A stretch of 64,000 nt of DNA, taken from a virus. How positions within the stretch are numbered: position 1 is the first letter of the stretch; each line of letters begins with the position of its first letter. The stretch lies in the IMG/VR virus record IMGVR_UViG_3300000117_000009, positions 1 through 64,000 of that record; one strand, 5' to 3'. Below the pieces are notes generated by a model, which saw only the letters and a program-made list of their open reading frames with translations, made no database searches and had not been told where the DNA came from. Positions 1 through 64,000 of this stretch are shown in pieces. A program made the translations under genes and the position numbers.

Positions 1-2679
1 GCATCATCTATAGATGTTTTACCAGACGAAGATGCTATTGAGTTTAAGCAATTGCAAAATATTTCTTTAGTTCATAAGCTAACTTCAGCAATTAAGATGG
101 GTGATAGAGCAGTAGTAACAAATCCAGATGGTGATAGATTAGTTGGTAATGTAGGACAGAAATCTACAGCATTTGAACAAGGTGGCGGTGCTGCTAAGCC
201 TGTAATTAGAGGTTTGTTAATGTCACCTCAAGGTGTTATTCCTGCTATGGAACAAAGTGATGCTGCTTATAACGCATTATCAACAGAAAGACATAAGCAA
301 AGAGTAACACTTAATGATACTACATTTAGAAGTTTTGGTGCAGGTGCAGCGCAAATTGCAGGTTATGAAATTGGTAGTATTGCTGCTGATCAATCGTTTA
401 CTTTAGTTTTAAACGGTTTTAATAGTGAAGAAGAACCAAGTGTTTTGGCATGCTCATTTGATCCTGAAAGCGTTAACTATTTTGCAAAAGTTTTAAATAC
501 AGATCCAGAGCAAATTGAATCTCGCGGACATTATTTATATGCACATTGGGATGTTGATGGAAGAGTTGCAACACCATCAGATGTTGGTGTTCTTAAGCAA
601 GATGGTTCTTTAGCGAATATTTCAGAAGTAGGCTTCTGTTTACACTCTTCAGGTAACCCTAGAGAATCAGCAGCTTCAAAGCCTGACTTTGAGTCATTTG
701 ATACAAGATTTAAAACAGCATGTTCACCATATATTCAATCACAAGGCTTTGGTCAAGGTGGTGCAAAAGAATTTTATGACCTGTTTAAGCTACATGCATT
801 AGATGATGGTGCAGTTGCAAATGATAGATTTAGAGTTTTAATCTCAAACATTATTGCGCCTGCAGTTGAAGGTGACTACGGTTCATTTGACTTAGCATTA
901 GAGAGTTTTTACAGTGACCCAATTCAAGGTGAAGCTTTAATTGCTTGGAAGAGATTGAGTTTAGATCCTGATAGCAAAAACTTTATTGGTCGTATTATTG
1001 GTGATAAGCACATGTATTATGACTTTGATAGAGTGACTAGTAAACAAAGACTTGTTGAAGAAGGTGACTTTGATGTAAAGAACAATTATGTTCGCGTTGA
1101 AGTTAGTGAGCTAGTTAAAAGCAAAGAAGTTCCTTCATCATCTTTACCGTGTGGGTTTAAGAGCTACAGAACGCTAAATACAGAATTAGAGGATTTATTT
1201 AACGAACAAGGTGATAATAACGGAGCTAATAAATTACTTAAGGGTAATATTCTTGACGGGCTTAAGGTTTTACCTTTACCGCTTGTAAAGACAATAACAA
1301 GAGCATCTGGTGATGCTTTTGAGGCATCTGAAGCATTAGCTTGGGGTGTTAAATTTGCTAAGAAGCAAAGTGCTGAAGATCATAAAGAAACTAGCGAGAT
1401 TCGCTTTAACGATAGCATTAGATCTTGGACAAAGTTTTATCCAGGCATGGATGGCGCTAATTCGTTTGCTAAAGATTCATCAGAAAGTTTCTCGTTGGAA
1501 AGTATTGCTGTTGATGATCCTTCAAACATTAGTTGGGGTACATCTGAGTATGTTAGAAGTGGCCAAGACTCTGACTTGCCTTTAACAGATAAAGATGATG
1601 ATGCGCAAGCTAAAAAGGCATTCATTACTTTAAGTGATGCTGCTTCAGTTGGACGTAATGTACGTTATCTTAAGTTTAGATTTATTATGCAAGGCGGCTT
1701 TGACGGCTTAGATATTTTCAATAAAGAAAAAGCAGAAATGAGTTCACTTGCAGCACATCGTGAAGCCAGTGATGAAAACAATAACAATACGTTTACAGGT
1801 GTAACAGTGCAGGCATTTAGAAGAGCAATTGATGTTTTGGCTGACAAGAGCGCGACAGAGTTACAGCTTCTTGCAATTCCTGGTATGCGTGAGCCAGTTG
1901 TAACTGACTATGCAATTACTGCTTGCGAAAGTAGATTTGACGCAATGCTTGTTATGGATATCGAAGAAGTTGATCGAGGAAGTGCGATTATTGTTGATCC
2001 AGCAGTCAAGCCAAGTGTTTCACAGATAATAAACAACTTTGAGACAAGACGTCTAGATACGTCATTTGCTGCAGCATATTTCCCAGATGTTGTTATGCGT
2101 AGAAGTTCTAATGGCTCACCTCTTCAAGTTCCGCCTTCTGTAGGTATGCTTGGTGTTATGAGTTTAAATGATACTTTAGCTGATCCTTGGTTTGCACCAG
2201 CAGGTCTAACACGTGGTCGTTTAAATGCTCTTAACTCTAAAGTTCAAATGAACAGAGATGTTTTAAATGATCTTTATGATGCTGACATTAATCCTATTTA
2301 TGAGCCAGCTGGCCGTGCAGGTGAAGTTTATGCGTTTGGACAAAAGACTTTAATGCAAAGCCAATCTGCACTTGATCGAATTAATGTTCGTAGACTTTTA
2401 ATTAACTTGCGTCGTAAAGTTAAGAATATTGCTAATACTCTCTTGTTTGAGCCAAATAGAGCATCAACTCTTGCAAGATTTAGTTCACTCGTTGAGCCAA
2501 TCATGGCAGAAGTTCAAGCAAGACAAGGTGTTGAAAGATACAAGGTTCAAATTGACACCTCAACAACAACACAGAATGATGTAGAAAACAATACTATTCG
2601 TGGTAAAATTTATCTACAACCTACTAAATCAGTTGAATTTATTTCTCTTGATTTCGTAGTAACTAACTCAATTGACTAA
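1..2679 (+). CDS. Contractile tail sheath protein (5'-truncated by window edge)
   Basis: Frame is open from base 1. C-terminal sheath motifs: PWFAPAGLTRG, LYDADINPI, FGQKTL, DRINVRRLL, LFEPN, IYLQPTKSVEFISLDF. Directly followed by the tube gene. Confidence 0.95.
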   Translation, partial: ASSIDVLPDEDAIEFKQLQNISLVHKLTSAIKMGDRAVVTNPDGDRLVGNVGQKSTAFEQGGGAAKPVIRGLLMSPQGVIPAMEQSDAAYNALSTERHKQRVTLNDTTFRSFGAGAAQIAGYEIGSIAADQSFTLVLNGFNSEEEPSVLACSFDPESVNYFAKVLNTDPEQIESRGHYLYAHWDVDGRVATPSDVGVLKQDGSLANISEVGFCLHSSGNPRESAASKPDFESFDTRFKTACSPYIQSQGFGQGGAKEFYDLFKLHALDDGAVANDRFRVLISNIIAPAVEGDYGSFDLALESFYSDPIQGEALIAWKRLSLDPDSKNFIGRIIGDKHMYYDFDRVTSKQRLVEEGDFDVKNNYVRVEVSELVKSKEVPSSSLPCGFKSYRTLNTELEDLFNEQGDNNGANKLLKGNILDGLKVLPLPLVKTITRASGDAFEASEALAWGVKFAKKQSAEDHKETSEIRFNDSIRSWTKFYPGMDGANSFAKDSSESFSLESIAVDDPSNISWGTSEYVRSGQDSDLPLTDKDDDAQAKKAFITLSDAASVGRNVRYLKFRFIMQGGFDGLDIFNKEKAEMSSLAAHREASDENNNNTFTGVTVQAFRRAIDVLADKSATELQLLAIPGMREPVVTDYAITACESRFDAMLVMDIEEVDRGSAIIVDPAVKPSVSQIINNFETRRLDTSFAAAYFPDVVMRRSSNGSPLQVPPSVGMLGVMSLNDTLADPWFAPAGLTRGRLNALNSKVQMNRDVLNDLYDADINPIYEPAGRAGEVYAFGQKTLMQSQSALDRINVRRLLINLRRKVKNIANTLLFEPNRASTLARFSSLVEPIMAEVQARQGVERYKVQIDTSTTTQNDVENNTIRGKIYLQPTKSVEFISLDFVVTNSID

Positions 2680-2716
2680 TATATAGATTATATAATAATT
2701 TTTAGGAGAAAACAAA

Positions 2717-3208
2717 ATGGCAGAGACACTTTCAGTCACGGAAATGATTCCAAATAAGTTTGAGCCGAAGAGAAAGAATCGATGGATCTTTGCGATTGAA
2801 GGTATCGATGCTTTTCTTATTAAAAGTGCTGCAAGACCGCAGTTTACAAGCTCAGCTCAAGAAATTAACTTTATTAATAGCACAAGATATGTAGCAGGTA
2901 AAATGAAGTTTGGTACACTTAGTGTTACTATGCACGATCCAATTGCACCTAGTGGTGCACAGCAAGTTATGGAGTGGGTTCGTACACACTTTGAGTCTGT
3001 TAGTGGTCGCGCAGGCTACGCAGATTTCTACAAAAGAGATTGTCAACTTAAAATGCTTGATCCAGTAGGTACTGTAGTTGAGCTTTGGGATATTAAAGGC
3101 GCACAAATTAATTCTGCAAACTTTGGAGACGTAGGCTACGATGATGAAGGAACTCCAATGGAGATTCAGCTCGAACTTCAATTTGATAACTGTGTACTGC
3201 AATACTAA
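2717..3208 (+). CDS. Tail tube protein (T4 gp19-like)
   Basis: 163 aa, directly after the sheath. FEPKRKNRW, YVAGK, LKMLDPVGTVVELWDIKGA, LQFDNC. Strong RBS AGGAG upstream. Confidence 0.92.
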   Translation: MAETLSVTEMIPNKFEPKRKNRWIFAIEGIDAFLIKSAARPQFTSSAQEINFINSTRYVAGKMKFGTLSVTMHDPIAPSGAQQVMEWVRTHFESVSGRAGYADFYKRDCQLKMLDPVGTVVELWDIKGAQINSANFGDVGYDDEGTPMEIQLELQFDNCVLQY

Positions 3209-3299
3209 ATATTAAAGCTACAAAATCTAAATTTAAGATTTTATAAATTTTTTTTAGGCCTATTTATAAATAAATTAAAAACAATAAATAGGACAGTAT

Positions 3300-6200
3300 A
3301 TGGCTAACATATCAAATGAACCATTATCAGTTAAAATATTAACGCAAAGAGTTTTTAAGACACCTGAGTTTATTAGCTTGTCAGCAGACAATATTGGACT
3401 TGCTGGTCCTTCACAAAAAGGACCAGCATTTGTGCCTCAAACTTTTACATCATTCGAAGAAAGCGAAACTATACTCAATTCTTATGAGAACGTTTTTGGT
3501 AAAATTGATGATTTGTTAGAAGTAAATCAGACTCAGTTTGCTGTCTATGAAAGTTTTAATCAAGGAGCTGAACAAGTTACTTTTGTTAGAGGTCTTGGCG
3601 CTGGTTTAACAGGTATACCAGAAGAAAGTGGCATTGTTAGCGGGAGTGGTTTTTTTGTCGGGAAACAAGTAGTTAGTGGATCATCGACAAATAATATACT
3701 TGGATCTAATAAATTTTCTAGTGGTGACTATGAAGGCAAAGTTAATTTCATATGTACAGCATATCAAAACAACAATATAACAGATATTGATAATAATGAT
3801 GTTCCCACAATATGTTCTTCAAACGATTATCTTGAGCAGATAGGTTATAATAACGATGAAGATATAGGATATCTGATTAATCATGCGATAATGTGTCCAA
3901 GTGGAAGTCGTCTTTTACTTACAGAAGAAATAAACCTAGCTGAAAGAACGAGACTAAGATTTGATGCTGAAAATATAGTTAATGACAACAATGATCTAAA
4001 AAGCTTTTCTACATTTGAAAGACCTGACATATTTGTTGCTAATTTGTTAGAAGTAGAAAGAAATCTTATTTTAGACTATAAACAAGTTACACTTACCAAT
4101 ACAGTTAGAACATATTCAGAAAGCAGCTTTAATTTTAATGTAGCAAACTTTTTGCATAAAGGGCACTTAAACTATGGTGCATTTATTAAAAACAAAAACG
4201 ACGCAAAAATATTAAATACACCTAATAGTCGAAAGCACTTTGTTGCAACAGGAAGTAATGATGCTAATACTCCAGTTTATGAAAACTTTGTAAGTTCTTA
4301 TAAAACAGCAAAAACTCCTTGGATATTATCACAACCCTTAGATAGAAACGGAATTGAAGATAATAGACAGAACATATTTAACAAATGTGTTAAATTATTT
4401 AGATTTCATTCTCTTGACGACGGAGAAGCAGGTAATCATTATAGAATTAGAGTTACACCGCAGAAGCTTGGAGATAATAAAATAAAGCTTTGGTCAAAAT
4501 TTAGTGTTAAGGTGTCTTTTTATAATTTGCAAAAAAATAAATTTAACGATCTCTTTGAATACACAAATTTAAATTTAGACCCTCAGAGTAAAGATTATAT
4601 TGGAAGAGTTTTTGGTACAAAAAGAGAATATTATAATTTTCATACAAAAAAAGTTGAAACAGAAGGCTTGTATGAAAATACAAATAATCATTTAAGAGTT
4701 GAAATAAGTGATGATGTCGAATTTGAGCTTTTAAAGAGCTATGAAGTAATACCTTCAGGATTTATGCCTTATCCTCGATTAAACACAAGCGGATTATCAA
4801 TTAATATTGATGATAATACTGAAAACAATAAAACTCCAAAACAAGTACCTCTAAGTTACAACTGTAATCTACTAAGAGATAATAGCGGTGCTTTACTTGA
4901 AGACAAGTACTGGGGTGTTTGTTTTGACAAGTATGTAAGAAAAAAATTAGACGAAACACTTGCATTAAACGGACAAAATTATGATTTGTTTTATAATCAT
5001 GTTGTAGTTAATAATGTTATTGAATTGTTTAAAAAAGAAATAAAAAATTATTATTTTTATACAAAATATTTTCAAAACACTTACTTAAATAAAGATTTAA
5101 ATTCTTGGGTTACTGATCTTGAAGACAACAACGAAGATATTACGAATGCTCTTTTTCATTTAGAAAAAATATTCTATGCAGATTCACACTTGTCTGAAGT
5201 AAATAATGGTGATGTAGATGAAAATAAAATTTGGAAATTTTCTATTTATAGAAGAGACGGTAAAAAAATCAGTGATATTTCTTCTTTAGGGACTGCTGGC
5301 AATCAATTTAGTTATGTCAATATAGATGAGTTTTTAAGGACAGAAGATGAAAATGATAGTAATCATTCACAATATCTCTCTTTTGATTTTTTTACTTATG
5401 GCGGCTTTGATGGAATAAACATTCTTGATAATGACAAAAGAAAGATGAGTCAAACTGCTTTTGTCAGAGAAAGTGAAGATGAAACAAATAGTCAAATTTA
5501 TTCTGGTCCGACAACGTTTATATACGATACTTTACATGACGTTATTACAGATGATGGTGATTGTGACATACAAGTCTTATCATTTCCAGAAATAGGTCAT
5601 CATAATTTTAACAAAAAAGTTTCTAATAAAGCAGGTGAAGAGCAAAGATATTTAACTGTTCTCAATACTCCGGAGTTTGTAGTTGAAAAAGATGAAAGCA
5701 GTAATATAACAGGCTCAGGGATTCTAAAAGATTATAACTTTTTTATTACTGAGCCTGAAGCTTTGACAATAGACGATCCAAGAAGAAATACATTAGGTAA
5801 TGAAAATATTGGCGAAGAGTTATCTGATGGGATTGCATTAACGCTTTCAGCTTCTTTATCAAAATACTATAACAACAAATTTACAGTTAGCTTTTGTAAT
5901 ACATTAAACTCTGTTATTGAAAATTCACGTAATATTTTAGATACAAAATTTGTTATGATGCCTAGCTATCTTGGAATTAAATTAATAGCTGGAAATATAA
6001 ATAGACCGTTTGACAGTATTGAATCTAGTGACTTAGTAGATAGTAGAGTTAGAATTGATAGCATATTTAATATAACATTTCAAAGTTTATTTAATAATAA
6101 TTTTTCTAGAGTAGTAAAAAATTCTATAAGCACAAATAGCTCTATAAACTATATGGTAGGTCATATTGAGTCTGAAGGTGTGGCAAATATTAAACCAAAT

Positions 6201-6626
6201 TCTTCAAATACAGCTATTTTTAATAGAAATAGTCTTAATAGGTTAAGCCACAATACTAGAATCATGTTAGATATAAAGAAAAAAATTAAATACGCTATTT
6301 TATTAAATGATATGTTATTTAATCAAAATGTAAATCAACAACCTTTAAATAGTAGACTAAATTTTTTACTAAATAATATTTTAACTCAATATAAACAAAG
6401 AAAAATAATAAGTGATTATTTTGTAAGTATAAATCCTGGAACTGATAGTCTTAGTAGAAGAAAAAGATTATTTAATATTTTAAGTACTACAGTCGCAATT
6501 TCTCTTTTTGGAATAAGAGAAGACAATAGCATTCAAGAATTCAAACTTTCAGATATTATTAGAATTGCACAAAATAGTTTAACAGAAACAAGTAATCAAG
6601 ATATAATAGAAGTAAACGTAAGATAA
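3300..6626 (+). CDS. Second, divergent tail sheath-like protein
   Basis: Collinear motifs with the first sheath: KTAKTPWILSQ/KTACSPYIQSQ, LFRFHSLDDG/LFKLHALDDG, LDPQSKDYIGRVFG/LDPDSKNFIGRIIG, GGFDGINI/GGFDGLDI. Also N-terminal sheath motif GPSQKGPAFVP. Confidence 0.85.
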   Translation: MANISNEPLSVKILTQRVFKTPEFISLSADNIGLAGPSQKGPAFVPQTFTSFEESETILNSYENVFGKIDDLLEVNQTQFAVYESFNQGAEQVTFVRGLGAGLTGIPEESGIVSGSGFFVGKQVVSGSSTNNILGSNKFSSGDYEGKVNFICTAYQNNNITDIDNNDVPTICSSNDYLEQIGYNNDEDIGYLINHAIMCPSGSRLLLTEEINLAERTRLRFDAENIVNDNNDLKSFSTFERPDIFVANLLEVERNLILDYKQVTLTNTVRTYSESSFNFNVANFLHKGHLNYGAFIKNKNDAKILNTPNSRKHFVATGSNDANTPVYENFVSSYKTAKTPWILSQPLDRNGIEDNRQNIFNKCVKLFRFHSLDDGEAGNHYRIRVTPQKLGDNKIKLWSKFSVKVSFYNLQKNKFNDLFEYTNLNLDPQSKDYIGRVFGTKREYYNFHTKKVETEGLYENTNNHLRVEISDDVEFELLKSYEVIPSGFMPYPRLNTSGLSINIDDNTENNKTPKQVPLSYNCNLLRDNSGALLEDKYWGVCFDKYVRKKLDETLALNGQNYDLFYNHVVVNNVIELFKKEIKNYYFYTKYFQNTYLNKDLNSWVTDLEDNNEDITNALFHLEKIFYADSHLSEVNNGDVDENKIWKFSIYRRDGKKISDISSLGTAGNQFSYVNIDEFLRTEDENDSNHSQYLSFDFFTYGGFDGINILDNDKRKMSQTAFVRESEDETNSQIYSGPTTFIYDTLHDVITDDGDCDIQVLSFPEIGHHNFNKKVSNKAGEEQRYLTVLNTPEFVVEKDESSNITGSGILKDYNFFITEPEALTIDDPRRNTLGNENIGEELSDGIALTLSASLSKYYNNKFTVSFCNTLNSVIENSRNILDTKFVMMPSYLGIKLIAGNINRPFDSIESSDLVDSRVRIDSIFNITFQSLFNNNFSRVVKNSISTNSSINYMVGHIESEGVANIKPNSSNTAIFNRNSLNRLSHNTRIMLDIKKKIKYAILLNDMLFNQNVNQQPLNSRLNFLLNNILTQYKQRKIISDYFVSINPGTDSLSRRKRLFNILSTTVAISLFGIREDNSIQEFKLSDIIRIAQNSLTETSNQDIIEVNVR

Positions 6627-6647
6627 ATAAATTTGGAGAATTTATAT

Positions 6648-7487
6648 ATGAACAATCTAGATCAGCCAATCGATCACAATGAAGTAACTTCCCAGGGTAT
6701 GCAAAGTTCTAATGTTGCAAAAGACGACTTTGGACTAGAAATACCTACAGAGTTAGTACCTTTGCCTTCAAAAGGCGTAATTTATCCTGTAGAAAGTTCT
6801 CTCCATGGAAAAGAGTCACTTGAAATTCGTCCTATGACAGCTAAAGAAGAAGATATTCTTATGTCGAGAGCTTACATTAAAAAAGGTATTGTAATTGAAA
6901 AATTAATTGAAAGTTGTCTTGTAGACAAGTCAATTAATGCAAACGAATTAATTGCAGGAGATAAGAATGCATTAATGGTTGCGCTAAGAATTACTGGTTA
7001 CGGTGCTGAGTATAATGTTGACATTACATGTCCAAGTTGCGGTGCACAAAATGATCATGTTTTTGACTTATCAACTTTACCAATTAAAACTTTGAGTGTA
7101 GAACCTACAGAGTTTGGTAGCAACTCTTTTGAGATAGTTTTGCCAATGACAAAAAAGCCTGTGGTTGTAAAATTTTTGAACGGCTTTGATGACAAAGAAA
7201 TTGCTACTATCACAGAAAGAAAAAAGAAAAAAGGCATTAGAACAAACTCAACAGTTACTGACCGCTTGAAGTATTCAATAATTTCTGTCGATGGCATTAA
7301 AGATAAAAACAAGATTAGCTTTTTTGTAAAAAATATGCCCGCAAGAGATTCTCTTGCATTAAGGAACTTCTTAGATAAACATGAACCAGGCGTCGAAATG
7401 TCAGGTATGTTTACATGCGATTCATGTTTTGAAGAAAGTGAGGTTAGCATACCTATCACAAGTCAGTTTTTTTGGCCTGACGCCTGA
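6648..7487 (+). CDS. Tail/baseplate assembly chaperone (T4 gp26-like), two CxxC motifs
   Basis: ELVPLPSKG, EIRPMTAKEEDIL, GDKNALMVALRITGYG, CPSC, CDSC; ends FFWP. Lies just before the tape measure. ATG 6648 has a GGAG RBS (ORF track uses TTG 6633). Confidence 0.8.
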   Translation: MNNLDQPIDHNEVTSQGMQSSNVAKDDFGLEIPTELVPLPSKGVIYPVESSLHGKESLEIRPMTAKEEDILMSRAYIKKGIVIEKLIESCLVDKSINANELIAGDKNALMVALRITGYGAEYNVDITCPSCGAQNDHVFDLSTLPIKTLSVEPTEFGSNSFEIVLPMTKKPVVVKFLNGFDDKEIATITERKKKKGIRTNSTVTDRLKYSIISVDGIKDKNKISFFVKNMPARDSLALRNFLDKHEPGVEMSGMFTCDSCFEESEVSIPITSQFFWPDA

Positions 7488-7695
7488 TTTTAGACAGTAT
7501 CAAATGGAAGAATTTTATGTTCTAATAAGACAGCTAAATTTTTCCTATAGTGACATTTACATTCTTCCTGTTTGGAAAAGACGCTGGTTTTTAAGAAAGT
7601 TTATGGATGATTTAGAAAAGCAAAGAAATAAACTAAATCAGTCTTCAGCTAAAAATATTCCTTCTCGAAATAACTCTAAAAGAATATTTAAATAA
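7468..7695 (+). CDS. C-terminal extension of the tail assembly chaperone (+1 frame; gp51/gpGT-like)
   Basis: EEFYVLIRQLNFSYSDIYILPVWKRRWFL resembles chaperone extensions. Overlaps the upstream ORF at a T7 run (7467-7473). The in-frame ATG 7504 has no clear RBS. Confidence 0.7.
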   Translation, partial: FFGLTPDFRQYQMEEFYVLIRQLNFSYSDIYILPVWKRRWFLRKFMDDLEKQRNKLNQSSAKNIPSRNNSKRIFK

Positions 7696-7717
7696 ATAGT
7701 TTACAAAGAGGTTTAAA

Positions 7718-10700
7718 ATGTCAGATCCCGATCCAAAAAGTGGAGGTCTTACCCCAGAAGAAGAAAGTAAGTTTGGAAGAAAGGCTAACGAAAGAAGAAA
7801 ACAGTCACAAAGCGAACTAAACAAGAAACTTCAAGACGGCAACGATATTTTAGAAAAGTCTAAAAGAAAAACAAACCAGTGGGCTGACAATATTGACAAT
7901 GCTATTAATAAAACTAAAAAATGGGCTTCTGAGCAAAAAGACATACTAATGGCCTTGACAGCTCTAAATGCAGCTTTGTCTGTTGGCACAAAGCTCTTTA
8001 AGGGCTTTACTTTTGTTTTAAATAAAGTAATATCTACTGCATCTGTTTTTATAAAGTCTATGACTACAATGCCTATTATTATCGGTAATATGGCGGGAAA
8101 GTTAGGGAATACAGTAAGAACAGAAATTACTGAAGTTCTTGGAAATGCTACTGAAGGTTTAAAAGAATTTTTCGACACAGCATCAAACGGAGGCGGTGCT
8201 GTATTAAATTTAGGTAGAATAGCTACGAGTTCACTTGGATCTTTTCAAAGCGTAAACAGTGAGTTAACAAAGCTTTTTGGTTATGGCGCATCAGGTGCTT
8301 CAAACATGATTCAGCAATTAGGTCAAGGTATTAACAGTATGGGAGTATTTGCTGAGCTTTTTGCTGAATCTACAACACAAAGTACACAGTCTATAATTTA
8401 CTTTCAAAAAATGACTAAAGGCTTAGGTATGTCTGCAGAAGATACTAAGTACATTACTTTAGAAGCAGCAAAAAATGGAGAACATTATTTTGATACAATG
8501 TTAAGAGTTAAAAATGCTGCAGATGATGCTAGTAAAAAATTTGGAATTAATAGAAAAAGACTTTCAATGGGATTTTTCGACCTAAGGAAAGACATTGTAA
8601 ATTTTGGGCACTTATCAGAACCCGCATTAATGGCAGTTGTAGGCAAAGCATCACAATTAGGTGTTTCTATGGAATCTCTTAAAGGCGTTTTTTCAAAGTT
8701 TGATACATTTGAAAGTGCTGCTTCTAGTGCAGCTCAATTACAACAAGCTTTTGGTATGAATGTTGACGCTTTAAAACTAATTAAAGCTGAAGATCCTACG
8801 GAAATTGTAGAGATGTTTAGACAGTCGATGTTAATGACGGGAAGATCTTTTGATGACTTAAACAGACATGAAAAATCATTAATGGCATCACATACAGGAA
8901 TGTCAGCTGAAACGCTTAAGTCTGTCATGAATTATAGAACACTAGGCAAGTCTTTTGAAGAAATTAAAAAGATCATGAATGATCAAAAGCCTGAAGAACG
9001 CCATATAAAAGCTATGAAAGATATGAACAGCTCAGTAACTGAAGTCAAAAAAACAATAGAAGGAAAAGGATTTTTTGAAAACTTTGCTGATGGTGTAAAA
9101 ACTACTATAATGTACAATTCAAAACTAGGTAAAAGTTATAGAAATGTTTCTAAAAGAATGGAGCAATTTTATGAAGAAGGCCTTAGTTTAAACAAGGCAC
9201 AGAAAAAAATGCTTAATCAAGCCTTAAGTCCTCTTACAAATATAGTTGATAGTATTATTGGTAAAAACGGCCCCTTCAGCAAAGGAACATTCACTAAATT
9301 TAAAAACCAGGCTCTAAAGCAACTTTCTGAGTTTACAAAAGATGTATTTGGTGATTCAAAAGGGAGAGGAAAAAAAGACATTAGAGACGCTCAATCTAAA
9401 TGGCAAAAAAAATTAAAAAATATTCTTTCTTTTGACAACATAATGAAAGATCAAAGTTTTTTAGGAAAAATATATAGAACGTCAGGAAAAATAATTGGTG
9501 TATTAATTAGAGGCTTAGTCGTCGCAGTACCAGCAGTTGCAAACGCTGTAGGCGAATTTTTTACTCAAGGCCTCTCACGTATTGATGATGTTTTTGACTC
9601 AAACTCAGGCATGGGTCGTAAAATTAAAAAATGGTTAGGCTTTAGCGACGAAGAGGCACCAAAAATATTTGAATCTATTAACACTGCACTTAAAGACATG
9701 AAAGAAACATTTTTAGGAAAGTCTGGCAAAGACGGCGTTATTTCTCGTGCTTTAAATTATTCTTTATCTATTTTTAGAAATTTGGGTAAGTTGATAGTTG
9801 ATGGTATCGTAGACAATAAAGACGTTTTATTTGAACTTTTTGATGATTTAACTTTAGGATTCTTTTCTAATTTTGATAAATATGCGTCTCGATCGTCATT
9901 TTTCTCGATGTTTTATGACGAAGATAAAATGTTAGGAATGGGTAAAAAAGCACTCATGGAGAAAGCAAAAAGAGAAGGTGCAGAAAATGTCATTAACGAA
10001 AAGCTTGCAGAACTAGGTGACAGAGATCAGCAAGAAAGTATAGGGGATTCTGTAGATGAAGGACAGCATTACCTTTTAGGAGAAATTTCTGGTTTAGCAA
10101 GACTAATCTCACGAGGCGACAAAGACAAGCGGCTTGATAAAGCACAAAACGATCTCTTGTTCTCCTTGCAGTCTACTGCAGAGGGCTCTGCTGGGCTGTT
10201 TATTCAAGACATGTTTGAAGGCGGAGAGGATAAATTTGACATTTCAGCAAAAAGTAAAGAAATGGATAAACTCTTTGGAGAAGGATCAGCTAAAGCAATT
10301 AATAAAATGTATAATGATCGTGTCACAGAACTTAACAAATTATTCATAGCCCAAGGAATGAGTGAAGGTGATGCGGCCAAGAGAGCTGGCGACAAAGCTA
10401 AGAATGATGGCGGTAGAATAGGAATGATGATGGAGCTTGTTCAAAAAAGACTAGGTGATATAAGAAGAGAATCTACTATGTCTGATGAACAAATACGTGT
10501 TAGAGATGATCAGAAAATGCTTGACGGCCTTTTTCAAGCAGCCAATAAAAGAGAAAGAGAAGTTGCTGAATTAAATCAAATTAGCCCAGACAATTACTAT
10601 GCAGCAAATTATGACGAAGGCTATCACGGTGAACATACAATTAAAAATGCTAAGACTGGTGAAGCTGTTAAAATGCAAGTTGGTGCTGCTACAGCTGATG

Positions 10701-11071
10701 TATTAATAGGACTTGAGGAAAGTGGAGTTTCTTTAGTAGAAGCAGATAAAAATGCTTTAGATGCTGCACCAATTATAAGAGAAATAGCAGCTTTAACAGG
10801 TCAAACTGGCGATTTAGCTAGATTAACAAAACAAGACGTTGATGCTCTAATGGCAGGACAATCGGAAAGATTTGTTGAATTGCAAGAAAGATTTGCTGAT
10901 TACTTAAGAGATCAGGCAAATGAACAAAAAGTAGTAGTAACAATTGATGGTTATGCAGTAACCGCACATTTATCACAGCTTCAAGCAGACCAGCACGCAA
11001 ATGCAGCATTCGGAAGAGGCAAAGCTACACATAAAGGCCAGAGTCACCCTGGCAGACTTGGAACAACATAA
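7718..11071 (+). CDS. Tape measure protein
   Basis: 1117 aa, helical, Ala/Gly/Lys-rich, with hydrophobic segments. Follows the chaperone and precedes baseplate genes. Confidence 0.85.
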   Translation: MSDPDPKSGGLTPEEESKFGRKANERRKQSQSELNKKLQDGNDILEKSKRKTNQWADNIDNAINKTKKWASEQKDILMALTALNAALSVGTKLFKGFTFVLNKVISTASVFIKSMTTMPIIIGNMAGKLGNTVRTEITEVLGNATEGLKEFFDTASNGGGAVLNLGRIATSSLGSFQSVNSELTKLFGYGASGASNMIQQLGQGINSMGVFAELFAESTTQSTQSIIYFQKMTKGLGMSAEDTKYITLEAAKNGEHYFDTMLRVKNAADDASKKFGINRKRLSMGFFDLRKDIVNFGHLSEPALMAVVGKASQLGVSMESLKGVFSKFDTFESAASSAAQLQQAFGMNVDALKLIKAEDPTEIVEMFRQSMLMTGRSFDDLNRHEKSLMASHTGMSAETLKSVMNYRTLGKSFEEIKKIMNDQKPEERHIKAMKDMNSSVTEVKKTIEGKGFFENFADGVKTTIMYNSKLGKSYRNVSKRMEQFYEEGLSLNKAQKKMLNQALSPLTNIVDSIIGKNGPFSKGTFTKFKNQALKQLSEFTKDVFGDSKGRGKKDIRDAQSKWQKKLKNILSFDNIMKDQSFLGKIYRTSGKIIGVLIRGLVVAVPAVANAVGEFFTQGLSRIDDVFDSNSGMGRKIKKWLGFSDEEAPKIFESINTALKDMKETFLGKSGKDGVISRALNYSLSIFRNLGKLIVDGIVDNKDVLFELFDDLTLGFFSNFDKYASRSSFFSMFYDEDKMLGMGKKALMEKAKREGAENVINEKLAELGDRDQQESIGDSVDEGQHYLLGEISGLARLISRGDKDKRLDKAQNDLLFSLQSTAEGSAGLFIQDMFEGGEDKFDISAKSKEMDKLFGEGSAKAINKMYNDRVTELNKLFIAQGMSEGDAAKRAGDKAKNDGGRIGMMMELVQKRLGDIRRESTMSDEQIRVRDDQKMLDGLFQAANKREREVAELNQISPDNYYAANYDEGYHGEHTIKNAKTGEAVKMQVGAATADVLIGLEESGVSLVEADKNALDAAPIIREIAALTGQTGDLARLTKQDVDALMAGQSERFVELQERFADYLRDQANEQKVVVTIDGYAVTAHLSQLQADQHANAAFGRGKATHKGQSHPGRLGTT

Positions 11072-11322
11072 TGTATAAACTAGATTTAAAAGACAAAGTT
11101 TTTAATGAATTAAAGTTACCAGAAATATTTGCGTTAGCAATTTCAGAAAAACTTGATAAACCATATGACGAGTGCTTAAAGTTATTAGAAACGTTAACAG
11201 AAGAAAAAATCAAAAGTGTAGAAAAAACTTTTTTTGAGTTAGGCCAGCAAAGCAACATAAGTATAGATAAACCTAAAGATATTGATGATTTTATCAAAGG
11301 TAACGATGTTATAAAAGGATAA
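11071..11322 (+). CDS. Hypothetical protein in tail module
   Basis: 83-aa ORF coupled (TAATG) to the tape measure and abutting the next gene. Confidence 0.6.
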   Translation: MYKLDLKDKVFNELKLPEIFALAISEKLDKPYDECLKLLETLTEEKIKSVEKTFFELGQQSNISIDKPKDIDDFIKGNDVIKG

Positions 11323-13965
11323 ATGATGCCTAAGTATGTTCTTTCACCAGACGGATCTATAAAAGATTTAAGTAAGCTCTTGAGCATTAAAAATGATGAA
11401 ATCGCTGAAAAGATAAGTAAACCTATAGTAGCCCAAGGCGGATCACATTATGCAGAAGAAAAAAACTTAGGAGCCATTTCAAATGCAAACTTGCCTTTCC
11501 TTACAGCTGCAGATAGCTTTTTAGAGAGTAATAATAGACTTGGAAGCATTTCTGAATCTATAGCCAGTGGTGAAAAAAAGCATATTATTGGAACTGAAAC
11601 TGTAGATGTAGGTTCTGATAACTTTGTTAGTGGGTCAAGAGACGATAACTTTCTTGCAAATCCTTCGTTTGGCGGTGATGAAAATATACAATATTATAAA
11701 AACTTTAATAACTATTTAGGAGTAAATGAAATATTTGCTTCTGAGTTAGAAATGGCAGCAGGTTTAGAGCTATCTACCTTTGGTTTTAAAGATATTACTA
11801 AACTTATATTTATGTTTGACTATATTCTTGAAGCATCTGTATATATTGCAGCAATTGAAGGCATACTTGCAGTTGAAAATTTTGCTTTTGATGCGGCTGG
11901 TCGCAAAACTACAACAAATATTGAGAATGACTATCAAATGGAGCTAGGCAATTATGGACCAATAAATTATTCAGCTTTAACAAGGTATATACACGAACAC
12001 TTAAGATATCCTAAAGACAAAAGAACAAAGATGGGTTTTGGCGGCATTGCTGAAAGACTGGGTGCTTTTTATGTTGGACTAAGTTTCTATGTTAACTCAG
12101 ATCCGCTATTGTTTATAGAAAAGTTTTCTGGGTACAATCAAGAAAAATTTGGAAACTTAGGCTTTACTAGTGGTTTACTTACAAGCAAAAATGCTTCTCT
12201 AGAGTTACTGTATAATATGGGGTATTATATTGTTGAATCGATATTGAATTTGTCAAGTATTGGGAGTAATAGACTACTTATGCTTGTTAGAAGATTTAAT
12301 CAAAAAAGCGACTGGGTGACAAATAAACTTTATAAAGCAAAATCAAATGCCTCGTTTGCATCAGGTGACAATCCTGTTGAAAAGTTCATGGTTGAATTAA
12401 ATCACTATTATGTGACGTTTATTATTGAAAGAATTAATATTGGATTAAAAGCAAAAAAATATTATAAAAATAATAAAAGCTCAAGATATAAACTTAATAG
12501 ATCAGGCCGCGCAAAAGACAGTATTACAGGTTTTTCAAAAGTCGATGTTTCATATAAAAATGGAATTGAAAAAGTAAATAATATAAAAAAAATTGACGGT
12601 GATAAAAGACTTGAAAAGAAACAGAGCATATCAATATCTGCTTTACCACAAGCTTTTATTATGCCTAAAAGCATGTACAAAAGTTCTGCTTATAACGGTC
12701 TTGGGGAAAAGTTTTTAGAAGAACACGTAAAAAATTATTTTATAAAAACAGAAAAGTCACAGCAAAGACTTTCAAATGAAACTGTTAAAAAGTTTGAAGC
12801 TTTTTATGAAAAAGAGATGGTCCCTTTTTATTTTCAAGACTTGCGAACAAATGAAATCTTAGGCTTTCATGCTTTTGTTGAGTCTTATAGCGATTCTTTT
12901 TCACCACAATATAATGAAACAGCGCCAGGTTACGGCAGAGTTGATAAAGTTTATCACTATATGAATACTTCAAGACAAATACAAGTCTCTTTTATGTTAG
13001 TATCAATGTCAAAAGAAGATCATGACTTAATGTGGTATCAAATCAACAAGCTTGTTTCTATGGTATACCCACAATGGAGTCGAGGTTTTAAAAATACTGA
13101 TTTAGATCCGAATGGAAACCTTGGGTTTGAATATCCATTTACACAAGTTCCAACTGCATCTCCGCTTATTAGAATGAGATTTGGTGATGTTTTTAAATCA
13201 AATTATACAAAACATGCTATAAACAAAATACACGGTATGGGTCAAGGCAAAGAATCTGTAAGTTTAGAAACCAATCGTGAACTTGGTGGTGCTATTGGCG
13301 GTGCTATTGGCGGTGCTATTGGCGGTGCTATTGGCGGTGCTATTGGCGGAATCTTTGACAACGTCGAAATAAAGAGCTATGTGTTACCTGGAGAATACTA
13401 CTGTTCAGAAATAACTGCTGTAACAGAAGATTCTAAAGTCGAAGTTGTTAGAAACTTAGAAGAAATAGAAATTATAGCAGAGACAGATAAAATTGTAACT
13501 TTTAAGATTATAAGTAATCCATCTGAAACTCTCAAGAAAAAGCAATATCAGGCTGATTTAAAAAGTATTGTAAAGTATCACAGTTTGCCGAATAAGATTA
13601 GAGAAGATATAGATACAATTACAGTTGACGCTGAAGCTATAACTGTAAAGAAGCACTTTGAAGACTATGTTGATGCTTTTGATGCCAATGGAAATGTAAA
13701 TAATCCTCTGACGGCAGCTTATGAAACAACGCTAGGTAAAGGTTTAGCAGGATTTATAGGTAACTTAGGAATTCAAGCAACTGATGCTTTGTGGGAAACT
13801 CAAGTTATTGGTTCAAAAGCGCCGATGTCTGTTAAGATAGATATATCGTTTAATCCGATACATGATATTGCTCCTGGCCTTGATGCAGATGGTATGATGA
13901 GAGCACCAGTTTACAATACAGGAAAAATAATTAATTCTTTATACGGCGATGTTTACGAAGATTAG
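11323..13965 (+). CDS. Baseplate / tube-initiator-like protein
   Basis: C-terminal half has tube-fold baseplate motifs (PFYFQDLRT, SYSDSFSPQY, YGRVDKVYHY, LVSMVYPQW, PLIRMRFGD, LAGFI, APMSVKIDISFNPIH). Follows the tape measure. Confidence 0.65.
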   Translation: MMPKYVLSPDGSIKDLSKLLSIKNDEIAEKISKPIVAQGGSHYAEEKNLGAISNANLPFLTAADSFLESNNRLGSISESIASGEKKHIIGTETVDVGSDNFVSGSRDDNFLANPSFGGDENIQYYKNFNNYLGVNEIFASELEMAAGLELSTFGFKDITKLIFMFDYILEASVYIAAIEGILAVENFAFDAAGRKTTTNIENDYQMELGNYGPINYSALTRYIHEHLRYPKDKRTKMGFGGIAERLGAFYVGLSFYVNSDPLLFIEKFSGYNQEKFGNLGFTSGLLTSKNASLELLYNMGYYIVESILNLSSIGSNRLLMLVRRFNQKSDWVTNKLYKAKSNASFASGDNPVEKFMVELNHYYVTFIIERINIGLKAKKYYKNNKSSRYKLNRSGRAKDSITGFSKVDVSYKNGIEKVNNIKKIDGDKRLEKKQSISISALPQAFIMPKSMYKSSAYNGLGEKFLEEHVKNYFIKTEKSQQRLSNETVKKFEAFYEKEMVPFYFQDLRTNEILGFHAFVESYSDSFSPQYNETAPGYGRVDKVYHYMNTSRQIQVSFMLVSMSKEDHDLMWYQINKLVSMVYPQWSRGFKNTDLDPNGNLGFEYPFTQVPTASPLIRMRFGDVFKSNYTKHAINKIHGMGQGKESVSLETNRELGGAIGGAIGGAIGGAIGGAIGGIFDNVEIKSYVLPGEYYCSEITAVTEDSKVEVVRNLEEIEIIAETDKIVTFKIISNPSETLKKKQYQADLKSIVKYHSLPNKIREDIDTITVDAEAITVKKHFEDYVDAFDANGNVNNPLTAAYETTLGKGLAGFIGNLGIQATDALWETQVIGSKAPMSVKIDISFNPIHDIAPGLDADGMMRAPVYNTGKIINSLYGDVYED
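13288..13347 (+). repeat. Perfect 12-bp tandem repeat (GGTGCTATTGGC)x5 encoding (GAIG)5
   Basis: Read directly from the sequence; codons are identical in all five copies. Confidence 0.97.
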
Positions 13966-13995
13966 CAAGGCATTTGCTTAGAAGAGGCTTGAAAA

Positions 13996-14283
13996 ATGGC
14001 AGAAGAAATTAGTAGATTTTATATAAAAGATGGGCAAGAAATAAGTTTAAATTCAAAAATATTTCGTGCTGTTCAAAATAAATCAATACCTTTTAAGGAG
14101 AAAATAACAAAGGTTGGTGATAGACTTGATCACATCGCGTATGAAGCATATGGTAATGCTAAACTTTGGTGGATTATTGCAGCAGCTAGTGGAATAGGCT
14201 GGTGGCTTCAAGTTTCTGATGGGATTGTCTTAAAAATTCCTCTAGATATTGAAGATATTAAAAATTTAGCGGAGAATAACTAA
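13996..14283 (+). CDS. LysM/tail-X-like baseplate wedge protein
   Basis: VGDRLDHIAYEAYGNAKLWWIIAAASG...GIVLKIP matches the P2 gpX / T4 gp53 LysM-like pattern. Confidence 0.85.
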   Translation: MAEEISRFYIKDGQEISLNSKIFRAVQNKSIPFKEKITKVGDRLDHIAYEAYGNAKLWWIIAAASGIGWWLQVSDGIVLKIPLDIEDIKNLAENN

Positions 14284-17200
14284 TGCCTCCTATAAAAAAA
14301 AGTGCTCAAGTTTATGAACAGTCACTCAATGCATTGGCAGCTGCAAATATGCATAAATATGTTGATTCACAAAACCCAGTTGATGTTTTACAAAAACTAT
14401 TAAATGTGCCAAGATTAGACACCATTGACGAAAAAAAACAAAATCAAATTATAAAAGATTTTTTTACGCTAGTAGCAAATCTATTCCAGTCAATAACAAC
14501 AAGAGGACTTTTTACTTATGAAATATTTGATTATATTGTCAAGAAAATAGAACATATTGTACAAAAAGAATTAAAGCTTAGTCCAGAAGCACAAAAAAAA
14601 CAAGGTAAATTATTAGGAGCACTAATTGCAGATTATGTTTGCATTTTTCACAAAGACTACTATTTTGATAGTAAGGCAATAGAACACTTTAAATTAGAAG
14701 AAGGTAATAAGGATACTTTAAGAGGTGCAATATCAAGAGAAGTTTTTAAATCTTTATTTCACTTTAATCAAGGAATTAATAGCACATCGGAACTTGATAG
14801 TAAAAACGAATCTAGATATGGAACGCCGTACGCGGGTGACCTTAAAGATTCAGACGTTATTGTAGGTCGACCACATTTAAGAGTATTACCTAATGTTGCA
14901 TGTTTTTTAAACTTGGAAAAAACAACAAAAAATAATTTAGAACAAAAAGTCTCTGAAATAAATGTTAATAAAAACATAGAGAACCCTACAAAATCAGAAC
15001 CTTCTTTGTCTGTTATACTATTAAATAATAGAAACATAAGATGTGGAACAAAAAATTCTTTAGAACTTTCTGCTTTTTTTAATAGCATTTCAAATTTAGA
15101 ATTTTCTAAAGCTTTTCCTTATTTTAACGTGACTTTTATTTTGCCAAACACTTCTAAACAAGATATCACAAATGTTTTTAAAACTGCAACTTTAAATCAG
15201 TTTATGTTTGGTTCAAGAACTGAAGGCGTAACAGGTAACTACAATAAGTTTGAAGGTAAAATAGTAGAAAGAAATGACAGAATAGGTGTAACAACAAATC
15301 TATCAGTATTTGCAACGCCTCAAACAGCTATTAACATGAATGAAAAAGTAGGGCATAGAGACATATATAATGAAAGTGATAAAAAGTTAAGACTTACATC
15401 TGTGCACAATAAAACTTCTCCTTTTATGACTTTAAAAAGCTTTGAAATTGATATTGCGCCAACAACAGGCCTAATGTCTTTTAAATCAGGTAGAATATCA
15501 ATGGTTCTTCATGATAGAACAAGAATGGGTGATATTGCTCCTTTTATTAAACCTGATCTATTTGGTGCTTTTGGCGCAGAAATATCTGTAGAATATGGCT
15601 GGACTCATCAAGACGCAGGAAAATTAAATGCGCAGAACAGCCCGATTAATCCGATAGGTGACTTTTTAAATTCATCTGTATGTTTAGAAAAATATATGAT
15701 TACAAATTCACAGTTTTCAATAACAGCATCTGGAGAAGTAGAAATTAATCTTTCTATTGCAATGAAAGGTCCTATTGATTTAAGACAAACTGAAGTTGTT
15801 GAATTTACACGAATTTCAATTCAAAGAAACGCGTTTGATGCAGCACAACAAAGATATCTTAGAGCTGTAGGTGATCTTCAAGAAGAATTAGGCACAAATA
15901 GAACAACTCCCTCTTATGACAGGACAATCACAGCATCTGCAAATGGGTTTAACAACTCTTTTACTGGAAGATATACAGAAAAATATAATAAACCTAAAAA
16001 AGGCAAAAAAAAGAAAACATTCACTGAAGAGTATAAAAGGGCTCAAGGTGCTATCAATAAACTTTCATTAATATCTAAAGCTTTATTGTCAATAGAAGAA
16101 GTCGCTTTTAGCGGAACAAGTCAATCCTTTCAATTAGACAGAAAGAAATTTACTAATAATAAAAGATTAAGAGATAAAAAAGCTTATATTGTTGACATAC
16201 GTGATATAGCGGGCTTAGGTGATAGGCTTAGTGAAAAAGGAGTAATAACAGCTGCTAAAACTGTTCAAAGAGCTGATCTTGATGAAAAAATACAGGCTCT
16301 ACAACAACGCGCGGATATTTTAAGAAACGCCGGCAAAGACGCAGACGCGTTTGAAGTCAATGCCCAAATTCAAACGCTGAATCAGCAAGCTTTAAATAGT
16401 GTATCAAGCATATCACGTGACACAATTATTAGCTTAGGTAACGCGATTAGTAATCTTTCTATTCAACTCCAAAAAATCATAGATGACAATGATAAGCTAA
16501 AGAAGCAAATTCAAAGTTATATAAATAATTTAATTGGAGGTTTGCAAATTACTGATCTTTTTTACGATGGTAGTCTAGGTAATGCTTATGAAAGCATACC
16601 ATCATTAAGAAGTATTAGCTTTGAGCCAAAAGATTATATTACATTTGGAAGTTTTTTAGTATCTTTAGCAAGCAGTCATATGATTACTCTTCAAAAATAT
16701 GACGAAATTCAATTTGTTTTTCACAACGTAAATGAAAAAGCTGGATTATGTTCAAGCTTTGGCGCGCCGTCACAAAATTTACTGCAGACCCAAAATCAAC
16801 AGCAAGTTACAGACGAAGAAGCCAGAAGTCAGGGTTTAAGCATAGCATCTTTATTGTTAGAAAAACAAAGGCTTGAGATTTATTTACAAGACTTATTTGA
16901 AAAAAATGCCAAAATTACTGTTGAATCTTTAATTAGTCAAATTATTACAAACTTTGTTGTAACAAAAGATAACCCATGTTATGGATTACAAGATTTCTTT
17001 GAAAGAAAAGATTTTAAGTCTCCTGTAAAGCCTAAAAAAGAAAAAAAAGATGCCAAAATATCATCTAATGCGAGCATGACTCTACGTTTAAATGAGTTTT
17101 ATTATGGTAATAAAAAAAATGCAAAGGTCTTATATGATTCTGAAGGTGTGTTTGTACCACCAACAATCCAGTTGAGTTTTGATGCATTATCAGACGTTAC

Positions 17201-20180
17201 TAATTTAGACAAGACAATTTTAAGAATTAGTGTATATGACAGAAATGATAATCCGTATCAATCAATAAGTAATTGTTTTAATCAAGGTGATGACATAAGT
17301 CATAAAGGCATAAAACAATTACTAAGAACTGCAAAAGAACTTGAAAACAATAAAAAAAGAAAAGACATACTTAAAGGCAAAAAAAAGAGAACAAAATCAC
17401 AGAAAGCTGAGCTTAATACTTTAAACAGTATAATAGATGATCAAACAAAAGTGTCAAAAAAGCTTTATGGAAAAGTAATTGGTAAAGACGGTATTTTTGA
17501 AAGAGTCACTATAGGTGACAAAGAATTATTTAGGTTTAAGTCTGGAAAAGGATTCCTTGATATAAAAAAAAGAACAAGATCTTTAATGCCAACAGCAACA
17601 TTTGCAAGTGAACATAGTGCATTAATAAGTGCATCTGCAGCAACTGTCAATGAAGCAAAGTTAAATACAGTTTATATTACTAATCAAAATAGAAACAATA
17701 CAGCAGAATTAAACGGTAATGTGATCGTTGATATGCCTCTAAGAGTTTTACCTTCGCAAGTATCTATTGAAACTTTTGGTTGTCCATGGGCAAGTTTTGG
17801 TCAATATATTTTTGTTGACTTTGAAACAGGAACAACTTTAGATAATTCTTATGCTGTTACAAGCATTAAGCATACACTTACTCCCGGAAACTTTAAAACA
17901 TCATTGTCTTTGTCTTATGGCGATGTCTTTGGTAAATATGAAGGTTTAGCAGATGGATTTAACAACCTTATTGCTGGCAAGTTTGACTCATTAGCTGATG
18001 AGAGCATAGAAGTTGAAGAACTAAAGGATCAAACTAAAAATCAGAAAGCAGCTGAAGAAACAGAAGCAGAAAGTCAAGCTTTAAAAAATCCTGTTTCTAA
18101 AAATAATCCAAGTGCAGGACAGCCAAAGACTATTACGCCAAGCAGAGCATCGCCAAAAGACAAAGCTAATTTTAAAAAAGCAAAGAAAGTTGAAAAGAAA
18201 TTAAAAAGATCTACAAAACCAACAGCATCAGTAAAAAAGACAAAAACTACAAAAAATATACAAGTATTAGACGTGACTAAAGGTGTTTATACTTTACAAA
18301 AAATATTTAATGTAAACAGCGTTGAGTCTGCTATACAATTTAGTGATAGATATAATATCTGTGTGTATGGATCAAGCGAAAACCATATATTCGATATTTA
18401 CAAAAATCCATATCTTAAAATAAAAAAAGACATTGAAAATTTAAAAAAAATAATTGACAAATTTAAAAGCACAACAGGGTTTGAAAGCGTTCAGATTAGA
18501 GAGCGTATCAGTCATGCGATTCATCTTAGTTTTGATTCTAATTACGACCGTAATTACAAAGAAATAATCAGCAAAATTCTCACACTGACTCGCGAGTCTT
18601 CTGAGCGCTTGCGAGAATTAATTAAAATTTTTCATAACATCAAAGATTTTTTTACTAAACAACATATATTTGATTTTGTTTACTTAAATGATGATAGTTT
18701 AGAGTCTGATAGACAGATAGCAGCTTATTCTATAAATACAAATCCTAAGACGTTTGAAGAAGCAATAAGTAGGCATATTATTAAAACAAAAGGCAACAAT
18801 ATTTCAAATGTTCTATTACGTCTTGGAGTAATTACATCAAGTCTTCATAAAACAATTGATTTTGATAGTTTTTATAGAATATTAAGCGTTAAAGAAAAAA
18901 TACAACCGACACCTTATAAAACTATAATACCTGACGTGGTTAAACAAACGAAAGACTTTTATAGTATATTTGGAATAGTTGTACACAATAAAACGTTGGA
19001 TCATGCATATTTTTATTATGTAAAGATACCAAACTTAGGATTAATTTATGAACTTACATTAAAAGCTGGCACTAATGAATTTTCTATTTCCGAAATTGAG
19101 CGCCTATTTCCTAATGCTCCTTTTGAATTTGTACAAAATCTAAAAAAAACGTACTTGAATTCATCAAATCTTCCTTTAAAAAGTTATATACAAACACAGT
19201 CTATAAAAGATGAAGATATTCTTTCTGAAGCATTCTTAATAAGCGATGCTACAGGAAAAAACACTAATGTTTTTCTTGATGATGGTTTTGTTCTACCCGA
19301 TAATCTAGAACCAGAAAAAGAATTTGACTATGAATTTTATATTAACAATGTTTTTAATAGTACTGAGAGTAAACTTTTTGCTAAATATAGCGACGATAAG
19401 AAGAAATTTTATAACAAAAAGTCTATAGCACATACGCTAAATGATTTTATAAAAAGCGATGAACTTGCTTTACATCTGTACGAATTAAATCTGGATAAAG
19501 CAAAATTTATTAATAACATCTCTAAAAATATAAGTTTAGATAATGAAACTTATGTGGATCCGTTTGAAATTGAAATAGAAAATTTTTATTTTCCAGGCAA
19601 AAATGCGTCGTTTCAAAATAAAAAAAATCGGCGGGACTCAGATTACGATGACAGTATATCTTCTTTGTCTAATAAATTTAGTTTAAGCGACACATTCTAT
19701 AGGGGTTATAATCTAACTGGATCTCATAAGCTTGTATTTCTTTTCAAAGCTGAATACTATAAAGATAAGGCTGATCAAACGCGCTGGGATAACCAAGTAG
19801 GTAATTTCAATTTTTTTAGATGCTATTATACAATATTTATTATTATTGTTGAATATTTTAATATAAATAGAGGAGAAGCTTCTTTAGATGATGATGAGAT
19901 ACTTCCACAATTAAAGAAAGATGAATACGTAGTCTTGAATGAAAAAATAAATGCTTCACATGCTTTGTACATTTATAATATATTATTAGAAAAATTTAAA
20001 TCTAGAATAGATTTTGGGTCCTCTTCTGAAGATGAAGATGAAAATAAGTTAAAGAAACAAACACAACTTGCGGTTAAAATTTTTAAAGAAGTTTGTTTCT
20101 TTACTGATGATAAAAAATACTCATCCGCGCCATTTGAAAACGTGTATAGCTTGATAGAGACTCCTCCGGAAAACCTATAA
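14283..20180 (+). CDS. Large baseplate hub-like protein with C-terminal accessory region
   Basis: 1965 aa after the LysM gene. Hub-type C-terminal strand motif SIETFGCPWASFGQYIFVDF...YAVTSIKHTLTPGNFKTSLSL, then a Lys-rich linker and about 600 aa of unknown function. Confidence 0.6.
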   Translation: MPPIKKSAQVYEQSLNALAAANMHKYVDSQNPVDVLQKLLNVPRLDTIDEKKQNQIIKDFFTLVANLFQSITTRGLFTYEIFDYIVKKIEHIVQKELKLSPEAQKKQGKLLGALIADYVCIFHKDYYFDSKAIEHFKLEEGNKDTLRGAISREVFKSLFHFNQGINSTSELDSKNESRYGTPYAGDLKDSDVIVGRPHLRVLPNVACFLNLEKTTKNNLEQKVSEINVNKNIENPTKSEPSLSVILLNNRNIRCGTKNSLELSAFFNSISNLEFSKAFPYFNVTFILPNTSKQDITNVFKTATLNQFMFGSRTEGVTGNYNKFEGKIVERNDRIGVTTNLSVFATPQTAINMNEKVGHRDIYNESDKKLRLTSVHNKTSPFMTLKSFEIDIAPTTGLMSFKSGRISMVLHDRTRMGDIAPFIKPDLFGAFGAEISVEYGWTHQDAGKLNAQNSPINPIGDFLNSSVCLEKYMITNSQFSITASGEVEINLSIAMKGPIDLRQTEVVEFTRISIQRNAFDAAQQRYLRAVGDLQEELGTNRTTPSYDRTITASANGFNNSFTGRYTEKYNKPKKGKKKKTFTEEYKRAQGAINKLSLISKALLSIEEVAFSGTSQSFQLDRKKFTNNKRLRDKKAYIVDIRDIAGLGDRLSEKGVITAAKTVQRADLDEKIQALQQRADILRNAGKDADAFEVNAQIQTLNQQALNSVSSISRDTIISLGNAISNLSIQLQKIIDDNDKLKKQIQSYINNLIGGLQITDLFYDGSLGNAYESIPSLRSISFEPKDYITFGSFLVSLASSHMITLQKYDEIQFVFHNVNEKAGLCSSFGAPSQNLLQTQNQQQVTDEEARSQGLSIASLLLEKQRLEIYLQDLFEKNAKITVESLISQIITNFVVTKDNPCYGLQDFFERKDFKSPVKPKKEKKDAKISSNASMTLRLNEFYYGNKKNAKVLYDSEGVFVPPTIQLSFDALSDVTNLDKTILRISVYDRNDNPYQSISNCFNQGDDISHKGIKQLLRTAKELENNKKRKDILKGKKKRTKSQKAELNTLNSIIDDQTKVSKKLYGKVIGKDGIFERVTIGDKELFRFKSGKGFLDIKKRTRSLMPTATFASEHSALISASAATVNEAKLNTVYITNQNRNNTAELNGNVIVDMPLRVLPSQVSIETFGCPWASFGQYIFVDFETGTTLDNSYAVTSIKHTLTPGNFKTSLSLSYGDVFGKYEGLADGFNNLIAGKFDSLADESIEVEELKDQTKNQKAAEETEAESQALKNPVSKNNPSAGQPKTITPSRASPKDKANFKKAKKVEKKLKRSTKPTASVKKTKTTKNIQVLDVTKGVYTLQKIFNVNSVESAIQFSDRYNICVYGSSENHIFDIYKNPYLKIKKDIENLKKIIDKFKSTTGFESVQIRERISHAIHLSFDSNYDRNYKEIISKILTLTRESSERLRELIKIFHNIKDFFTKQHIFDFVYLNDDSLESDRQIAAYSINTNPKTFEEAISRHIIKTKGNNISNVLLRLGVITSSLHKTIDFDSFYRILSVKEKIQPTPYKTIIPDVVKQTKDFYSIFGIVVHNKTLDHAYFYYVKIPNLGLIYELTLKAGTNEFSISEIERLFPNAPFEFVQNLKKTYLNSSNLPLKSYIQTQSIKDEDILSEAFLISDATGKNTNVFLDDGFVLPDNLEPEKEFDYEFYINNVFNSTESKLFAKYSDDKKKFYNKKSIAHTLNDFIKSDELALHLYELNLDKAKFINNISKNISLDNETYVDPFEIEIENFYFPGKNASFQNKKNRRDSDYDDSISSLSNKFSLSDTFYRGYNLTGSHKLVFLFKAEYYKDKADQTRWDNQVGNFNFFRCYYTIFIIIVEYFNINRGEASLDDDEILPQLKKDEYVVLNEKINASHALYIYNILLEKFKSRIDFGSSSEDEDENKLKKQTQLAVKIFKEVCFFTDDKKYSSAPFENVYSLIETPPENL

Positions 20181-20303
20181 TAGTTTGAAGGCTGGCCGAT
20201 TCCGGAGAATGATGAAAGGATACCAAAAGCTATAAATAATTCATAATTTATTAGTTTATAATATTATATGTAAATTTATATTTTATTTTATATAGTATAA
20301 TAC

Positions 20304-21377
20304 ATGAACATATTAGAAGAAAAAATATATAAAACTACTTACCTTGATAAGTATAAAAAATACTTTAATTTCATAGATACTATTACAAATTCTTATTGCT
20401 TAGAAGATATACTACCTTTACACACTAAAAGTAGATTTATTAAAGATTTAAGCTTGTTAAAAGAAAAATGTAAGACTCTAGACTTAGAAAGTAATTTTAT
20501 ATCTTTAATACGCAAAAATAATTATTTTTTAGACTCACTCGCTAAGTCTAAAGTTAATATTATAACATACAAAGCATTTTTAGAAATAGAGAAGAATGAA
20601 AGTGTAAAAAATACGCTGAGATCTTTTAAACCAATAAAAGGTTATAGTAAAAAAATTTGCTATAATACACTAAGCAATGTAACAGGAAGATTAACAGTTA
20701 AAGATGGACCTAATATATTAACATTACCTAGAAAATATAGAAGTATACTAGATTCAAGATTTTGTCAAGGCAGCATTATTAGCATTGACTTTTCTTCTCT
20801 TGAGCCTAGACTATGTTTGAAGCTAAATGGTAAAGATGTACATCAAGATTTATATCAAGAAATAAATAATATATTAGATCTAAATTTAAATAGATCTGTT
20901 ATAAAAAGAGCAACAATATCAGTTTTATATGGCGCACATTATACTTCACTAAAAGATATTAGTGAAATAAAGTCTAAAGCTTTGTTTGACTGTATAAAGA
21001 ATTACTTTTGTTTAAACAATATATTAGAAATGTCAAAAAATATTGATAAGCACGGAATAAGAAGAAACTATGAAGGCAGACCTTTATGGAATCTTAAAGA
21101 AGAAAAAGATAATATATTAATAAATAATTACATACAGTCATCTGCTGTTGATATTGCCTTAAAATATTTTAGTAGTCTACCACAAATTTTAGATTTAGAG
21201 AAAGCAGTCCCGCTTTTTGTTCTACACGATGCAATGATATTTGATATACAAAGTAGTTATCTGGAAGAATTTAGACAGATAATTAGTCAAGGTTATGAAC
21301 ACGACAAATTAGGTAATTTTCCTTTAAAGATGGAAATATTTAATAATAAGAACCAAGGACTTGAAAATGAATATTAA
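20304..21377 (+). CDS. Minimal family A DNA polymerase (polymerase core only)
   Basis: TGRL..PN, motif A IDFSSLEPR, motif B RSVIKRATISVLYG, NNYIQSSAVD, motif C VLHDA. 357 aa, no exonuclease domains. Confidence 0.8.
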   Translation: MNILEEKIYKTTYLDKYKKYFNFIDTITNSYCLEDILPLHTKSRFIKDLSLLKEKCKTLDLESNFISLIRKNNYFLDSLAKSKVNIITYKAFLEIEKNESVKNTLRSFKPIKGYSKKICYNTLSNVTGRLTVKDGPNILTLPRKYRSILDSRFCQGSIISIDFSSLEPRLCLKLNGKDVHQDLYQEINNILDLNLNRSVIKRATISVLYGAHYTSLKDISEIKSKALFDCIKNYFCLNNILEMSKNIDKHGIRRNYEGRPLWNLKEEKDNILINNYIQSSAVDIALKYFSSLPQILDLEKAVPLFVLHDAMIFDIQSSYLEEFRQIISQGYEHDKLGNFPLKMEIFNNKNQGLENEY

Positions 21378-21615
21378 ATCACACGTATTACATCAAATTG
21401 CTGCTAACTACATTATAGGTCAAAATTTAAATGTTGAGATAAAAGGTAATGAAGAGCAAAAAAAATGCTTTAAAAATCTACTCGAAACATCTAGAGAACT
21501 TAAGATTATGTTAGATACGCAAGCCAGTATTAATGAAGTAACAAATTTAATCAACAAAAAGAAAAAACTAACTGAAGAATTTCAAAACTTAACCGGTATT
21601 ACCTGGAAACTTTAA
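21361..21615 (+). CDS. Hypothetical protein
   Basis: 84-aa ORF overlapping the polA end; part of the operon. Confidence 0.6.
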   Translation: MKMNIKSHVLHQIAANYIIGQNLNVEIKGNEEQKKCFKNLLETSRELKIMLDTQASINEVTNLINKKKKLTEEFQNLTGITWKL

Positions 21616-21624
21616 AGGAAATAA

Positions 21625-22230
21625 ATGTACAAAGAACGCGACGTTGAATCTTTATGGAAAAAATATAATAACCTACTAAAAGGACTTGAAAACGAAAACG
21701 TAGATAATCTAGTTGAATCCTGGGACCAAAGAATTATTATGTCTTCTTTTTCGCAAAGAGAAAAAGAACCTTTTTGTGGCATCGGTGGTCTAGTAGAATA
21801 TTCGCTAGAACTAGCAAAAGCGTCTAACAATATATCTAAAGCACTAAATTACGATACAAATAAGTCATCTATTATTAAATGCTGCCTCCTATCAACATTA
21901 GGAAGAGTAGGAACTTTAACAGAAGACAGATACGTTGAATGTCAATCAGACTGGCACAAAGAAAAACTCGGCCAGTATTATGACTGGAACGAGTCATGCC
22001 CAAAATATCAAGTAAATGACATGACACTTTTTATTCTTCAGTCATTCAAAGTTTATCTTACTTGGGACGAGTGGCAAGCAATATCTTTAATTAAGGACAT
22101 GACTTCTGAAGACAATAAATTCTATAATATGCATAAAAGTCGTTTGTCTTTAGTTCTACAGCTTGCACATGAATCTGTTATGAAAGATGAAAAAGATAAA
22201 ATAGACGGAGTATATACATCGCCGTTTTAA
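21625..22230 (+). CDS. HD-domain (YhaM-like) fold protein lacking metal ligands
   Basis: GGLVEYSL (cf. GGLxxHSL), CLLSTLGRVG (cf. LLHDLGKVG), SDWHKEKLG, LQLAHE (cf. LHxAD). Confidence 0.6.
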   Translation: MYKERDVESLWKKYNNLLKGLENENVDNLVESWDQRIIMSSFSQREKEPFCGIGGLVEYSLELAKASNNISKALNYDTNKSSIIKCCLLSTLGRVGTLTEDRYVECQSDWHKEKLGQYYDWNESCPKYQVNDMTLFILQSFKVYLTWDEWQAISLIKDMTSEDNKFYNMHKSRLSLVLQLAHESVMKDEKDKIDGVYTSPF

Positions 22231-22260
22231 TAAATATATAATATAAAACAAGGTGGTTGT

Positions 22261-23904
22261 ATGCAAGACATATATCAAAAAGTAATCGAAAAGCTTTTAC
22301 ATGAGTTTAGTTCTATGGGCGGAGGTGCTGTTGGAGGTGTTTCTACTCCTCTTGGCACAGGACCACAAGCTGGTGTAGGTAAAAAAAGCGTGTATAAAAA
22401 GTCTACGGCAACGGATAAAAAACATAGGTCAAAAGGCAAAAAGAAAAAGACAAGAGTAAAGTCAGTCCAGTGGTATCTTAAGCGTGGCGGGGAAAAAGGT
22501 AGAAAAAGATCTTTAAAAGAAAGCTTTAATTTTCTTTTTGAAGCTAGGACACCTCAGCTAGAAAATATTTCTAAAGATCAACTTTTAGCTTTTATAGAAC
22601 ATATGTTAGGTAATGCTGTCGAAGGCTACCAAATAAGTATGACAGAAAAGTTTAGTGGTCAGCACGTTTCAGTTTTAGTAGGTCCAGAGCTTTACAAAAA
22701 AGACAAGAAAACAAATAAAATTATAAATACAGGTCCACAAGTTTTTATTGCGACAAAAAAATCTTTTGACAAAGCAAAGTCTGATAGATTAGAGAAAGGT
22801 TTATCAGTATCCAATGTTGATATTATGAAAACAAAATATAGTGACATCCTTACATACGATGAGTTTAAAACATCTAAATATCGAAGACATGCAGGATATA
22901 ACTGGTATCTATTTTTAAACAGATCAGGCGCTTCTCGTAGCATTTATAATGCATTTAAATATTCTTATCCACACAAAATGCCAAAAGGAACTTACAAATA
23001 TTTTGGAGTTGAATCACTCAAGTCAGATGATAGAAAAGGTGACTATATATCGTACAGCATACCTGGCAGAAAAGAATACGCTGTCGTATATTCAGGAGAC
23101 TTTACTGAGACTGATGCTGTAGCAATGACAAATCCAAAATATAATATTTACTTTATGGGCCCAGAACAAGCTGTAAGACTACCAGAAATTACTCAAGAAT
23201 TTATTGATACACTTTCGACTTTAAAGCAACAAATTCAAGATCATTCGTCTGGTTCATTTAAGAAATTTGTTACAGAAAATATAAAACCACAGTTGACTGA
23301 ATTAATTATGACTTCTTTAAGCGGATCTTTAATTGCACCTAATTCTCCTTTTGAAGGTCTTTTTGTTTCCATTAAAGATCAAACAGGATTTAAAATACCT
23401 AATCCGTCTTATGGTGATTTACAAAGAATTCAAGCACCATTTGCTGCAGCATTTGAGTATAAATCAGTTGATCTTAGATCAGCATCACAAAGTTTACTTG
23501 AAGTTGCTGAAGCAATTAAAATGCAAGATATAACTTTAACTACTAGTGATCAAATAAAAAAGAATTCTACAGGTTACAATATCTTAAATTATGCAGTTAC
23601 ACTTGGTAATATATCATTAAGGTCTGGTTTAAGAGTTTTCTTTACACCTGAAAGCTTTCAGTCATTTACTAACGACATAGTAAGTTTAATAAACAATCCA
23701 AATAAAGGTCTGGCTAGTAAAATTATAAAAACAATGGCATCTTCAGTTCAACGCAATTTTAGCTGGCATGTTGTTAAGTCTGACGACAATTATAACAACC
23801 CAGATATTACAACTATAACGCAAGCTTTTGATGACTTATGTTCTAAGATAGATGTATTAAAAATATATAAAAAACAAAAAGCAAAAGAAGAAATAGAGTT
23901 ATAA
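22261..23904 (+). CDS. Hypothetical protein, probable ATP-dependent ligase/nucleotidyltransferase fold with N-terminal leader
   Basis: MTEKFSG (motif I KxDG variant), FEGLFV (motif IV), GFKI (motif V), in the expected order. Confidence 0.45.
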   Translation: MQDIYQKVIEKLLHEFSSMGGGAVGGVSTPLGTGPQAGVGKKSVYKKSTATDKKHRSKGKKKKTRVKSVQWYLKRGGEKGRKRSLKESFNFLFEARTPQLENISKDQLLAFIEHMLGNAVEGYQISMTEKFSGQHVSVLVGPELYKKDKKTNKIINTGPQVFIATKKSFDKAKSDRLEKGLSVSNVDIMKTKYSDILTYDEFKTSKYRRHAGYNWYLFLNRSGASRSIYNAFKYSYPHKMPKGTYKYFGVESLKSDDRKGDYISYSIPGRKEYAVVYSGDFTETDAVAMTNPKYNIYFMGPEQAVRLPEITQEFIDTLSTLKQQIQDHSSGSFKKFVTENIKPQLTELIMTSLSGSLIAPNSPFEGLFVSIKDQTGFKIPNPSYGDLQRIQAPFAAAFEYKSVDLRSASQSLLEVAEAIKMQDITLTTSDQIKKNSTGYNILNYAVTLGNISLRSGLRVFFTPESFQSFTNDIVSLINNPNKGLASKIIKTMASSVQRNFSWHVVKSDDNYNNPDITTITQAFDDLCSKIDVLKIYKKQKAKEEIEL

Positions 23905-23924
23905 AAATAAAAAATAAATTTGAT

Positions 23925-23953
23925 GTGTAAAAATTAAAAACATATAATATAAT
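23925..23953 (+). promoter_or_regulatory. Early/middle promoter GTGTAAA-N16-TATAAT upstream of ssb-recA operon
   Basis: Same motif and spacing recur at 35500 and 37278, and with N17 at 49580 and 50615. Confidence 0.75.
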
Positions 23954-24042
23954 GGTATCACAATTGGTGATCAAAACAAATTAAAAAAATAACAAATAAC
24001 CAATTAAACATTTAAATAAATACTATGAAAGGTATTAAACAT

Positions 24043-24828
24043 ATGGCTATTGATATGAACGCTATTCGTAAGAAGCTTGGACAACTAAGTGGTCAAAATT
24101 CAAAGAAAAATACAATGTGGCGACCTGAAGAAGGTTCTGAAACAACTGTTCGCTTGCTTGCGTATCCAAACAATGACGGACAGCCTTTTAAGGAACTAAT
24201 GTTTTATTATAACATTGGCAACAACCCGGGTCTTCTTGCACCATACCAGTTTACTAAACCAGACCCTATTCAAGAACTTATTACAAAGTTACGTGATGAA
24301 GGCACTAAAGAATCTTATGAACTAGCAAAGAAGCTCTATCCAAAAATGAGATGTTATGCTCCTGTTATCGTTAGAGGTGAGGAAGAAAAAGGTGTAAGAC
24401 TTTGGGCTTTTGGAAAAACTGTATACCAGACATTACTAAACTATATGCTTGACGAAGACTATGGTGACATTACAGACCCTATTGAAGGACGTGATGTTAG
24501 AATAAGCTGTTCGAAAAATCCAGGACAACAGTGGGCAACAACAGATGTTAGGCCTCGTGGTAAAGACTCACCTCTTTCAGAAGATGCAGATCAAAGCAAG
24601 AAATGGCTTGATAATATTCCTGATGTTAATGATCTTTTTGAGTTAAAGACGTATGAAGAACTTGAAAGCATTGTTAATAACTGGCTCAATGAAGACGAAG
24701 ACGACAGTAAGATAGAAACAACCCGAGGTGGATTTAATAATAACATCAAGACAGATGATTCTCCAGATGCAATCAATGGCAAATACAAGAGTCTTGACGA
24801 TGCGTTCGCTGATTTGGATTCTCTATAA
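24043..24828 (+). CDS. Single-stranded DNA-binding protein (gp32-like)
   Basis: WRPEEG, VRLLAY, GVRLWAFGKTVYQ, DYGDITDPIEGRD, acidic tail ending DDAFADLDSL. RBS GAAAGGT before ATG 24043. Confidence 0.85.
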   Translation: MAIDMNAIRKKLGQLSGQNSKKNTMWRPEEGSETTVRLLAYPNNDGQPFKELMFYYNIGNNPGLLAPYQFTKPDPIQELITKLRDEGTKESYELAKKLYPKMRCYAPVIVRGEEEKGVRLWAFGKTVYQTLLNYMLDEDYGDITDPIEGRDVRISCSKNPGQQWATTDVRPRGKDSPLSEDADQSKKWLDNIPDVNDLFELKTYEELESIVNNWLNEDEDDSKIETTRGGFNNNIKTDDSPDAINGKYKSLDDAFADLDSL

Positions 24829-24843
24829 AGAAAGCGTGTATAA

Positions 24844-25347
24844 ATGAAATATTTGTTGTTTACACTACTTTTGTTTTTGAATGCATCATGCGGTTCTTCT
24901 AATGACACTTTAAATATGCCAAAGTGGGTAACTTCTCAGCCTGCTTTATGTGGAGTAGGTATCCATAAGAAAAGAGGCAATTTAGGATCCGACAGGACTT
25001 TTTCTGTTGCTAAAGGTAGACTTGATTTAGGAAAAAAGCTAGAAACAAAAATCATGTCTATGATAAAATTCTATGAAGAAACAGGAGAAGTCGACTCTGA
25101 AAATTTTACAGAAGAACTAGCTAGAGCAACTTCAATAAGTTTATCAAAAACAGTCGTAAATGGTTCTAATCCAGATAGCGTAACTGAAGACAGACTTTAT
25201 GTCTATTCTTTAGTATGTTTAGATGCTAAATCTTTAACAGATGCAATCAGTCAGATGAATACTTTAAGTCAAGAGCAAAAAAAAGCTTTATCAAGAAGGG
25301 CACAATCAGCTCAAAAAGAGTTATCTGAATATATCGAAAATTATTAA
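24844..25347 (+). CDS. Lipoprotein, LPP20-like
   Basis: Signal peptide II with lipobox (MKYLLFTLLLFLNASC), then PKWV, CGVG, A..GR..L pattern. Confidence 0.7.
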   Translation: MKYLLFTLLLFLNASCGSSNDTLNMPKWVTSQPALCGVGIHKKRGNLGSDRTFSVAKGRLDLGKKLETKIMSMIKFYEETGEVDSENFTEELARATSISLSKTVVNGSNPDSVTEDRLYVYSLVCLDAKSLTDAISQMNTLSQEQKKALSRRAQSAQKELSEYIENY

Positions 25348-25368
25348 TTTAGAAAGTTATTTAACGTA

Positions 25369-26568
25369 ATGGCAAAAGCTAAAAAAAAAGAAGAGCTGGA
25401 TGATTTTACATCTGACTTAATTAAGTCTTTAAACAAGGAAAGAGGCTCTAGAGTAGCTTATAACCTTAGTACAGATGAGTCTCCTACACATGTTAAAAGG
25501 TGGATAAGCACTGGGTCTAAACAGTTAGACTATATTATTTCAAATCAAAAAGATGGTGGTTTACCTGAAGGTCGAATTGTAGAAATATTTGGTCCGCCTT
25601 CTATTGGTAAATCTCACATCGCAACGCAGATTGCAAAGTCTACTCAAAAAATGGGTGGAATTGTAGTTTATATTGATACAGAAAATGCAACGTCAGTAGA
25701 AAATCTTAGAATGCTAGGAGTTGACATTACAAGGAGATTTGTATATGTTGATACACATTGCACAGAAGAAGTACTTTCTATTGCAGAGTCTACCATTATT
25801 AAAGCAAAAGCTATGGATAAAGACGTACCAGTTACCATTATATGGGATTCTGTTGCAGCAACTAGTCCTAAAGCAGAACTAGTAGGTGATTATGATAAGG
25901 AGAGTATTGGACTTCAAGCTAGAGCTATTTCAAAGGGTATGCGAAAAATCACAGGTGTTATTGCTAACGAAAAAGTACTTATGGTTTGCTTAAATCAGAT
26001 TAGGACAAAAGTTGGCGTTTTGTATGGTGATCCAACAACTACTCCAGGAGGAATGGCGATACCGTTTCACAGCTCAGTTAGAATTAAATTAGGCGCTGGC
26101 TCTCAAATTTTAAATAAAGAAAAAGAGCCGATCGGTATTAATGTGTCTGCAAAGACAATCAAAAATAAAGTATCAGCGCCCTTTAGAACATGCAACTTTG
26201 AGATTCATTTTGGTAAAGGTATTAAAGAACATGAACAAATGTTTGATTTGTTAAGAAAACACGGGCCTGAAGAAATTGACAACTATCACATTGAAGTTGC
26301 TGGTAATGGAGCATGGAAGAATTTACAAGTTTCTACGTTAGACTCTGGTGAAGTTATTGTAGATAAAAAGTTTTATAAAGCAGACTTCGATCAAATAGTT
26401 TCTCACCCAGAATTCGGTCAATATGTCAATATGCTGCTAGAAAAAGCAATGATCAGAAAAAACCAGACAGATGAACTTGATATCGATCATGAAAGTTATT
26501 CTGACATTAAAGCAGTGCATGATCATATTATAGAAGCACACTCAGAAGCATTTGAAATGTTAAAGTAA
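25369..26568 (+). CDS. recA: RecA/UvsX recombinase
   Basis: ISTGSKQLD, GGLPEGRIVEIFGPPSIGKS, IDTENA, WDSVAA, LNQIR, TTPGGMA, KNKVSAPF. Confidence 0.96.
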   Translation: MAKAKKKEELDDFTSDLIKSLNKERGSRVAYNLSTDESPTHVKRWISTGSKQLDYIISNQKDGGLPEGRIVEIFGPPSIGKSHIATQIAKSTQKMGGIVVYIDTENATSVENLRMLGVDITRRFVYVDTHCTEEVLSIAESTIIKAKAMDKDVPVTIIWDSVAATSPKAELVGDYDKESIGLQARAISKGMRKITGVIANEKVLMVCLNQIRTKVGVLYGDPTTTPGGMAIPFHSSVRIKLGAGSQILNKEKEPIGINVSAKTIKNKVSAPFRTCNFEIHFGKGIKEHEQMFDLLRKHGPEEIDNYHIEVAGNGAWKNLQVSTLDSGEVIVDKKFYKADFDQIVSHPEFGQYVNMLLEKAMIRKNQTDELDIDHESYSDIKAVHDHIIEAHSEAFEMLK

Positions 26569-26570
26569 AA

Positions 26571-27536
26571 ATGATAAACAAGCCAATAATTTATATTGAT
26601 GGCTTAAATGTTTTTATGAGACACTTTGCAGCAAACCCGACAAAGTCTTTACACGGTAATCTATGTGGAGGCATTGTCGGGTTTTTGCGTAATATAGAAC
26701 ATTTAGCAGCCAAATTTAAACCACAGAAAATTATAGTTGCTTGGGAAGCAGGAGGCTCTGCTAGGAGAAGAGCAATTGATCCAGACTACAAAGAAGGCAG
26801 AAGACCAGTAAAGCTTAATAGAAGTACATACTACAGTGATATACCAGATACAGCAGAAAACAGAGACAATCAATTAAAAATATTAATTGAAATTCTTTAT
26901 GAAACACCTGTTACACAAGTATATGTAAGTGATTGTGAAGCTGATGATGTAATTGCTTACTTAGTTAAAACACAAAAAAATAATTTTAAAAAAATAATTG
27001 TTACTTCTGATAAAGATTATTACCAATTATTAGATGAAAATACTCAAATTTGGTCGCCTAATAAAAAACAATTAATTGATGAAAAATATGTATTAGACAA
27101 ATGGAGTATTCCATCACAAAACTTTTGTCTTGTAAGATGTTTTGCAGGAGATTCTAGTGATGGAATTAAAGGAATTAAAGGTGCAGGTATAAAATCTATG
27201 CTTAAAAGATTTCCAGAGTTAACACAGAAAGAAGACCTAACAATAAGTGATATAATTAATGAATCAAACAAAAAAGTAAAATCAGGTTGTAAAATAAAGC
27301 TTATTGATAATATAATAAACAATGAAAATCTACTTAAAAAAAATTGGAAATTGATGTATCTGGACTCTGCAATGTTGAGTGCTGATCAAATTAAAAAAAT
27401 AAACTATCAAGTTCAAAACAAAGATTTAAAAACTGATAAACTTAAGCTTCTAAAAATTTTAAATAGAGAAGGCCTTAATTTTTTTAATATACATACTTTT
27501 TTAATATCAATAAAATCATGTCTAAGGAATAACTAA
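26571..27536 (+). CDS. 5'-3' exonuclease / flap endonuclease (T4 RNase H-like)
   Basis: IDGLN, YKEGR, EADDVIA, TSDKDYYQL, GDSSDGIKGIKGAG. Confidence 0.93.
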   Translation: MINKPIIYIDGLNVFMRHFAANPTKSLHGNLCGGIVGFLRNIEHLAAKFKPQKIIVAWEAGGSARRRAIDPDYKEGRRPVKLNRSTYYSDIPDTAENRDNQLKILIEILYETPVTQVYVSDCEADDVIAYLVKTQKNNFKKIIVTSDKDYYQLLDENTQIWSPNKKQLIDEKYVLDKWSIPSQNFCLVRCFAGDSSDGIKGIKGAGIKSMLKRFPELTQKEDLTISDIINESNKKVKSGCKIKLIDNIINNENLLKKNWKLMYLDSAMLSADQIKKINYQVQNKDLKTDKLKLLKILNREGLNFFNIHTFLISIKSCLRNN

Positions 27537-27539
27537 TAA

Positions 27540-28916
27540 ATGAGTCAAGATAGAAATTTTTCTAAATTTGGAAAGCCTTTTCAAGAAAAAGTTTTTCAAA
27601 GTATGCTAACTGATATTAACTGGTCAGCTCAAATGATTGAGGTTGTAAGCCCAGATTATTTTGATCTAAAGTACCTTTCTTTTTTGTGTGGAAAGTATTT
27701 TTCTTATTATCAAAAATATAAGACGTTTCCTACTTTAGCAATTCTTATTACTATTATTAAAGAAGATCTCTCAAGGTCAAAAGATGCTGTTTTAAGAGAT
27801 CAAATTATAGAATATTTACACAGAATGAAAACAAACCCAGATGTTGGTGATCTTCAATATGTAAAAGATAAGTCTCTAGAGTTTTGTAAGCGTCAAGCCT
27901 TTAGGGACGCACTTGAGCAAAGTGTTGAACTAATTCAAACAGAAAAATATGAGTCTGTAATTAAAATTATGAAAGAAGCAATATCAGTAGGAATGCCAAA
28001 TACTGCAGGCCACAATTTCTTTGATGATATTGAAGCAAGATTTGTACAGATTAATCGACAAGTTTGTCCGACAGGACTAGATAGGATTGATGCTCCGGAT
28101 ATTCTTCGAGGAGGACTTGGCCGAGGAGAGTTAGGTGTAGTTGCAGCAAATACAGGTGTAGGCAAATCTCACTTTTTAGTTGCAATGGGCTGTGCAGCAA
28201 TGAGAGCAGGCAAAAACGTAATCCACTATACATTTGAGCTTTCAGAACATGAAACAGGTAAAAGATATGATTCTCATCTTTGTCATATTCCTTCAAACGA
28301 AGTTATTGAAAGAAAAAGTGAAGTTATTAACAAATACAAAGAAATGGATCTTGGGAAGCTTATTATTAAAGAATACGCAACAGGTTCAGCTTCTGTAATG
28401 ACTTTAAGAAACCATATTGAAAAATTAACCTTAAAAGGTTTTAAGCCAAGCCTAGTAACAGTCGACTACGCTGATGTAATGAAGTCGTCAAAAGCATATG
28501 ATTCTTTAAGGCACGAGCTAAAATTAATCTACACAGAACTTAGAAATCTTGCTGTTGATTTGCAAATACCAATTTGGACAGCTTCACAAGCGAACAAAGA
28601 TTCGTCAAAATCTGATATTGTAGGATTAGAAAATTTAGGTGAGTCTTACGGTAAAGCACAAGTTGCTGATGTTGTTTTGTCAATTAGTAGAAAGCCAATG
28701 GAGAAGTCAACTGGCGGAGGCAGAATATTTGTTGCAAAAAATCGTGCAGGTAGAGATGGTTTGCTATTTCCAATAAATATTGACACAGCACGTTCCAAAT
28801 TTGAAATTCTTGATGACACAGAGCTTAGCTTAAATGAAGCTGTGTCACAAGATAATCATACAATGAAAGAAAAGTTAAGAGAAAAATGGAAAGAGGTAAA
28901 TAAAAAAGATGATTGA
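27540..28916 (+). CDS. Replicative helicase (DnaB/gp41-like)
   Basis: Walker A AANTGVGKS, VDYAD, WTASQAN, AKNRAG. Confidence 0.93.
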   Translation: MSQDRNFSKFGKPFQEKVFQSMLTDINWSAQMIEVVSPDYFDLKYLSFLCGKYFSYYQKYKTFPTLAILITIIKEDLSRSKDAVLRDQIIEYLHRMKTNPDVGDLQYVKDKSLEFCKRQAFRDALEQSVELIQTEKYESVIKIMKEAISVGMPNTAGHNFFDDIEARFVQINRQVCPTGLDRIDAPDILRGGLGRGELGVVAANTGVGKSHFLVAMGCAAMRAGKNVIHYTFELSEHETGKRYDSHLCHIPSNEVIERKSEVINKYKEMDLGKLIIKEYATGSASVMTLRNHIEKLTLKGFKPSLVTVDYADVMKSSKAYDSLRHELKLIYTELRNLAVDLQIPIWTASQANKDSSKSDIVGLENLGESYGKAQVADVVLSISRKPMEKSTGGGRIFVAKNRAGRDGLLFPINIDTARSKFEILDDTELSLNEAVSQDNHTMKEKLREKWKEVNKKDD

Positions 28917-29394
28917 CATTTGTTTAATGGAGAGTTTAAGGTTTTCTTTAAAAGTAAATAATATCAATGTAAAAGATTACATTCCTGCATATAATGGAGA
29001 GAGTGCTGGTCTTGATTTGTTTAACGCCGGTGATAGAATAGTGATTTTACCACAATCAGTTGTTCCTAAAAATAATAAAATTCTTATTGGGACAGGATTG
29101 AAAATGAAAGTTCCAAAAGGATATGTAGCTTTAGTGCAAGAAAGAGGATCAATTACAAAAACCCCTCTAAAAGTAAGAGCAGGAGTTATTGACAGTGGTT
29201 ATACAGGTGAAGTTTTTGTTAATTTAATTAACACGGGCTCTGAAGAATATACACTTGATTCTAATGTCAAACTACCAGTCCAGGTTGTAGTTGTTAAATG
29301 TGATAACGAGTTTGAAATTGTTAGCGAAGAAGAATATTTAAACTTGTCTCGAAATTCTTCAAGAAAAGATGGAAAAGTCGGTAGTTCAGACTAA
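28909..29394 (+). CDS. dut: Trimeric dUTPase
   Basis: SAGLDL, ERGS, AGVIDSGYTGE, RKDGKVGSS. Confidence 0.9.
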   Translation: MIDICLMESLRFSLKVNNINVKDYIPAYNGESAGLDLFNAGDRIVILPQSVVPKNNKILIGTGLKMKVPKGYVALVQERGSITKTPLKVRAGVIDSGYTGEVFVNLINTGSEEYTLDSNVKLPVQVVVVKCDNEFEIVSEEEYLNLSRNSSRKDGKVGSSD

Positions 29395-29409
29395 AACAAG
29401 GAAATTAAT

Positions 29410-31215
29410 ATGAAAAAAGAATGCTGTGGCATTACTATAGATTTAGGTTACGATAATAATTTAACAGACTTTTCAAAGAAACTTCTTCATGACTACTATA
29501 TGCAAGATCATGAGGAGTCTCCACAAGAAAGTTTTGCTCGTGCTGCAGTAGCATTTTCTTATAACAGCGTAGATCAATCATACGACTTGAGCTTAGCACA
29601 AAGAATATATGATTATGCAGCTAAAGGCTGGTTCATGTTTAGCTCACCAATTTTATCTAATGCCCCTTCACCAGGAGAAACAGAACTTGGTTTACCTATA
29701 TCTTGCTTTTTAACATATGTTGACGATTCCCTAGAAGGATTAATATCCCATTCAGATGAATTGAGATGGATGAGTGTTAAAGGTGGCGGTGTAGGTGGTC
29801 ACTGGAGTTCCATTAGATCAAATAGTAGTATTTCTCCAGGTCCTGTGCCTTTTCTTAAAACAGTTGACAGTGATATGACTGCATATCGTCAAGGTAAAAC
29901 TAGAAAAGGATCATATGCAGCTTATATGGATGTTTCTCATCCTGACATTGTAGAGTTTCTAAGCATCAGACTACCAACAGGTGGTGATGTTAATCGTAAG
30001 TGTTTTAACATTAACAATGCAGTAAATGTTACAGACGAATTTATGGAAGCAGTATCTAAAGGCGATGTCTGGAATTTAATTGATCCTAATGACGGATCTA
30101 TAAGAGATACAATTAGTGCTAGAGAACTGTGGCAAAGAATATTAAAAATAAGATTTAGGACAGGTGAGCCTTACATTAATTTCATTGATGAAGCAAATAG
30201 ACATCTACCACAGTTTCAAAAAGATTTAAATCTTAAAATACACGGATCAAATCTTTGCAACGAAATTCATTTGGCAACATCGCCAGATAGAAGTGCTGTT
30301 TGTTGTTTAAGTTCTTTAAACATTGAAAAGTTTGACGAATGGGAAAATACAGCTATTGTAGAAGACTTAATAGAATACCTTGACAATGTTTTACAGTTTT
30401 TTATAGACAAAGCTCCTGTTCATTTAAATAGAGCAATTAAGTCTGCAAAGCTAGAAAGAAGTCTTGGATTGGGTGCTATGGGTTTCCACGCTTATCTTCA
30501 ATCAAAGAATATCCCGTTTGAATCTGGGATTGCTAAAGCTGCAAATATGAATATATTCTCACTTATACAAGAAAGAGCAAAACAGAAAACAGTGGAGTTG
30601 GCCAGATTAAAAGGAGAATGCCCAGATGCTAACGGGTATGGTGTTAGAAATTCTCATCTTTTGGCAATCGCGCCAAATGCAAATTCTTCAATTATTGCAG
30701 GCACTTCACCCTCTATTGAACCTTGGAAATCAAATGCGTATACTCATAGAACAAGAGTCGGCTCTTATCTTGTTAAAAATCCTCACTTAGAAAAAGTTTT
30801 GTTAGCATACTGTAATGATATTCCAGATGTTAAAAAGAGTGACTGGATTTCTGCACAGTGGAAATCAATCATTTTAACAGAAGGATCTGTTCAACATCTT
30901 GACTATATGTCAGATTGGCACAAACAAGTTTTCAAGACAGCGTTCGAGCTAGATCAGCGATGGATAGTTGATCACGCAGGAGATAGACAAGAGTTTATTT
31001 GTCAAGGTCAGAGTGTTAACTTGTTTTTTCCTGCAGGAACAGAAAAATCTTATGTTAATGCAGTTCATTTAAGAGCTTGGAAAAAGAAGCTAAAAGGTTT
31101 ATACTATCTTAGAACAAATTCAGGTGCTTCAGCAGAAAAAGTAAGTCAAAAAGTAGAGCAGAATAAGCTACAAGACTTCACTGATCCTGATGAGTGTTTG
31201 AGCTGTCAAGGATAA
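29410..31215 (+). CDS. nrdA: Ribonucleotide reductase class I alpha subunit
   Basis: LPISCF, GGGVG, SNLCNEI, AVCCLSS, APNANSS, KGLYYLR, C-terminal CLSCQG. Confidence 0.96.
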   Translation: MKKECCGITIDLGYDNNLTDFSKKLLHDYYMQDHEESPQESFARAAVAFSYNSVDQSYDLSLAQRIYDYAAKGWFMFSSPILSNAPSPGETELGLPISCFLTYVDDSLEGLISHSDELRWMSVKGGGVGGHWSSIRSNSSISPGPVPFLKTVDSDMTAYRQGKTRKGSYAAYMDVSHPDIVEFLSIRLPTGGDVNRKCFNINNAVNVTDEFMEAVSKGDVWNLIDPNDGSIRDTISARELWQRILKIRFRTGEPYINFIDEANRHLPQFQKDLNLKIHGSNLCNEIHLATSPDRSAVCCLSSLNIEKFDEWENTAIVEDLIEYLDNVLQFFIDKAPVHLNRAIKSAKLERSLGLGAMGFHAYLQSKNIPFESGIAKAANMNIFSLIQERAKQKTVELARLKGECPDANGYGVRNSHLLAIAPNANSSIIAGTSPSIEPWKSNAYTHRTRVGSYLVKNPHLEKVLLAYCNDIPDVKKSDWISAQWKSIILTEGSVQHLDYMSDWHKQVFKTAFELDQRWIVDHAGDRQEFICQGQSVNLFFPAGTEKSYVNAVHLRAWKKKLKGLYYLRTNSGASAEKVSQKVEQNKLQDFTDPDECLSCQG

Positions 31216-31247
31216 TTATTATACAAGGATTATACAAAGGTTAAACA

Positions 31248-32216
31248 ATGTCTTTATTAAAATACAATACAACTTATAAGCCCTTTAAATACGCATGGGC
31301 AATGGAAATAGCTGAATCTCACGAAAAGATTCACTGGGGTAGCTGGGAAGCAAAACTACAAGAAGACGTAAATCAGTGGAAAGGTGGAAAAATCCCTGTT
31401 AAAGAGAAGAATCACATTACACAAATTCTTCGATTATTTACACAAAGTGATGTTCAAGTAGGCGGCAACTATTGTGATTTGTTTATTCCTAAGTTTAAGA
31501 ATAATGAAATTAGGAGTATGCTATTAAGCTTTGCAAATCGTGAAGGTACACATCAACGTAGTTATGCGCTTCTTAATGATACACTAGGATTACCTGAAGA
31601 AGAGTACAGTGCTTTTCTAGAGTATAAAGAAATGTCTGACAAGATTGAATTTATGCAAAAAAACGATGTATCAACAAGAAAAGGCTTAGGTTTAGCGTTA
31701 GCACAATCTGCGTGTAACGAAGGAATGAGTCTATTTTCAGCTTTTGTTATGCTACTTAATTACCAACGATACGGAAAGATGAAAGGAATGTGTGAGATTG
31801 TTGAATGGTCAATTAGAGACGAGACAATGCACGTTCAGGGTATGACACAATTGTTTAGAGAATATCTCAAAGAACACCCAAGAGTTGTTAATGATGATTT
31901 TAAAAAATCAATATACAAAATGTATAGAGAAGCTGTTAAACTTGAAGACAAAGTTATTGACTTAGCATACGAAATGGGTGACATTGAAGGCCTAGACAAG
32001 AAAGAAGTCAAACAATATATAAGATATTTAGCTGATAGGCGACTAATACAGCTTGGTTTAAAACCTAATTTTAAAGTTAAACATAATCCGCTAGACTGGT
32101 TAGACTGGATTATTAATGGAGACAGTTTTAAAAACTTCTTCGAAGGTACTGTCACAGACTACAATGCTGATGGCATGAGTGGCGACAGTTGGGGTTGGGA
32201 AAATATTAAAGATTAA
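31248..32216 (+). CDS. nrdB: Ribonucleotide reductase class I beta subunit
   Basis: FTQSD, EGTHQRSY, EGMSLFSAF, RDETMH, NFFEGTVTDY. Confidence 0.96.
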   Translation: MSLLKYNTTYKPFKYAWAMEIAESHEKIHWGSWEAKLQEDVNQWKGGKIPVKEKNHITQILRLFTQSDVQVGGNYCDLFIPKFKNNEIRSMLLSFANREGTHQRSYALLNDTLGLPEEEYSAFLEYKEMSDKIEFMQKNDVSTRKGLGLALAQSACNEGMSLFSAFVMLLNYQRYGKMKGMCEIVEWSIRDETMHVQGMTQLFREYLKEHPRVVNDDFKKSIYKMYREAVKLEDKVIDLAYEMGDIEGLDKKEVKQYIRYLADRRLIQLGLKPNFKVKHNPLDWLDWIINGDSFKNFFEGTVTDYNADGMSGDSWGWENIKD

Positions 32217-32224
32217 GGAGATTT

Positions 32225-32467
32225 ATGAAAACAGAACTATTATTTTTTAGTGCACCTTGGTGCAGTCCTTGCAAACAAATGAAGAGTATGATTAACGAAA
32301 GCATACAGAATGAATTAAATATAAAAATAATCGATATATCAGAAGATATGGAAACAGCTGCAAAATATCAAGTTATGAATGTACCTACTTTTGTTAAAAT
32401 TCAAGATGGTAAAGTTATTTCTAGAAAAATTGGATCAACAACAATAGATAGATTAAAATTATTGTAA
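32225..32467 (+). CDS. Thioredoxin
   Basis: APWCSPCK, VPTF; directly after nrdB. Confidence 0.92.
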   Translation: MKTELLFFSAPWCSPCKQMKSMINESIQNELNIKIIDISEDMETAAKYQVMNVPTFVKIQDGKVISRKIGSTTIDRLKLL

Positions 32468-32515
32468 TAATATTAAAAGTTTATATAATAAAAAAAACAA
32501 AAGAAAGATTAACTA

Positions 32516-33118
32516 ATGAATTTTTTAACTGAGGTTTCTCCACTGATTAAAACTCTAGAGCTCAAGCAAGAACCTGTTATTATCACTATAAATAACTTTG
32601 ACGAAGAATCAGCTTCTGCTTTTTCTGAAGCTGTTAGCATTGCACATAATACAGGACAAAAAGTTATTCCTGTTATTATTGACTCTTACGGCGGTCAAGC
32701 TTACTCTTTACTCTCGATGATTTCAACTATTAAGTCTTCAACGATTCCTGTTGCAACGATCATTAGAGGTAAAGCTATGTCTTGTGGATCAATCTTAGCA
32801 TGTTTTGGTGACGACGGCCTTAGATTTATGGATAAAGACGCAACACTTATGATTCACGATGTTGCATCAACAGCTTTTGGAAAAGTTGAAGAGCTTAAAG
32901 CAGATGCAAGAGAAGCTGATCGACTTAATAAAAAAGTCTATAAAATGATGGCAAGAAATTGCGGCAAAGCAGATGACTACTTTTTAAATCTTATTCACGA
33001 TAAAGGTCACGCAGATTGGTTTTTAGATGCTGAAGAAGCAAAAGAACATAATTTGGTACAACATTTAAGAGTACCCAATCTAAAAGGAAAAGTTACAGTT
33101 ACAATCGATTTAGAATAA
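32516..33118 (+). CDS. clpP: ClpP-family protease subunit
   Basis: IDSYGG, GKAMSCGS (catalytic Ser), LMIHD, DWFLDAEEA. Confidence 0.88.
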   Translation: MNFLTEVSPLIKTLELKQEPVIITINNFDEESASAFSEAVSIAHNTGQKVIPVIIDSYGGQAYSLLSMISTIKSSTIPVATIIRGKAMSCGSILACFGDDGLRFMDKDATLMIHDVASTAFGKVEELKADAREADRLNKKVYKMMARNCGKADDYFLNLIHDKGHADWFLDAEEAKEHNLVQHLRVPNLKGKVTVTIDLE

Positions 33119-33150
33119 TATTTATCTATATAAAAAAGAAAGATAAACGC

Positions 33151-33630
33151 ATGACAGATCGTCTATTAAAAAAATACATTAAAAATCACATTTACTTTCA
33201 CAATAAATCAAAAAACTTATTTGAGACATTCTTTCGCAGACATAATAACTTAAACAACAGAAGTCTAATGGAAATTAGTGAAAAAACAATTTCTCAAGAC
33301 TTCCAAATCGCGAAAGAATTTATCAGTAAAGCTGTAAAAACAGAGAAGTCAGCTTTTTATTGTTTAAACTTATTAATAGAAAATCTTTCTTCCTATACAG
33401 CGTACTTAGAAATTCCTAGCAAATCATCAAATAACAACATAGAATTTGCTCTTAAAAAAAGCTTTTCAAACAAAGGAGAAGAAGAACTAACTGATGATAA
33501 TGTAAGATCTTTTATTACATTTACTCTTCAATGCCTTGAACTTCTTTTAAAGACTAAGCCAAGTATTACATCTGATTATAAGTCCCGAGAAGAAAAAATT
33601 ATTAAAAAAATAAAGCAAGAAAATACATGA
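33151..33630 (+). CDS. Hypothetical protein with LLKKYIK leader
   Basis: 159-aa ORF. Leader shared with 44560..46743. ATATTTA at 33118. Confidence 0.6.
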   Translation: MTDRLLKKYIKNHIYFHNKSKNLFETFFRRHNNLNNRSLMEISEKTISQDFQIAKEFISKAVKTEKSAFYCLNLLIENLSSYTAYLEIPSKSSNNNIEFALKKSFSNKGEEELTDDNVRSFITFTLQCLELLLKTKPSITSDYKSREEKIIKKIKQENT

Positions 33631-33682
33631 CATAATTTTATATTCTTAATAATATATATTTTTATAATAAAAGAGGTTAACT

Positions 33683-34654
33683 TTGAAAAATAAATTAGAA
33701 AATTATATATACGAGCAGATTTTGATACTAGAGCAACGCCAGCTTATTAATGAAAATAAAGTATTAAAAGGACTAACTGCAGCCGGCCTATCAGCTGCAA
33801 TTTATTTTGCAACTATTTTTTTACAGAATAATGATGTCATACCAGATGAAGTTGCAGACAAAGCTGAGCAAAGCGCAACTTTGACACAAAGTCAATTAGA
33901 TCAAATTCAAAAAGGTGCTGAAGAAGCCCAGCGATTAATAGATCAAGGTACTGATCCTAAAAACATAATTATACATCAAAAAGAACCTGGTGTAGCCATA
34001 GCTTTTAAAACTTTGTTTATGAATTCTGATCAACCAACAGACGCTGAACTAGAAAACTTAGCGCCCGGCGAAAAAATACCTATTGCAAGTGTAGAAGAAG
34101 TTACGCAAGAACACATAGAACATGTGTTCAAGTATACACCAGAACAAATAAAAGAATATTTGAATACAGAGTCTGCAAGAGATGCTTTAACTATAGACTT
34201 CGGTGAAGAAGAAATTTGTCTTTTAGATATCGGTCAAAGTGAATTATCAGAAATAATGAATAATCCAAACAGTAAAGCTTTTAAGCATGTCTCAAAAGAA
34301 GTTCTTTCTAGAAGAATACAAGCCCGCGATGCAACATGGGATGCAATTGAAGCTTTTAGTGAAGACTATGAAAATACTTGGGATCAAAACGAAGCTGTCA
34401 AAAATATTAAGAGCGGATCAAGAGATAGCATTGGTGTAGGTAAAGCAATTGAAGCTTATATGAAAAATAAAAATGCAGATGCTTATCTCGATATTGTTAT
34501 TGATGCGTTTAACAACGGTAAAGTTCAAGATCAAAGTCAAGTTGACCAGTTTATTGATAATACAGACTTAGATGACTTTTCTAGTGAAGATTCTGAAGAC
34601 GATCGTGATATTTATAGAGACACAGAAGAAGTAATAGACTTTTTGGCAAACTAA
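33683..34654 (+). CDS. Hypothetical acidic protein with leader and one hydrophobic helix
   Basis: LENYI...ILE...LINE followed by GLTAAGLSAAIYFATIFL. RBS GAGG, TTG start. Confidence 0.6.
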   Translation: MKNKLENYIYEQILILEQRQLINENKVLKGLTAAGLSAAIYFATIFLQNNDVIPDEVADKAEQSATLTQSQLDQIQKGAEEAQRLIDQGTDPKNIIIHQKEPGVAIAFKTLFMNSDQPTDAELENLAPGEKIPIASVEEVTQEHIEHVFKYTPEQIKEYLNTESARDALTIDFGEEEICLLDIGQSELSEIMNNPNSKAFKHVSKEVLSRRIQARDATWDAIEAFSEDYENTWDQNEAVKNIKSGSRDSIGVGKAIEAYMKNKNADAYLDIVIDAFNNGKVQDQSQVDQFIDNTDLDDFSSEDSEDDRDIYRDTEEVIDFLAN

Positions 34655-34676
34655 TTTTATACTATAGGATTTTATA

Positions 34677-35471
34677 ATGGAACAGTTTACAACATTAAAC
34701 AAAAACAAAGACTACGTTATCTCACTGCAACAAGAAGTTGGTGTTAAAGCTGATGGCGTTTATGGACCTAACACACATAAAGCTGTAAAAAACTATTTTG
34801 GCATGCCAATTATCATGCATATGGGTAAAGTTATTCCTATTGACTCTCCTTTAGAAATCGACTGGTCAGCACCTCTTTATGAATTAGACGACGGTACAAA
34901 AAATTGGTATAAAAGAAAAACTGATCCTTCTACTATATGTGTTCACTGGGGAGGACTTAATAGCAGACACTGTTATAATGTATTTAACATGGCAAGAGGG
35001 CGTCACGTTTCTTCTCACTTTTTAATTGGTAAAAATCATAAAACAGGCGAGTTTGAAATTTTACAGTGCCTAGATACAGGTCTGGCTGCTTATCATGCTG
35101 GCAAATTTAATAAATATTCAATAGGCATTGATATATGCATGCACCCAGATTTACGTTATTGGGACAAGACGCGAAAGTGGTACCCAGATGCTTACAGAGA
35201 AGTAATGGAAAATATTGACCCAAGAGTAGATGGTAAAGAGATAGCTATGATTGGCGACGACTTTTCAGATCTATGTCGCCAATTTTTACAATCTTTAAGA
35301 GAAGCAACTAACTTAGATGAAAAGCCTGTATGTGAATCTTTTGATGTAATGTCTGTCAAGGAAGCTTCGAAATATAGCATAGTAGGACACCACAACATAT
35401 CAGCTAAAAAATGGGATGTTATACCTTGGGCAGAAAAGCTTTATTACGGATTAGATGAAGATATTGTTTAA
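34677..35471 (+). CDS. N-acetylmuramoyl-L-alanine amidase with peptidoglycan-binding segment (candidate endolysin)
   Basis: LQQEVGVKADGVYGPNT; Amidase_2 motifs CVHW, SSHFLI, AYHAG, SIGIDI, GHHNIS..KWD. Confidence 0.82.
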   Translation: MEQFTTLNKNKDYVISLQQEVGVKADGVYGPNTHKAVKNYFGMPIIMHMGKVIPIDSPLEIDWSAPLYELDDGTKNWYKRKTDPSTICVHWGGLNSRHCYNVFNMARGRHVSSHFLIGKNHKTGEFEILQCLDTGLAAYHAGKFNKYSIGIDICMHPDLRYWDKTRKWYPDAYREVMENIDPRVDGKEIAMIGDDFSDLCRQFLQSLREATNLDEKPVCESFDVMSVKEASKYSIVGHHNISAKKWDVIPWAEKLYYGLDEDIV

Positions 35472-35499
35472 TTAATCTTTAAAATTATATTTATTGTAT

Positions 35500-35528
35500 G
35501 TGTAAATTTCATATATTTGTCATATAAT
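35500..35528 (+). promoter_or_regulatory. Promoter GTGTAAA-N16-TATAAT upstream of thyX
   Basis: Exact motif in the intergenic gap, 24 nt before the ATG. Confidence 0.75.
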
Positions 35529-35552
35529 CTTAATATAAAAAAAAGGTTTTAA

Positions 35553-36266
35553 ATGACAAATATACACTATCTTTATGACGACAATATAGGTAAAGTTGAA
35601 TTGGTCCAACATATGGGCGAAGACATAACAGTTGTTAACTCTGCTAGAGTATCTTTTGGAGTGCAAAAAGACAATCTAGATATAAAAGATCAGAAACTAA
35701 TTAACTATTTAATTAAGCATAGACACACTTCTACGTTAGAACATAATATTGCAACATTTAGAATTAAAGTGCCGCTATTCGTAAGGTCACAACATCATAG
35801 ACACAGAACATGGTCTTATAATGAAATAAGTAGAAGATATACTGATTCTGATATTAAGTTTTATGAGCCCGTTAGATTTAGAACACAACATAAAAGTAAC
35901 AGACAGGCTTCAAATCTAGAAGACACAATTAATCCTTTAATTAACTATAAAACAGACTATAGCTCACAACTTTATAAAAAAACAGCTTCAGACGCTATTT
36001 GTGATCACCATAAAATCTCACTCAAGCTTTTTGATGACCTATTAGCTTCAGGTATTTGTAGAGAGCAAGCTAGAGGCATTTTACCACAGAATCTCTATAC
36101 AGAATATTATGCAACGGCTAATTTAAATAATATACTAAAGTTTATTAATTTAAGATCACATGAAGGTGCACAGTGGGAAATACAAAGACTATCTGATAGC
36201 ATGTTATCTATTGTAAAAGAACTTTGGCCTGTAACTGTTAATAGTTTTATTAATAACCATAAATAG
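35553..36266 (+). CDS. thyX: FAD-dependent thymidylate synthase (canonical)
   Basis: SARVSF, HRHTSTLEH, RHRTWSYNEISRRY, EQARGILP, LRSHEGAQWEI. Confidence 0.95.
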   Translation: MTNIHYLYDDNIGKVELVQHMGEDITVVNSARVSFGVQKDNLDIKDQKLINYLIKHRHTSTLEHNIATFRIKVPLFVRSQHHRHRTWSYNEISRRYTDSDIKFYEPVRFRTQHKSNRQASNLEDTINPLINYKTDYSSQLYKKTASDAICDHHKISLKLFDDLLASGICREQARGILPQNLYTEYYATANLNNILKFINLRSHEGAQWEIQRLSDSMLSIVKELWPVTVNSFINNHK

Positions 36267-36297
36267 ACAATAATTACTATGTTTAGAAGGAGTCAAC

Positions 36298-36660
36298 ATG
36301 AAAACAAAAATTCTCTTAGAAAGACATAATGATTTAGTTAATACTCTTATAAGATGTCGTATAAAAATTGAAGATCGAGAAGATCCAACCGTCTTAGATA
36401 TAATGACAGATATGAGAGCATTACCAGGAGTTGTAACTGTTAGACAGACAAGACCCATATCAGACACGGTTACGTCTTACGGACACAGACTAATAGAGCT
36501 TAATGTGTCTTATATTCCTGCTTTTATTGAAGATAGTGATCCTTTTATGACAATGATCAGATCTTTAAAAAAAGTTGAAGGTATTGATATGATTAAGGTA
36601 ATGGAACACGACGAACAATCAATTAATGTAAAAATACAGAAAACACCACTAATTATTTGA
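36298..36660 (+). CDS. Hypothetical protein (possible ACT/ferredoxin-like fold) with ILLE leader
   Basis: 120 aa; two helix-GV-strand units (MRALPGVVTV, LKKVEGIDMI). RBS AGGAG. Confidence 0.55.
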   Translation: MKTKILLERHNDLVNTLIRCRIKIEDREDPTVLDIMTDMRALPGVVTVRQTRPISDTVTSYGHRLIELNVSYIPAFIEDSDPFMTMIRSLKKVEGIDMIKVMEHDEQSINVKIQKTPLII

Positions 36661-36670
36661 AAGGAAAAAA

Positions 36671-36895
36671 ATGAATTTAAACGATACAACAATTGCGCAA
36701 ATTGTTAGACTGATACAGATGGCACTTCTTACTGGAACTGATATTGTTGATCACTTAAGAATGTTAATGCTAGAAGTAGATGAAAACCAAAAGCTAGTAA
36801 TTAATAGTGAGTACGAAAGAGTCTTTAATGAGTCACTTGAAAAAATGATGTCTAATATAAGTGAAAGAGAAAGTGAACCTGTTGCAAAAGACTAG
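36671..36895 (+). CDS. Hypothetical protein
   Basis: 74-aa ORF with RBS AAGGA. Confidence 0.6.
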   Translation: MNLNDTTIAQIVRLIQMALLTGTDIVDHLRMLMLEVDENQKLVINSEYERVFNESLEKMMSNISERESEPVAKD

Positions 36896-37268
36896 CTTAG
36901 ATAAACTTGATATTCTCTTTGATAAAAGAGAGACTTTTATGGAACTTATCAAGAAAAAATACCCAGACTCATACAAAGATTGGCCTTTAGACATTTCAGA
37001 GAAAAGTAGTCAAGTTTTACTTAGAGACACTGCGCTCAAAGGCGTCGAAGAAATGTTTGAAGCACTAGGACATTTAAAGAACTGGAAGCCTCATAGAGAT
37101 ACTGATATGCCTGAGATTGATAGAGAAGAATTCTTAGAAGAAATAGTTGATGCCTTTAATTACTTCTTTTCTTTAATAATTTTAATGGGTGTTGATGTTA
37201 ATGAATTTTATAATGCTTTTAATAAAAAAGACGAGATAATAAGAAATAGAATTAAAAGCAACTATTGA
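36861..37268 (+). CDS. All-alpha NTP pyrophosphatase (dimeric dUTPase / T4 gp56 dCTPase / MazG superfamily)
   Basis: EEMFEA...NWKPH...EEIVDAFNY...K..IIRNR..NY. Confidence 0.82.
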   Translation: MKEKVNLLQKTSLDKLDILFDKRETFMELIKKKYPDSYKDWPLDISEKSSQVLLRDTALKGVEEMFEALGHLKNWKPHRDTDMPEIDREEFLEEIVDAFNYFFSLIILMGVDVNEFYNAFNKKDEIIRNRIKSNY

Positions 37269-37277
37269 TTTATTTAC

Positions 37278-37306
37278 GTGTAAATATTAAATTTATAAAT
37301 TATAAT
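37278..37306 (+). promoter_or_regulatory. Promoter GTGTAAA-N16-TATAAT upstream of the ThyX paralog
   Basis: Exact motif, followed by RBS AAGGAG and a TTG start. Confidence 0.75.
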
Positions 37307-37334
37307 AAATTGGTAATAATAAAGGAGATAAATT

Positions 37335-38306
37335 TTGCCAATTAATAATGATCTTAAACAAGTCACTCTTCCAATGGAACTTAAGTTTGACCAAGTTCCT
37401 GTAACTAACTACATTAACAATCTAGAATCACTTAACATTGAACTAATTGATGGCCCTACTAGAGAACAAGCACAAAAAATTGCTTGGCACATGACAAAAG
37501 CAACATGGGCTGATACGCCTGCAGAAACTGCATTTGAAAACTCTACACCTGAAGAGGCTTCTCTTAATCTTCAAGATGTTCTTAATTTTAGAGCTCTTCC
37601 GACGCCGATGGAATGTTTAGGTTTTACTTTTAAAATTAGCGGAATTGATACACAAACAGTAACACATTTAATTAGACATAGAGCAGGTTCTTTTGCAGCA
37701 CAATGTACTGGCGATAGAGACCTTAGAAACGATAATGTTTTAGTTCCTGAGTCTGTTGAAAATTCAGACTTTCATCATCGATTTATTGAAGTTGCTGCTG
37801 CAGCAAAACAACTTTATTCTGATATGGTTGACTCACGTGCTGTATCACTTATGGACGCAAGAGTTATTCTACCTAAAGCATTAGAAACTTTTTATGTTGC
37901 AAGATTTAATCTTAAAGACTTAATTGGTTTTATTCGTCAACGTCAAGATGTACAAATTCAGCCAGAAGTAGACAATATTATTGCAACTCGTATTGCAAAA
38001 ATTGTTTGTACATCAATTCCTGAAGTTTCTACTTGCTTAAACTTTGAAAAACCAGACATGCATTATGTTCGAACTTTCCGTGTTGAATTACCTGACGGTA
38101 CATTTACATCTCGTGGAACAAATCTTTATTATCCAGAGCCTAAAAACGACTTGTTTGAGTTTAACGAAAAAGACGCTATTTATTCATGTCGTCGTGAAGA
38201 AATTAATGGAAACAAGAAAGGTGAAGAAAAAATCTTTACTAGAATGTGGAACGATGATGTTAAAGCTGTAAGACAAATTAGACAAAATTTAGACAGCGAG
38301 TTTTAA
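37335..38306 (+). CDS. Divergent ThyX-family flavoprotein
   Basis: TPMEC.GFTFKISG, HLIRHRAGSF, DARVILP, FIRQRQD..IQPE. Signature altered to RHRAGSFAAQCTGD; C-terminal extension. Confidence 0.8.
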   Translation: MPINNDLKQVTLPMELKFDQVPVTNYINNLESLNIELIDGPTREQAQKIAWHMTKATWADTPAETAFENSTPEEASLNLQDVLNFRALPTPMECLGFTFKISGIDTQTVTHLIRHRAGSFAAQCTGDRDLRNDNVLVPESVENSDFHHRFIEVAAAAKQLYSDMVDSRAVSLMDARVILPKALETFYVARFNLKDLIGFIRQRQDVQIQPEVDNIIATRIAKIVCTSIPEVSTCLNFEKPDMHYVRTFRVELPDGTFTSRGTNLYYPEPKNDLFEFNEKDAIYSCRREEINGNKKGEEKIFTRMWNDDVKAVRQIRQNLDSEF

Positions 38307-38385
38307 TATAAAACTGTTACAGAAAACAAACTTCTGTGTAAAACAATTAAAAACATGGTAATTTATTTATAAAAGGAACAATTTA

Positions 38386-38835
38386 ATGAAAAAGATTTAT
38401 CTTGCAAGTGGTTGGTTTAATCCAGTTCAAGCAGAAGAACTTACTAATTTAGAGAATATTTTTGATGCAAGATCTGATCATTTTGATCTTGCATCACCTA
38501 GAAGAATTTTTGTTTGTCCTCCTAATGCGCCAAAGGAAGTTCAGGATGAAACTTTTACTGGTAACTTGCACCATATTGAAACAGCAGACTTTTTACTAGT
38601 TAATACTCGCGACAAAGATATTGGCACAATTTGGGAGGCTGGCTATGCATTTGCATTTAAAAAGCCAATTATCTATTTTTGCGCAGGTCTTCCAGAAGGT
38701 GCTAAATTTAATCTTATGTTAGCAAGAAGTGGTATTAAGGTCTGCACATCTTTTGAGCAGCTTGAAGAATACTTGGATAGAGTAATATCTACAGGCGAGC
38801 TACCTAATGAACCTTATGCAGCCGCAATTGAATAA
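38386..38835 (+). CDS. Nucleoside 2-deoxyribosyltransferase / nucleotide N-hydrolase (NDT, DNPH1/MilB family)
   Basis: KIYLASGWF, IETADF, DIGTIWEAGYA (catalytic Glu), FNLML. Confidence 0.88.
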   Translation: MKKIYLASGWFNPVQAEELTNLENIFDARSDHFDLASPRRIFVCPPNAPKEVQDETFTGNLHHIETADFLLVNTRDKDIGTIWEAGYAFAFKKPIIYFCAGLPEGAKFNLMLARSGIKVCTSFEQLEEYLDRVISTGELPNEPYAAAIE

Positions 38836-39094
38836 AAAGTTTTGGTCTTTCAAAGACACAAAAACTCACAAAAGAGTAAAAGAAAAATACTTAATTAAGC
38901 AAGTAATAAGGCTTTTTATTTTTGACAAAAGTTTTTTATTGCAAGTAAAGTGCAAAGAAGACAGAAATAAATTACAATATGTAATACCTTATAAGTTTAT
39001 GTCAAACATATGGCCACGAGGTTTTTACTCCGGCATTTCAGACAGTGGCATTGTTCATTTTACTGACAGTGACATTATACGAGTAATAGGATAA
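38807..39094 (+). CDS. Hypothetical protein
   Basis: 95-aa ORF in operon. Confidence 0.5.
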   Translation: MNLMQPQLNKKFWSFKDTKTHKRVKEKYLIKQVIRLFIFDKSFLLQVKCKEDRNKLQYVIPYKFMSNIWPRGFYSGISDSGIVHFTDSDIIRVIG

Positions 39095-39099
39095 TATAA

Positions 39100-39315
39100 A
39101 TGGCAAAATATAAAAAAATATTTAGAACATACTTCTTTCATAACATGTTTGGACATCCAATTATGGAAATTCTAAACAGTATAGGCAAAAGAGACTGGGC
39201 AGATTATGTTCACGATTATACTTTACCTAAAGAAGGTATTGATAAAAAAAGTACAGCAAATACAAAAGATGACGCGCCAGAAGTAAATAGAACAATTCGA
39301 CCAACAAAGGATTAA
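39100..39315 (+). CDS. Hypothetical protein (His-rich HNMFGHP...VHD)
   Basis: 71-aa ORF with RBS AGGA. Confidence 0.55.
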   Translation: MAKYKKIFRTYFFHNMFGHPIMEILNSIGKRDWADYVHDYTLPKEGIDKKSTANTKDDAPEVNRTIRPTKD

Positions 39316-39319
39316 CGTT

Positions 39320-40138
39320 TTGCCAGAAGGACCTGAAGTAAAACTTTTTACTGAAAGACTTAATCAAAATTTTCGATATTACATGATTAAGTCTGTTGAA
39401 GTGCTAAGTGGTAGATACATTAAAAAGCCAATACAAAATCTAGAAGCACTAAACGGAAAAGAAATCAAAAGCTTTAATTGTAAAGGAAAGTTTATCTGGT
39501 TTGATTTAGACGATGTAATTGTTTTTAATACTTTAGGAATGACAGGCAGCTGGTCTAGACACAAAACAAAACATTCAAGAATAGCAATTAAATTTTACGA
39601 AAATGATACCGTATACTTTAACGATACAAGAAGCTTTGGTACGTTTCAGATTAAGTCTAGACAAGAACTTTCAAAAAAGTTAAAAAGCTTAGGCCCCGAT
39701 ATGTTGTCTAAGCCACCTGATACTGCAGAATTTATTCCTATATTTAGAAAGAAAAACAACAAAGACATATGCAGTGTTTTAATGAATCAAAACATTATTT
39801 CTGGAGTTGGCAATTATATCAAGGCTGAGTCTTTGTGGTATTCTAAAATTAATCCTCATGCTTTGATAAAAGATTTAACAGACGAAAATTTAGAAACTCT
39901 TAGGAAAGCAATATTGTTTGTTGTAAATAAGTCGTATCAAGAACAAGGTGCTTCAATAAAAGACTATTATACGTTTGATGAAGAAGAAGGCACAGCGACT
40001 GCTGGCTTTGTTGTGTACGGTAAGTCTAAAGATTACAACGGCCACAATGTAATAAAAGAGGAAACACTTGATAAGAGAGCAACTCATTGGGTTAAAGAAA
40101 GACAGATTTATGGAGTTAATCGACCTAAAACCAGGTGA
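39320..40138 (+). CDS. Fpg/Nei-family DNA glycosylase/AP lyase (zincless finger)
   Basis: N-terminal PEGPEV, KGKF, LGMTG, DTRSFG, LGPD, MNQ..ISGVGNY. Confidence 0.93.
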   Translation: MPEGPEVKLFTERLNQNFRYYMIKSVEVLSGRYIKKPIQNLEALNGKEIKSFNCKGKFIWFDLDDVIVFNTLGMTGSWSRHKTKHSRIAIKFYENDTVYFNDTRSFGTFQIKSRQELSKKLKSLGPDMLSKPPDTAEFIPIFRKKNNKDICSVLMNQNIISGVGNYIKAESLWYSKINPHALIKDLTDENLETLRKAILFVVNKSYQEQGASIKDYYTFDEEEGTATAGFVVYGKSKDYNGHNVIKEETLDKRATHWVKERQIYGVNRPKTR

Positions 40139-40301
40139 CTGCATTAAATACAATTTTTTGTATTCTAATGAAGAAGAGAAAATTGGATTAGTTACAAAAA
40201 TTAAAAAAGATAATAACTTTGCTTTCATGATCTATTTAGTTGACAATAAAGGTGCTATTGATGTTATACCGTTCAATATCATGGAGTATGAAAAAATATG
40301 A
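40110..40301 (+). CDS. Small hypothetical protein (KOW/SH3-like)
   Basis: MELIDLKPGDCI...IGLVTKI; ATG 40110 preferred to the ORF-track start. Confidence 0.5.
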   Translation: MELIDLKPGDCIKYNFLYSNEEEKIGLVTKIKKDNNFAFMIYLVDNKGAIDVIPFNIMEYEKI

Positions 40302-40846
40302 ATATATTTGTATTGGATAAATCTGCTAAAAAGGCAGCTGAGTATCATTGCGACAAGCATGTAGTCAAAATGATTCTTGAGTCTGCACAAATGAAGTCGA
40401 CTGCACACTGGCTGCACTTGTTGTGGAGCAATAATAAGAATTTAAAAGATTTTAAAAGAGTTAGAGACGCTAAATTGTGGTTGCTGGAAAATACTAATCC
40501 GGCACTTCATCCGCCATACTCAATGACACACGTTAGACATCCATGCACTATATGGGTTTCTTCAACAGTACAAAATTATATGTGGCATTATGATTTGCTG
40601 TTTTATCTTTGCAAAGAGTATACGAAAAGATATGGTAAAATACATAAAACAGCAAATTATTTAAGCTGGTTTAAAAACAATATCCCGCAAGGTATGAAAA
40701 GCAGTAGTCTGGAAGACTTTGCAATTTGCATGAGAGAAGACTTTAAAATAAACAAAGATGCTGTTGCTTCTTATAGAAACTATTACAAAAAAGATAAAGT
40801 AAGGTTTGCTAAGTGGAAACTAAACAATACACCTATATGGTTTTAA
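40298..40846 (+). CDS. Pyrimidine-dimer DNA glycosylase / endonuclease V-like family protein
   Basis: MNIFVLD, HCDKHVVKMILESAQM, THVRHPCTIWV, LCKEYTKRYGKIH, SYRNYY...AKW. Confidence 0.82.
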   Translation: MNIFVLDKSAKKAAEYHCDKHVVKMILESAQMKSTAHWLHLLWSNNKNLKDFKRVRDAKLWLLENTNPALHPPYSMTHVRHPCTIWVSSTVQNYMWHYDLLFYLCKEYTKRYGKIHKTANYLSWFKNNIPQGMKSSSLEDFAICMREDFKINKDAVASYRNYYKKDKVRFAKWKLNNTPIWF

Positions 40847-41095
40847 ATGTCTTATGTAAAAGTAAATCATAACTATTTTTTAGATGATGAAGATATAGGA
40901 AAACTTATAAGTGTAAAATTTATGAATTACTATTATAATACTAAAGAAGAAATAAAATACTCTTTAATATTATCTTTTAAATATAAAAAAAACATTAGGC
41001 CTACACATATGATAATTCTTAAACCTGACTGTAGTCTTAAAAAAATACGTTTAGACTATAGCAGTCTTAATATTGAAATAAACTTTTTAAGTTAA
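40847..41095 (+). CDS. Small hypothetical protein
   Basis: 82-aa ORF abutting the upstream stop. Confidence 0.5.
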   Translation: MSYVKVNHNYFLDDEDIGKLISVKFMNYYYNTKEEIKYSLILSFKYKKNIRPTHMIILKPDCSLKKIRLDYSSLNIEINFLS

Positions 41096-41104
41096 GGAAT
41101 TTAA

Positions 41105-41353
41105 ATGTCATCTTACTCAAAAGGATTAGAAGTTTCTGATCTCGTAACATTTATGCACAAAATTTTTAATAACCAATTTTCAGGCCCACGCACTGCGCTA
41201 GTCTTAAATAGAGAATATCTTTTTGAAAACAAAACAGAATATGGCATTAAAAAGTTTTTTGACTATAAAATGCTAGATACACAAAGTAACAAAGTATATA
41301 ACGTTAAAACAAGAGACATAAAAGTCGTTAAAATTTTAAAAGGAAGCAATTAA
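41105..41353 (+). CDS. Small hypothetical protein (KOW/SH3-like)
   Basis: LEVSDLVTF...TALVL; RBS AAGGA. Confidence 0.5.
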   Translation: MSSYSKGLEVSDLVTFMHKIFNNQFSGPRTALVLNREYLFENKTEYGIKKFFDYKMLDTQSNKVYNVKTRDIKVVKILKGSN

Positions 41354-42339
41354 TGAGAATAGGCATCACTGGTGAAAAAGGTTTTATTGCAACTAACTTG
41401 TCGAAAGAAATTATCAATCAAGGGCATGAATTTGTATCTATTGATAAGTCAGATTACGCTAAGACTCTGATGATATACACAGAAACTGATGAAGTCTGCG
41501 TATATTCTAATAATGCTGAATCCTGGATTCAATTGTTTAAAAGCCTAAATCTTGACTGCATTGTGCATAATGCAGCTGTTGTGGGAACTGATGTTGTTGC
41601 TTTAAATCCTGAGCATTCTATCAACACGAATATTTTAGGCACACAGACAATTGTTGAAGCTGCAAATAGTTGTGACATGCTAATTGTATACACAGGCACA
41701 ACAGTTATTTATGACACGTATAAGTATCAAGAATTTGATATTTTTGAAAATAGTGAAATATTCCCCAGGACAAATTATGCTGTCCAGAAATACGCTGGTG
41801 AGATGCTAGTAAGGAATAATGCAAAAGAGTGGCTTGTTACACGACCTTTATTTGCTTACGGCGGCATTGGTGATATGAACTCTTTAATTGCGAAGTCTTT
41901 ATTTGGCGTTAAAAATGGAATAGAAAACATTGACATATTTTTAGATCCACAAAAAATTAAAGATTATATGCATGTAGAGGACTTTTGTAATAGTGTTGTA
42001 AGGCTAATCGACTCTAGTGTTAGAAATGAAGACTTTAACATTACAGCTAGCAATCCACATAATACTTTAGAAATAGTTTCTATTATAGAAGAAGTTACCG
42101 GTTCAACCTTGGAAATTGTAGTTAAGTGGCACCCAGAAACAGACTATCTAGGAAATCATAGACTGTCTAATCAAAAGTTTGTTGACTTTATGGGCTTTGC
42201 AAATGTTCGAACACTCAGGGAAGGCATTAATCAGTCATGGCAGTCAATAAAAGATGCGAGTGAAAGTTACAATCCCTTAAAATACTTAGATCAAGCTAAG
42301 GCTCAAGATGTCGACTTAAAACAATTTTTTCCTAAGTAG
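41353..42339 (+). CDS. NAD-dependent epimerase/dehydratase (extended SDR, NDP-sugar)
   Basis: GITGEKGFIA, HNAAVVG, NILGT, YAVQK (YxxxK), KDYMHVEDF. Confidence 0.9.
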   Translation: MRIGITGEKGFIATNLSKEIINQGHEFVSIDKSDYAKTLMIYTETDEVCVYSNNAESWIQLFKSLNLDCIVHNAAVVGTDVVALNPEHSINTNILGTQTIVEAANSCDMLIVYTGTTVIYDTYKYQEFDIFENSEIFPRTNYAVQKYAGEMLVRNNAKEWLVTRPLFAYGGIGDMNSLIAKSLFGVKNGIENIDIFLDPQKIKDYMHVEDFCNSVVRLIDSSVRNEDFNITASNPHNTLEIVSIIEEVTGSTLEIVVKWHPETDYLGNHRLSNQKFVDFMGFANVRTLREGINQSWQSIKDASESYNPLKYLDQAKAQDVDLKQFFPK

Positions 42340-42362
42340 TTTACTCAGGGTTTCAACCCTAA

Positions 42363-42394
42363 GGCATACTTATTTAAAAAGGAGTAAGTATGCC
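42363..42394 (+). promoter_or_regulatory. RNA hairpin sequestering RBS and start codon of the endonuclease; contains candidate late promoter ATACTTA
   Basis: GGCATACTTA (42363-42372) is the exact reverse complement of TAAGTATGCC (42385-42394). AGGAG and ATG 42390 lie within the structure. Confidence 0.75.
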
Positions 42395-43160
42395 AAGAAC
42401 ATCAACCCAAGTGACATTAGTTTGTGAAACCTGCAACGCTGAATATAAAAAGCCTCAATCGAGAGCAAAGACTTCAAAGTATTGTTCAAAAGAATGTAAA
42501 AACAAAGCAAGCGCCAAATATGAAATTAAAAAGTGCGAAGTTTGTGGAATTGAGTTTAAGTCTAAAAGAGGAAAATCTTATTGTTCTAGAGAATGCTATT
42601 TGAAAAAGAACAAGCGCGAAAGAGTTACTCTTAAATGTGAATATTGCGGTATAGAGTATCAAAAGCCCAAAGGCAGAGAAACAAAGTATTGTAGTAAAGA
42701 CTGCCAGAATAAAGCGCAGAGTAGTGGCTTGCACGAAATACCTTCTAACGGTAGGATGGGATTTCGATATGATTTGCCTAATAACTACTTTTTTAAGTCT
42801 TCACTTGAAGCTGACTATGCTAGATGGTGTGAAGCAACAAACAAGTCATATGTATATGAGCACAAAACATTTACAGTCCAGTATGACGGAAGAGACAAGC
42901 AATACACACCTGACTTTTACCATCCTGATGAAAACAAATATGTAGAGCTTAAAGCAATACGTAGAGATAGAAAATTTAATTCAAATCTTTTAGCTGCAGA
43001 TCTTTTAAAACAACAGGGCGTCAACATCGATGTTTTGTTAATGCATGAGTTTTATACTCAGATTAAACAAAGTAATCACTATTGGAATATAGACAATATA
43101 GAAAATAAAAACTACAATGGAACAAAACATCTTATATACCTTAAAAAATCAGAAAAGTAA
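42390..43160 (+). CDS. Free-standing homing-type endonuclease: three Zn-ribbon repeats plus PD-(D/E)xK domain
   Basis: (CxxC...YCSxxC)x3, then KSSLEA, YTPDFY, YVELKA. Confidence 0.8.
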   Translation: MPRTSTQVTLVCETCNAEYKKPQSRAKTSKYCSKECKNKASAKYEIKKCEVCGIEFKSKRGKSYCSRECYLKKNKRERVTLKCEYCGIEYQKPKGRETKYCSKDCQNKAQSSGLHEIPSNGRMGFRYDLPNNYFFKSSLEADYARWCEATNKSYVYEHKTFTVQYDGRDKQYTPDFYHPDENKYVELKAIRRDRKFNSNLLAADLLKQQGVNIDVLLMHEFYTQIKQSNHYWNIDNIENKNYNGTKHLIYLKKSEK

Positions 43161-44328
43161 AGGATTTGCAGCGCTGACAGTTGTTTTATTAGCAGGAGTT
43201 TTGGCTAGCATTTCCTTTATAGTAATTCAATACGGCAGAATATCTTTAAACGTAATGTATGAAAAACAACTTCTTGATACGTGTAGTATTAATGCAGGCA
43301 ATGGCATAAACTATACAAATGATATTAATACTATTTGTTCAAGCAACTATTTAAATCAATGCGGTTTGGAACTTGATTCCCCGGAGCCTAGCTTTTCTTG
43401 TGAAGACTTAGGACTCGAATGCAATGCAGAAAATCAGTGCAAGAGGAAATTTAAAATTACATCTACCTACGATCCAGGCAGAGGCCACGTTTCAAAAGAA
43501 AACTTTGTCGAAGTAAACGAGGAAGTTCATGACATACAACTTGTTGATACTGCTGTTATACTTCTGCTTGACTTTAGTGGTTCTATGCAAGGTAATAGAA
43601 TAAATCAATTAAAAACAACTGTAAGACAATTTGTAAATGCTGATTATAATCTAAGCTATTCTGTCATTCTTTACAATGATAGTGTAATAACAGAGACATC
43701 TATCGATAAAGGTCCGCAACATAAACAAAACGTTTTGTCTATTTTAAACACTCATAATGCAGGAGGAGGAACTAACTTTCTTTCTCCTCTGAGAAGTTCG
43801 CTCTCTAAGATTACGAGTTCTGACTATGAATCTTATTATATTGTTTTAATTAGCGATGGCTCGCCGAATGAAGGCATTGAACCTTCGAGAAACTTTGTTG
43901 AAAATAATATATTTAACATTAATCCAAACAACTGCAGACAAACAACTAGCCAGAATCCTTGTATAACGACTTATACATTAGGAGTAGATAATGCAAACGT
44001 AGCAGCTTTGCAAAGTGTTAGTGGTAACGTATTAAATCAAAACTCTATTGATTACAACTATATTGTTAATACACAACAAGTTAATGGTGCATTTAATGCA
44101 ATAATTGAAGAGATAATGTGCAAGATTGGTCCAGTTTTAGCAGAATATCCGGCAAACATATTTAATGGTTTAGACCTCCTTGAGGAAAACGTTGATTACA
44201 CTTACAATGATGAAGAAAAAATATTTAAGTTCTACGATGCTGCACCTTTATATGCTTGCACTGAAATGTTAAATAGTAATGCACAAATTACTTTACGTTG
44301 GGGAAAGACTAAAATAAATGTCCAGTAA
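43117..44328 (+). CDS. Minor-pilin-like (TadG/PilX-type) protein with vWA domain
   Basis: Basic leader KNQKSKG|FAALTVVLLAGVLASISFIVI. MIDAS residues DFSGS, GGTN, ISDG. Multiple Cys. Confidence 0.75.
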   Translation: MEQNILYTLKNQKSKGFAALTVVLLAGVLASISFIVIQYGRISLNVMYEKQLLDTCSINAGNGINYTNDINTICSSNYLNQCGLELDSPEPSFSCEDLGLECNAENQCKRKFKITSTYDPGRGHVSKENFVEVNEEVHDIQLVDTAVILLLDFSGSMQGNRINQLKTTVRQFVNADYNLSYSVILYNDSVITETSIDKGPQHKQNVLSILNTHNAGGGTNFLSPLRSSLSKITSSDYESYYIVLISDGSPNEGIEPSRNFVENNIFNINPNNCRQTTSQNPCITTYTLGVDNANVAALQSVSGNVLNQNSIDYNYIVNTQQVNGAFNAIIEEIMCKIGPVLAEYPANIFNGLDLLEENVDYTYNDEEKIFKFYDAAPLYACTEMLNSNAQITLRWGKTKINVQ

Positions 44329-44548
44329 GCATGAAAAAGAAATAAGACTAGTTTCACAGTTAAAAGAAGGTGACATGATTGACATGTTTTATTATGGTAA
44401 AAAAATAAAGAATAACTGCTTAATTGTAGAGATTATTCAAGATCATTATTTTGTAAAAGGTTTAATCGTCTATTTAAACGGCACTTCTAGAGAAACAATA
44501 GATTTAGAAAACAATGAGGGGCTTTGGGTTGAAAAGTCTAAAACTTAG
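44318..44548 (+). CDS. Small hypothetical protein (KOW/SH3-like)
   Basis: LKEGDMIDM...CLIVEI. Confidence 0.5.
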   Translation: MSSKHEKEIRLVSQLKEGDMIDMFYYGKKIKNNCLIVEIIQDHYFVKGLIVYLNGTSRETIDLENNEGLWVEKSKT

Positions 44549-44559
44549 TATATTCCATG

Positions 44560-46743
44560 TTACTTTCCTGCGACAACATAATTGTATGCTCTAGATAAAT
44601 TCTTTTTTATTATATCACTCTTTGGGTGATGATTTTCTAAATAAGGCAAGCCGACTTTTATTAAATCAAACTCTTGCTCATCTTGATCTTCATCCCAGTC
44701 TTCCTCGTTCTCGCTATCCCAAGAATCTTCTATTAGATATTGAAAAATATTTACTTCTTTTTCTAATGTAACGCCTAAAACATCAAATATTTCGCGACTA
44801 AAGTTTACATTGTATACTAAACTTTTTATCGCCAATTTTGCGTAAAAACTAGACCGGCTATTATCTTCATAAGAGTTCAGGCCAAAATTAGCTAACTTAA
44901 GAACTGGTTTGATTAGTCGACAAAGCTCAATAAGTTCATCTTTACTAACAGTTCTATTATTAAAAAATTGAATTGATGAAATTATAATATTCTGAATTTC
45001 TTTCTTATCTTTCTGAAGTATGTCTTCATCGCCCAAAGAGCTTTTGATTTTCTCATGCATAATTTCACTAACAGGTGCATATACATTGTTTTTTATTTGT
45101 ATGTTTTCGTAGCCAAACTTATCAATCATTCTGTCACAAATATCTTTATCCAAAAACTTAGAGCCTGCTAGGTATAAGATTGCATTGCTGGTACCTGTCG
45201 AGATTTTTGGAACTTTAGTGTTATCTATAATGTCTAGCATTATTGATTTTGGCAAAGATGAGCTTTTTAAAAAATATGATATATTATTGTCTAAAGCAGA
45301 ATAAGTGTCAGCAAATTTTGATCCTCTCAATATCTCAGGCTTAATATTCTTTTCATAAAAACTTTCTATATATTCTTCACTGACTGTTTTGTTTTTATTA
45401 GATAACAACAAAGAAAAAATGGTACTCGAAAAGAAAGGTTTGTTTTCTAGATTGTTAAAGTTTTTGCATATAAACAAAGCTACATCTTTATTTTTAGTGC
45501 CAACAGCAGTATCTCTTACAAAACGAAGTAATTTATTGTTGTCCTTTATTTGATTTACTATAGACTTAAATGACTTTAGACTTAAGTTTTTAAAATCATA
45601 GCTATATGCTTCACTACCATATTCTGGTTGCCAATTAACTAAATCATTATCTACTAATCCTTTTAGTATTTCGTTAAATTTAGTTTTATGTTTACCTGTT
45701 TTATTCTTAAAGACATTTACGAAAGTCCCAATAGGTTTTATTGTATTACCTGAAAAGTCAAACGATACAGCCTGCTCAGGCTCGTTCCCATGAATAGTTG
45801 ACGTACCCGCGTCAGCAATACCTTGAATACCTACAGCTTTTAACAATATTGAATAATACTGTCCTCTACTTGTTTTATTTATTTCTGCGATAGCAGAAGA
45901 TATATTTCCTGCCGCTTCTTTTAAAATAACAAAAAACGAATATTGTTTGCTAACGTTTTTCGTGTGACGACCAAATCTTTTAAAACTCAATTTCATGTAT
46001 TCATACATTGCATCAGCAATTTCAAACTTATAAATATTAACTAAACTTTGTTTTTCATCAATTTTTTCTTCATCAACTTTACCGACTAAATGACTATATT
46101 TTTTAAAGATTGAGGTGAAATAATAATTGTCATATGAGGCATTGCTTTTAAGACTTTTAATGTCTTTTTCTAAGTCTTTATAGTCTTGCAAAACAGCATC
46201 TTCAGATTCTCTATGCGTAATTAAACCTGTTGAAAGTCGTATGCATTCTGCTATGTCATCAATTACAGCCTGCTTGCTTGTGTATTTGCCTGAAATTAAT
46301 TTTTGTTCTTCATTGTCTTTTGTAACATTGGCTGTTTTTGACTTGTCAATTCTGTATAAATGAAAAAAACTAGCATTAGTTGCAAAACTAGCGCTTGTTG
46401 GTGATCCAGAATTAACAAGATTTTCTAAGTTTGTCTGGTCTAAAGGGTAACCGTATATTCCATGAGGTGTATGGTATTTTACTTTTGGACTTACTTCAAA
46501 CTTTGGTATTTCAATATCACCAAACTTCTCTACGAATCTAATATATGTCGATGAATCTGCCGAAAGTATTAGCTCTTCTAAGACTCCTTCTAACGAAAGA
46601 CTTGTTTTATCTATTGTTTCAATCTTTGTCAATTCTCTTTGCTGATCAGCTGCTGATCCTTTGCGCGAGAGTCTTTCTGGCGAAGACATAATTTCTCTGC
46701 CTAGAGACTCTTTAATGTATTTTTTAAGTAGTCTAATTTTCAT
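44560..46743 (-). CDS. Large protein with N-terminal ADP-ribosyltransferase-like domain
   Basis: TYIRF, KYHTPHGIYGYPL, GIADAG..IHGNEPEQAVSF strand pattern; helical C-terminus; LLKKYIKE leader. Confidence 0.5.
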   Translation of the reverse strand: MKIRLLKKYIKESLGREIMSSPERLSRKGSAADQQRELTKIETIDKTSLSLEGVLEELILSADSSTYIRFVEKFGDIEIPKFEVSPKVKYHTPHGIYGYPLDQTNLENLVNSGSPTSASFATNASFFHLYRIDKSKTANVTKDNEEQKLISGKYTSKQAVIDDIAECIRLSTGLITHRESEDAVLQDYKDLEKDIKSLKSNASYDNYYFTSIFKKYSHLVGKVDEEKIDEKQSLVNIYKFEIADAMYEYMKLSFKRFGRHTKNVSKQYSFFVILKEAAGNISSAIAEINKTSRGQYYSILLKAVGIQGIADAGTSTIHGNEPEQAVSFDFSGNTIKPIGTFVNVFKNKTGKHKTKFNEILKGLVDNDLVNWQPEYGSEAYSYDFKNLSLKSFKSIVNQIKDNNKLLRFVRDTAVGTKNKDVALFICKNFNNLENKPFFSSTIFSLLLSNKNKTVSEEYIESFYEKNIKPEILRGSKFADTYSALDNNISYFLKSSSLPKSIMLDIIDNTKVPKISTGTSNAILYLAGSKFLDKDICDRMIDKFGYENIQIKNNVYAPVSEIMHEKIKSSLGDEDILQKDKKEIQNIIISSIQFFNNRTVSKDELIELCRLIKPVLKLANFGLNSYEDNSRSSFYAKLAIKSLVYNVNFSREIFDVLGVTLEKEVNIFQYLIEDSWDSENEEDWDEDQDEQEFDLIKVGLPYLENHHPKSDIIKKNLSRAYNYVVAGK

Positions 46744-46789
46744 TATAAACCTTGTTTGTTTTAATAAATATTTTAATCACATCTAGATT

Positions 46790-49555
46790 TTAAGAAAGCA
46801 TTAAAGAAATGTATTTTTTAATTAGCGATTCATTTGATTCTTGCGGAGATTGAGGGTTTTGTTTTTGTTGAAGTAATTGTCTAGTATCACTAATTAATTT
46901 AAGCATAGATCCTTTACTGAACATTTTTTCTATATAATCTATTACAATTTCAATACCTTCTTCGGGTAAATATAAATTGGCGTCAGGTGCAAGTGTTACT
47001 GCATAATTGACGCTTTGATGTATTCCCTTAACAATTTTAAGAACTTGCATCTGACTCATCCCACTAAAAAACAATGATAGCTGACTAGAATTATTTGCAA
47101 CCTGTTCAAATAATTCGTTGTCACCTTCTGTATAATGTATTCTACCTAGATCTAAACTATTCATGTGAGATTCTGGTATTGTTTTTAGCAGAGCAATAGT
47201 CTCAAGATATTGTTCTACACCTTTCGTAGATCTTAACAAAAGCATTAAAAGATCATTAAAATGTTTTTTGTTGTTTGGCTTAATATCAATATAGCTAAAA
47301 CAAGCTTTACATAAAGAGATGAGAGACTGGAATGGTATCTTTATGTCATAACTAATCCGTCTTAAATACATATGGAGATTGCTAATATCTGGAGGAATAT
47401 CACCTGAAATTATTCCTGAAACCAATGCTTCAGCGTACTCTTTATTTTTTGTATCAATTTTTCTATTGTTTTTTAGTATTAATCGAGTTTCTGCAGGTGT
47501 CTGAGATTGTTTGAGTTCATCAATTAAAGGACTCCAGTTGTTTGCGACTTCAAACCTTTGATTAACAAACTGATGATATTTTTGGTTTGTAATTTGACTT
47601 TTAATGTTTTCATCGTTAATGTTTAATAAATTTTGTTCAACATTCTTTCTAGCTTTTGCGCCTAATCTATCGATGTCTTCAAAAATTATATCAATTATTT
47701 TATTTAAAAGATCAATTCTAACACTACTTATTGTTTGCGGCTGAAATAAGGAAAAAACACCGCGAGACATATTATCAATAGAACCAGCAATTTGTGCTGA
47801 AGAAATCGTATCAAGCTCTTTAAACAGAAACTGCTGAATTTCAGGTAATTCTGTAAAGTATTCTCTTTCCCAAGGAAGCATGCAAATAGTTGTTTTATAG
47901 TCTCTGTTTTTTGTTGGAAAGTAAAAAGAAAGCATTTTTACTAAAACATTGAGTATATCTTGGCCAGTAAGATTATCTAAGCGACTTCGATACCTTGCTA
48001 ATTGAGAAATTTGAGTTAATCCTACATTCATCATTAAGCGGTTATTGTCAAGCCTGTTTAGCTTATCTAGAGACTTTCTAGAAAATAACATATCATTTAC
48101 AGATGAGCTGCCGCTATATTGTATGTTACCAAAAACCAGCATGCCATAACTGACTTTGTCTGCGTTTTCTATGTAAATATCAACAAACTTTTCAAAGTCT
48201 TCTTTTGTTACACTTTGTTTGTTTATTGGAGAAGTTAGTATATCCAAAAATTTTGGAAAATAATAATTGACGTCATTGTCTGCAAAATAGTTTATTTTTT
48301 TGCAAAGTTCTGTTATTAAGTCTAAACATTCTAAGTGAATATTTTCTATATTACTCTTGTCAACCCTTAAAGCAAACATTGGATTGCCAGATGCACCAAC
48401 AGCTTTATTTATTTTGTTTTTTGTATTTGAAAACAAAACGTGGTTGATAAACATATTTTCTATTTGTAAGTTATCATTAACAACTAGATCATAGACCTTC
48501 TGTACAGTTTCGTATGTTAAATCAGCAGAATCAGCAACTTTATTGATTTCATTACACCAATAAAGTGTAGGTAAAAGTCCTTCTACTTTTTGAAGTTGAT
48601 CTTGCTTGAAGTCTTCTTCGTCAACATCGTTTTCTTGTGCAATATCGTTTAATGTTTCAAAGTCTATGTCTAATGCTAACTTTTGGTCTGGAAAAAAGCT
48701 TGCAATATTTGAATGCCATTCTACATCTTTGCCTACGACTCTTCCTAGTTCTACGACTTTTGCTTTTCTCTGCGGATTGTAAACAACACAAACCGGTCCA
48801 TCATGGTCACCTCTAAATATGATACCGTCTATAACAGAAGTTAAATATTTGTGTGTATAATTCCCCATGACATATCTAGTAAAATCAAAAGCAGAACCAG
48901 AAGTTAGTTGTTTATTGCTAGGATCATCGACTAAATAACTAGTCCCAGATATTCGTTGTGTCAATGAAGTGCAATGTTGTTTTAAGTCTTCTTTTGTTTT
49001 TGCAAACAATTCGTCTTTTACAAGAGAAGAAAACTTTTCATCAAACAACTTTTCTATCTGGTCTTCTATTTTCCATTTATCACCGTGAATTTGTTTAGCC
49101 AGATCTTCAAAAAATATAATATAGTTGCTGATGTCAACTTCAAATTTAAAACATATATCCCCATACAAATGAACAATAGAAGGGTTAAAGTCATAACATG
49201 TATATAATCCTGGGCCGTACATATCTCCGTGACCAGGTGTAAACCCAGTTCCCACTGTATATGGGTCTGATAGTAGTTCTGTAATTCCTTGAAGCTCTAT
49301 GTCACTTTTACTTTGCGTGGTTGTACCACTCCTGGCTTTGTCGTAAGTAACTCTATTGATAATGTTTCTAGCACGATCTTTGACTTTTCTTGGTTTACTA
49401 GGCTTAAAGGGCTTTTCTGTATCTTTTACATAAGATGAATAATCTTTAAACTTTTTTGAACCTGTTAAGTGATAAACTGAAAGTTTGTTTCCTTTTAGTT
49501 CTATTCCTTTATTTTCTTTAATGAGAAAATTTTCTTTTAAACTATACTTCGCCAT
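46790..49555 (-). CDS. Large protein with PARP-like (H-Y-x) ADP-ribosyltransferase domain
   Basis: VYHLT, GFTPGHGDMYGPGLYT, YGDICFKFEV, DGIIF...DGPVCVVYN. Start ATG 49555 with RBS AAGG. Confidence 0.7.
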   Translation of the reverse strand: MAKYSLKENFLIKENKGIELKGNKLSVYHLTGSKKFKDYSSYVKDTEKPFKPSKPRKVKDRARNIINRVTYDKARSGTTTQSKSDIELQGITELLSDPYTVGTGFTPGHGDMYGPGLYTCYDFNPSIVHLYGDICFKFEVDISNYIIFFEDLAKQIHGDKWKIEDQIEKLFDEKFSSLVKDELFAKTKEDLKQHCTSLTQRISGTSYLVDDPSNKQLTSGSAFDFTRYVMGNYTHKYLTSVIDGIIFRGDHDGPVCVVYNPQRKAKVVELGRVVGKDVEWHSNIASFFPDQKLALDIDFETLNDIAQENDVDEEDFKQDQLQKVEGLLPTLYWCNEINKVADSADLTYETVQKVYDLVVNDNLQIENMFINHVLFSNTKNKINKAVGASGNPMFALRVDKSNIENIHLECLDLITELCKKINYFADNDVNYYFPKFLDILTSPINKQSVTKEDFEKFVDIYIENADKVSYGMLVFGNIQYSGSSSVNDMLFSRKSLDKLNRLDNNRLMMNVGLTQISQLARYRSRLDNLTGQDILNVLVKMLSFYFPTKNRDYKTTICMLPWEREYFTELPEIQQFLFKELDTISSAQIAGSIDNMSRGVFSLFQPQTISSVRIDLLNKIIDIIFEDIDRLGAKARKNVEQNLLNINDENIKSQITNQKYHQFVNQRFEVANNWSPLIDELKQSQTPAETRLILKNNRKIDTKNKEYAEALVSGIISGDIPPDISNLHMYLRRISYDIKIPFQSLISLCKACFSYIDIKPNNKKHFNDLLMLLLRSTKGVEQYLETIALLKTIPESHMNSLDLGRIHYTEGDNELFEQVANNSSQLSLFFSGMSQMQVLKIVKGIHQSVNYAVTLAPDANLYLPEEGIEIVIDYIEKMFSKGSMLKLISDTRQLLQQKQNPQSPQESNESLIKKYISLMLS

Positions 49556-49576
49556 TATAAACCTTGTTGTATCTTT

Positions 49577-49642
49577 TATGTGTAAATATAAATATAATGT
49601 TGATATAATAAATAAAAACAAGAAAGGTATATAATTTGTCTA
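49577..49642 (+). repeat. 66-bp direct repeat, copy 1 (duplicate of dnaE promoter/RBS/start)
   Basis: 64/66 identical to 50612-50677. Confidence 0.95.
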
Positions 49643-49683
49643 AATGTCTGATTATTATAAGATCACAGATTTAGAAAAAATAA

Positions 49684-50589
49684 TTACACTATTCCTAATG
49701 TAATTGTTTTATTTTTGCTTAAAATCTTTTTTGTCAAGATATTACAAATATGTTTGTTGATTTGCTTTATTAGTGTTACAAGACTTTCAATATTAATAAA
49801 AGTCTCTTCTTTTAAGTAGTATGGATATTCATCTTTGGTTATAAAGTCTGCTAAATTAAAATTTTGTAAATCAATTTTTAATTTTTCAATATTCTGGTTT
49901 GATTTTTCAATATCGAAGACCTTGGTTTTTTCATCAAACTCTATAATAAAAAGATATAAAAACGCAAAAAGAGAAGGCTCGCTATCTTCAAAATCAAAAT
50001 AGTGTGGGTAATCTTTTGAAGAAAGAGCTTGCATTATAAATTCATGAAATAAATAAATATCGTTTTGTTCAAATTTAGTCTGTATGTTAAATTGTATTTC
50101 TTCTTCTAAATATACATGATATAGGTCGTGTATTGACCATATTGTATTACCAACGTGATCTTTGTTTATTTTTGATGATACATCTCCGAATTCTGGTACA
50201 ATAACAATATCTACTTCTGAAGATAATACAATCTGATTGTATTTTTTACTGTCAATAAGATCTACATCATTTAACGCGTTAGCAACTTTAGCTCTATTTT
50301 CTTTGTTGTTTTGTAAAACTATCTTTAAATTGTTGTTTTTATTTTTGTTTATACTTTTCATTATGTCTTTAAATAACGTGTTTTCTTTGTTACTTTTAGT
50401 TATAACATACGTAATAGGAAAGATAACGGGTCTTCTATCTCTCAGAGAATTAAAATCTACTCTTTTAGATTTGATATGTTTGCTAATTTTTTCACTAGGC
50501 AATCCTCTTTCTAAGATTGCTTTTTTAATAAAGTTTTGTTTCCACTCGATTAATAACTCTTTAAATTCTCTTCTACGCAACTTGCTCAT
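49684..50589 (-). CDS. Hypothetical protein, possible zincin-like HDxxH motif
   Basis: WSIHDLYH; leader LLIE/ILE; ATG 50589 with RBS AAAGGA. Lies between the two 66-bp repeats. Confidence 0.55.
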   Translation of the reverse strand: MSKLRRREFKELLIEWKQNFIKKAILERGLPSEKISKHIKSKRVDFNSLRDRRPVIFPITYVITKSNKENTLFKDIMKSINKNKNNNLKIVLQNNKENRAKVANALNDVDLIDSKKYNQIVLSSEVDIVIVPEFGDVSSKINKDHVGNTIWSIHDLYHVYLEEEIQFNIQTKFEQNDIYLFHEFIMQALSSKDYPHYFDFEDSEPSLFAFLYLFIIEFDEKTKVFDIEKSNQNIEKLKIDLQNFNLADFITKDEYPYYLKEETFINIESLVTLIKQINKHICNILTKKILSKNKTITLGIV

Positions 50590-50611
50590 TTGCAATCCTT
50601 TGTAATATTAA

Positions 50612-50677
50612 TATGTGTAAATATAAATATAATATTGTTATAATAAATAAAAACAAGAAAGGTATATAATTTGTCTA
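50612..50677 (+). repeat. 66-bp direct repeat, copy 2 (dnaE promoter GTGTAAA-N17-TATAAT, RBS GAAAGGT, TTG start)
   Basis: 64/66 identical to 49577-49642. Confidence 0.95.
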
Positions 50678-53600
50678 TTGATTTAATAACTCCACCAGAC
50701 AGGTTTGTTTCTCTTCATTCACACTCAACTTTTAGCACTTTTGATGGATTAGGATACCCATCAGATCATATAGACTTTGTTCTTTCTGAATCTCAAGGAA
50801 TGGATGCCTGGGGACTAACAGATCATGGCAATGGTAACGGTCTTGCTCATGCACATTCTCATGCTGTTAAAATGCAAAAGGCAGGCAAAAACTTTCGTCA
50901 AGTTTACGGTGTAGAGTTTTATTTTGTCCCCTCACTAGATCAATGGACTGATGATTATGCTGCACATCGTCAAGCTATTAAAGACGCAAAGACAGCTGCT
51001 GCTGCTGAAAAGAAAGGCAAAGAAAATATTGTCATTGACGCTGATGATGAAAGTGGCGGACTAGTTATAGAGGACGAAGATGAATCTAAAAAAATCGACA
51101 TTCTCAAAGACGAGTGGAAACGCCGATACCACTTAGTCATCACAGCAAGAAACAGAAAAGGCCTTAATAATCTATTTACACTTGTAAAGAAGTCGTATAA
51201 AGACGGATTCTATAGATACCCACGTGTTGACTTTAAAATGATTAAAGAACATGGAGAAGGCCTTCATATATCAACTGCATGTTTAGGCGGCATCTACAGC
51301 AACCGTATTCTTCGCGGTGTTGCACATGACAAATCACGTGACGAAATTCAAAAAGATCTACAAAACCTATCAGACAGATTTACAGACGCTGTTGGTATTG
51401 AAAACTTTAAATTAGAACTACAATTCAATAAGCTTAATAAACAGCATGTTGTTAATGACTACCTCATAGAACATCACAAACTAACTGGCATTCCTCTTAT
51501 TTCAACAGCAGATTCTCACTACCCGAGTAATGATAAGTGGCAAGCGAGAGAGTTGTATAAGAAGCTTGGATGGTTAGGCAAGAAGGATGGCATGACGCTA
51601 CCTGCTTTTGAAGATCTTAAGTGTGAGTTGTATCCTAAGAATGCTCAACAAATGTGGGATGAATTCTTAGAAGGCTATAAAGAACACGACTTCTACAAAG
51701 GGAATGAGCAACTTGTTAAAGAGTCGATAGAAAGAACACACGACATTGTCTGGAATGACTTTGAAGATACTTGGATAGATGTAAGTGCTAAACTCCCAAC
51801 AATATCAATACCTAACAAGACACCTTTCAAACACCTGTCAGATCTAGTTAAGAATGCTTTGGTTAGCGAAGGGTTGCATACTAATAAAGAGTATGTAGAT
51901 AGAGCTAAGTATGAATTGTCTGACATTAAGTATCTTGGGCACGAAGCTTACTTCATTACAATGTATGAGATCTTTAAAAAAGCAGAAACAAAGACATTAT
52001 TTGGGCCTGCGCGCGGGAGTGGCGGAGGCTCGTTAGTTAACTACTTATTAGGCATTACACAGCTTGACCCTATTCCTTATAACTTGCTTTGGAGTAGATT
52101 TTTAGGTAGGCATCGTGTTTCTTGGCCTGATATTGACACAGACGCTGGTGATCGAGATGAACTCATCAATGCAGCAAAGGAATTGTATGGCGATGATGCT
52201 GTTATTCCAGTATCAAACTTTAATACGCTTAAACTTAAATCACTTGTAAAAGACATTGCAAAGTTTTATGATATTCCGTTTGACGAAGTAAACAAAGTAA
52301 CTGGGCCTCTTCAAGATCAAGTTATGCAAAAAGCAATGGACAAGAATCAAGAAAAGTCTGTATTCGTTCTTAAACATGAAGACTGTATGAAATACTCACC
52401 AGAGTATAATGAATTTATGACAGAATATCCTGAGGTCGCTGAACATGTTGAGACTTTGTTTATGCAGAATAGAGCTATCGGTAGACACGCAGGCGGTGTA
52501 ATAATAGCTGATGCTGATTCTCTTGCAGAGTCAATGCCAATTGTTGGTGTTCGTGGAGAACTACAAACTCCCTGGACAGAAGGCATGAACTTTAGAAATC
52601 TTGAAGATAATGGTTTTCTTAAGTTTGATTTCTTAGGCTTAACATTGCTTAAAGACGTAGAAAACTGCATCTATAGGATTCTCAAAAAGCAAGGAAATAA
52701 TAATCCTACATTCACAGATGCAAGAGCATTCTTTGATAAACATTTAAACTGTAGGTTTGTTAAACAAAATGATCCTAAAGTTTGGGAACATGTATACAAA
52801 GACGGAAAGTTTTGTGGAATATTTCAATTTACAGCGCCTGGTGCTAGAAACTTTGCAAAGGAAGCAGAACCTGATTCTATTGAAGAACTAGCAGCTTTAA
52901 CAGCTATATACAGACCCGGTCCACTTAAAGCAAATGTGCATAAGAAGTATGTTAAAGCAAAAAGAAACGCTTCAGAAATTAAGTATGATCACCCTATTAT
53001 TGAAAAGATATTAGGGCCTACGTTTAACTACGTAGTTTTTCAAGAGCAGTTTATGCTACTAGCACAGGAGCTAAGTGGATTTGACCCAGGCGAAGCTGAT
53101 AAGCTTAGAAAAACTCTGGTTAAGAAGTCACTAGATACACTTCATTCTAAAGGTTCAGAAAAAGCAATTGCTAGAGAAAAGTTTATCAAGGGTGCTAAAG
53201 AATTAAACGATGTTCCGGAGTCAGTATCATCTAAGTTATGGGAAGACATAGAAAATTTTGCTGTTTACGGCTTTAACAAGTCTCACGCAGTTGCATATGC
53301 TATTGGTTCATATTACGCAGCTTGGTTGCATACGCATCACGAGACTGAGTGGCTGGCTGCAATATTACAGTCTGAAAATGGTAATCCTAAAGGCATGTCA
53401 AAAGCCATTTCAGAGATTAAGTCGTTTGGGTATGAGATTGCTGCAATAGATATAAATCACTCTGAAGCAGAATGGGAATATTCTGAAGTGTTGAAAGCTT
53501 TTGTTCCGCCACTAACATCGCTCAAAGGAGTAGGAGATAAAGCTGTTGAAGAAGTATTTGCGAATAGACCATACAAAAATTTAAATACTCTATTTTATGA

Positions 53601-54246
53601 TGCAGAAGGAGTATGGAAACATTCCAAGTTAAACAAGACAGCTTTTTCTTCGCTAGCGAAGATGGAAGCATTTAAGTCTCTTGACGAGTTTAAAACTGAC
53701 GAATTGGATAATCACAAGCAACTCCATGATTTAATACTTGATAACTATACTACTCTCAAGAAAGGTTATTGGGGAATGACAAAAACTGCAGTAAAAAGAG
53801 CAAAAAAGAATCAAGAAGAAATTGTTCCAATTGTTGAAGATTTATTGACAAAGTATCGAGTTGTTTCTGACTGGAATAGATCAGAAAAAATTAGGAATTA
53901 TTTTGATCTCAGCAATGATGCAAGTGACGACCTCCTGTTTCCACCAAGTTTAATTAAAAAGTTAAACGACAAGCAAATCAACAGCGTCTTTGATATACCT
54001 GCAGGTGAAAGAGGAATTGGCTGGTTTACAGTGACAGAAGTTATTCATAAGACAACAAAAAACAACAAGGCGTTTATGCGATGGAAGTGTGTTGACTCAG
54101 ATAATCGTAGCGGATGGTTAAGAGTTTGGGGTAGTGTTGAAGATGGTGTTGAGTTTAGTACATGGCTTGCTGACGTAAAGAATGATGCTGGATGGGGTAT
54201 GTCATCTACACTTGCTAAACTTAAAAAGATTAATGCGTTTGATTAA
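50671..54246 (+). CDS. dnaE: DNA polymerase III alpha subunit (family C)
   Basis: PHP motifs LHSHS..DG, TDHG, ADSHY; GPARGSGGGSLV, PDIDTD, GRHAGG, KFDFLGL, YRPGP, YGFNKSHA. Confidence 0.97.
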   Translation: MSIDLITPPDRFVSLHSHSTFSTFDGLGYPSDHIDFVLSESQGMDAWGLTDHGNGNGLAHAHSHAVKMQKAGKNFRQVYGVEFYFVPSLDQWTDDYAAHRQAIKDAKTAAAAEKKGKENIVIDADDESGGLVIEDEDESKKIDILKDEWKRRYHLVITARNRKGLNNLFTLVKKSYKDGFYRYPRVDFKMIKEHGEGLHISTACLGGIYSNRILRGVAHDKSRDEIQKDLQNLSDRFTDAVGIENFKLELQFNKLNKQHVVNDYLIEHHKLTGIPLISTADSHYPSNDKWQARELYKKLGWLGKKDGMTLPAFEDLKCELYPKNAQQMWDEFLEGYKEHDFYKGNEQLVKESIERTHDIVWNDFEDTWIDVSAKLPTISIPNKTPFKHLSDLVKNALVSEGLHTNKEYVDRAKYELSDIKYLGHEAYFITMYEIFKKAETKTLFGPARGSGGGSLVNYLLGITQLDPIPYNLLWSRFLGRHRVSWPDIDTDAGDRDELINAAKELYGDDAVIPVSNFNTLKLKSLVKDIAKFYDIPFDEVNKVTGPLQDQVMQKAMDKNQEKSVFVLKHEDCMKYSPEYNEFMTEYPEVAEHVETLFMQNRAIGRHAGGVIIADADSLAESMPIVGVRGELQTPWTEGMNFRNLEDNGFLKFDFLGLTLLKDVENCIYRILKKQGNNNPTFTDARAFFDKHLNCRFVKQNDPKVWEHVYKDGKFCGIFQFTAPGARNFAKEAEPDSIEELAALTAIYRPGPLKANVHKKYVKAKRNASEIKYDHPIIEKILGPTFNYVVFQEQFMLLAQELSGFDPGEADKLRKTLVKKSLDTLHSKGSEKAIAREKFIKGAKELNDVPESVSSKLWEDIENFAVYGFNKSHAVAYAIGSYYAAWLHTHHETEWLAAILQSENGNPKGMSKAISEIKSFGYEIAAIDINHSEAEWEYSEVLKAFVPPLTSLKGVGDKAVEEVFANRPYKNLNTLFYDAEGVWKHSKLNKTAFSSLAKMEAFKSLDEFKTDELDNHKQLHDLILDNYTTLKKGYWGMTKTAVKRAKKNQEEIVPIVEDLLTKYRVVSDWNRSEKIRNYFDLSNDASDDLLFPPSLIKKLNDKQINSVFDIPAGERGIGWFTVTEVIHKTTKNNKAFMRWKCVDSDNRSGWLRVWGSVEDGVEFSTWLADVKNDAGWGMSSTLAKLKKINAFD

Positions 54247-54258
54247 ACGTATTAGATG

Positions 54259-54570
54259 CTAGAATGACATCATTTCTATAGGTGTTACTCCAAGCTTTAA
54301 TAGCTTTTCTTTATACATCGATTTAAATTTTAATTTCATCTCATGTCTTAGTTTATTGTCGTTTATTTCGTCTGCTTTTTGCATATTCAACCTGTACATT
54401 GCTAGTAAAGTTTCTTTATCTGCAGTTTCACTATTATTAGGTCCAGGCCCTAAAGCTTGAATAGGATCTGAACCCATGTGTCCATGACCACCTGACAGGT
54501 CGTCGCTATAGTGAGATTCTTTTATAGCACTTCTAATGATTGAGCGTAAACGTCTTTCTGTGATTTTCAT
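54259..54570 (-). CDS. Small protein with KITERRLRSIIRSAIKE leader (candidate internal head protein)
   Basis: 103 aa. RBS region TTTTAGGAGAAAACAAA is identical to that of the tail tube gene. Confidence 0.65.
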   Translation of the reverse strand: MKITERRLRSIIRSAIKESHYSDDLSGGHGHMGSDPIQALGPGPNNSETADKETLLAMYRLNMQKADEINDNKLRHEMKLKFKSMYKEKLLKLGVTPIEMMSF

Positions 54571-54652
54571 ATTTGTTTTCTCCTAAAATATGTTTTTAAA
54601 TATGATAAAATTTTATATTTTTATTTATAATATAAAATAAAAAAGGTTTTAA

Positions 54653-55543
54653 ATGAGATTTTTCAATATTAATATCGAAGGCCCTGATTGCAGTGGCAAA
54701 ACAACTTTATACAGTCAGCTGCACAAAGAAACTAATTTTAAATATAACATTCAAGACAGAAGTTGTATGTCTATGTTTGTTTATGCAAAGATGTATGGAA
54801 GAGAAGATGCATCACTTTGGTTTGATAAAATTTTAGACGACCTTAAGCGACTAGACACACTTTACATACTTCTTTTACCTTCAGAAAAAACAATTCTTAA
54901 TAGACTACAAAAAAGAGGCGATGATTTTCAAGATAAAGACAGCATTTTAAAAGTAAGAAGTTATTTTAGAAATATTGCAAAAATGGGTTTTGGTTCCTAT
55001 CCTAACGTTTTAGTTTTAGAAGAAGATGATTTAGAAACAAATATAAACAAAACATTACAGTTTATAAACGCTCTAAACGAAATGCCTGGTCAAGAACTAA
55101 TCAAGTCTTTAGTGTTTAGCAGTGGTAGAAATGAATTGATTGATGTACAATGTAAAGAAGAAGTTAATAGAAATCATTTGGATTTAACTGTATTAGACTT
55201 TCCTCAAGAAAAAGAGTATTACGAAAAAATTGAGTTTGAGTTTTTTAATAAAATTTTTAGAGAGTTTGTTGGACTAAACGAACGCAATCAAGCACAAAAG
55301 CATGATAGCAGAAGATTTATCTATACTAGTGATAGTTGTATATCAATGATTCACGTTTTATGGCGCCAAAATAAATTAAATGTATTGGCAACCCTAAGAT
55401 CTTCAAACGTATCAAAAACTTTATGGGCTGATTATGAATTTCTTAAGATACTTAGTGTTAAAACTGCCAAAGAAATGTCTTTACCTGAAGATTGTGTTAT
55501 AAAACTTACAGTTGATATTCGATCGGCACATATAGTACCTTAG
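54653..55543 (+). CDS. dNMP kinase fused to a minimal thymidylate-synthase-fold (dCMP hydroxymethylase-like) domain
   Basis: N-terminus: IEGPDCSGKTT, IQDRS, RLQKRGDD. C-terminus: DSRR, SCISMIH, LRSSNV..LWADY, SAHI. Confidence 0.75.
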   Translation: MRFFNINIEGPDCSGKTTLYSQLHKETNFKYNIQDRSCMSMFVYAKMYGREDASLWFDKILDDLKRLDTLYILLLPSEKTILNRLQKRGDDFQDKDSILKVRSYFRNIAKMGFGSYPNVLVLEEDDLETNINKTLQFINALNEMPGQELIKSLVFSSGRNELIDVQCKEEVNRNHLDLTVLDFPQEKEYYEKIEFEFFNKIFREFVGLNERNQAQKHDSRRFIYTSDSCISMIHVLWRQNKLNVLATLRSSNVSKTLWADYEFLKILSVKTAKEMSLPEDCVIKLTVDIRSAHIVP

Positions 55544-55552
55544 AGAATTTTT

Positions 55553-56125
55553 ATGAACCCACAATTTATAATTTATACTGGCCCGATGTTTGGGTCAAAA
55601 ACAACAAGATTAATGTCTGATATCGATCGATCCTTATATAAAGGTCGTAAAGTAATAGCTTTCAAAGCTAAAAAAGACAATAGATATACAAAAGAAACAA
55701 TTAGTACACATACTGGTGCAACATATCCAGCATTTTGCATAAACCATGCTGAAGAGATATTGTGTTATGTAAACGAAGACATACATAATTCAAACACAAT
55801 AGTCGCTGTTGACGAAGCTTTTATGATTCAGGATATTGACTCTGTTTTGATTTCTTTATATCGTAAAGGTGTTAATATAATTGTGTCATCAATTCAATTA
55901 GACGCAAACGAGATACCTTTTGAGAACATAAAAAACATGATGCCTTGGGCGACAAAAATCGAAATTTGTCCAGCTGTCTGTACGATCTGTGACCAGGATG
56001 CATATTTTACAGAAGCTATGTTTGATATTAACAGTGCAACACAAGAAGAAAGAATTGGCTCGTTTGGAATGTATGAGCCAAGATGTGCAACCCACTACAC
56101 TAGTTTTAGAGAGACTAAAGATTGA
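55553..56125 (+). CDS. tdk: Thymidine kinase (type II)
   Basis: YTGPMFGSKTT, DNRY, VAVDEA, AVCTIC, YEPRCATH. Confidence 0.9.
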   Translation: MNPQFIIYTGPMFGSKTTRLMSDIDRSLYKGRKVIAFKAKKDNRYTKETISTHTGATYPAFCINHAEEILCYVNEDIHNSNTIVAVDEAFMIQDIDSVLISLYRKGVNIIVSSIQLDANEIPFENIKNMMPWATKIEICPAVCTICDQDAYFTEAMFDINSATQEERIGSFGMYEPRCATHYTSFRETKD

Positions 56126-57015
56126 AAAAAATTAATGTACCAATTATTCCGAAAGATTTAGGCACAAGGTTCAAGTCGTCAGATATCTGGTTTGTTTGTC
56201 AAACAAACAAATTTGTAAAATCAATTAGACCGCCAAAGTATTCTAGCTTATATAACGGTAAAGCTCATCAAAGATTTGAAGAAGCTTATAGAAAGCATAT
56301 TAAAAATTATCCTGACAATATGTCATTTGTAAAAGCAAGCCTCTTTAATGCGACTAACATTGTAACGCCTAAGCAGATCTTGTTAAATCAAGGTTACACT
56401 TACTATTTTAAACTTTTACCTGAGCAAATCGAAAAATGCCTATTTTCAGTCACTATAGATGGTGAAAATGCTTTAGTAAAAGGTATTCAGGGTTTTGCAG
56501 GAGTATATAAGGTATGGAATGAGAGAAAAGACACATGTACTGAAGTAACATCTTATAGTGACAAGCCAAGTGATAATATTGAAGTTATTATTCCATTTAA
56601 AGTTAAACCTCAATATTACATACCAGAAGTCAAAAAAAGGACTTTTTATCACGGAAGTTTACAAAGATTTAGTTCTTTAAACAAGTTTTCTTACGTAACA
56701 CCTTACAAAGAAGACGCGATTAAATTTGCAATACCTTGGTCATCAGACGAGTTGCTTATAAAAGACAGAGAAATGTCAGATTTAGGTCGGCCGCCTAAGT
56801 GCCTTTACTTTAAAAGAGATATAGAAATAGAAGATAGTAAAGTTTATTTATACGCTATAAAAGGTATTGACACAATTAGCTCTGGAACAAATACAGGAAA
56901 AATCTTTCCTTGGAATAGAATAACATTAAAAGAAGCGTCTGAAGAAGATAAAAGTCTTAAACTTGAAAAGAAGATTATGTCTTGGAAAAAAGTGTTATCA
57001 GCTATTAACATTTAA
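56122..57015 (+). CDS. Two-domain protein with C-terminal ADP-ribosyltransferase-like (Arr-type) domain
   Basis: TFYHGS...L...YVTPYKEDAIKFA...VYLYAI. Confidence 0.5.
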   Translation: MKKINVPIIPKDLGTRFKSSDIWFVCQTNKFVKSIRPPKYSSLYNGKAHQRFEEAYRKHIKNYPDNMSFVKASLFNATNIVTPKQILLNQGYTYYFKLLPEQIEKCLFSVTIDGENALVKGIQGFAGVYKVWNERKDTCTEVTSYSDKPSDNIEVIIPFKVKPQYYIPEVKKRTFYHGSLQRFSSLNKFSYVTPYKEDAIKFAIPWSSDELLIKDREMSDLGRPPKCLYFKRDIEIEDSKVYLYAIKGIDTISSGTNTGKIFPWNRITLKEASEEDKSLKLEKKIMSWKKVLSAINI

Positions 57016-57469
57016 CAGGCGTATATTCTATATTACTGTCATGTTTTTTTAGATCAATTCTAACTTGCTCTAACGTATCTTCCCTGTCATCCCAAAACTT
57101 AACGTAAGTTATATTATCATTTGCACATATTTCATCTAATATTACATGAGACTTATAAATTGGTGCTCTTTCTTTTCTGTAAGCAGACTTAAAGTAACAT
57201 TGATCAAAATCGTTTAAAGACATATTGTTTTGATTTAAAAGCTCTTCTGTTGACATTATATATTCAGATTTATTTGTTCTTGCTGTGCAAAGTATTACTC
57301 TTGTTTGAGAATTACCTAGAGAGTTTTGAAGTTCAGCAACAATATTTTCTATCCAATCTTCTTTTTTATGATCGTATAACGTCATATCAAAGTCATAAAT
57401 ATGTAATGTATTTATTGGTTCTTTTTTTATAATATACTTTATGTAGTTTTCCAGTAGTAAATTAGACAT
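57005..57469 (-). CDS. HAD-superfamily phosphatase (PNKP / RNA-repair-type)
   Basis: IYDFDMTL (DxD), LCTAR, YKS, FWDDR. ATG 57469 with RBS GAGG; LLENYIK leader. Confidence 0.78.
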   Translation of the reverse strand: MSNLLLENYIKYIIKKEPINTLHIYDFDMTLYDHKKEDWIENIVAELQNSLGNSQTRVILCTARTNKSEYIMSTEELLNQNNMSLNDFDQCYFKSAYRKERAPIYKSHVILDEICANDNITYVKFWDDREDTLEQVRIDLKKHDSNIEYTPVKC

Positions 57470-57488
57470 AAAACCTCGGAGTAATTTA

Positions 57489-57908
57489 ATGGTAGATATA
57501 AATAGGCCTTCATGGGACAAAATTTGGATGCAAATGGCAGAAACTATTGCTCAACGTAGCCATCACCCAACTTTTAAAGTAGGTGCACTTATAGTAACGT
57601 CAGATAATACGCAAGTTCTTTCCTTAGGATATAATGGTCGCGCAGCAGGAATGTCAAACGTACCTCAATCTGATGAACCTGGGTGTAGTGGTTTATTGCA
57701 TGCTGAAATTAATGCGTTGCTTAAACTTGACTATAATAATCCTAAAGATAAGGTAATGTACATTACACTAAGCCCTTGCGAAAATTGTGCAATGGCAATT
57801 ATAAATAGCGGCATAAAAAAAGTAGTGTACAAAGATGAGTATAGAGACATGTCAGGTGTAGATTTATTGAGAAAAGCAAATATTACTGTTAATAATATAT
57901 ATTTATAG
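57489..57908 (+). CDS. dCMP deaminase
   Basis: KVGA, GYNG, HAEINA, TLSPCENC, SGIKKVVY...YR. Confidence 0.92.
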   Translation: MVDINRPSWDKIWMQMAETIAQRSHHPTFKVGALIVTSDNTQVLSLGYNGRAAGMSNVPQSDEPGCSGLLHAEINALLKLDYNNPKDKVMYITLSPCENCAMAIINSGIKKVVYKDEYRDMSGVDLLRKANITVNNIYL

Positions 57909-57933
57909 TAAAACAATATATAAAGAGGAAAGT

Positions 57934-60900
57934 ATGCAACATAGTTTATCAAAAATGCTTTTTGAAGATCAAGATCCTGCAAAAGATCTTATGGTTGATA
58001 TTACTAAAGCACGTGCCGTTTTAAAAGAAAATCGTCATATATTAAAAGAAAACTACGATTATTCAGATGAAGAAATTAATTGTCTAATTGAATCAGGAAG
58101 GCTTGATGAGATTGTGCCTCTTTTGGCTGCAATTCCTGGCGCGTTAGCTACTGCAGGTAGAGTAGCAGGTGCTGCTGCAAACACTGGTATTAAAATTGCA
58201 GCCAATGCAGCAAAATCAACAGCACAAGCTGCAGCTACTGGTGTTAGAATTGCTGCTCAAACTACAGTAAAAGCTGCTAAAGAAGTAGGAAAGCAGGCAG
58301 GCAAAACAATTATAAAAAAAGGTAAAAATATGGCGGTTGATGCAGCATCTAATTTAAAAGATAAAATCTCTTCTGAAGAAGAAGAAGAAGAATCAACTAG
58401 TGAGGCTATAGAAGAAGCGTTAAAAACTTTTAGTTTAAAAGGTGTAAATATTTTAAATGAAGAAAATATTTCTTCTTCTGCAAGTCAAGGTGACAAAGAA
58501 GGTGATCAAAAAGATGCTGAAGAAGGTGATCAAAAAGATGCTGAAGAAACAAAAAAGTCTGACGAAGAGAAAAAGTCTGACGAAGAGAAAAAGTCTGACG
58601 AAGAGAAAAAAGTTGGTGATACATTAGACATTAGCGATTTAATAGCAGAAAAATCCATTTCACATGCAAATATAATTAAAATAGCTAAAAGATCATTGGA
58701 AAATATTAAAAATCAACAAAACATTGTTAATATGAGAAAAGAATTTTCTCGTTATGATATTGAAAATCTAAGTGAAGAGGAAACAGAAAAACTTAAAGAA
58801 TATATTGAAAAGCTACAAGACGATCATCCAGAAGGAATGATAGATAGATCAAACTTTAAAAGCTTTTTAACTAAGCCACACCCTCAACCTGTTATTGGAA
58901 AAGCCATTATTAATCCTTTACAAATGAGATCAGGAGCAGATCAAAAAATAGCAGTTGATCCAGCAGATATTAAATTTTATCAAAAAAATAAAATTATACC
59001 TTTCATGATTAATTATCAAACGCAAGAGGGTCTGCAGACATTATCAGGACACTCACAAAAAAATGATTATGTTGTTGTTTTTATTGCACCAGCATTTGGT
59101 GCTTTATTAAATGAAAAAGATGTAGAAACATATAAAGCTTTTTTCCCAAACTATTCAGCTGAAGTTAATTTAGGTGAAGGACATGTAGTAATAGACTGTG
59201 ATGAAATTGCTTTTATGTATGTTGATCCAGTAAAAGAATTGCCAAAGCTTCAAACTTCTTTTATGTCTAAAGCACAAGAAATATTAAATAGAACTGAGAC
59301 TAGGAAAAGTGATGGTAAACCTAGTGAACAAGCCGTTAGTCAAGAAACACAAGATTCTTCTAGCGGAAAAACAAACGAAAGTATTTATAACAAGTTTATC
59401 TATCAAGGTGGAATATCACAGCTTTTAAATGAAAAAAATTCTTCGCTAGATGTTTTAAAATTTGTAAACGTAGCTAAGAACGAAAAGCCTCAGGATTTTG
59501 ATGAAGCAAGCTATCAATCTAGCTGGGAAAATTCAATGCTTGCCGAAAAATCAATTAATGTTATAAGAGACAGTTATTCTTCTTATTTACAAGTTCAAAA
59601 AGAAGAATACGAAGAAAAACAAGATAAAGACTCTCAAGAAAAAGCTGGTATGATTGGTAACTTTATACAAGCAGGCGGGAATATAACAAAAGGTTCAACA
59701 CAAGCATTTGGTTTATATGCTACAATTGGTAGCATTCCAGGTATTGGCGCTATAGGTGCAGGTGCTGCAGGTACAGCAGCACTGACTATGCTGCCTTATG
59801 TTATAGGTCTTTCTGTAGCAATGCCTGCCTTAACTAAAGGTGCATCTCTAGGTGCAAAAGCTTACACTTCATTTACATCAAGAAAAAGAGAAAAAGAGTT
59901 AAACAAATCAGAGCTAGATGATCAAATAAAAATAGTTCTTAAGCAACAAACGCAAGACGTTGGTTTCAACAGTATAGGGGACGAAGTTCAGAAGCTTGAT
60001 ACAGTTTTTAGTAGTATAAAACAAAAATTTACTAATGAAAAATATTACGCTGAAGATGGAAAAGGCGTTGACTCTGACTCTGAAGACTATCATAAGATCT
60101 CGACACGAGACTTTATGAAAGTATGTAACAAAAAACAATTATCATTTACTGAAATTAGCGACTTTTCAGGGTCAGAAAAAAAACAATCGGTGTTTACTGA
60201 CTTTTTAATTGGTTGTAACAAAGCTTTAAATGTAATTGATATTGAAATTGACGAAGTTGCAGGTATGGAAATTCAGACAAAAACAGGTAAAGATAATTTA
60301 TTGCAACGCGAAATTGATTTTGATAACAAACCTATTTTGAAAGAAGTAGTTGAGACAATGATGAAAGAGGTTGAAAAATTTCCAGCAGTTACTTTTAGAG
60401 ATCGAATGATGAAATCAGGTATTATTGCTAGACTTAAGTTAGGCGAGCTAGAGGCAGCTCAAAAAATGATAGAAGATCTTCAATCGTCTAGGTGGTCTGC
60501 AAGGTCCGAAAAGGTTTTAAAACCAAAAGAAAACGAAACAGAAGAAGAAGTATTGTCAGATATGTCTGAATTTTTAAATATACCAAAAGAAAATATTGCA
60601 AACGAATTTGAGTCTTCAAGAATAATGCCTATTACAAGCAGTATGATTGAAGCAATAATTGCTCTTCAAAGTGTTGTTTATAAAAATATGCGTTTAAGCC
60701 TTTCCAAACCCTTAGACGAACAAAATTTTAAAATTGATCAAGATATAAAGATTGTTGACTCCATTGAAAAAGAAAAGCAAAATACAGTTATGTGGAATGG
60801 TGCTGAAAAAATTGCATATATGATTTTACCTAAAAATGATTTTGAAATTCCTAAAGGTTTGAATCTCAAAGGTGATAACGCTCAATCGTTTCAAGATTTA

Positions 60901-61179
60901 TATTACGTAATGCTGCATAATGTAATCATATGTACTTTTTCTGATGGTGATCCAGATGAATTTGAAACTGTTTTAAATTTTATCATCAATGACATTGATG
61001 ATAAAACAAATTTAAAAGCAATGGAAGCATTTGTTATGAACAATTATAAAACATTAATGACTGCAGCAGCAAACGTTAAGAGTAAACTTAAAATTGAAAA
61101 TAAAGAAGTTTTTTATAAAAATAGTCTAGCAAGACTTTTGTTTGAAATGTCATGCAGTGAACTAAACTTTAATAATTAA
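57934..61179 (+). CDS. Large hypothetical protein with repeated [LI]xE sites and Gly/Ala-rich hydrophobic segments (candidate ejection protein)
   Basis: 1081 aa; LFE, LKE, LIE, LDE, LNE sites; IVPLLAAIPGALATAG and IPGIGAIGAGAAGTAALTMLPYVIGL segments. Confidence 0.55.
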   Translation: MQHSLSKMLFEDQDPAKDLMVDITKARAVLKENRHILKENYDYSDEEINCLIESGRLDEIVPLLAAIPGALATAGRVAGAAANTGIKIAANAAKSTAQAAATGVRIAAQTTVKAAKEVGKQAGKTIIKKGKNMAVDAASNLKDKISSEEEEEESTSEAIEEALKTFSLKGVNILNEENISSSASQGDKEGDQKDAEEGDQKDAEETKKSDEEKKSDEEKKSDEEKKVGDTLDISDLIAEKSISHANIIKIAKRSLENIKNQQNIVNMRKEFSRYDIENLSEEETEKLKEYIEKLQDDHPEGMIDRSNFKSFLTKPHPQPVIGKAIINPLQMRSGADQKIAVDPADIKFYQKNKIIPFMINYQTQEGLQTLSGHSQKNDYVVVFIAPAFGALLNEKDVETYKAFFPNYSAEVNLGEGHVVIDCDEIAFMYVDPVKELPKLQTSFMSKAQEILNRTETRKSDGKPSEQAVSQETQDSSSGKTNESIYNKFIYQGGISQLLNEKNSSLDVLKFVNVAKNEKPQDFDEASYQSSWENSMLAEKSINVIRDSYSSYLQVQKEEYEEKQDKDSQEKAGMIGNFIQAGGNITKGSTQAFGLYATIGSIPGIGAIGAGAAGTAALTMLPYVIGLSVAMPALTKGASLGAKAYTSFTSRKREKELNKSELDDQIKIVLKQQTQDVGFNSIGDEVQKLDTVFSSIKQKFTNEKYYAEDGKGVDSDSEDYHKISTRDFMKVCNKKQLSFTEISDFSGSEKKQSVFTDFLIGCNKALNVIDIEIDEVAGMEIQTKTGKDNLLQREIDFDNKPILKEVVETMMKEVEKFPAVTFRDRMMKSGIIARLKLGELEAAQKMIEDLQSSRWSARSEKVLKPKENETEEEVLSDMSEFLNIPKENIANEFESSRIMPITSSMIEAIIALQSVVYKNMRLSLSKPLDEQNFKIDQDIKIVDSIEKEKQNTVMWNGAEKIAYMILPKNDFEIPKGLNLKGDNAQSFQDLYYVMLHNVIICTFSDGDPDEFETVLNFIINDIDDKTNLKAMEAFVMNNYKTLMTAAANVKSKLKIENKEVFYKNSLARLLFEMSCSELNFNN
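58501..58605 (+). repeat. Coding tandem repeats: 24 bp x2 (GDQKDAEE) and 18 bp x3 (KKSDEE)
   Basis: GGTGATCAAAAAGATGCTGAAGAA at 58501 and 58525; AAAAAGTCTGACGAAGAG at 58552, 58570 and 58588. Confidence 0.95.
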
Positions 61180-61222
61180 ACAGTACTTCTATAATTAGTG
61201 TGTATATTAGGAGATTAAAATT

Positions 61223-61771
61223 ATGAAACTTGACAGCAAGTTAATGCTAAAGCTTTTAAAAGAAGAATACGACAAAAGAATAAACTACTATCTTGGTGAA
61301 GTTGAAACTAGAGCTAAACATAGTCAAGAAGACGGTGAATTGGTGCAAAATGCGAGTGGCTTAAAAGTTAAAGATAGAGCAGGAAACGTGTTTGTAATTG
61401 ATAGACTTGAAGAGCCAGAAGGAGGTGAAATATTAGTTTATTTAATTCCTCCAGGTAGAGAAGATTCAAACTTAAAAATACAAACACCTTCAGCGCCTAT
61501 GAATGATGTTAGAGAGGATAATCTAAGCCAAACTTATAGCTCATTAGAAGTTAATGAAAAAGAAGAAAACGAAAAAGAAGGCAAAAGAAAAATCGATGAT
61601 AAAAAGCCCGATCCTATGAAAAGCGGAGAAATAATCAAGCCAAACCCAAAAGCTAAGACTAAAAAAAGCTTTGACATAAAATCAAATGTTGAAAGCATAG
61701 ACTCTTATGAAGAGGTTAACGGGAGAATAGTTATAACATTAAAACAACTAGATAAGGACTTTACACTATGA
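61223..61771 (+). CDS. Hypothetical protein with LLKE leader
   Basis: 182 aa; RBS AGGAG; ATAATTA at 61191. Confidence 0.6.
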   Translation: MKLDSKLMLKLLKEEYDKRINYYLGEVETRAKHSQEDGELVQNASGLKVKDRAGNVFVIDRLEEPEGGEILVYLIPPGREDSNLKIQTPSAPMNDVREDNLSQTYSSLEVNEKEENEKEGKRKIDDKKPDPMKSGEIIKPNPKAKTKKSFDIKSNVESIDSYEEVNGRIVITLKQLDKDFTL

Positions 61772-62484
61772 ATAAACTAGAAGATATAATCAGTAAAGCT
61801 GTGAGTGATACTTTGCAAGAAAAAGGTGTTAACAATCATCATAATAAAAAGATAGAAAACCTTAATGAATCATATGTAACGCAAGTTGGAAGCTTTAATT
61901 TGCAAACTGAACTTCTTTCTTCAAAAACTAAAAAAGCACATCAACAACTTTTAAAAGGCTATGTAGAAACATTAAACAAAATTTCAGCAAGTTTAGACGG
62001 TGTTGACAAGTCTTCAGCAAACTTAAACATGTCTGCTTTTCGATCTCTTAAGATAGATGAAACATACAATCATAATGCTGCTTTTCTTCATGGTTTGTAT
62101 TTTGAAAACATTAGCGACTTAAGCAGTAATATTTCTGTTGACTCTTTGGCTTATATGCGACTTTCAAGAGACTTTGGCAGCTTTGATGCTTGGCAAGAAG
62201 ATTTTGTTGCTTGTTGCTTGTCAGCTAGAAACGGTTGGGCAATAACTGCATATAATACTCATTTGCAAAGATTTGTTAATACAGTTGTTGACTTACATAG
62301 TTTAAATGTAATGACTGGTATTTATCCAGTTATTATTATGGATTGTTGGGAACATAGCTATTATAGAGACTATTTAAAAGATAGAAAATCATATGTTTTT
62401 GGTATGATGAAAGAATTAAACTGGGAAGTAATAGAAAATAGAATTAAAAAAGCTGATGCGATAGCAAAAATAATTAAAGGTTAA
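61768..62484 (+). CDS. Fe/Mn superoxide dismutase-family protein with N-terminal extension
   Basis: AHQQLLKGYVETLN, LHGLYFENI, DFGSFDAW, NGWA, DCWEHSYYRDY; all four metal ligands are present. Confidence 0.88.
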   Translation: MNKLEDIISKAVSDTLQEKGVNNHHNKKIENLNESYVTQVGSFNLQTELLSSKTKKAHQQLLKGYVETLNKISASLDGVDKSSANLNMSAFRSLKIDETYNHNAAFLHGLYFENISDLSSNISVDSLAYMRLSRDFGSFDAWQEDFVACCLSARNGWAITAYNTHLQRFVNTVVDLHSLNVMTGIYPVIIMDCWEHSYYRDYLKDRKSYVFGMMKELNWEVIENRIKKADAIAKIIKG

Positions 62485-62487
62485 AAA

Positions 62488-63315
62488 ATGAAGAAGTCAT
62501 ATAGTAATAAAGTAACGCAAGGACTTAGAAAAAATAAAATTAATTTATCAATTTTATTCGAAGAAGATGACAAAGACGAAAAAAAAGGTGATGACACAGG
62601 TGATCTTTTTAGTGACGACAGCTTTAAAGATGATGAAAACAAAGAAGATAGTGCTGATGATGTCTCTAAAGATGATGCTGATCCTAAAGAAAAGCCTGAA
62701 GGTGATGAAAAAGATCCAGAGCAGGATACTGCAGAGCTGGATGAAGAAAATTTAAACAATCTTAGCGATCAAGTTTCTTATATGAAAAACTTTTTTGAAA
62801 AAATAAAAAAAGACGACGGCACGTCTTCAGTTGAAAACTATATTTCTTCAGCAGTTGCTTCAAACATTAATGCATCAGCACTAGCAAAATTAACAGCAAG
62901 TTTTTTACGTAAAGGAAAAAGCATTTCAAGTTTCTTAATGTTTGAAGAAAAAGCAGACAAAGAATTAGAAAAAGTTGAAGCTGAGCTGGATGATATTGAT
63001 CGAGTCCTTACTAAGGGTAGCGAAATTGTTGATAAATTCAAAAAGGGCAAAGATATTGACATACAAGGTTATGTTGACGCTGCTGTTAATGCTTATAAAA
63101 ACTTTGACAGCTTATTTGCAAAAGAATTAATTGTCAAACAAGCAACAATCAATGTTTTAATATTGAATAGTGGCGCAAAAGCTGAAATGAACATTAGAGA
63201 ATTTGAAGAGCTTTTTCATGAGGAGTTACATAAGCAATTCAATATTGAATACGAAGAGCATGCTTTAATAACACAAAAAAATGACACAGCTGCAGGAGCC
63301 AAGTCACAATCTTAA
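62488..63315 (+). CDS. Acidic hypothetical protein with ILFE sites
   Basis: 275 aa, D/E-rich tract after NLSILFE. Confidence 0.6.
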   Translation: MKKSYSNKVTQGLRKNKINLSILFEEDDKDEKKGDDTGDLFSDDSFKDDENKEDSADDVSKDDADPKEKPEGDEKDPEQDTAELDEENLNNLSDQVSYMKNFFEKIKKDDGTSSVENYISSAVASNINASALAKLTASFLRKGKSISSFLMFEEKADKELEKVEAELDDIDRVLTKGSEIVDKFKKGKDIDIQGYVDAAVNAYKNFDSLFAKELIVKQATINVLILNSGAKAEMNIREFEELFHEELHKQFNIEYEEHALITQKNDTAAGAKSQS

Positions 63316-63330
63316 TTTAGAAACTATTTT

Positions 63331-63627
63331 ATGAGAAAAAACAATAAACAAGTAAATAAAATTGTCAACAATAAAACTGTCCATGTCGAGCTACCTGGGC
63401 AAGTTCATAAAAAACTCAGAGCACTATTATTTTTAAATGAGTTGTCAATGCAGAAATTTTTTACTTTAATGGCAGAAAAATATGTTTTAAACGACAATTA
63501 TTTACATGATTTAGTCAATAAAAGAGTTGATGAAATCAAAGAAAATAATTTAAATAAACTTAGAAATATAGACGAGAAAGACTTGTATGATGCTATTGAA
63601 GAAAATTCTCCCTTTAAAAGCAATTAA
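63331..63627 (+). CDS. Possible ribbon-helix-helix DNA-binding protein
   Basis: KTVHVELPGQVHKKLRALL...SMQKFF strand-helix-helix pattern. Confidence 0.5.
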   Translation: MRKNNKQVNKIVNNKTVHVELPGQVHKKLRALLFLNELSMQKFFTLMAEKYVLNDNYLHDLVNKRVDEIKENNLNKLRNIDEKDLYDAIEENSPFKSN

Positions 63628-63874
63628 AAAAATAATAAATCAAAATATTGTTTTTAAAGACCAGATTGATAAACTTGAAGATGATCAAGTAAGAAGCAAT
63701 GTAGAAATTATTAATTTAAAAGAAAAAATTTTACTTCTTGAAAATCATAACAAACATGTTGTTGCAGATACTTTAATACTAGCACAAAATTTAGCAACAA
63801 TATATTCAGTACTTAACGAGCATAATGAAATCATAAAAGACACTGAAATAGTAAAAAAGATAACATATCACTAG
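63587..63874 (+). CDS. Hypothetical coiled-coil protein
   Basis: 95-aa ORF with a heptad pattern. Confidence 0.5.
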   Translation: MMLLKKILPLKAIKKIINQNIVFKDQIDKLEDDQVRSNVEIINLKEKILLLENHNKHVVADTLILAQNLATIYSVLNEHNEIIKDTEIVKKITYH

Positions 63875-63922
63875 CTTAATTGCATTCAATATAATATTTA
63901 TAAATAAAACGTAGGCGCAATT

Positions 63923-64000
63923 ATGAAATTAGTTAAAAAAGACGATCTTAGAAGATTAGCAAAGTATTCTTTGTTTGAAAACAATATTAATGAATTAAGA
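63923..64000 (+). CDS. Hypothetical protein, 3'-truncated (MKLVKKDDLRRLAKYSLFENNINELR...)
   Basis: Open to the window end; preceded by ATATTTA (63894); carries the shared leader. Confidence 0.6.
   Translation, partial: MKLVKKDDLRRLAKYSLFENNINELR

What the first reader, a model, noticed from the sequence alone, without database searches (positions are those of the whole stretch)
54653..55543. Kinase fused to a stripped-down thymidylate-synthase domain with cytosine-type Asp
Seen: the C-terminal ~150 aa keep the TS core order SRR, catalytic Cys (SCIS), RS, and terminal SAHI. Aligning RSSNVSKTLWAD to E. coli ThyA RSCDVFLGLPFN places Asp at position 177 and Asn at 169. The domain is much shorter than ThyA and ends right after the His, without the folate-closing tail. 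Known: Asn177 specifies dUMP, and Asp at this position specifies dCMP (T4 gp42). Inference: it activates C5 of dCMP, possibly with a non-folate donor or a partner such as the ThyX paralog, and the fused kinase channels the product towards the triphosphate.
Basis: partly seen in the sequence, partly recalled or inferred. Interest (0 to 1): 0.75.

Follow-up and report, generated by a model that had tools for sequence, protein, structure and literature searches.

The report
Kinase fused to mini thymidylate-synthase domain
An uncultured marine jumbo phage, like hundreds of its relatives, makes one protein that joins a small nucleotide kinase to a half-size, cytosine-type thymidylate-synthase-like enzyme lacking the usual folate pocket, so it probably makes and phosphorylates an altered cytosine nucleotide (perhaps 5-hydroxy-dCMP), although no assay has shown this.

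Summary
ORF 54653-55543 (296 aa) has two domains. Residues 1-144 form a YorR/thymidylate-kinase-like P-loop kinase. Residues 145-296 form a 152-residue thymidylate-synthase (TS) fold.

- **Fold:** the C-domain modelled alone (pLDDT 97) matches only TS-family structures at Z 9.6-11.6. The next match is Z 6.0.
- **Register:** profile alignments to E. coli ThyA fix C229=C146, R249/S250=R166/S167, N252=D169, D260=N177, H293=H207.
- **Conservation:** D260 is invariant. The Cys, Arg, Ser and His residues are at least 90% conserved down to about 22% identity.
- **What is missing:** the domain ends after the His. It also lacks about 70 internal residues, so a canonical folate pocket is unlikely.

The Asn169/Asp177 pair is the published signature of flavin/O2-dependent 5-hydroxy-dCMP synthases (RB69 gp48, HY126 AfhB). 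AfhB is also the top structural match. My best reading is therefore a dCMP C5-modifying enzyme fused to the kinase that phosphorylates its product.

Caveats:
- Position 169 flips among N, D and E at least 10 times in the family.
- A sister lineage has lost the catalytic residues.
- No glycosyltransferase or clear dCTPase was found.
- Nothing has been assayed.

The gene is a syntenic core gene (DnaE-target-SDR-TK-dCMP deaminase) in 80 of 80 fetched viral loci. This scan met the same family before on other genomes, with similar readings. Verdict: a new variant of a known kind.

The parts
54653..55543 (+). Whole ORF, 296 aa: kinase fused to a mini-TS domain
   Evidence: AlphaFold model of the full length: pLDDT 97.0, pTM 0.91.
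54653..55084 (+). N-terminal P-loop nucleotide-kinase domain (residues 1-144), YorR/thymidylate-kinase-like and itself shortened
   Evidence: VIA: YorR 2axp Z 13.5 (140 aligned, rmsd 2.7); TMPKs Z about 12. Profile vs PDB: YorR E 1.4e-15, TMPK E 5e-7. phrog_761 'thymidylate kinase' E 5.8e-18. Pfam and NCBIfam TMPK models match only below their cut-offs.
54680..54706 (+). P-loop GPDCSGKTT (residues 10-18)
   Evidence: G15 and K16 are invariant; G10 and D12 are at least 90% conserved in 71 diverse homologs.
54755..54760 (+). D35-R36, the 'DR' motif of TMPK/dNK-type kinases
   Evidence: R36 is invariant and D35 at least 90% conserved. It aligns to the DRF of YorR and the DRF/DRY of TMPKs.
54902..54922 (+). 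LID segment R84...R88-G89-D90
   Evidence: R84 is invariant; R88, G89 and D90 are at least 90% conserved. It aligns to the RxxxRGDE lid of YorR.
55085..55540 (+). C-terminal minimal thymidylate-synthase-fold domain (residues 145-296)
   Evidence: Domain-only model pLDDT 97.2. VIA wide: 9iqc Z 11.6 (140 aligned), ThyA 3ix6 Z 11.5, MilA Z 10.3, T4 dCH Z 9.6, next Z 6.0. hhalign vs ThyA: 96.7% probability. No Pfam hit.
55208..55222 (+). E186-K-E-Y189-Y190, a family-specific conserved motif at the start of the long helix
   Evidence: E186 69/71, Y189 65/71, Y190 66/71. It resembles T4 gp42 'RELEWY' (E60), but the register is ambiguous.
55304..55315 (+). D-S-R220-R221, equivalent to ThyA S125-R126-R127 (phosphate-binding arginines donated to the partner subunit)
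   Evidence: R220 69/71, R221 66/71. In the predicted homodimer, R220/R221 touch R249/S250/R290/S291 of the other copy.
55334..55345 (+). S-C229-I-S: C229 is the catalytic nucleophile, equivalent to ThyA C146
   Evidence: C229 68/71 and 78/80. Aligned to C146 of ThyA and C148 of T4 gp42.
55397..55408 (+). R249-S250-S251-N252, equivalent to ThyA R166-S167-C168-D169; Asn at position 169
   Evidence: R249 69/71, S250 70/71. Position 252 is N 42 / D 22 of 71, and N 43 / D 24 / E 13 of 80 loci. It is fixed as N in the window's own clade, 31/32.
55430..55432 (+). D260, equivalent to ThyA N177 (pyrimidine specificity; Asp = cytosine type)
   Evidence: Invariant in every set examined. Aligned to N177 of ThyA and D179 of T4 gp42.
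55523..55531 (+). S-A-H293, equivalent to ThyA H207; the protein ends 3 residues later
   Evidence: H293 68/71. The same 'SAH' is found in HY126 AfhB and RB69 gp48; T4 has 'SLH' and ThyA 'DTH'.
50671..54246 (+). DnaE-type polymerase, the invariant upstream neighbour
   Evidence: Present in 81/81 loci.
55553..56125 (+). Thymidine kinase, a conserved downstream neighbour
   Evidence: PF00265 E 3.8e-32; 64/80 loci.
57489..57908 (+). dCMP deaminase, a conserved downstream neighbour
   Evidence: PF00383 E 7.8e-25; 66/80 loci.
41353..42339 (+). Extended-SDR NDP-sugar epimerase/dehydratase-type protein. In most relatives a paralog lies directly downstream of the fusion gene.
   Evidence: PF01370 E 1e-27. 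Family present in 55/80 loci, median gap 16 bp. No equivalog cut-off reached.
36861..38835 (+). Candidate companion cluster: weak all-alpha NTP pyrophosphatase (36861-37268), ThyX paralog (37335-38306), NDT/MilB-fold protein (38386-38835)
   Evidence: Co-located within 10 kb of the fusion gene in 22, 32 and 38 of 80 loci.

Best explanation
The protein is a bifunctional phage nucleotide enzyme.

**C-terminal domain.** It is a homodimeric, minimised member of the thymidylate-synthase superfamily. It binds dCMP as follows:
- The phosphate is held by R249/S250 and by R220'/R221' from the partner subunit.
- The 3'-OH is held by H293.
- The cytosine N3/N4 edge is read by the invariant D260.

C229 attacks C6, making C5 nucleophilic. 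The folate-binding wall (the ThyA 70-110 region), the loop before the Cys and the C-terminal tail are all missing. The electrophile is therefore most likely not methylene-tetrahydrofolate. The most likely alternative is an oxygen donor of the flavin-hydroperoxide type, as in HY126 AfhB and RB69 gp48, giving 5-hydroxy-dCMP.

**N-terminal domain.** This YorR/TMPK-like kinase then phosphorylates the product to the diphosphate. It probably also phosphorylates dTMP, as T4 gp1 does. A cellular NDP kinase completes the triphosphate for incorporation by the phage DnaE replicase.

**Shown here:** the folds, the residue register, conservation, the predicted TS-type dimer and the synteny.

**Inferred:** the substrate, the chemistry, the cofactor, the kinase specificity, and whether virion DNA is modified at all.

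My odds: TS-fold nucleotide-binding dimer about 0.95; dCMP as ligand about 0.7; C5 modification of some kind about 0.5; specifically 5-hydroxylation about 0.3.
For: **Fold**
- C-domain alone: Z 11.6 to 9iqc (flavin-dependent dCMP monooxygenase, 140/152 aligned), 11.5 to ThyA, 10.3 to MilA, 9.6 to T4 dCH, then a drop to 6.0.
- Foldseek top hits are 9iqu and 9iqc.
- The BFVD top hits are all TS/dCH homologs.

**Sequence**
- C-domain profile vs PDB: T4 dCH E 2.9e-5, AfhB E 0.004.
- hhalign vs ThyA: 96.7% probability.
- Register: C229=C146, R249=R166, S250=S167, N252=D169, D260=N177, H293=H207.

**Conservation**
- D260 is invariant. C229, R220, R221, R249, S250 and H293 are at least 90% conserved to about 22% identity.

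**Dimer**
- ipSAE 0.75 vs best control 0.00. All three runs agree and pLDDT is 91. That mark was reached by 20 of 30 solved homodimers and 1 of 23 monomers.
- R220/R221 contact R249/S250/R290/S291 of the other copy.
- TS dimers are solved, so this pass may reflect likeness to known structures.

**Signature**
- PMC13326640 shows experimentally that N177D plus D169N marks 5hodCMP synthases, that these need a cognate dNMP kinase to get 5hodC into DNA, and that they use flavin plus O2 (sections 24, 28).
- The window protein has both residues. Like AfhB and gp48, it has 'SAH' and ends just after the His.
- N252 is fixed in the window's clade, 31/32.

**Kinase**
- YorR Z 13.5, TMPKs Z about 12. P-loop, DR and LID motifs are conserved.

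**Context**
- The gene sits in a conserved dNTP-supply module next to DnaE (80/80), TK, dCMP deaminase and SDR. An all-alpha NTPase, a ThyX paralog and an NDT-fold protein lie upstream.
- This mirrors the T4 set gp1/gp42/gp56/cd/tk (established knowledge).
Against: - No activity, cofactor or DNA modification has been measured for any member.
- The domain is about 70-80 residues smaller than the validated hydroxylases (152 vs 234-238 aa). It is unknown whether a flavin can bind.
- Position 252 (=169) has switched among N, D and E at least 10 times on well-supported branches (19 by parsimony), with no strongly co-varying positions. In this family it may not be diagnostic.
- A sister lineage (L013, L014, P0123; 55-60% identical) has lost C229, R249, S250, H293 and E186 but keeps the kinase motifs and the domain. 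The TS-like chemistry is therefore dispensable there.
- No glycosyltransferase Pfam hit appears among about 45 ORFs scanned on the 107 kb contig or among the recurrent neighbour clusters.
- The putative dCTPase is only a sub-threshold all-alpha NTPase.
- The surrounding genes are all thymidylate-oriented (ThyX, TK, dCMP deaminase, dUTPase). A plain dTMP kinase would fit that context.
- The N-terminal half of the domain cannot be put in reliable residue register with ThyA, so the catalytic Glu58 equivalent is unassigned.
Confidence: 0.45

Rival explanations
1. The essential activity is the kinase: the phage's dTMP/dNMP kinase for an AT-rich genome. The mini-TS domain is mainly a dimerisation and nucleotide-binding scaffold (allosteric, substrate-capturing or regulatory) for a kinase that has lost most of its own NMP-binding subdomain. 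It performs no C5 chemistry that ends up in DNA.
For: - The kinase domain lacks 28-54 residues between the P-loop helix and the DR motif relative to YorR and TMPKs (alignments).
- A sister lineage keeps the domain at the same overall conservation (53-59% vs 58-60% for the kinase) after losing the catalytic residues.
- Neighbours are thymidylate-supply genes: TK, dCMP deaminase, ThyX, dUTPase.
- No glycosyltransferase or clear dCTPase was found.
- The cofactor pocket is stripped.
- Position 169 is labile.
Against: - Cys, both Arg pairs, Ser, His and the specificity Asp are near-invariant over about 150 sequences down to 22% identity. That is hard to explain without catalysis or at least precise dCMP binding.
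- Loss of the residues is confined to one small lineage.
Confidence: 0.25
2. It is a folate-dependent dCMP hydroxymethylase or methylase of the T4 gp42 type, with methylene-THF bound in a reduced, open pocket. The fused kinase plays the role of T4 gp1.
For: - The best sequence hit of the C-domain profile is T4 dCH (E 2.9e-5).
- The 'IRD' hairpin motif is shared with gp42.
- Thirty to forty-five per cent of family members carry Asp or Glu at position 169, the pterin-binding residue of ThyA.
- A pterin-4a-carbinolamine-dehydratase-like gene recurs in the module (24/80 loci; weak copy at genome 67609-67788).
Against: - The window protein and its whole clade have Asn at 169.
- The C-terminal tail, the loop containing L143 and the ThyA 70-110 region (W80/W83) are absent.
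- No DHFR turned up among the ORFs scanned, and the phage uses ThyX.
Confidence: 0.12
3. The Cys-dependent chemistry is something other than adding a group at C5 for DNA. Examples are removal of a C5 substituent or halogen, salvage of modified dCMP released from degraded host DNA, or covalent-catalysis-assisted deamination. The kinase recycles the resulting nucleotide.
For: - The TS mechanism (C6 attack) supports dehalogenation, exchange and deamination side reactions without folate (established enzymology).
- There is no cofactor pocket.
- The module also contains an NDT/MilB-fold N-glycosidase-type protein and a DHH phosphoesterase, which suggests nucleotide salvage or clean-up.
Against: - A zinc dCMP deaminase is already encoded next door in 66/80 loci.
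- There is no precedent for a dedicated TS-fold demodifying enzyme.
- The Asn169/Asp177 signature has a tested synthetic precedent (PMC13326640).
Confidence: 0.1

Closest known systems
Flavin/O2-dependent 5-hydroxy-dCMP synthases of the TS superfamily: HY126 AfhB (PDB 9iqu, 9iqc), RB69 gp48, DLP3 gp80 (PMC13326640)
   Same: - TS fold; best structural match (Z 11.6, 140/152 aligned; Foldseek ranks 1-2).
- Catalytic Cys.
- Asp at ThyA-177 and Asn at ThyA-169.
- 'SAH' motif, with the chain ending a few residues after the His.
- Functional dependence on a dNMP kinase. Here the kinase is fused; there it is a separate gene.
   Different: - 152 vs 234-238 residues: about 70 internal residues are missing, including the loop before the Cys.
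- Only 16% identity; not detected by Pfam PF00303.
- Fused to a kinase.
- Asn169 is not constant in the family (N/D/E).
- No arabinose or glycosyltransferase genes were found nearby.
- Flavin binding is untested.
T4 gp42 dCMP hydroxymethylase (PDB 1b49, 1b5d, 6a9a)
   Same: - Best sequence-profile hit (E 2.9e-5); Z 9.6.
- Cys, RS, Asp179-type specificity residue, 'IRD' hairpin and His are all collinear.
- Works together with a dNMP kinase (gp1) in T4.
   Different: - gp42 has Asp at the 169 position (RSND) and uses CH2-THF.
- It is 246 aa, with the folate-binding elements and about 27 more C-terminal residues.
- It is not fused to a kinase.
E. coli ThyA / classical thymidylate synthase (PF00303)
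   Same: - Fold (Z 11.5 to Brucella ThyA; hhalign 96.7%).
- Obligate-dimer architecture with cross-subunit arginines (predicted).
- C146, R166, S167, H207 and R126/R127 equivalents.
   Different: - N177 is Asp and D169 is Asn.
- Lacks ThyA residues after 210, the 133-143 loop (L143), and most of the 40-120 region (W80/W83 helix).
- No match to PF00303 even at E 10 or less.
SPbeta YorR (PDB 2axp, 3kb2) and bacterial thymidylate kinases
   Same: - The N-domain matches at Z 13.5 (YorR) and about 12 (TMPKs).
- Profile E 1.4e-15 to YorR.
- P-loop, DR motif and RxxxRGD lid.
   Different: - Shorter still than YorR: a 28-residue gap after strand 2, and a 54-residue gap vs Aquifex TMPK.
- Below the TMPK curated cut-offs (25.9 vs 83.25 bits).
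- I found no published YorR substrate.
T4 dNTP-synthesising gene set (gp1 dNMP kinase, gp42, gp56 dCTPase, cd, tk, td/frd, nrdAB)
   Same: The module here contains functional analogues: fused kinase + TS-like domain, dCMP deaminase, TK, ThyX, RNR, dUTPase, and a weak all-alpha NTPase.
   Different: - Kinase and TS-like enzyme are one polypeptide.
- ThyX replaces td/frd.
- The dCTPase assignment is sub-threshold.
- No DNA glucosyltransferase was identified.

Membership tests
Thymidylate synthase superfamily (fold level) | TS alpha/beta fold with a central sheet | tested here: met
   Domain-only model: seven TS-family chains at Z 9.6-11.6 (132-140 of 152 residues aligned), next Z 6.0. Foldseek prob 1.00.
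Thymidylate synthase superfamily (fold level) | Catalytic Cys (ThyA C146) plus phosphate-binding R166/S167 and R126'/R127' | tested here: met
   C229, R249, S250, R220 and R221 are aligned by HMM and hhalign and at least 90% conserved.
Thymidylate synthase superfamily (fold level) | Obligate homodimer with arginines donated across the interface | tested here: met
   Prediction only: ipSAE 0.75 vs best control 0.00. R220/R221 contact R249/S250 of the partner. This may reflect likeness to solved TS dimers.
Thymidylate synthase superfamily (fold level) | Match to the curated family model Pfam PF00303 | tested here: not met
   No hit at E 1 or less for the protein. No hit at E 10 or less in the whole 107 kb record.
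Folate-dependent TS / dCMP hydroxymethylase (ThyA, T4 gp42) | Folate-binding elements: C-terminal tail, W80/W83 helix, Asp169 | tested here: not met
   The alignment ends at ThyA 210. About 70 internal residues are absent, including ThyA 133-143 and about 100-118. Position 169 is Asn.
Folate-dependent TS / dCMP hydroxymethylase (ThyA, T4 gp42) | Asp at ThyA-177 for dCMP (gp42 D179) | tested here: met
   D260 is aligned to N177/D179 and invariant.
Flavin-dependent 5hodCMP synthase (AfhB / RB69 gp48) | N177D plus D169N signature (PMC13326640 section 28) | tested here: met
   N252 and D260 in the window protein. N is fixed in its clade, 31/32, but is only 54-59% of the wider family.
Flavin-dependent 5hodCMP synthase (AfhB / RB69 gp48) | Acidic residue at ThyA-L143 | tested here: inconclusive
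   The loop containing L143 is deleted in the hhalign alignment. D227, two residues before the Cys, is common (41/71), but its equivalence is unproven.
Flavin-dependent 5hodCMP synthase (AfhB / RB69 gp48) | Binds FMN/FAD and uses O2 to give 5hodCMP | not testable with these tools
   No coordinates of the model or of 9iqc were available for a pocket comparison. A biochemical assay is needed.
Flavin-dependent 5hodCMP synthase (AfhB / RB69 gp48) | Accompanied by DNA glycosyltransferases and sugar-activation genes | tested here: inconclusive
   No GT Pfam hit in about 45 ORFs scanned or in the recurrent neighbour clusters. An NDP-sugar-type SDR is adjacent in 55/80 loci. The record is only 42% complete, and several conserved neighbours are unannotated.
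Thymidylate kinase (PF02223 / TIGR00041) | P-loop, DR(Y/F) motif, LID arginines | tested here: met
   GPDCSGKT, D35-R36, R84/R88 are conserved and aligned to YorR and TMPKs.
Thymidylate kinase (PF02223 / TIGR00041) | Score above the curated family cut-off; complete NMP-binding subdomain | tested here: not met
   PF02223 20.2 bits vs 27. TIGR00041 25.9 vs 83.25. There are 28-54-residue gaps in the NMP-binding region.

The most novel reading that the evidence does not exclude
The mini-TS domain is a new cofactor-in-trans or composite-site C5-functionalising enzyme. The deleted folate wall would be replaced either by the fused kinase domain or by a partner from the conserved module, such as the flavoprotein ThyX paralog or a reduced pterin recycled by the PCD-like protein. 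dCMP would then be hydroxylated, or otherwise substituted at C5, by chemistry not yet described for the TS fold, and phosphorylated without leaving the protein. That would give an unrecognised modified cytosine in the DNA of a cosmopolitan clade of marine jumbo phages.
Probability: 0.15. Interest if true: 0.85.

Novelty: new variant of a known kind. Interest (0 to 1): 0.62.

Why it matters
If the domain is active, a large and abundant clade of uncultured aquatic phages would make a C5-modified cytosine nucleotide with the smallest TS-fold enzyme known. The family's reach is 455 protein clusters at 90% identity, 118 at 50%, and 169 IMG/VR contigs up to 284 kb. The enzyme lacks a folate pocket and is hard-wired to its kinase.

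That would have three consequences:
- It would extend the newly discovered 5-hydroxycytosine (or a related) DNA chemistry from enterobacterial, Acinetobacter and Rhizobium phages to the ocean.
- It would define the minimal catalytic core of the TS superfamily.
- It would give annotation pipelines a family that Pfam PF00303 currently misses, so surveys based on that model overlook it.

If the domain proves to be a pseudo-enzyme scaffold, it is instead a clean example of a TS fold recruited as a dimerisation module for a kinase.

Tried and rejected
- **Pfam, PHROGs, NCBIfam on the protein:** only weak kinase hits, nothing for the C-domain.
- **Single-sequence phmmer vs PDB:** only YorR.
- **VIA second look on the full-length model:** the list was filled by kinases, so the C-domain had to be folded alone.
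- **The look-up of encoding contigs:** Neighbourhoods of the possible stand-alone forms (P0220, P0233, P0235) could not be fetched. A viral-contig scan with P0233 found nothing.
- **tblastn of three diverse members against 50,697 isolate phage records:** only partial kinase matches, so no cultured phage with the family was found.
- **Genome-contig scan:** alignments A4 and A2 were rejected as too variable. With A1, only kinase-domain relatives in DPANN archaea and Patescibacteria were found, and no C-domain.
- **Search for longer architectures (519-2000 aa):** none, which is weak evidence.
- **Residue register of the N-terminal half of the domain vs ThyA:** local and global hhalign disagree, so the E186=E58 claim was dropped.
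- **BFVD hit to a 151-aa protein of cyanophage S-CBWM1 (TM 0.63):** the whole genome was searched with the C-domain profile, a max-sensitivity HMM and a motif pattern. Nothing matched, so it is not a sequence-level member.
- **Correlation of N vs D/E at position 252 with neighbouring genes:** confounded by lineage and by the 10 kb flank limit, so no conclusion.
- **Literature searches** for the fusion, for AfhB's primary paper and for YorR function: nothing usable beyond PMC13326640.
- **Model coordinates** are not exposed to the Python box, so the flavin pocket and the kinase/TS interdomain geometry could not be inspected.
Full report
**What is there.** The window is part of a 107.3 kb IMG/VR virus record that CheckV estimates at 42% complete. 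It has about 32% G+C and a large-phage gene set: DnaE, gp32-like protein, RecA, DnaB, a T4-type baseplate protein, RNR, ClpP and GroEL. ORF 54653..55543 (+) encodes 296 aa. It has 455 homolog clusters at E 1e-3 or better in the 90%-identity protein collection. Nearly all are 295-297 aa, from marine metagenomes, on contigs up to 278 kb.

**N-terminal domain.** Residues 1-144 form a P-loop nucleotide kinase.
- Pfam and NCBIfam thymidylate-kinase and dNK models match only below their cut-offs.
- phrog_761 'thymidylate kinase' matches at E 5.8e-18.
- A family profile hits SPbeta YorR at E 1.4e-15 and TMPKs at E 5e-7.
- In the full-length AlphaFold model (pLDDT 97.0, pTM 0.91), this domain aligns to YorR at Z 13.5 (140 residues, rmsd 2.7) and to TMPKs at Z about 12.
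- The P-loop, D35-R36 and the R84/R88-G-D lid are conserved.
- The domain is itself shortened. The printed alignments show gaps of 28 residues (YorR) and 54 residues (Aquifex TMPK) in the NMP-binding region.

**C-terminal domain: fold and register.** No Pfam, PHROG or NCBIfam model covers residues 145-296.
- An exhaustive HMMER search with this part alone found 118 clusters at 50% identity. Almost all are about 300 aa, with the match running to the C-terminus.
- Nearly all full-length members carry the N-terminal P-loop.
- Folded alone with a 93-row alignment, the domain gives pLDDT 97.2.
- Against 48,161 PDB representatives, only TS-family chains score high. These are 9iqc at Z 11.6 (140 aligned), ThyA 3ix6 at 11.5, two more ThyA at 10.8 and 10.5, MilA at 10.3, plant DHFR-TS at 10.2 and T4 dCH at 9.6. 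The next hit is Z 6.0.
- Foldseek on the full model ranks HY126 dCMP hydroxylase AfhB (9iqu, 9iqc) first. The viral library returns only TS/dCH homologs at the top.
- By sequence, a C-domain-only profile reaches T4 dCH at E 2.9e-5 and AfhB at E 0.004.
- I fetched E. coli thyA, T4 gene 42 and RB69 ORF048c. An hmmsearch and hhalign (96.7%, E 4.3e-10) against them fix the register. It is C229=C146, R249=R166, S250=S167, N252=D169, D260=N177 and H293=H207, with SRR 219-221 = S125-R127.

**What has been removed.** The 152 residues span ThyA 2-210.
- Nothing follows the His, so the C-terminal tail that closes on folate is absent.
- hhalign shows deletions of about 11 residues before the Cys (ThyA 133-143, including L143), about 19 residues near ThyA 100-118, and more in the 40-90 region.
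- The secondary structure is helix A, strand i, one short and one long helix, then strands ii-iv, helix J and strand v. This is the dimer-interface sheet plus the nucleotide site.
- The residue register of the N-terminal half is ambiguous. I therefore do not assign the Glu58 equivalent, although the conserved E186-x-x-Y-Y resembles T4's E60-L-E-W-Y.

**Conservation.**
- In 71 full-length homologs down to about 22% identity, D260 is invariant. C229 (68/71), R220, R221, R249, S250 and H293 are at least 90% conserved.
- The same holds in 80 IMG/VR loci: Cys 78/80, Asp 80/80.
- Position 252 is N 42 / D 22 of 71, and N 43 / D 24 / E 13 of 80.
- On a 150-sequence ML tree it needs 19 changes, against about 52 when labels are shuffled. 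At least 10 changes are forced by well-supported branches.
- The window's own clade of 32 is N in 31.
- No other position co-varies strongly with it.
- A sister lineage (L013, L014, P0123) has an intact kinase but has lost C229, R249, S250, H293 and E186. Its domain as a whole stays as conserved as the kinase.

**Quaternary structure.** Two copies of the C-domain are predicted to pair: ipSAE 0.75 (runs 0.75-0.76) against a best control of 0.00.
- The three runs agree fully and pLDDT is 91.
- That mark was reached by 20 of 30 solved homodimers and 1 of 23 monomers.
- R220/R221 of one copy touch R249, S250, R290 and S291 of the other. This is the TS-type dimer.
- Because TS dimers are solved, the pass may be from likeness to known structures.

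**Literature link.** PMC13326640 (NAR 2026) shows that RB69 gp48, DLP3 gp80 and nine other TS homologs make 5-hydroxy-dCMP.
- They carry N177D, and D169N is their diagnostic residue.
- They bind a flavin and use O2.
- Co-expression with the cognate dNMP kinase is what puts 5hodC into DNA at levels visible by UV. The synthase alone gave only a trace seen by extracted-ion chromatogram.
- That paper's searches relied on Pfam and mention no fused or truncated forms.
- The window protein has both signature residues. Like AfhB and gp48, it has 'SAH' and a chain end just after the His.

**Genomic context.** In 80 viral loci (31-89% identity) the gene always follows DnaE. Its recurrent neighbours are listed below.

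| Neighbour | Loci of 80 |
|---|---|
| dCMP deaminase | 66 |
| Thymidine kinase | 64 |
| NDP-sugar-type SDR (median gap 16 bp) | 55 |
| SOD-like protein | 51 |
| NDT-fold protein | 38 |
| DHH/DHHA1 phosphoesterase | 37 |
| ThyX paralog | 32 |
| PCD-like protein | 24 |
| All-alpha NTPase | 22 |
| GMP reductase | 13 |

- In this window the ThyX, all-alpha NTPase (sub-threshold), ThyX paralog and NDT genes lie at 35.5-38.8 kb. The SDR is at 41.4 kb.
- No glycosyltransferase was detected among the ORFs scanned.
- PF00303 finds nothing in the record.
- No isolate phage carries the C-domain.
- The one genome-collection scan that ran found only kinase-domain relatives in cellular genomes.

**Interpretation.** The anatomy fits a dimeric TS-type nucleotide site specific for dCMP, with a competent Cys nucleophile but without the canonical folate pocket, fused to the kinase that a modified dCMP needs.
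- The closest tested precedent is flavin-dependent 5-hydroxylation. I put about 0.3 on that specific chemistry and about 0.5 on C5 modification of any kind.
- The main rival (0.25) is that the kinase is the essential part and the mini-TS domain is chiefly a dimerisation or nucleotide-binding scaffold. The decayed sister lineage, the thymidylate-centred neighbourhood and the lability of position 169 support it. The near-invariance of the whole catalytic set elsewhere argues against it.

**Novelty.** I found no description of this fusion or of a 150-residue TS fold in the papers searched. It is a new variant of a known kind, the TS superfamily and specifically the dCMP-type branch. This scan has already met the same family on other genomes, with similar follow-up readings. 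I reached mine before seeing those notes.

Noticed in passing
Same genome beyond the window: G000:C1:95441-98916 (L002:11441-14913): A contiguous trio: GMP reductase/IMPDH-family (E 9.7e-98), adenylosuccinate synthetase PurA-like (E 1.7e-94) and Lyase_1/PurB-like (E 1.7e-28). This is either a GMP-to-AMP conversion route suited to an AT-rich genome, or possibly a PurZ-type 2-aminoadenine pathway. GMP reductase also sits next to the fusion gene in 13/80 related loci.
   Followed up: no
window 36861-38835: A weak all-alpha NTP pyrophosphatase, a divergent ThyX paralog (323 aa, PF02511 E 2e-19, well below the TIGR02170 cut-off) and an NDT/MilB-fold protein (PF05014 E 3.8e-12) form a block. The block recurs upstream of DnaE in 22-38 of 80 related loci. 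It may be a second pyrimidine-modification or clean-up module.
   Followed up: partly
L013:10001-10879 and L014:10001-10888 (IMG/VR contigs of 240 and 211 kb); also P0123: Sister-lineage copies of the fusion protein keep all the kinase motifs but have lost the TS-like Cys, Arg, Ser, His and Glu. The invariant Asp and the fold-level conservation remain. This is a natural pseudo-enzyme version of the domain.
   Followed up: yes
G000:C1:67528-67869 (L103), and L043:19565-19933: A pterin-4a-carbinolamine-dehydratase-like ORF (weak here, E 6e-4; E 1.3e-6 in L043) is a conserved member of the module, present in 24/80 loci within 10 kb. A pterin-recycling enzyme next to a folate-pocket-less TS-like enzyme is intriguing.
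   Followed up: partly
L036:10034-10882 and 36 other loci: A DHH/DHHA1 phosphoesterase (NrnA-like, weak) is conserved between TK and dCMP deaminase in distant relatives. In this window the same position holds an unannotated 297-aa ORF (56122-57015) and a HAD phosphatase (57005-57520, minus strand).
   Followed up: no
window 61768-62484: A SOD-like protein (238 aa) matches only the Fe/Mn-SOD C-terminal domain in Pfam (E 6.9e-20). It has a long divergent N-terminus and is conserved in 51/80 loci of the module.
   Followed up: no
L084-L099 (genome contigs): The nearest cellular relatives of the kinase domain alone (27-32% identity over residues 5-140) are in DPANN archaea (Woesearchaeota, Nanoarchaeota) and Patescibacteria MAGs. 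None carries the TS-like domain.
   Followed up: no
Synechococcus phage S-CBWM1, MG450654.1 (L105-L111): BFVD lists a 151-aa uncharacterised protein of this isolate as a structural look-alike of the mini-TS domain (TM 0.63 both ways). No ORF in the genome matches the family profile or its motif pattern.
   Followed up: yes
G000:C1:72015-73652, 94463-95383, 105333-106625: The phage also encodes a GroEL-type chaperonin, a UvdE UV-damage endonuclease and an ATP-dependent DNA ligase.
   Followed up: no
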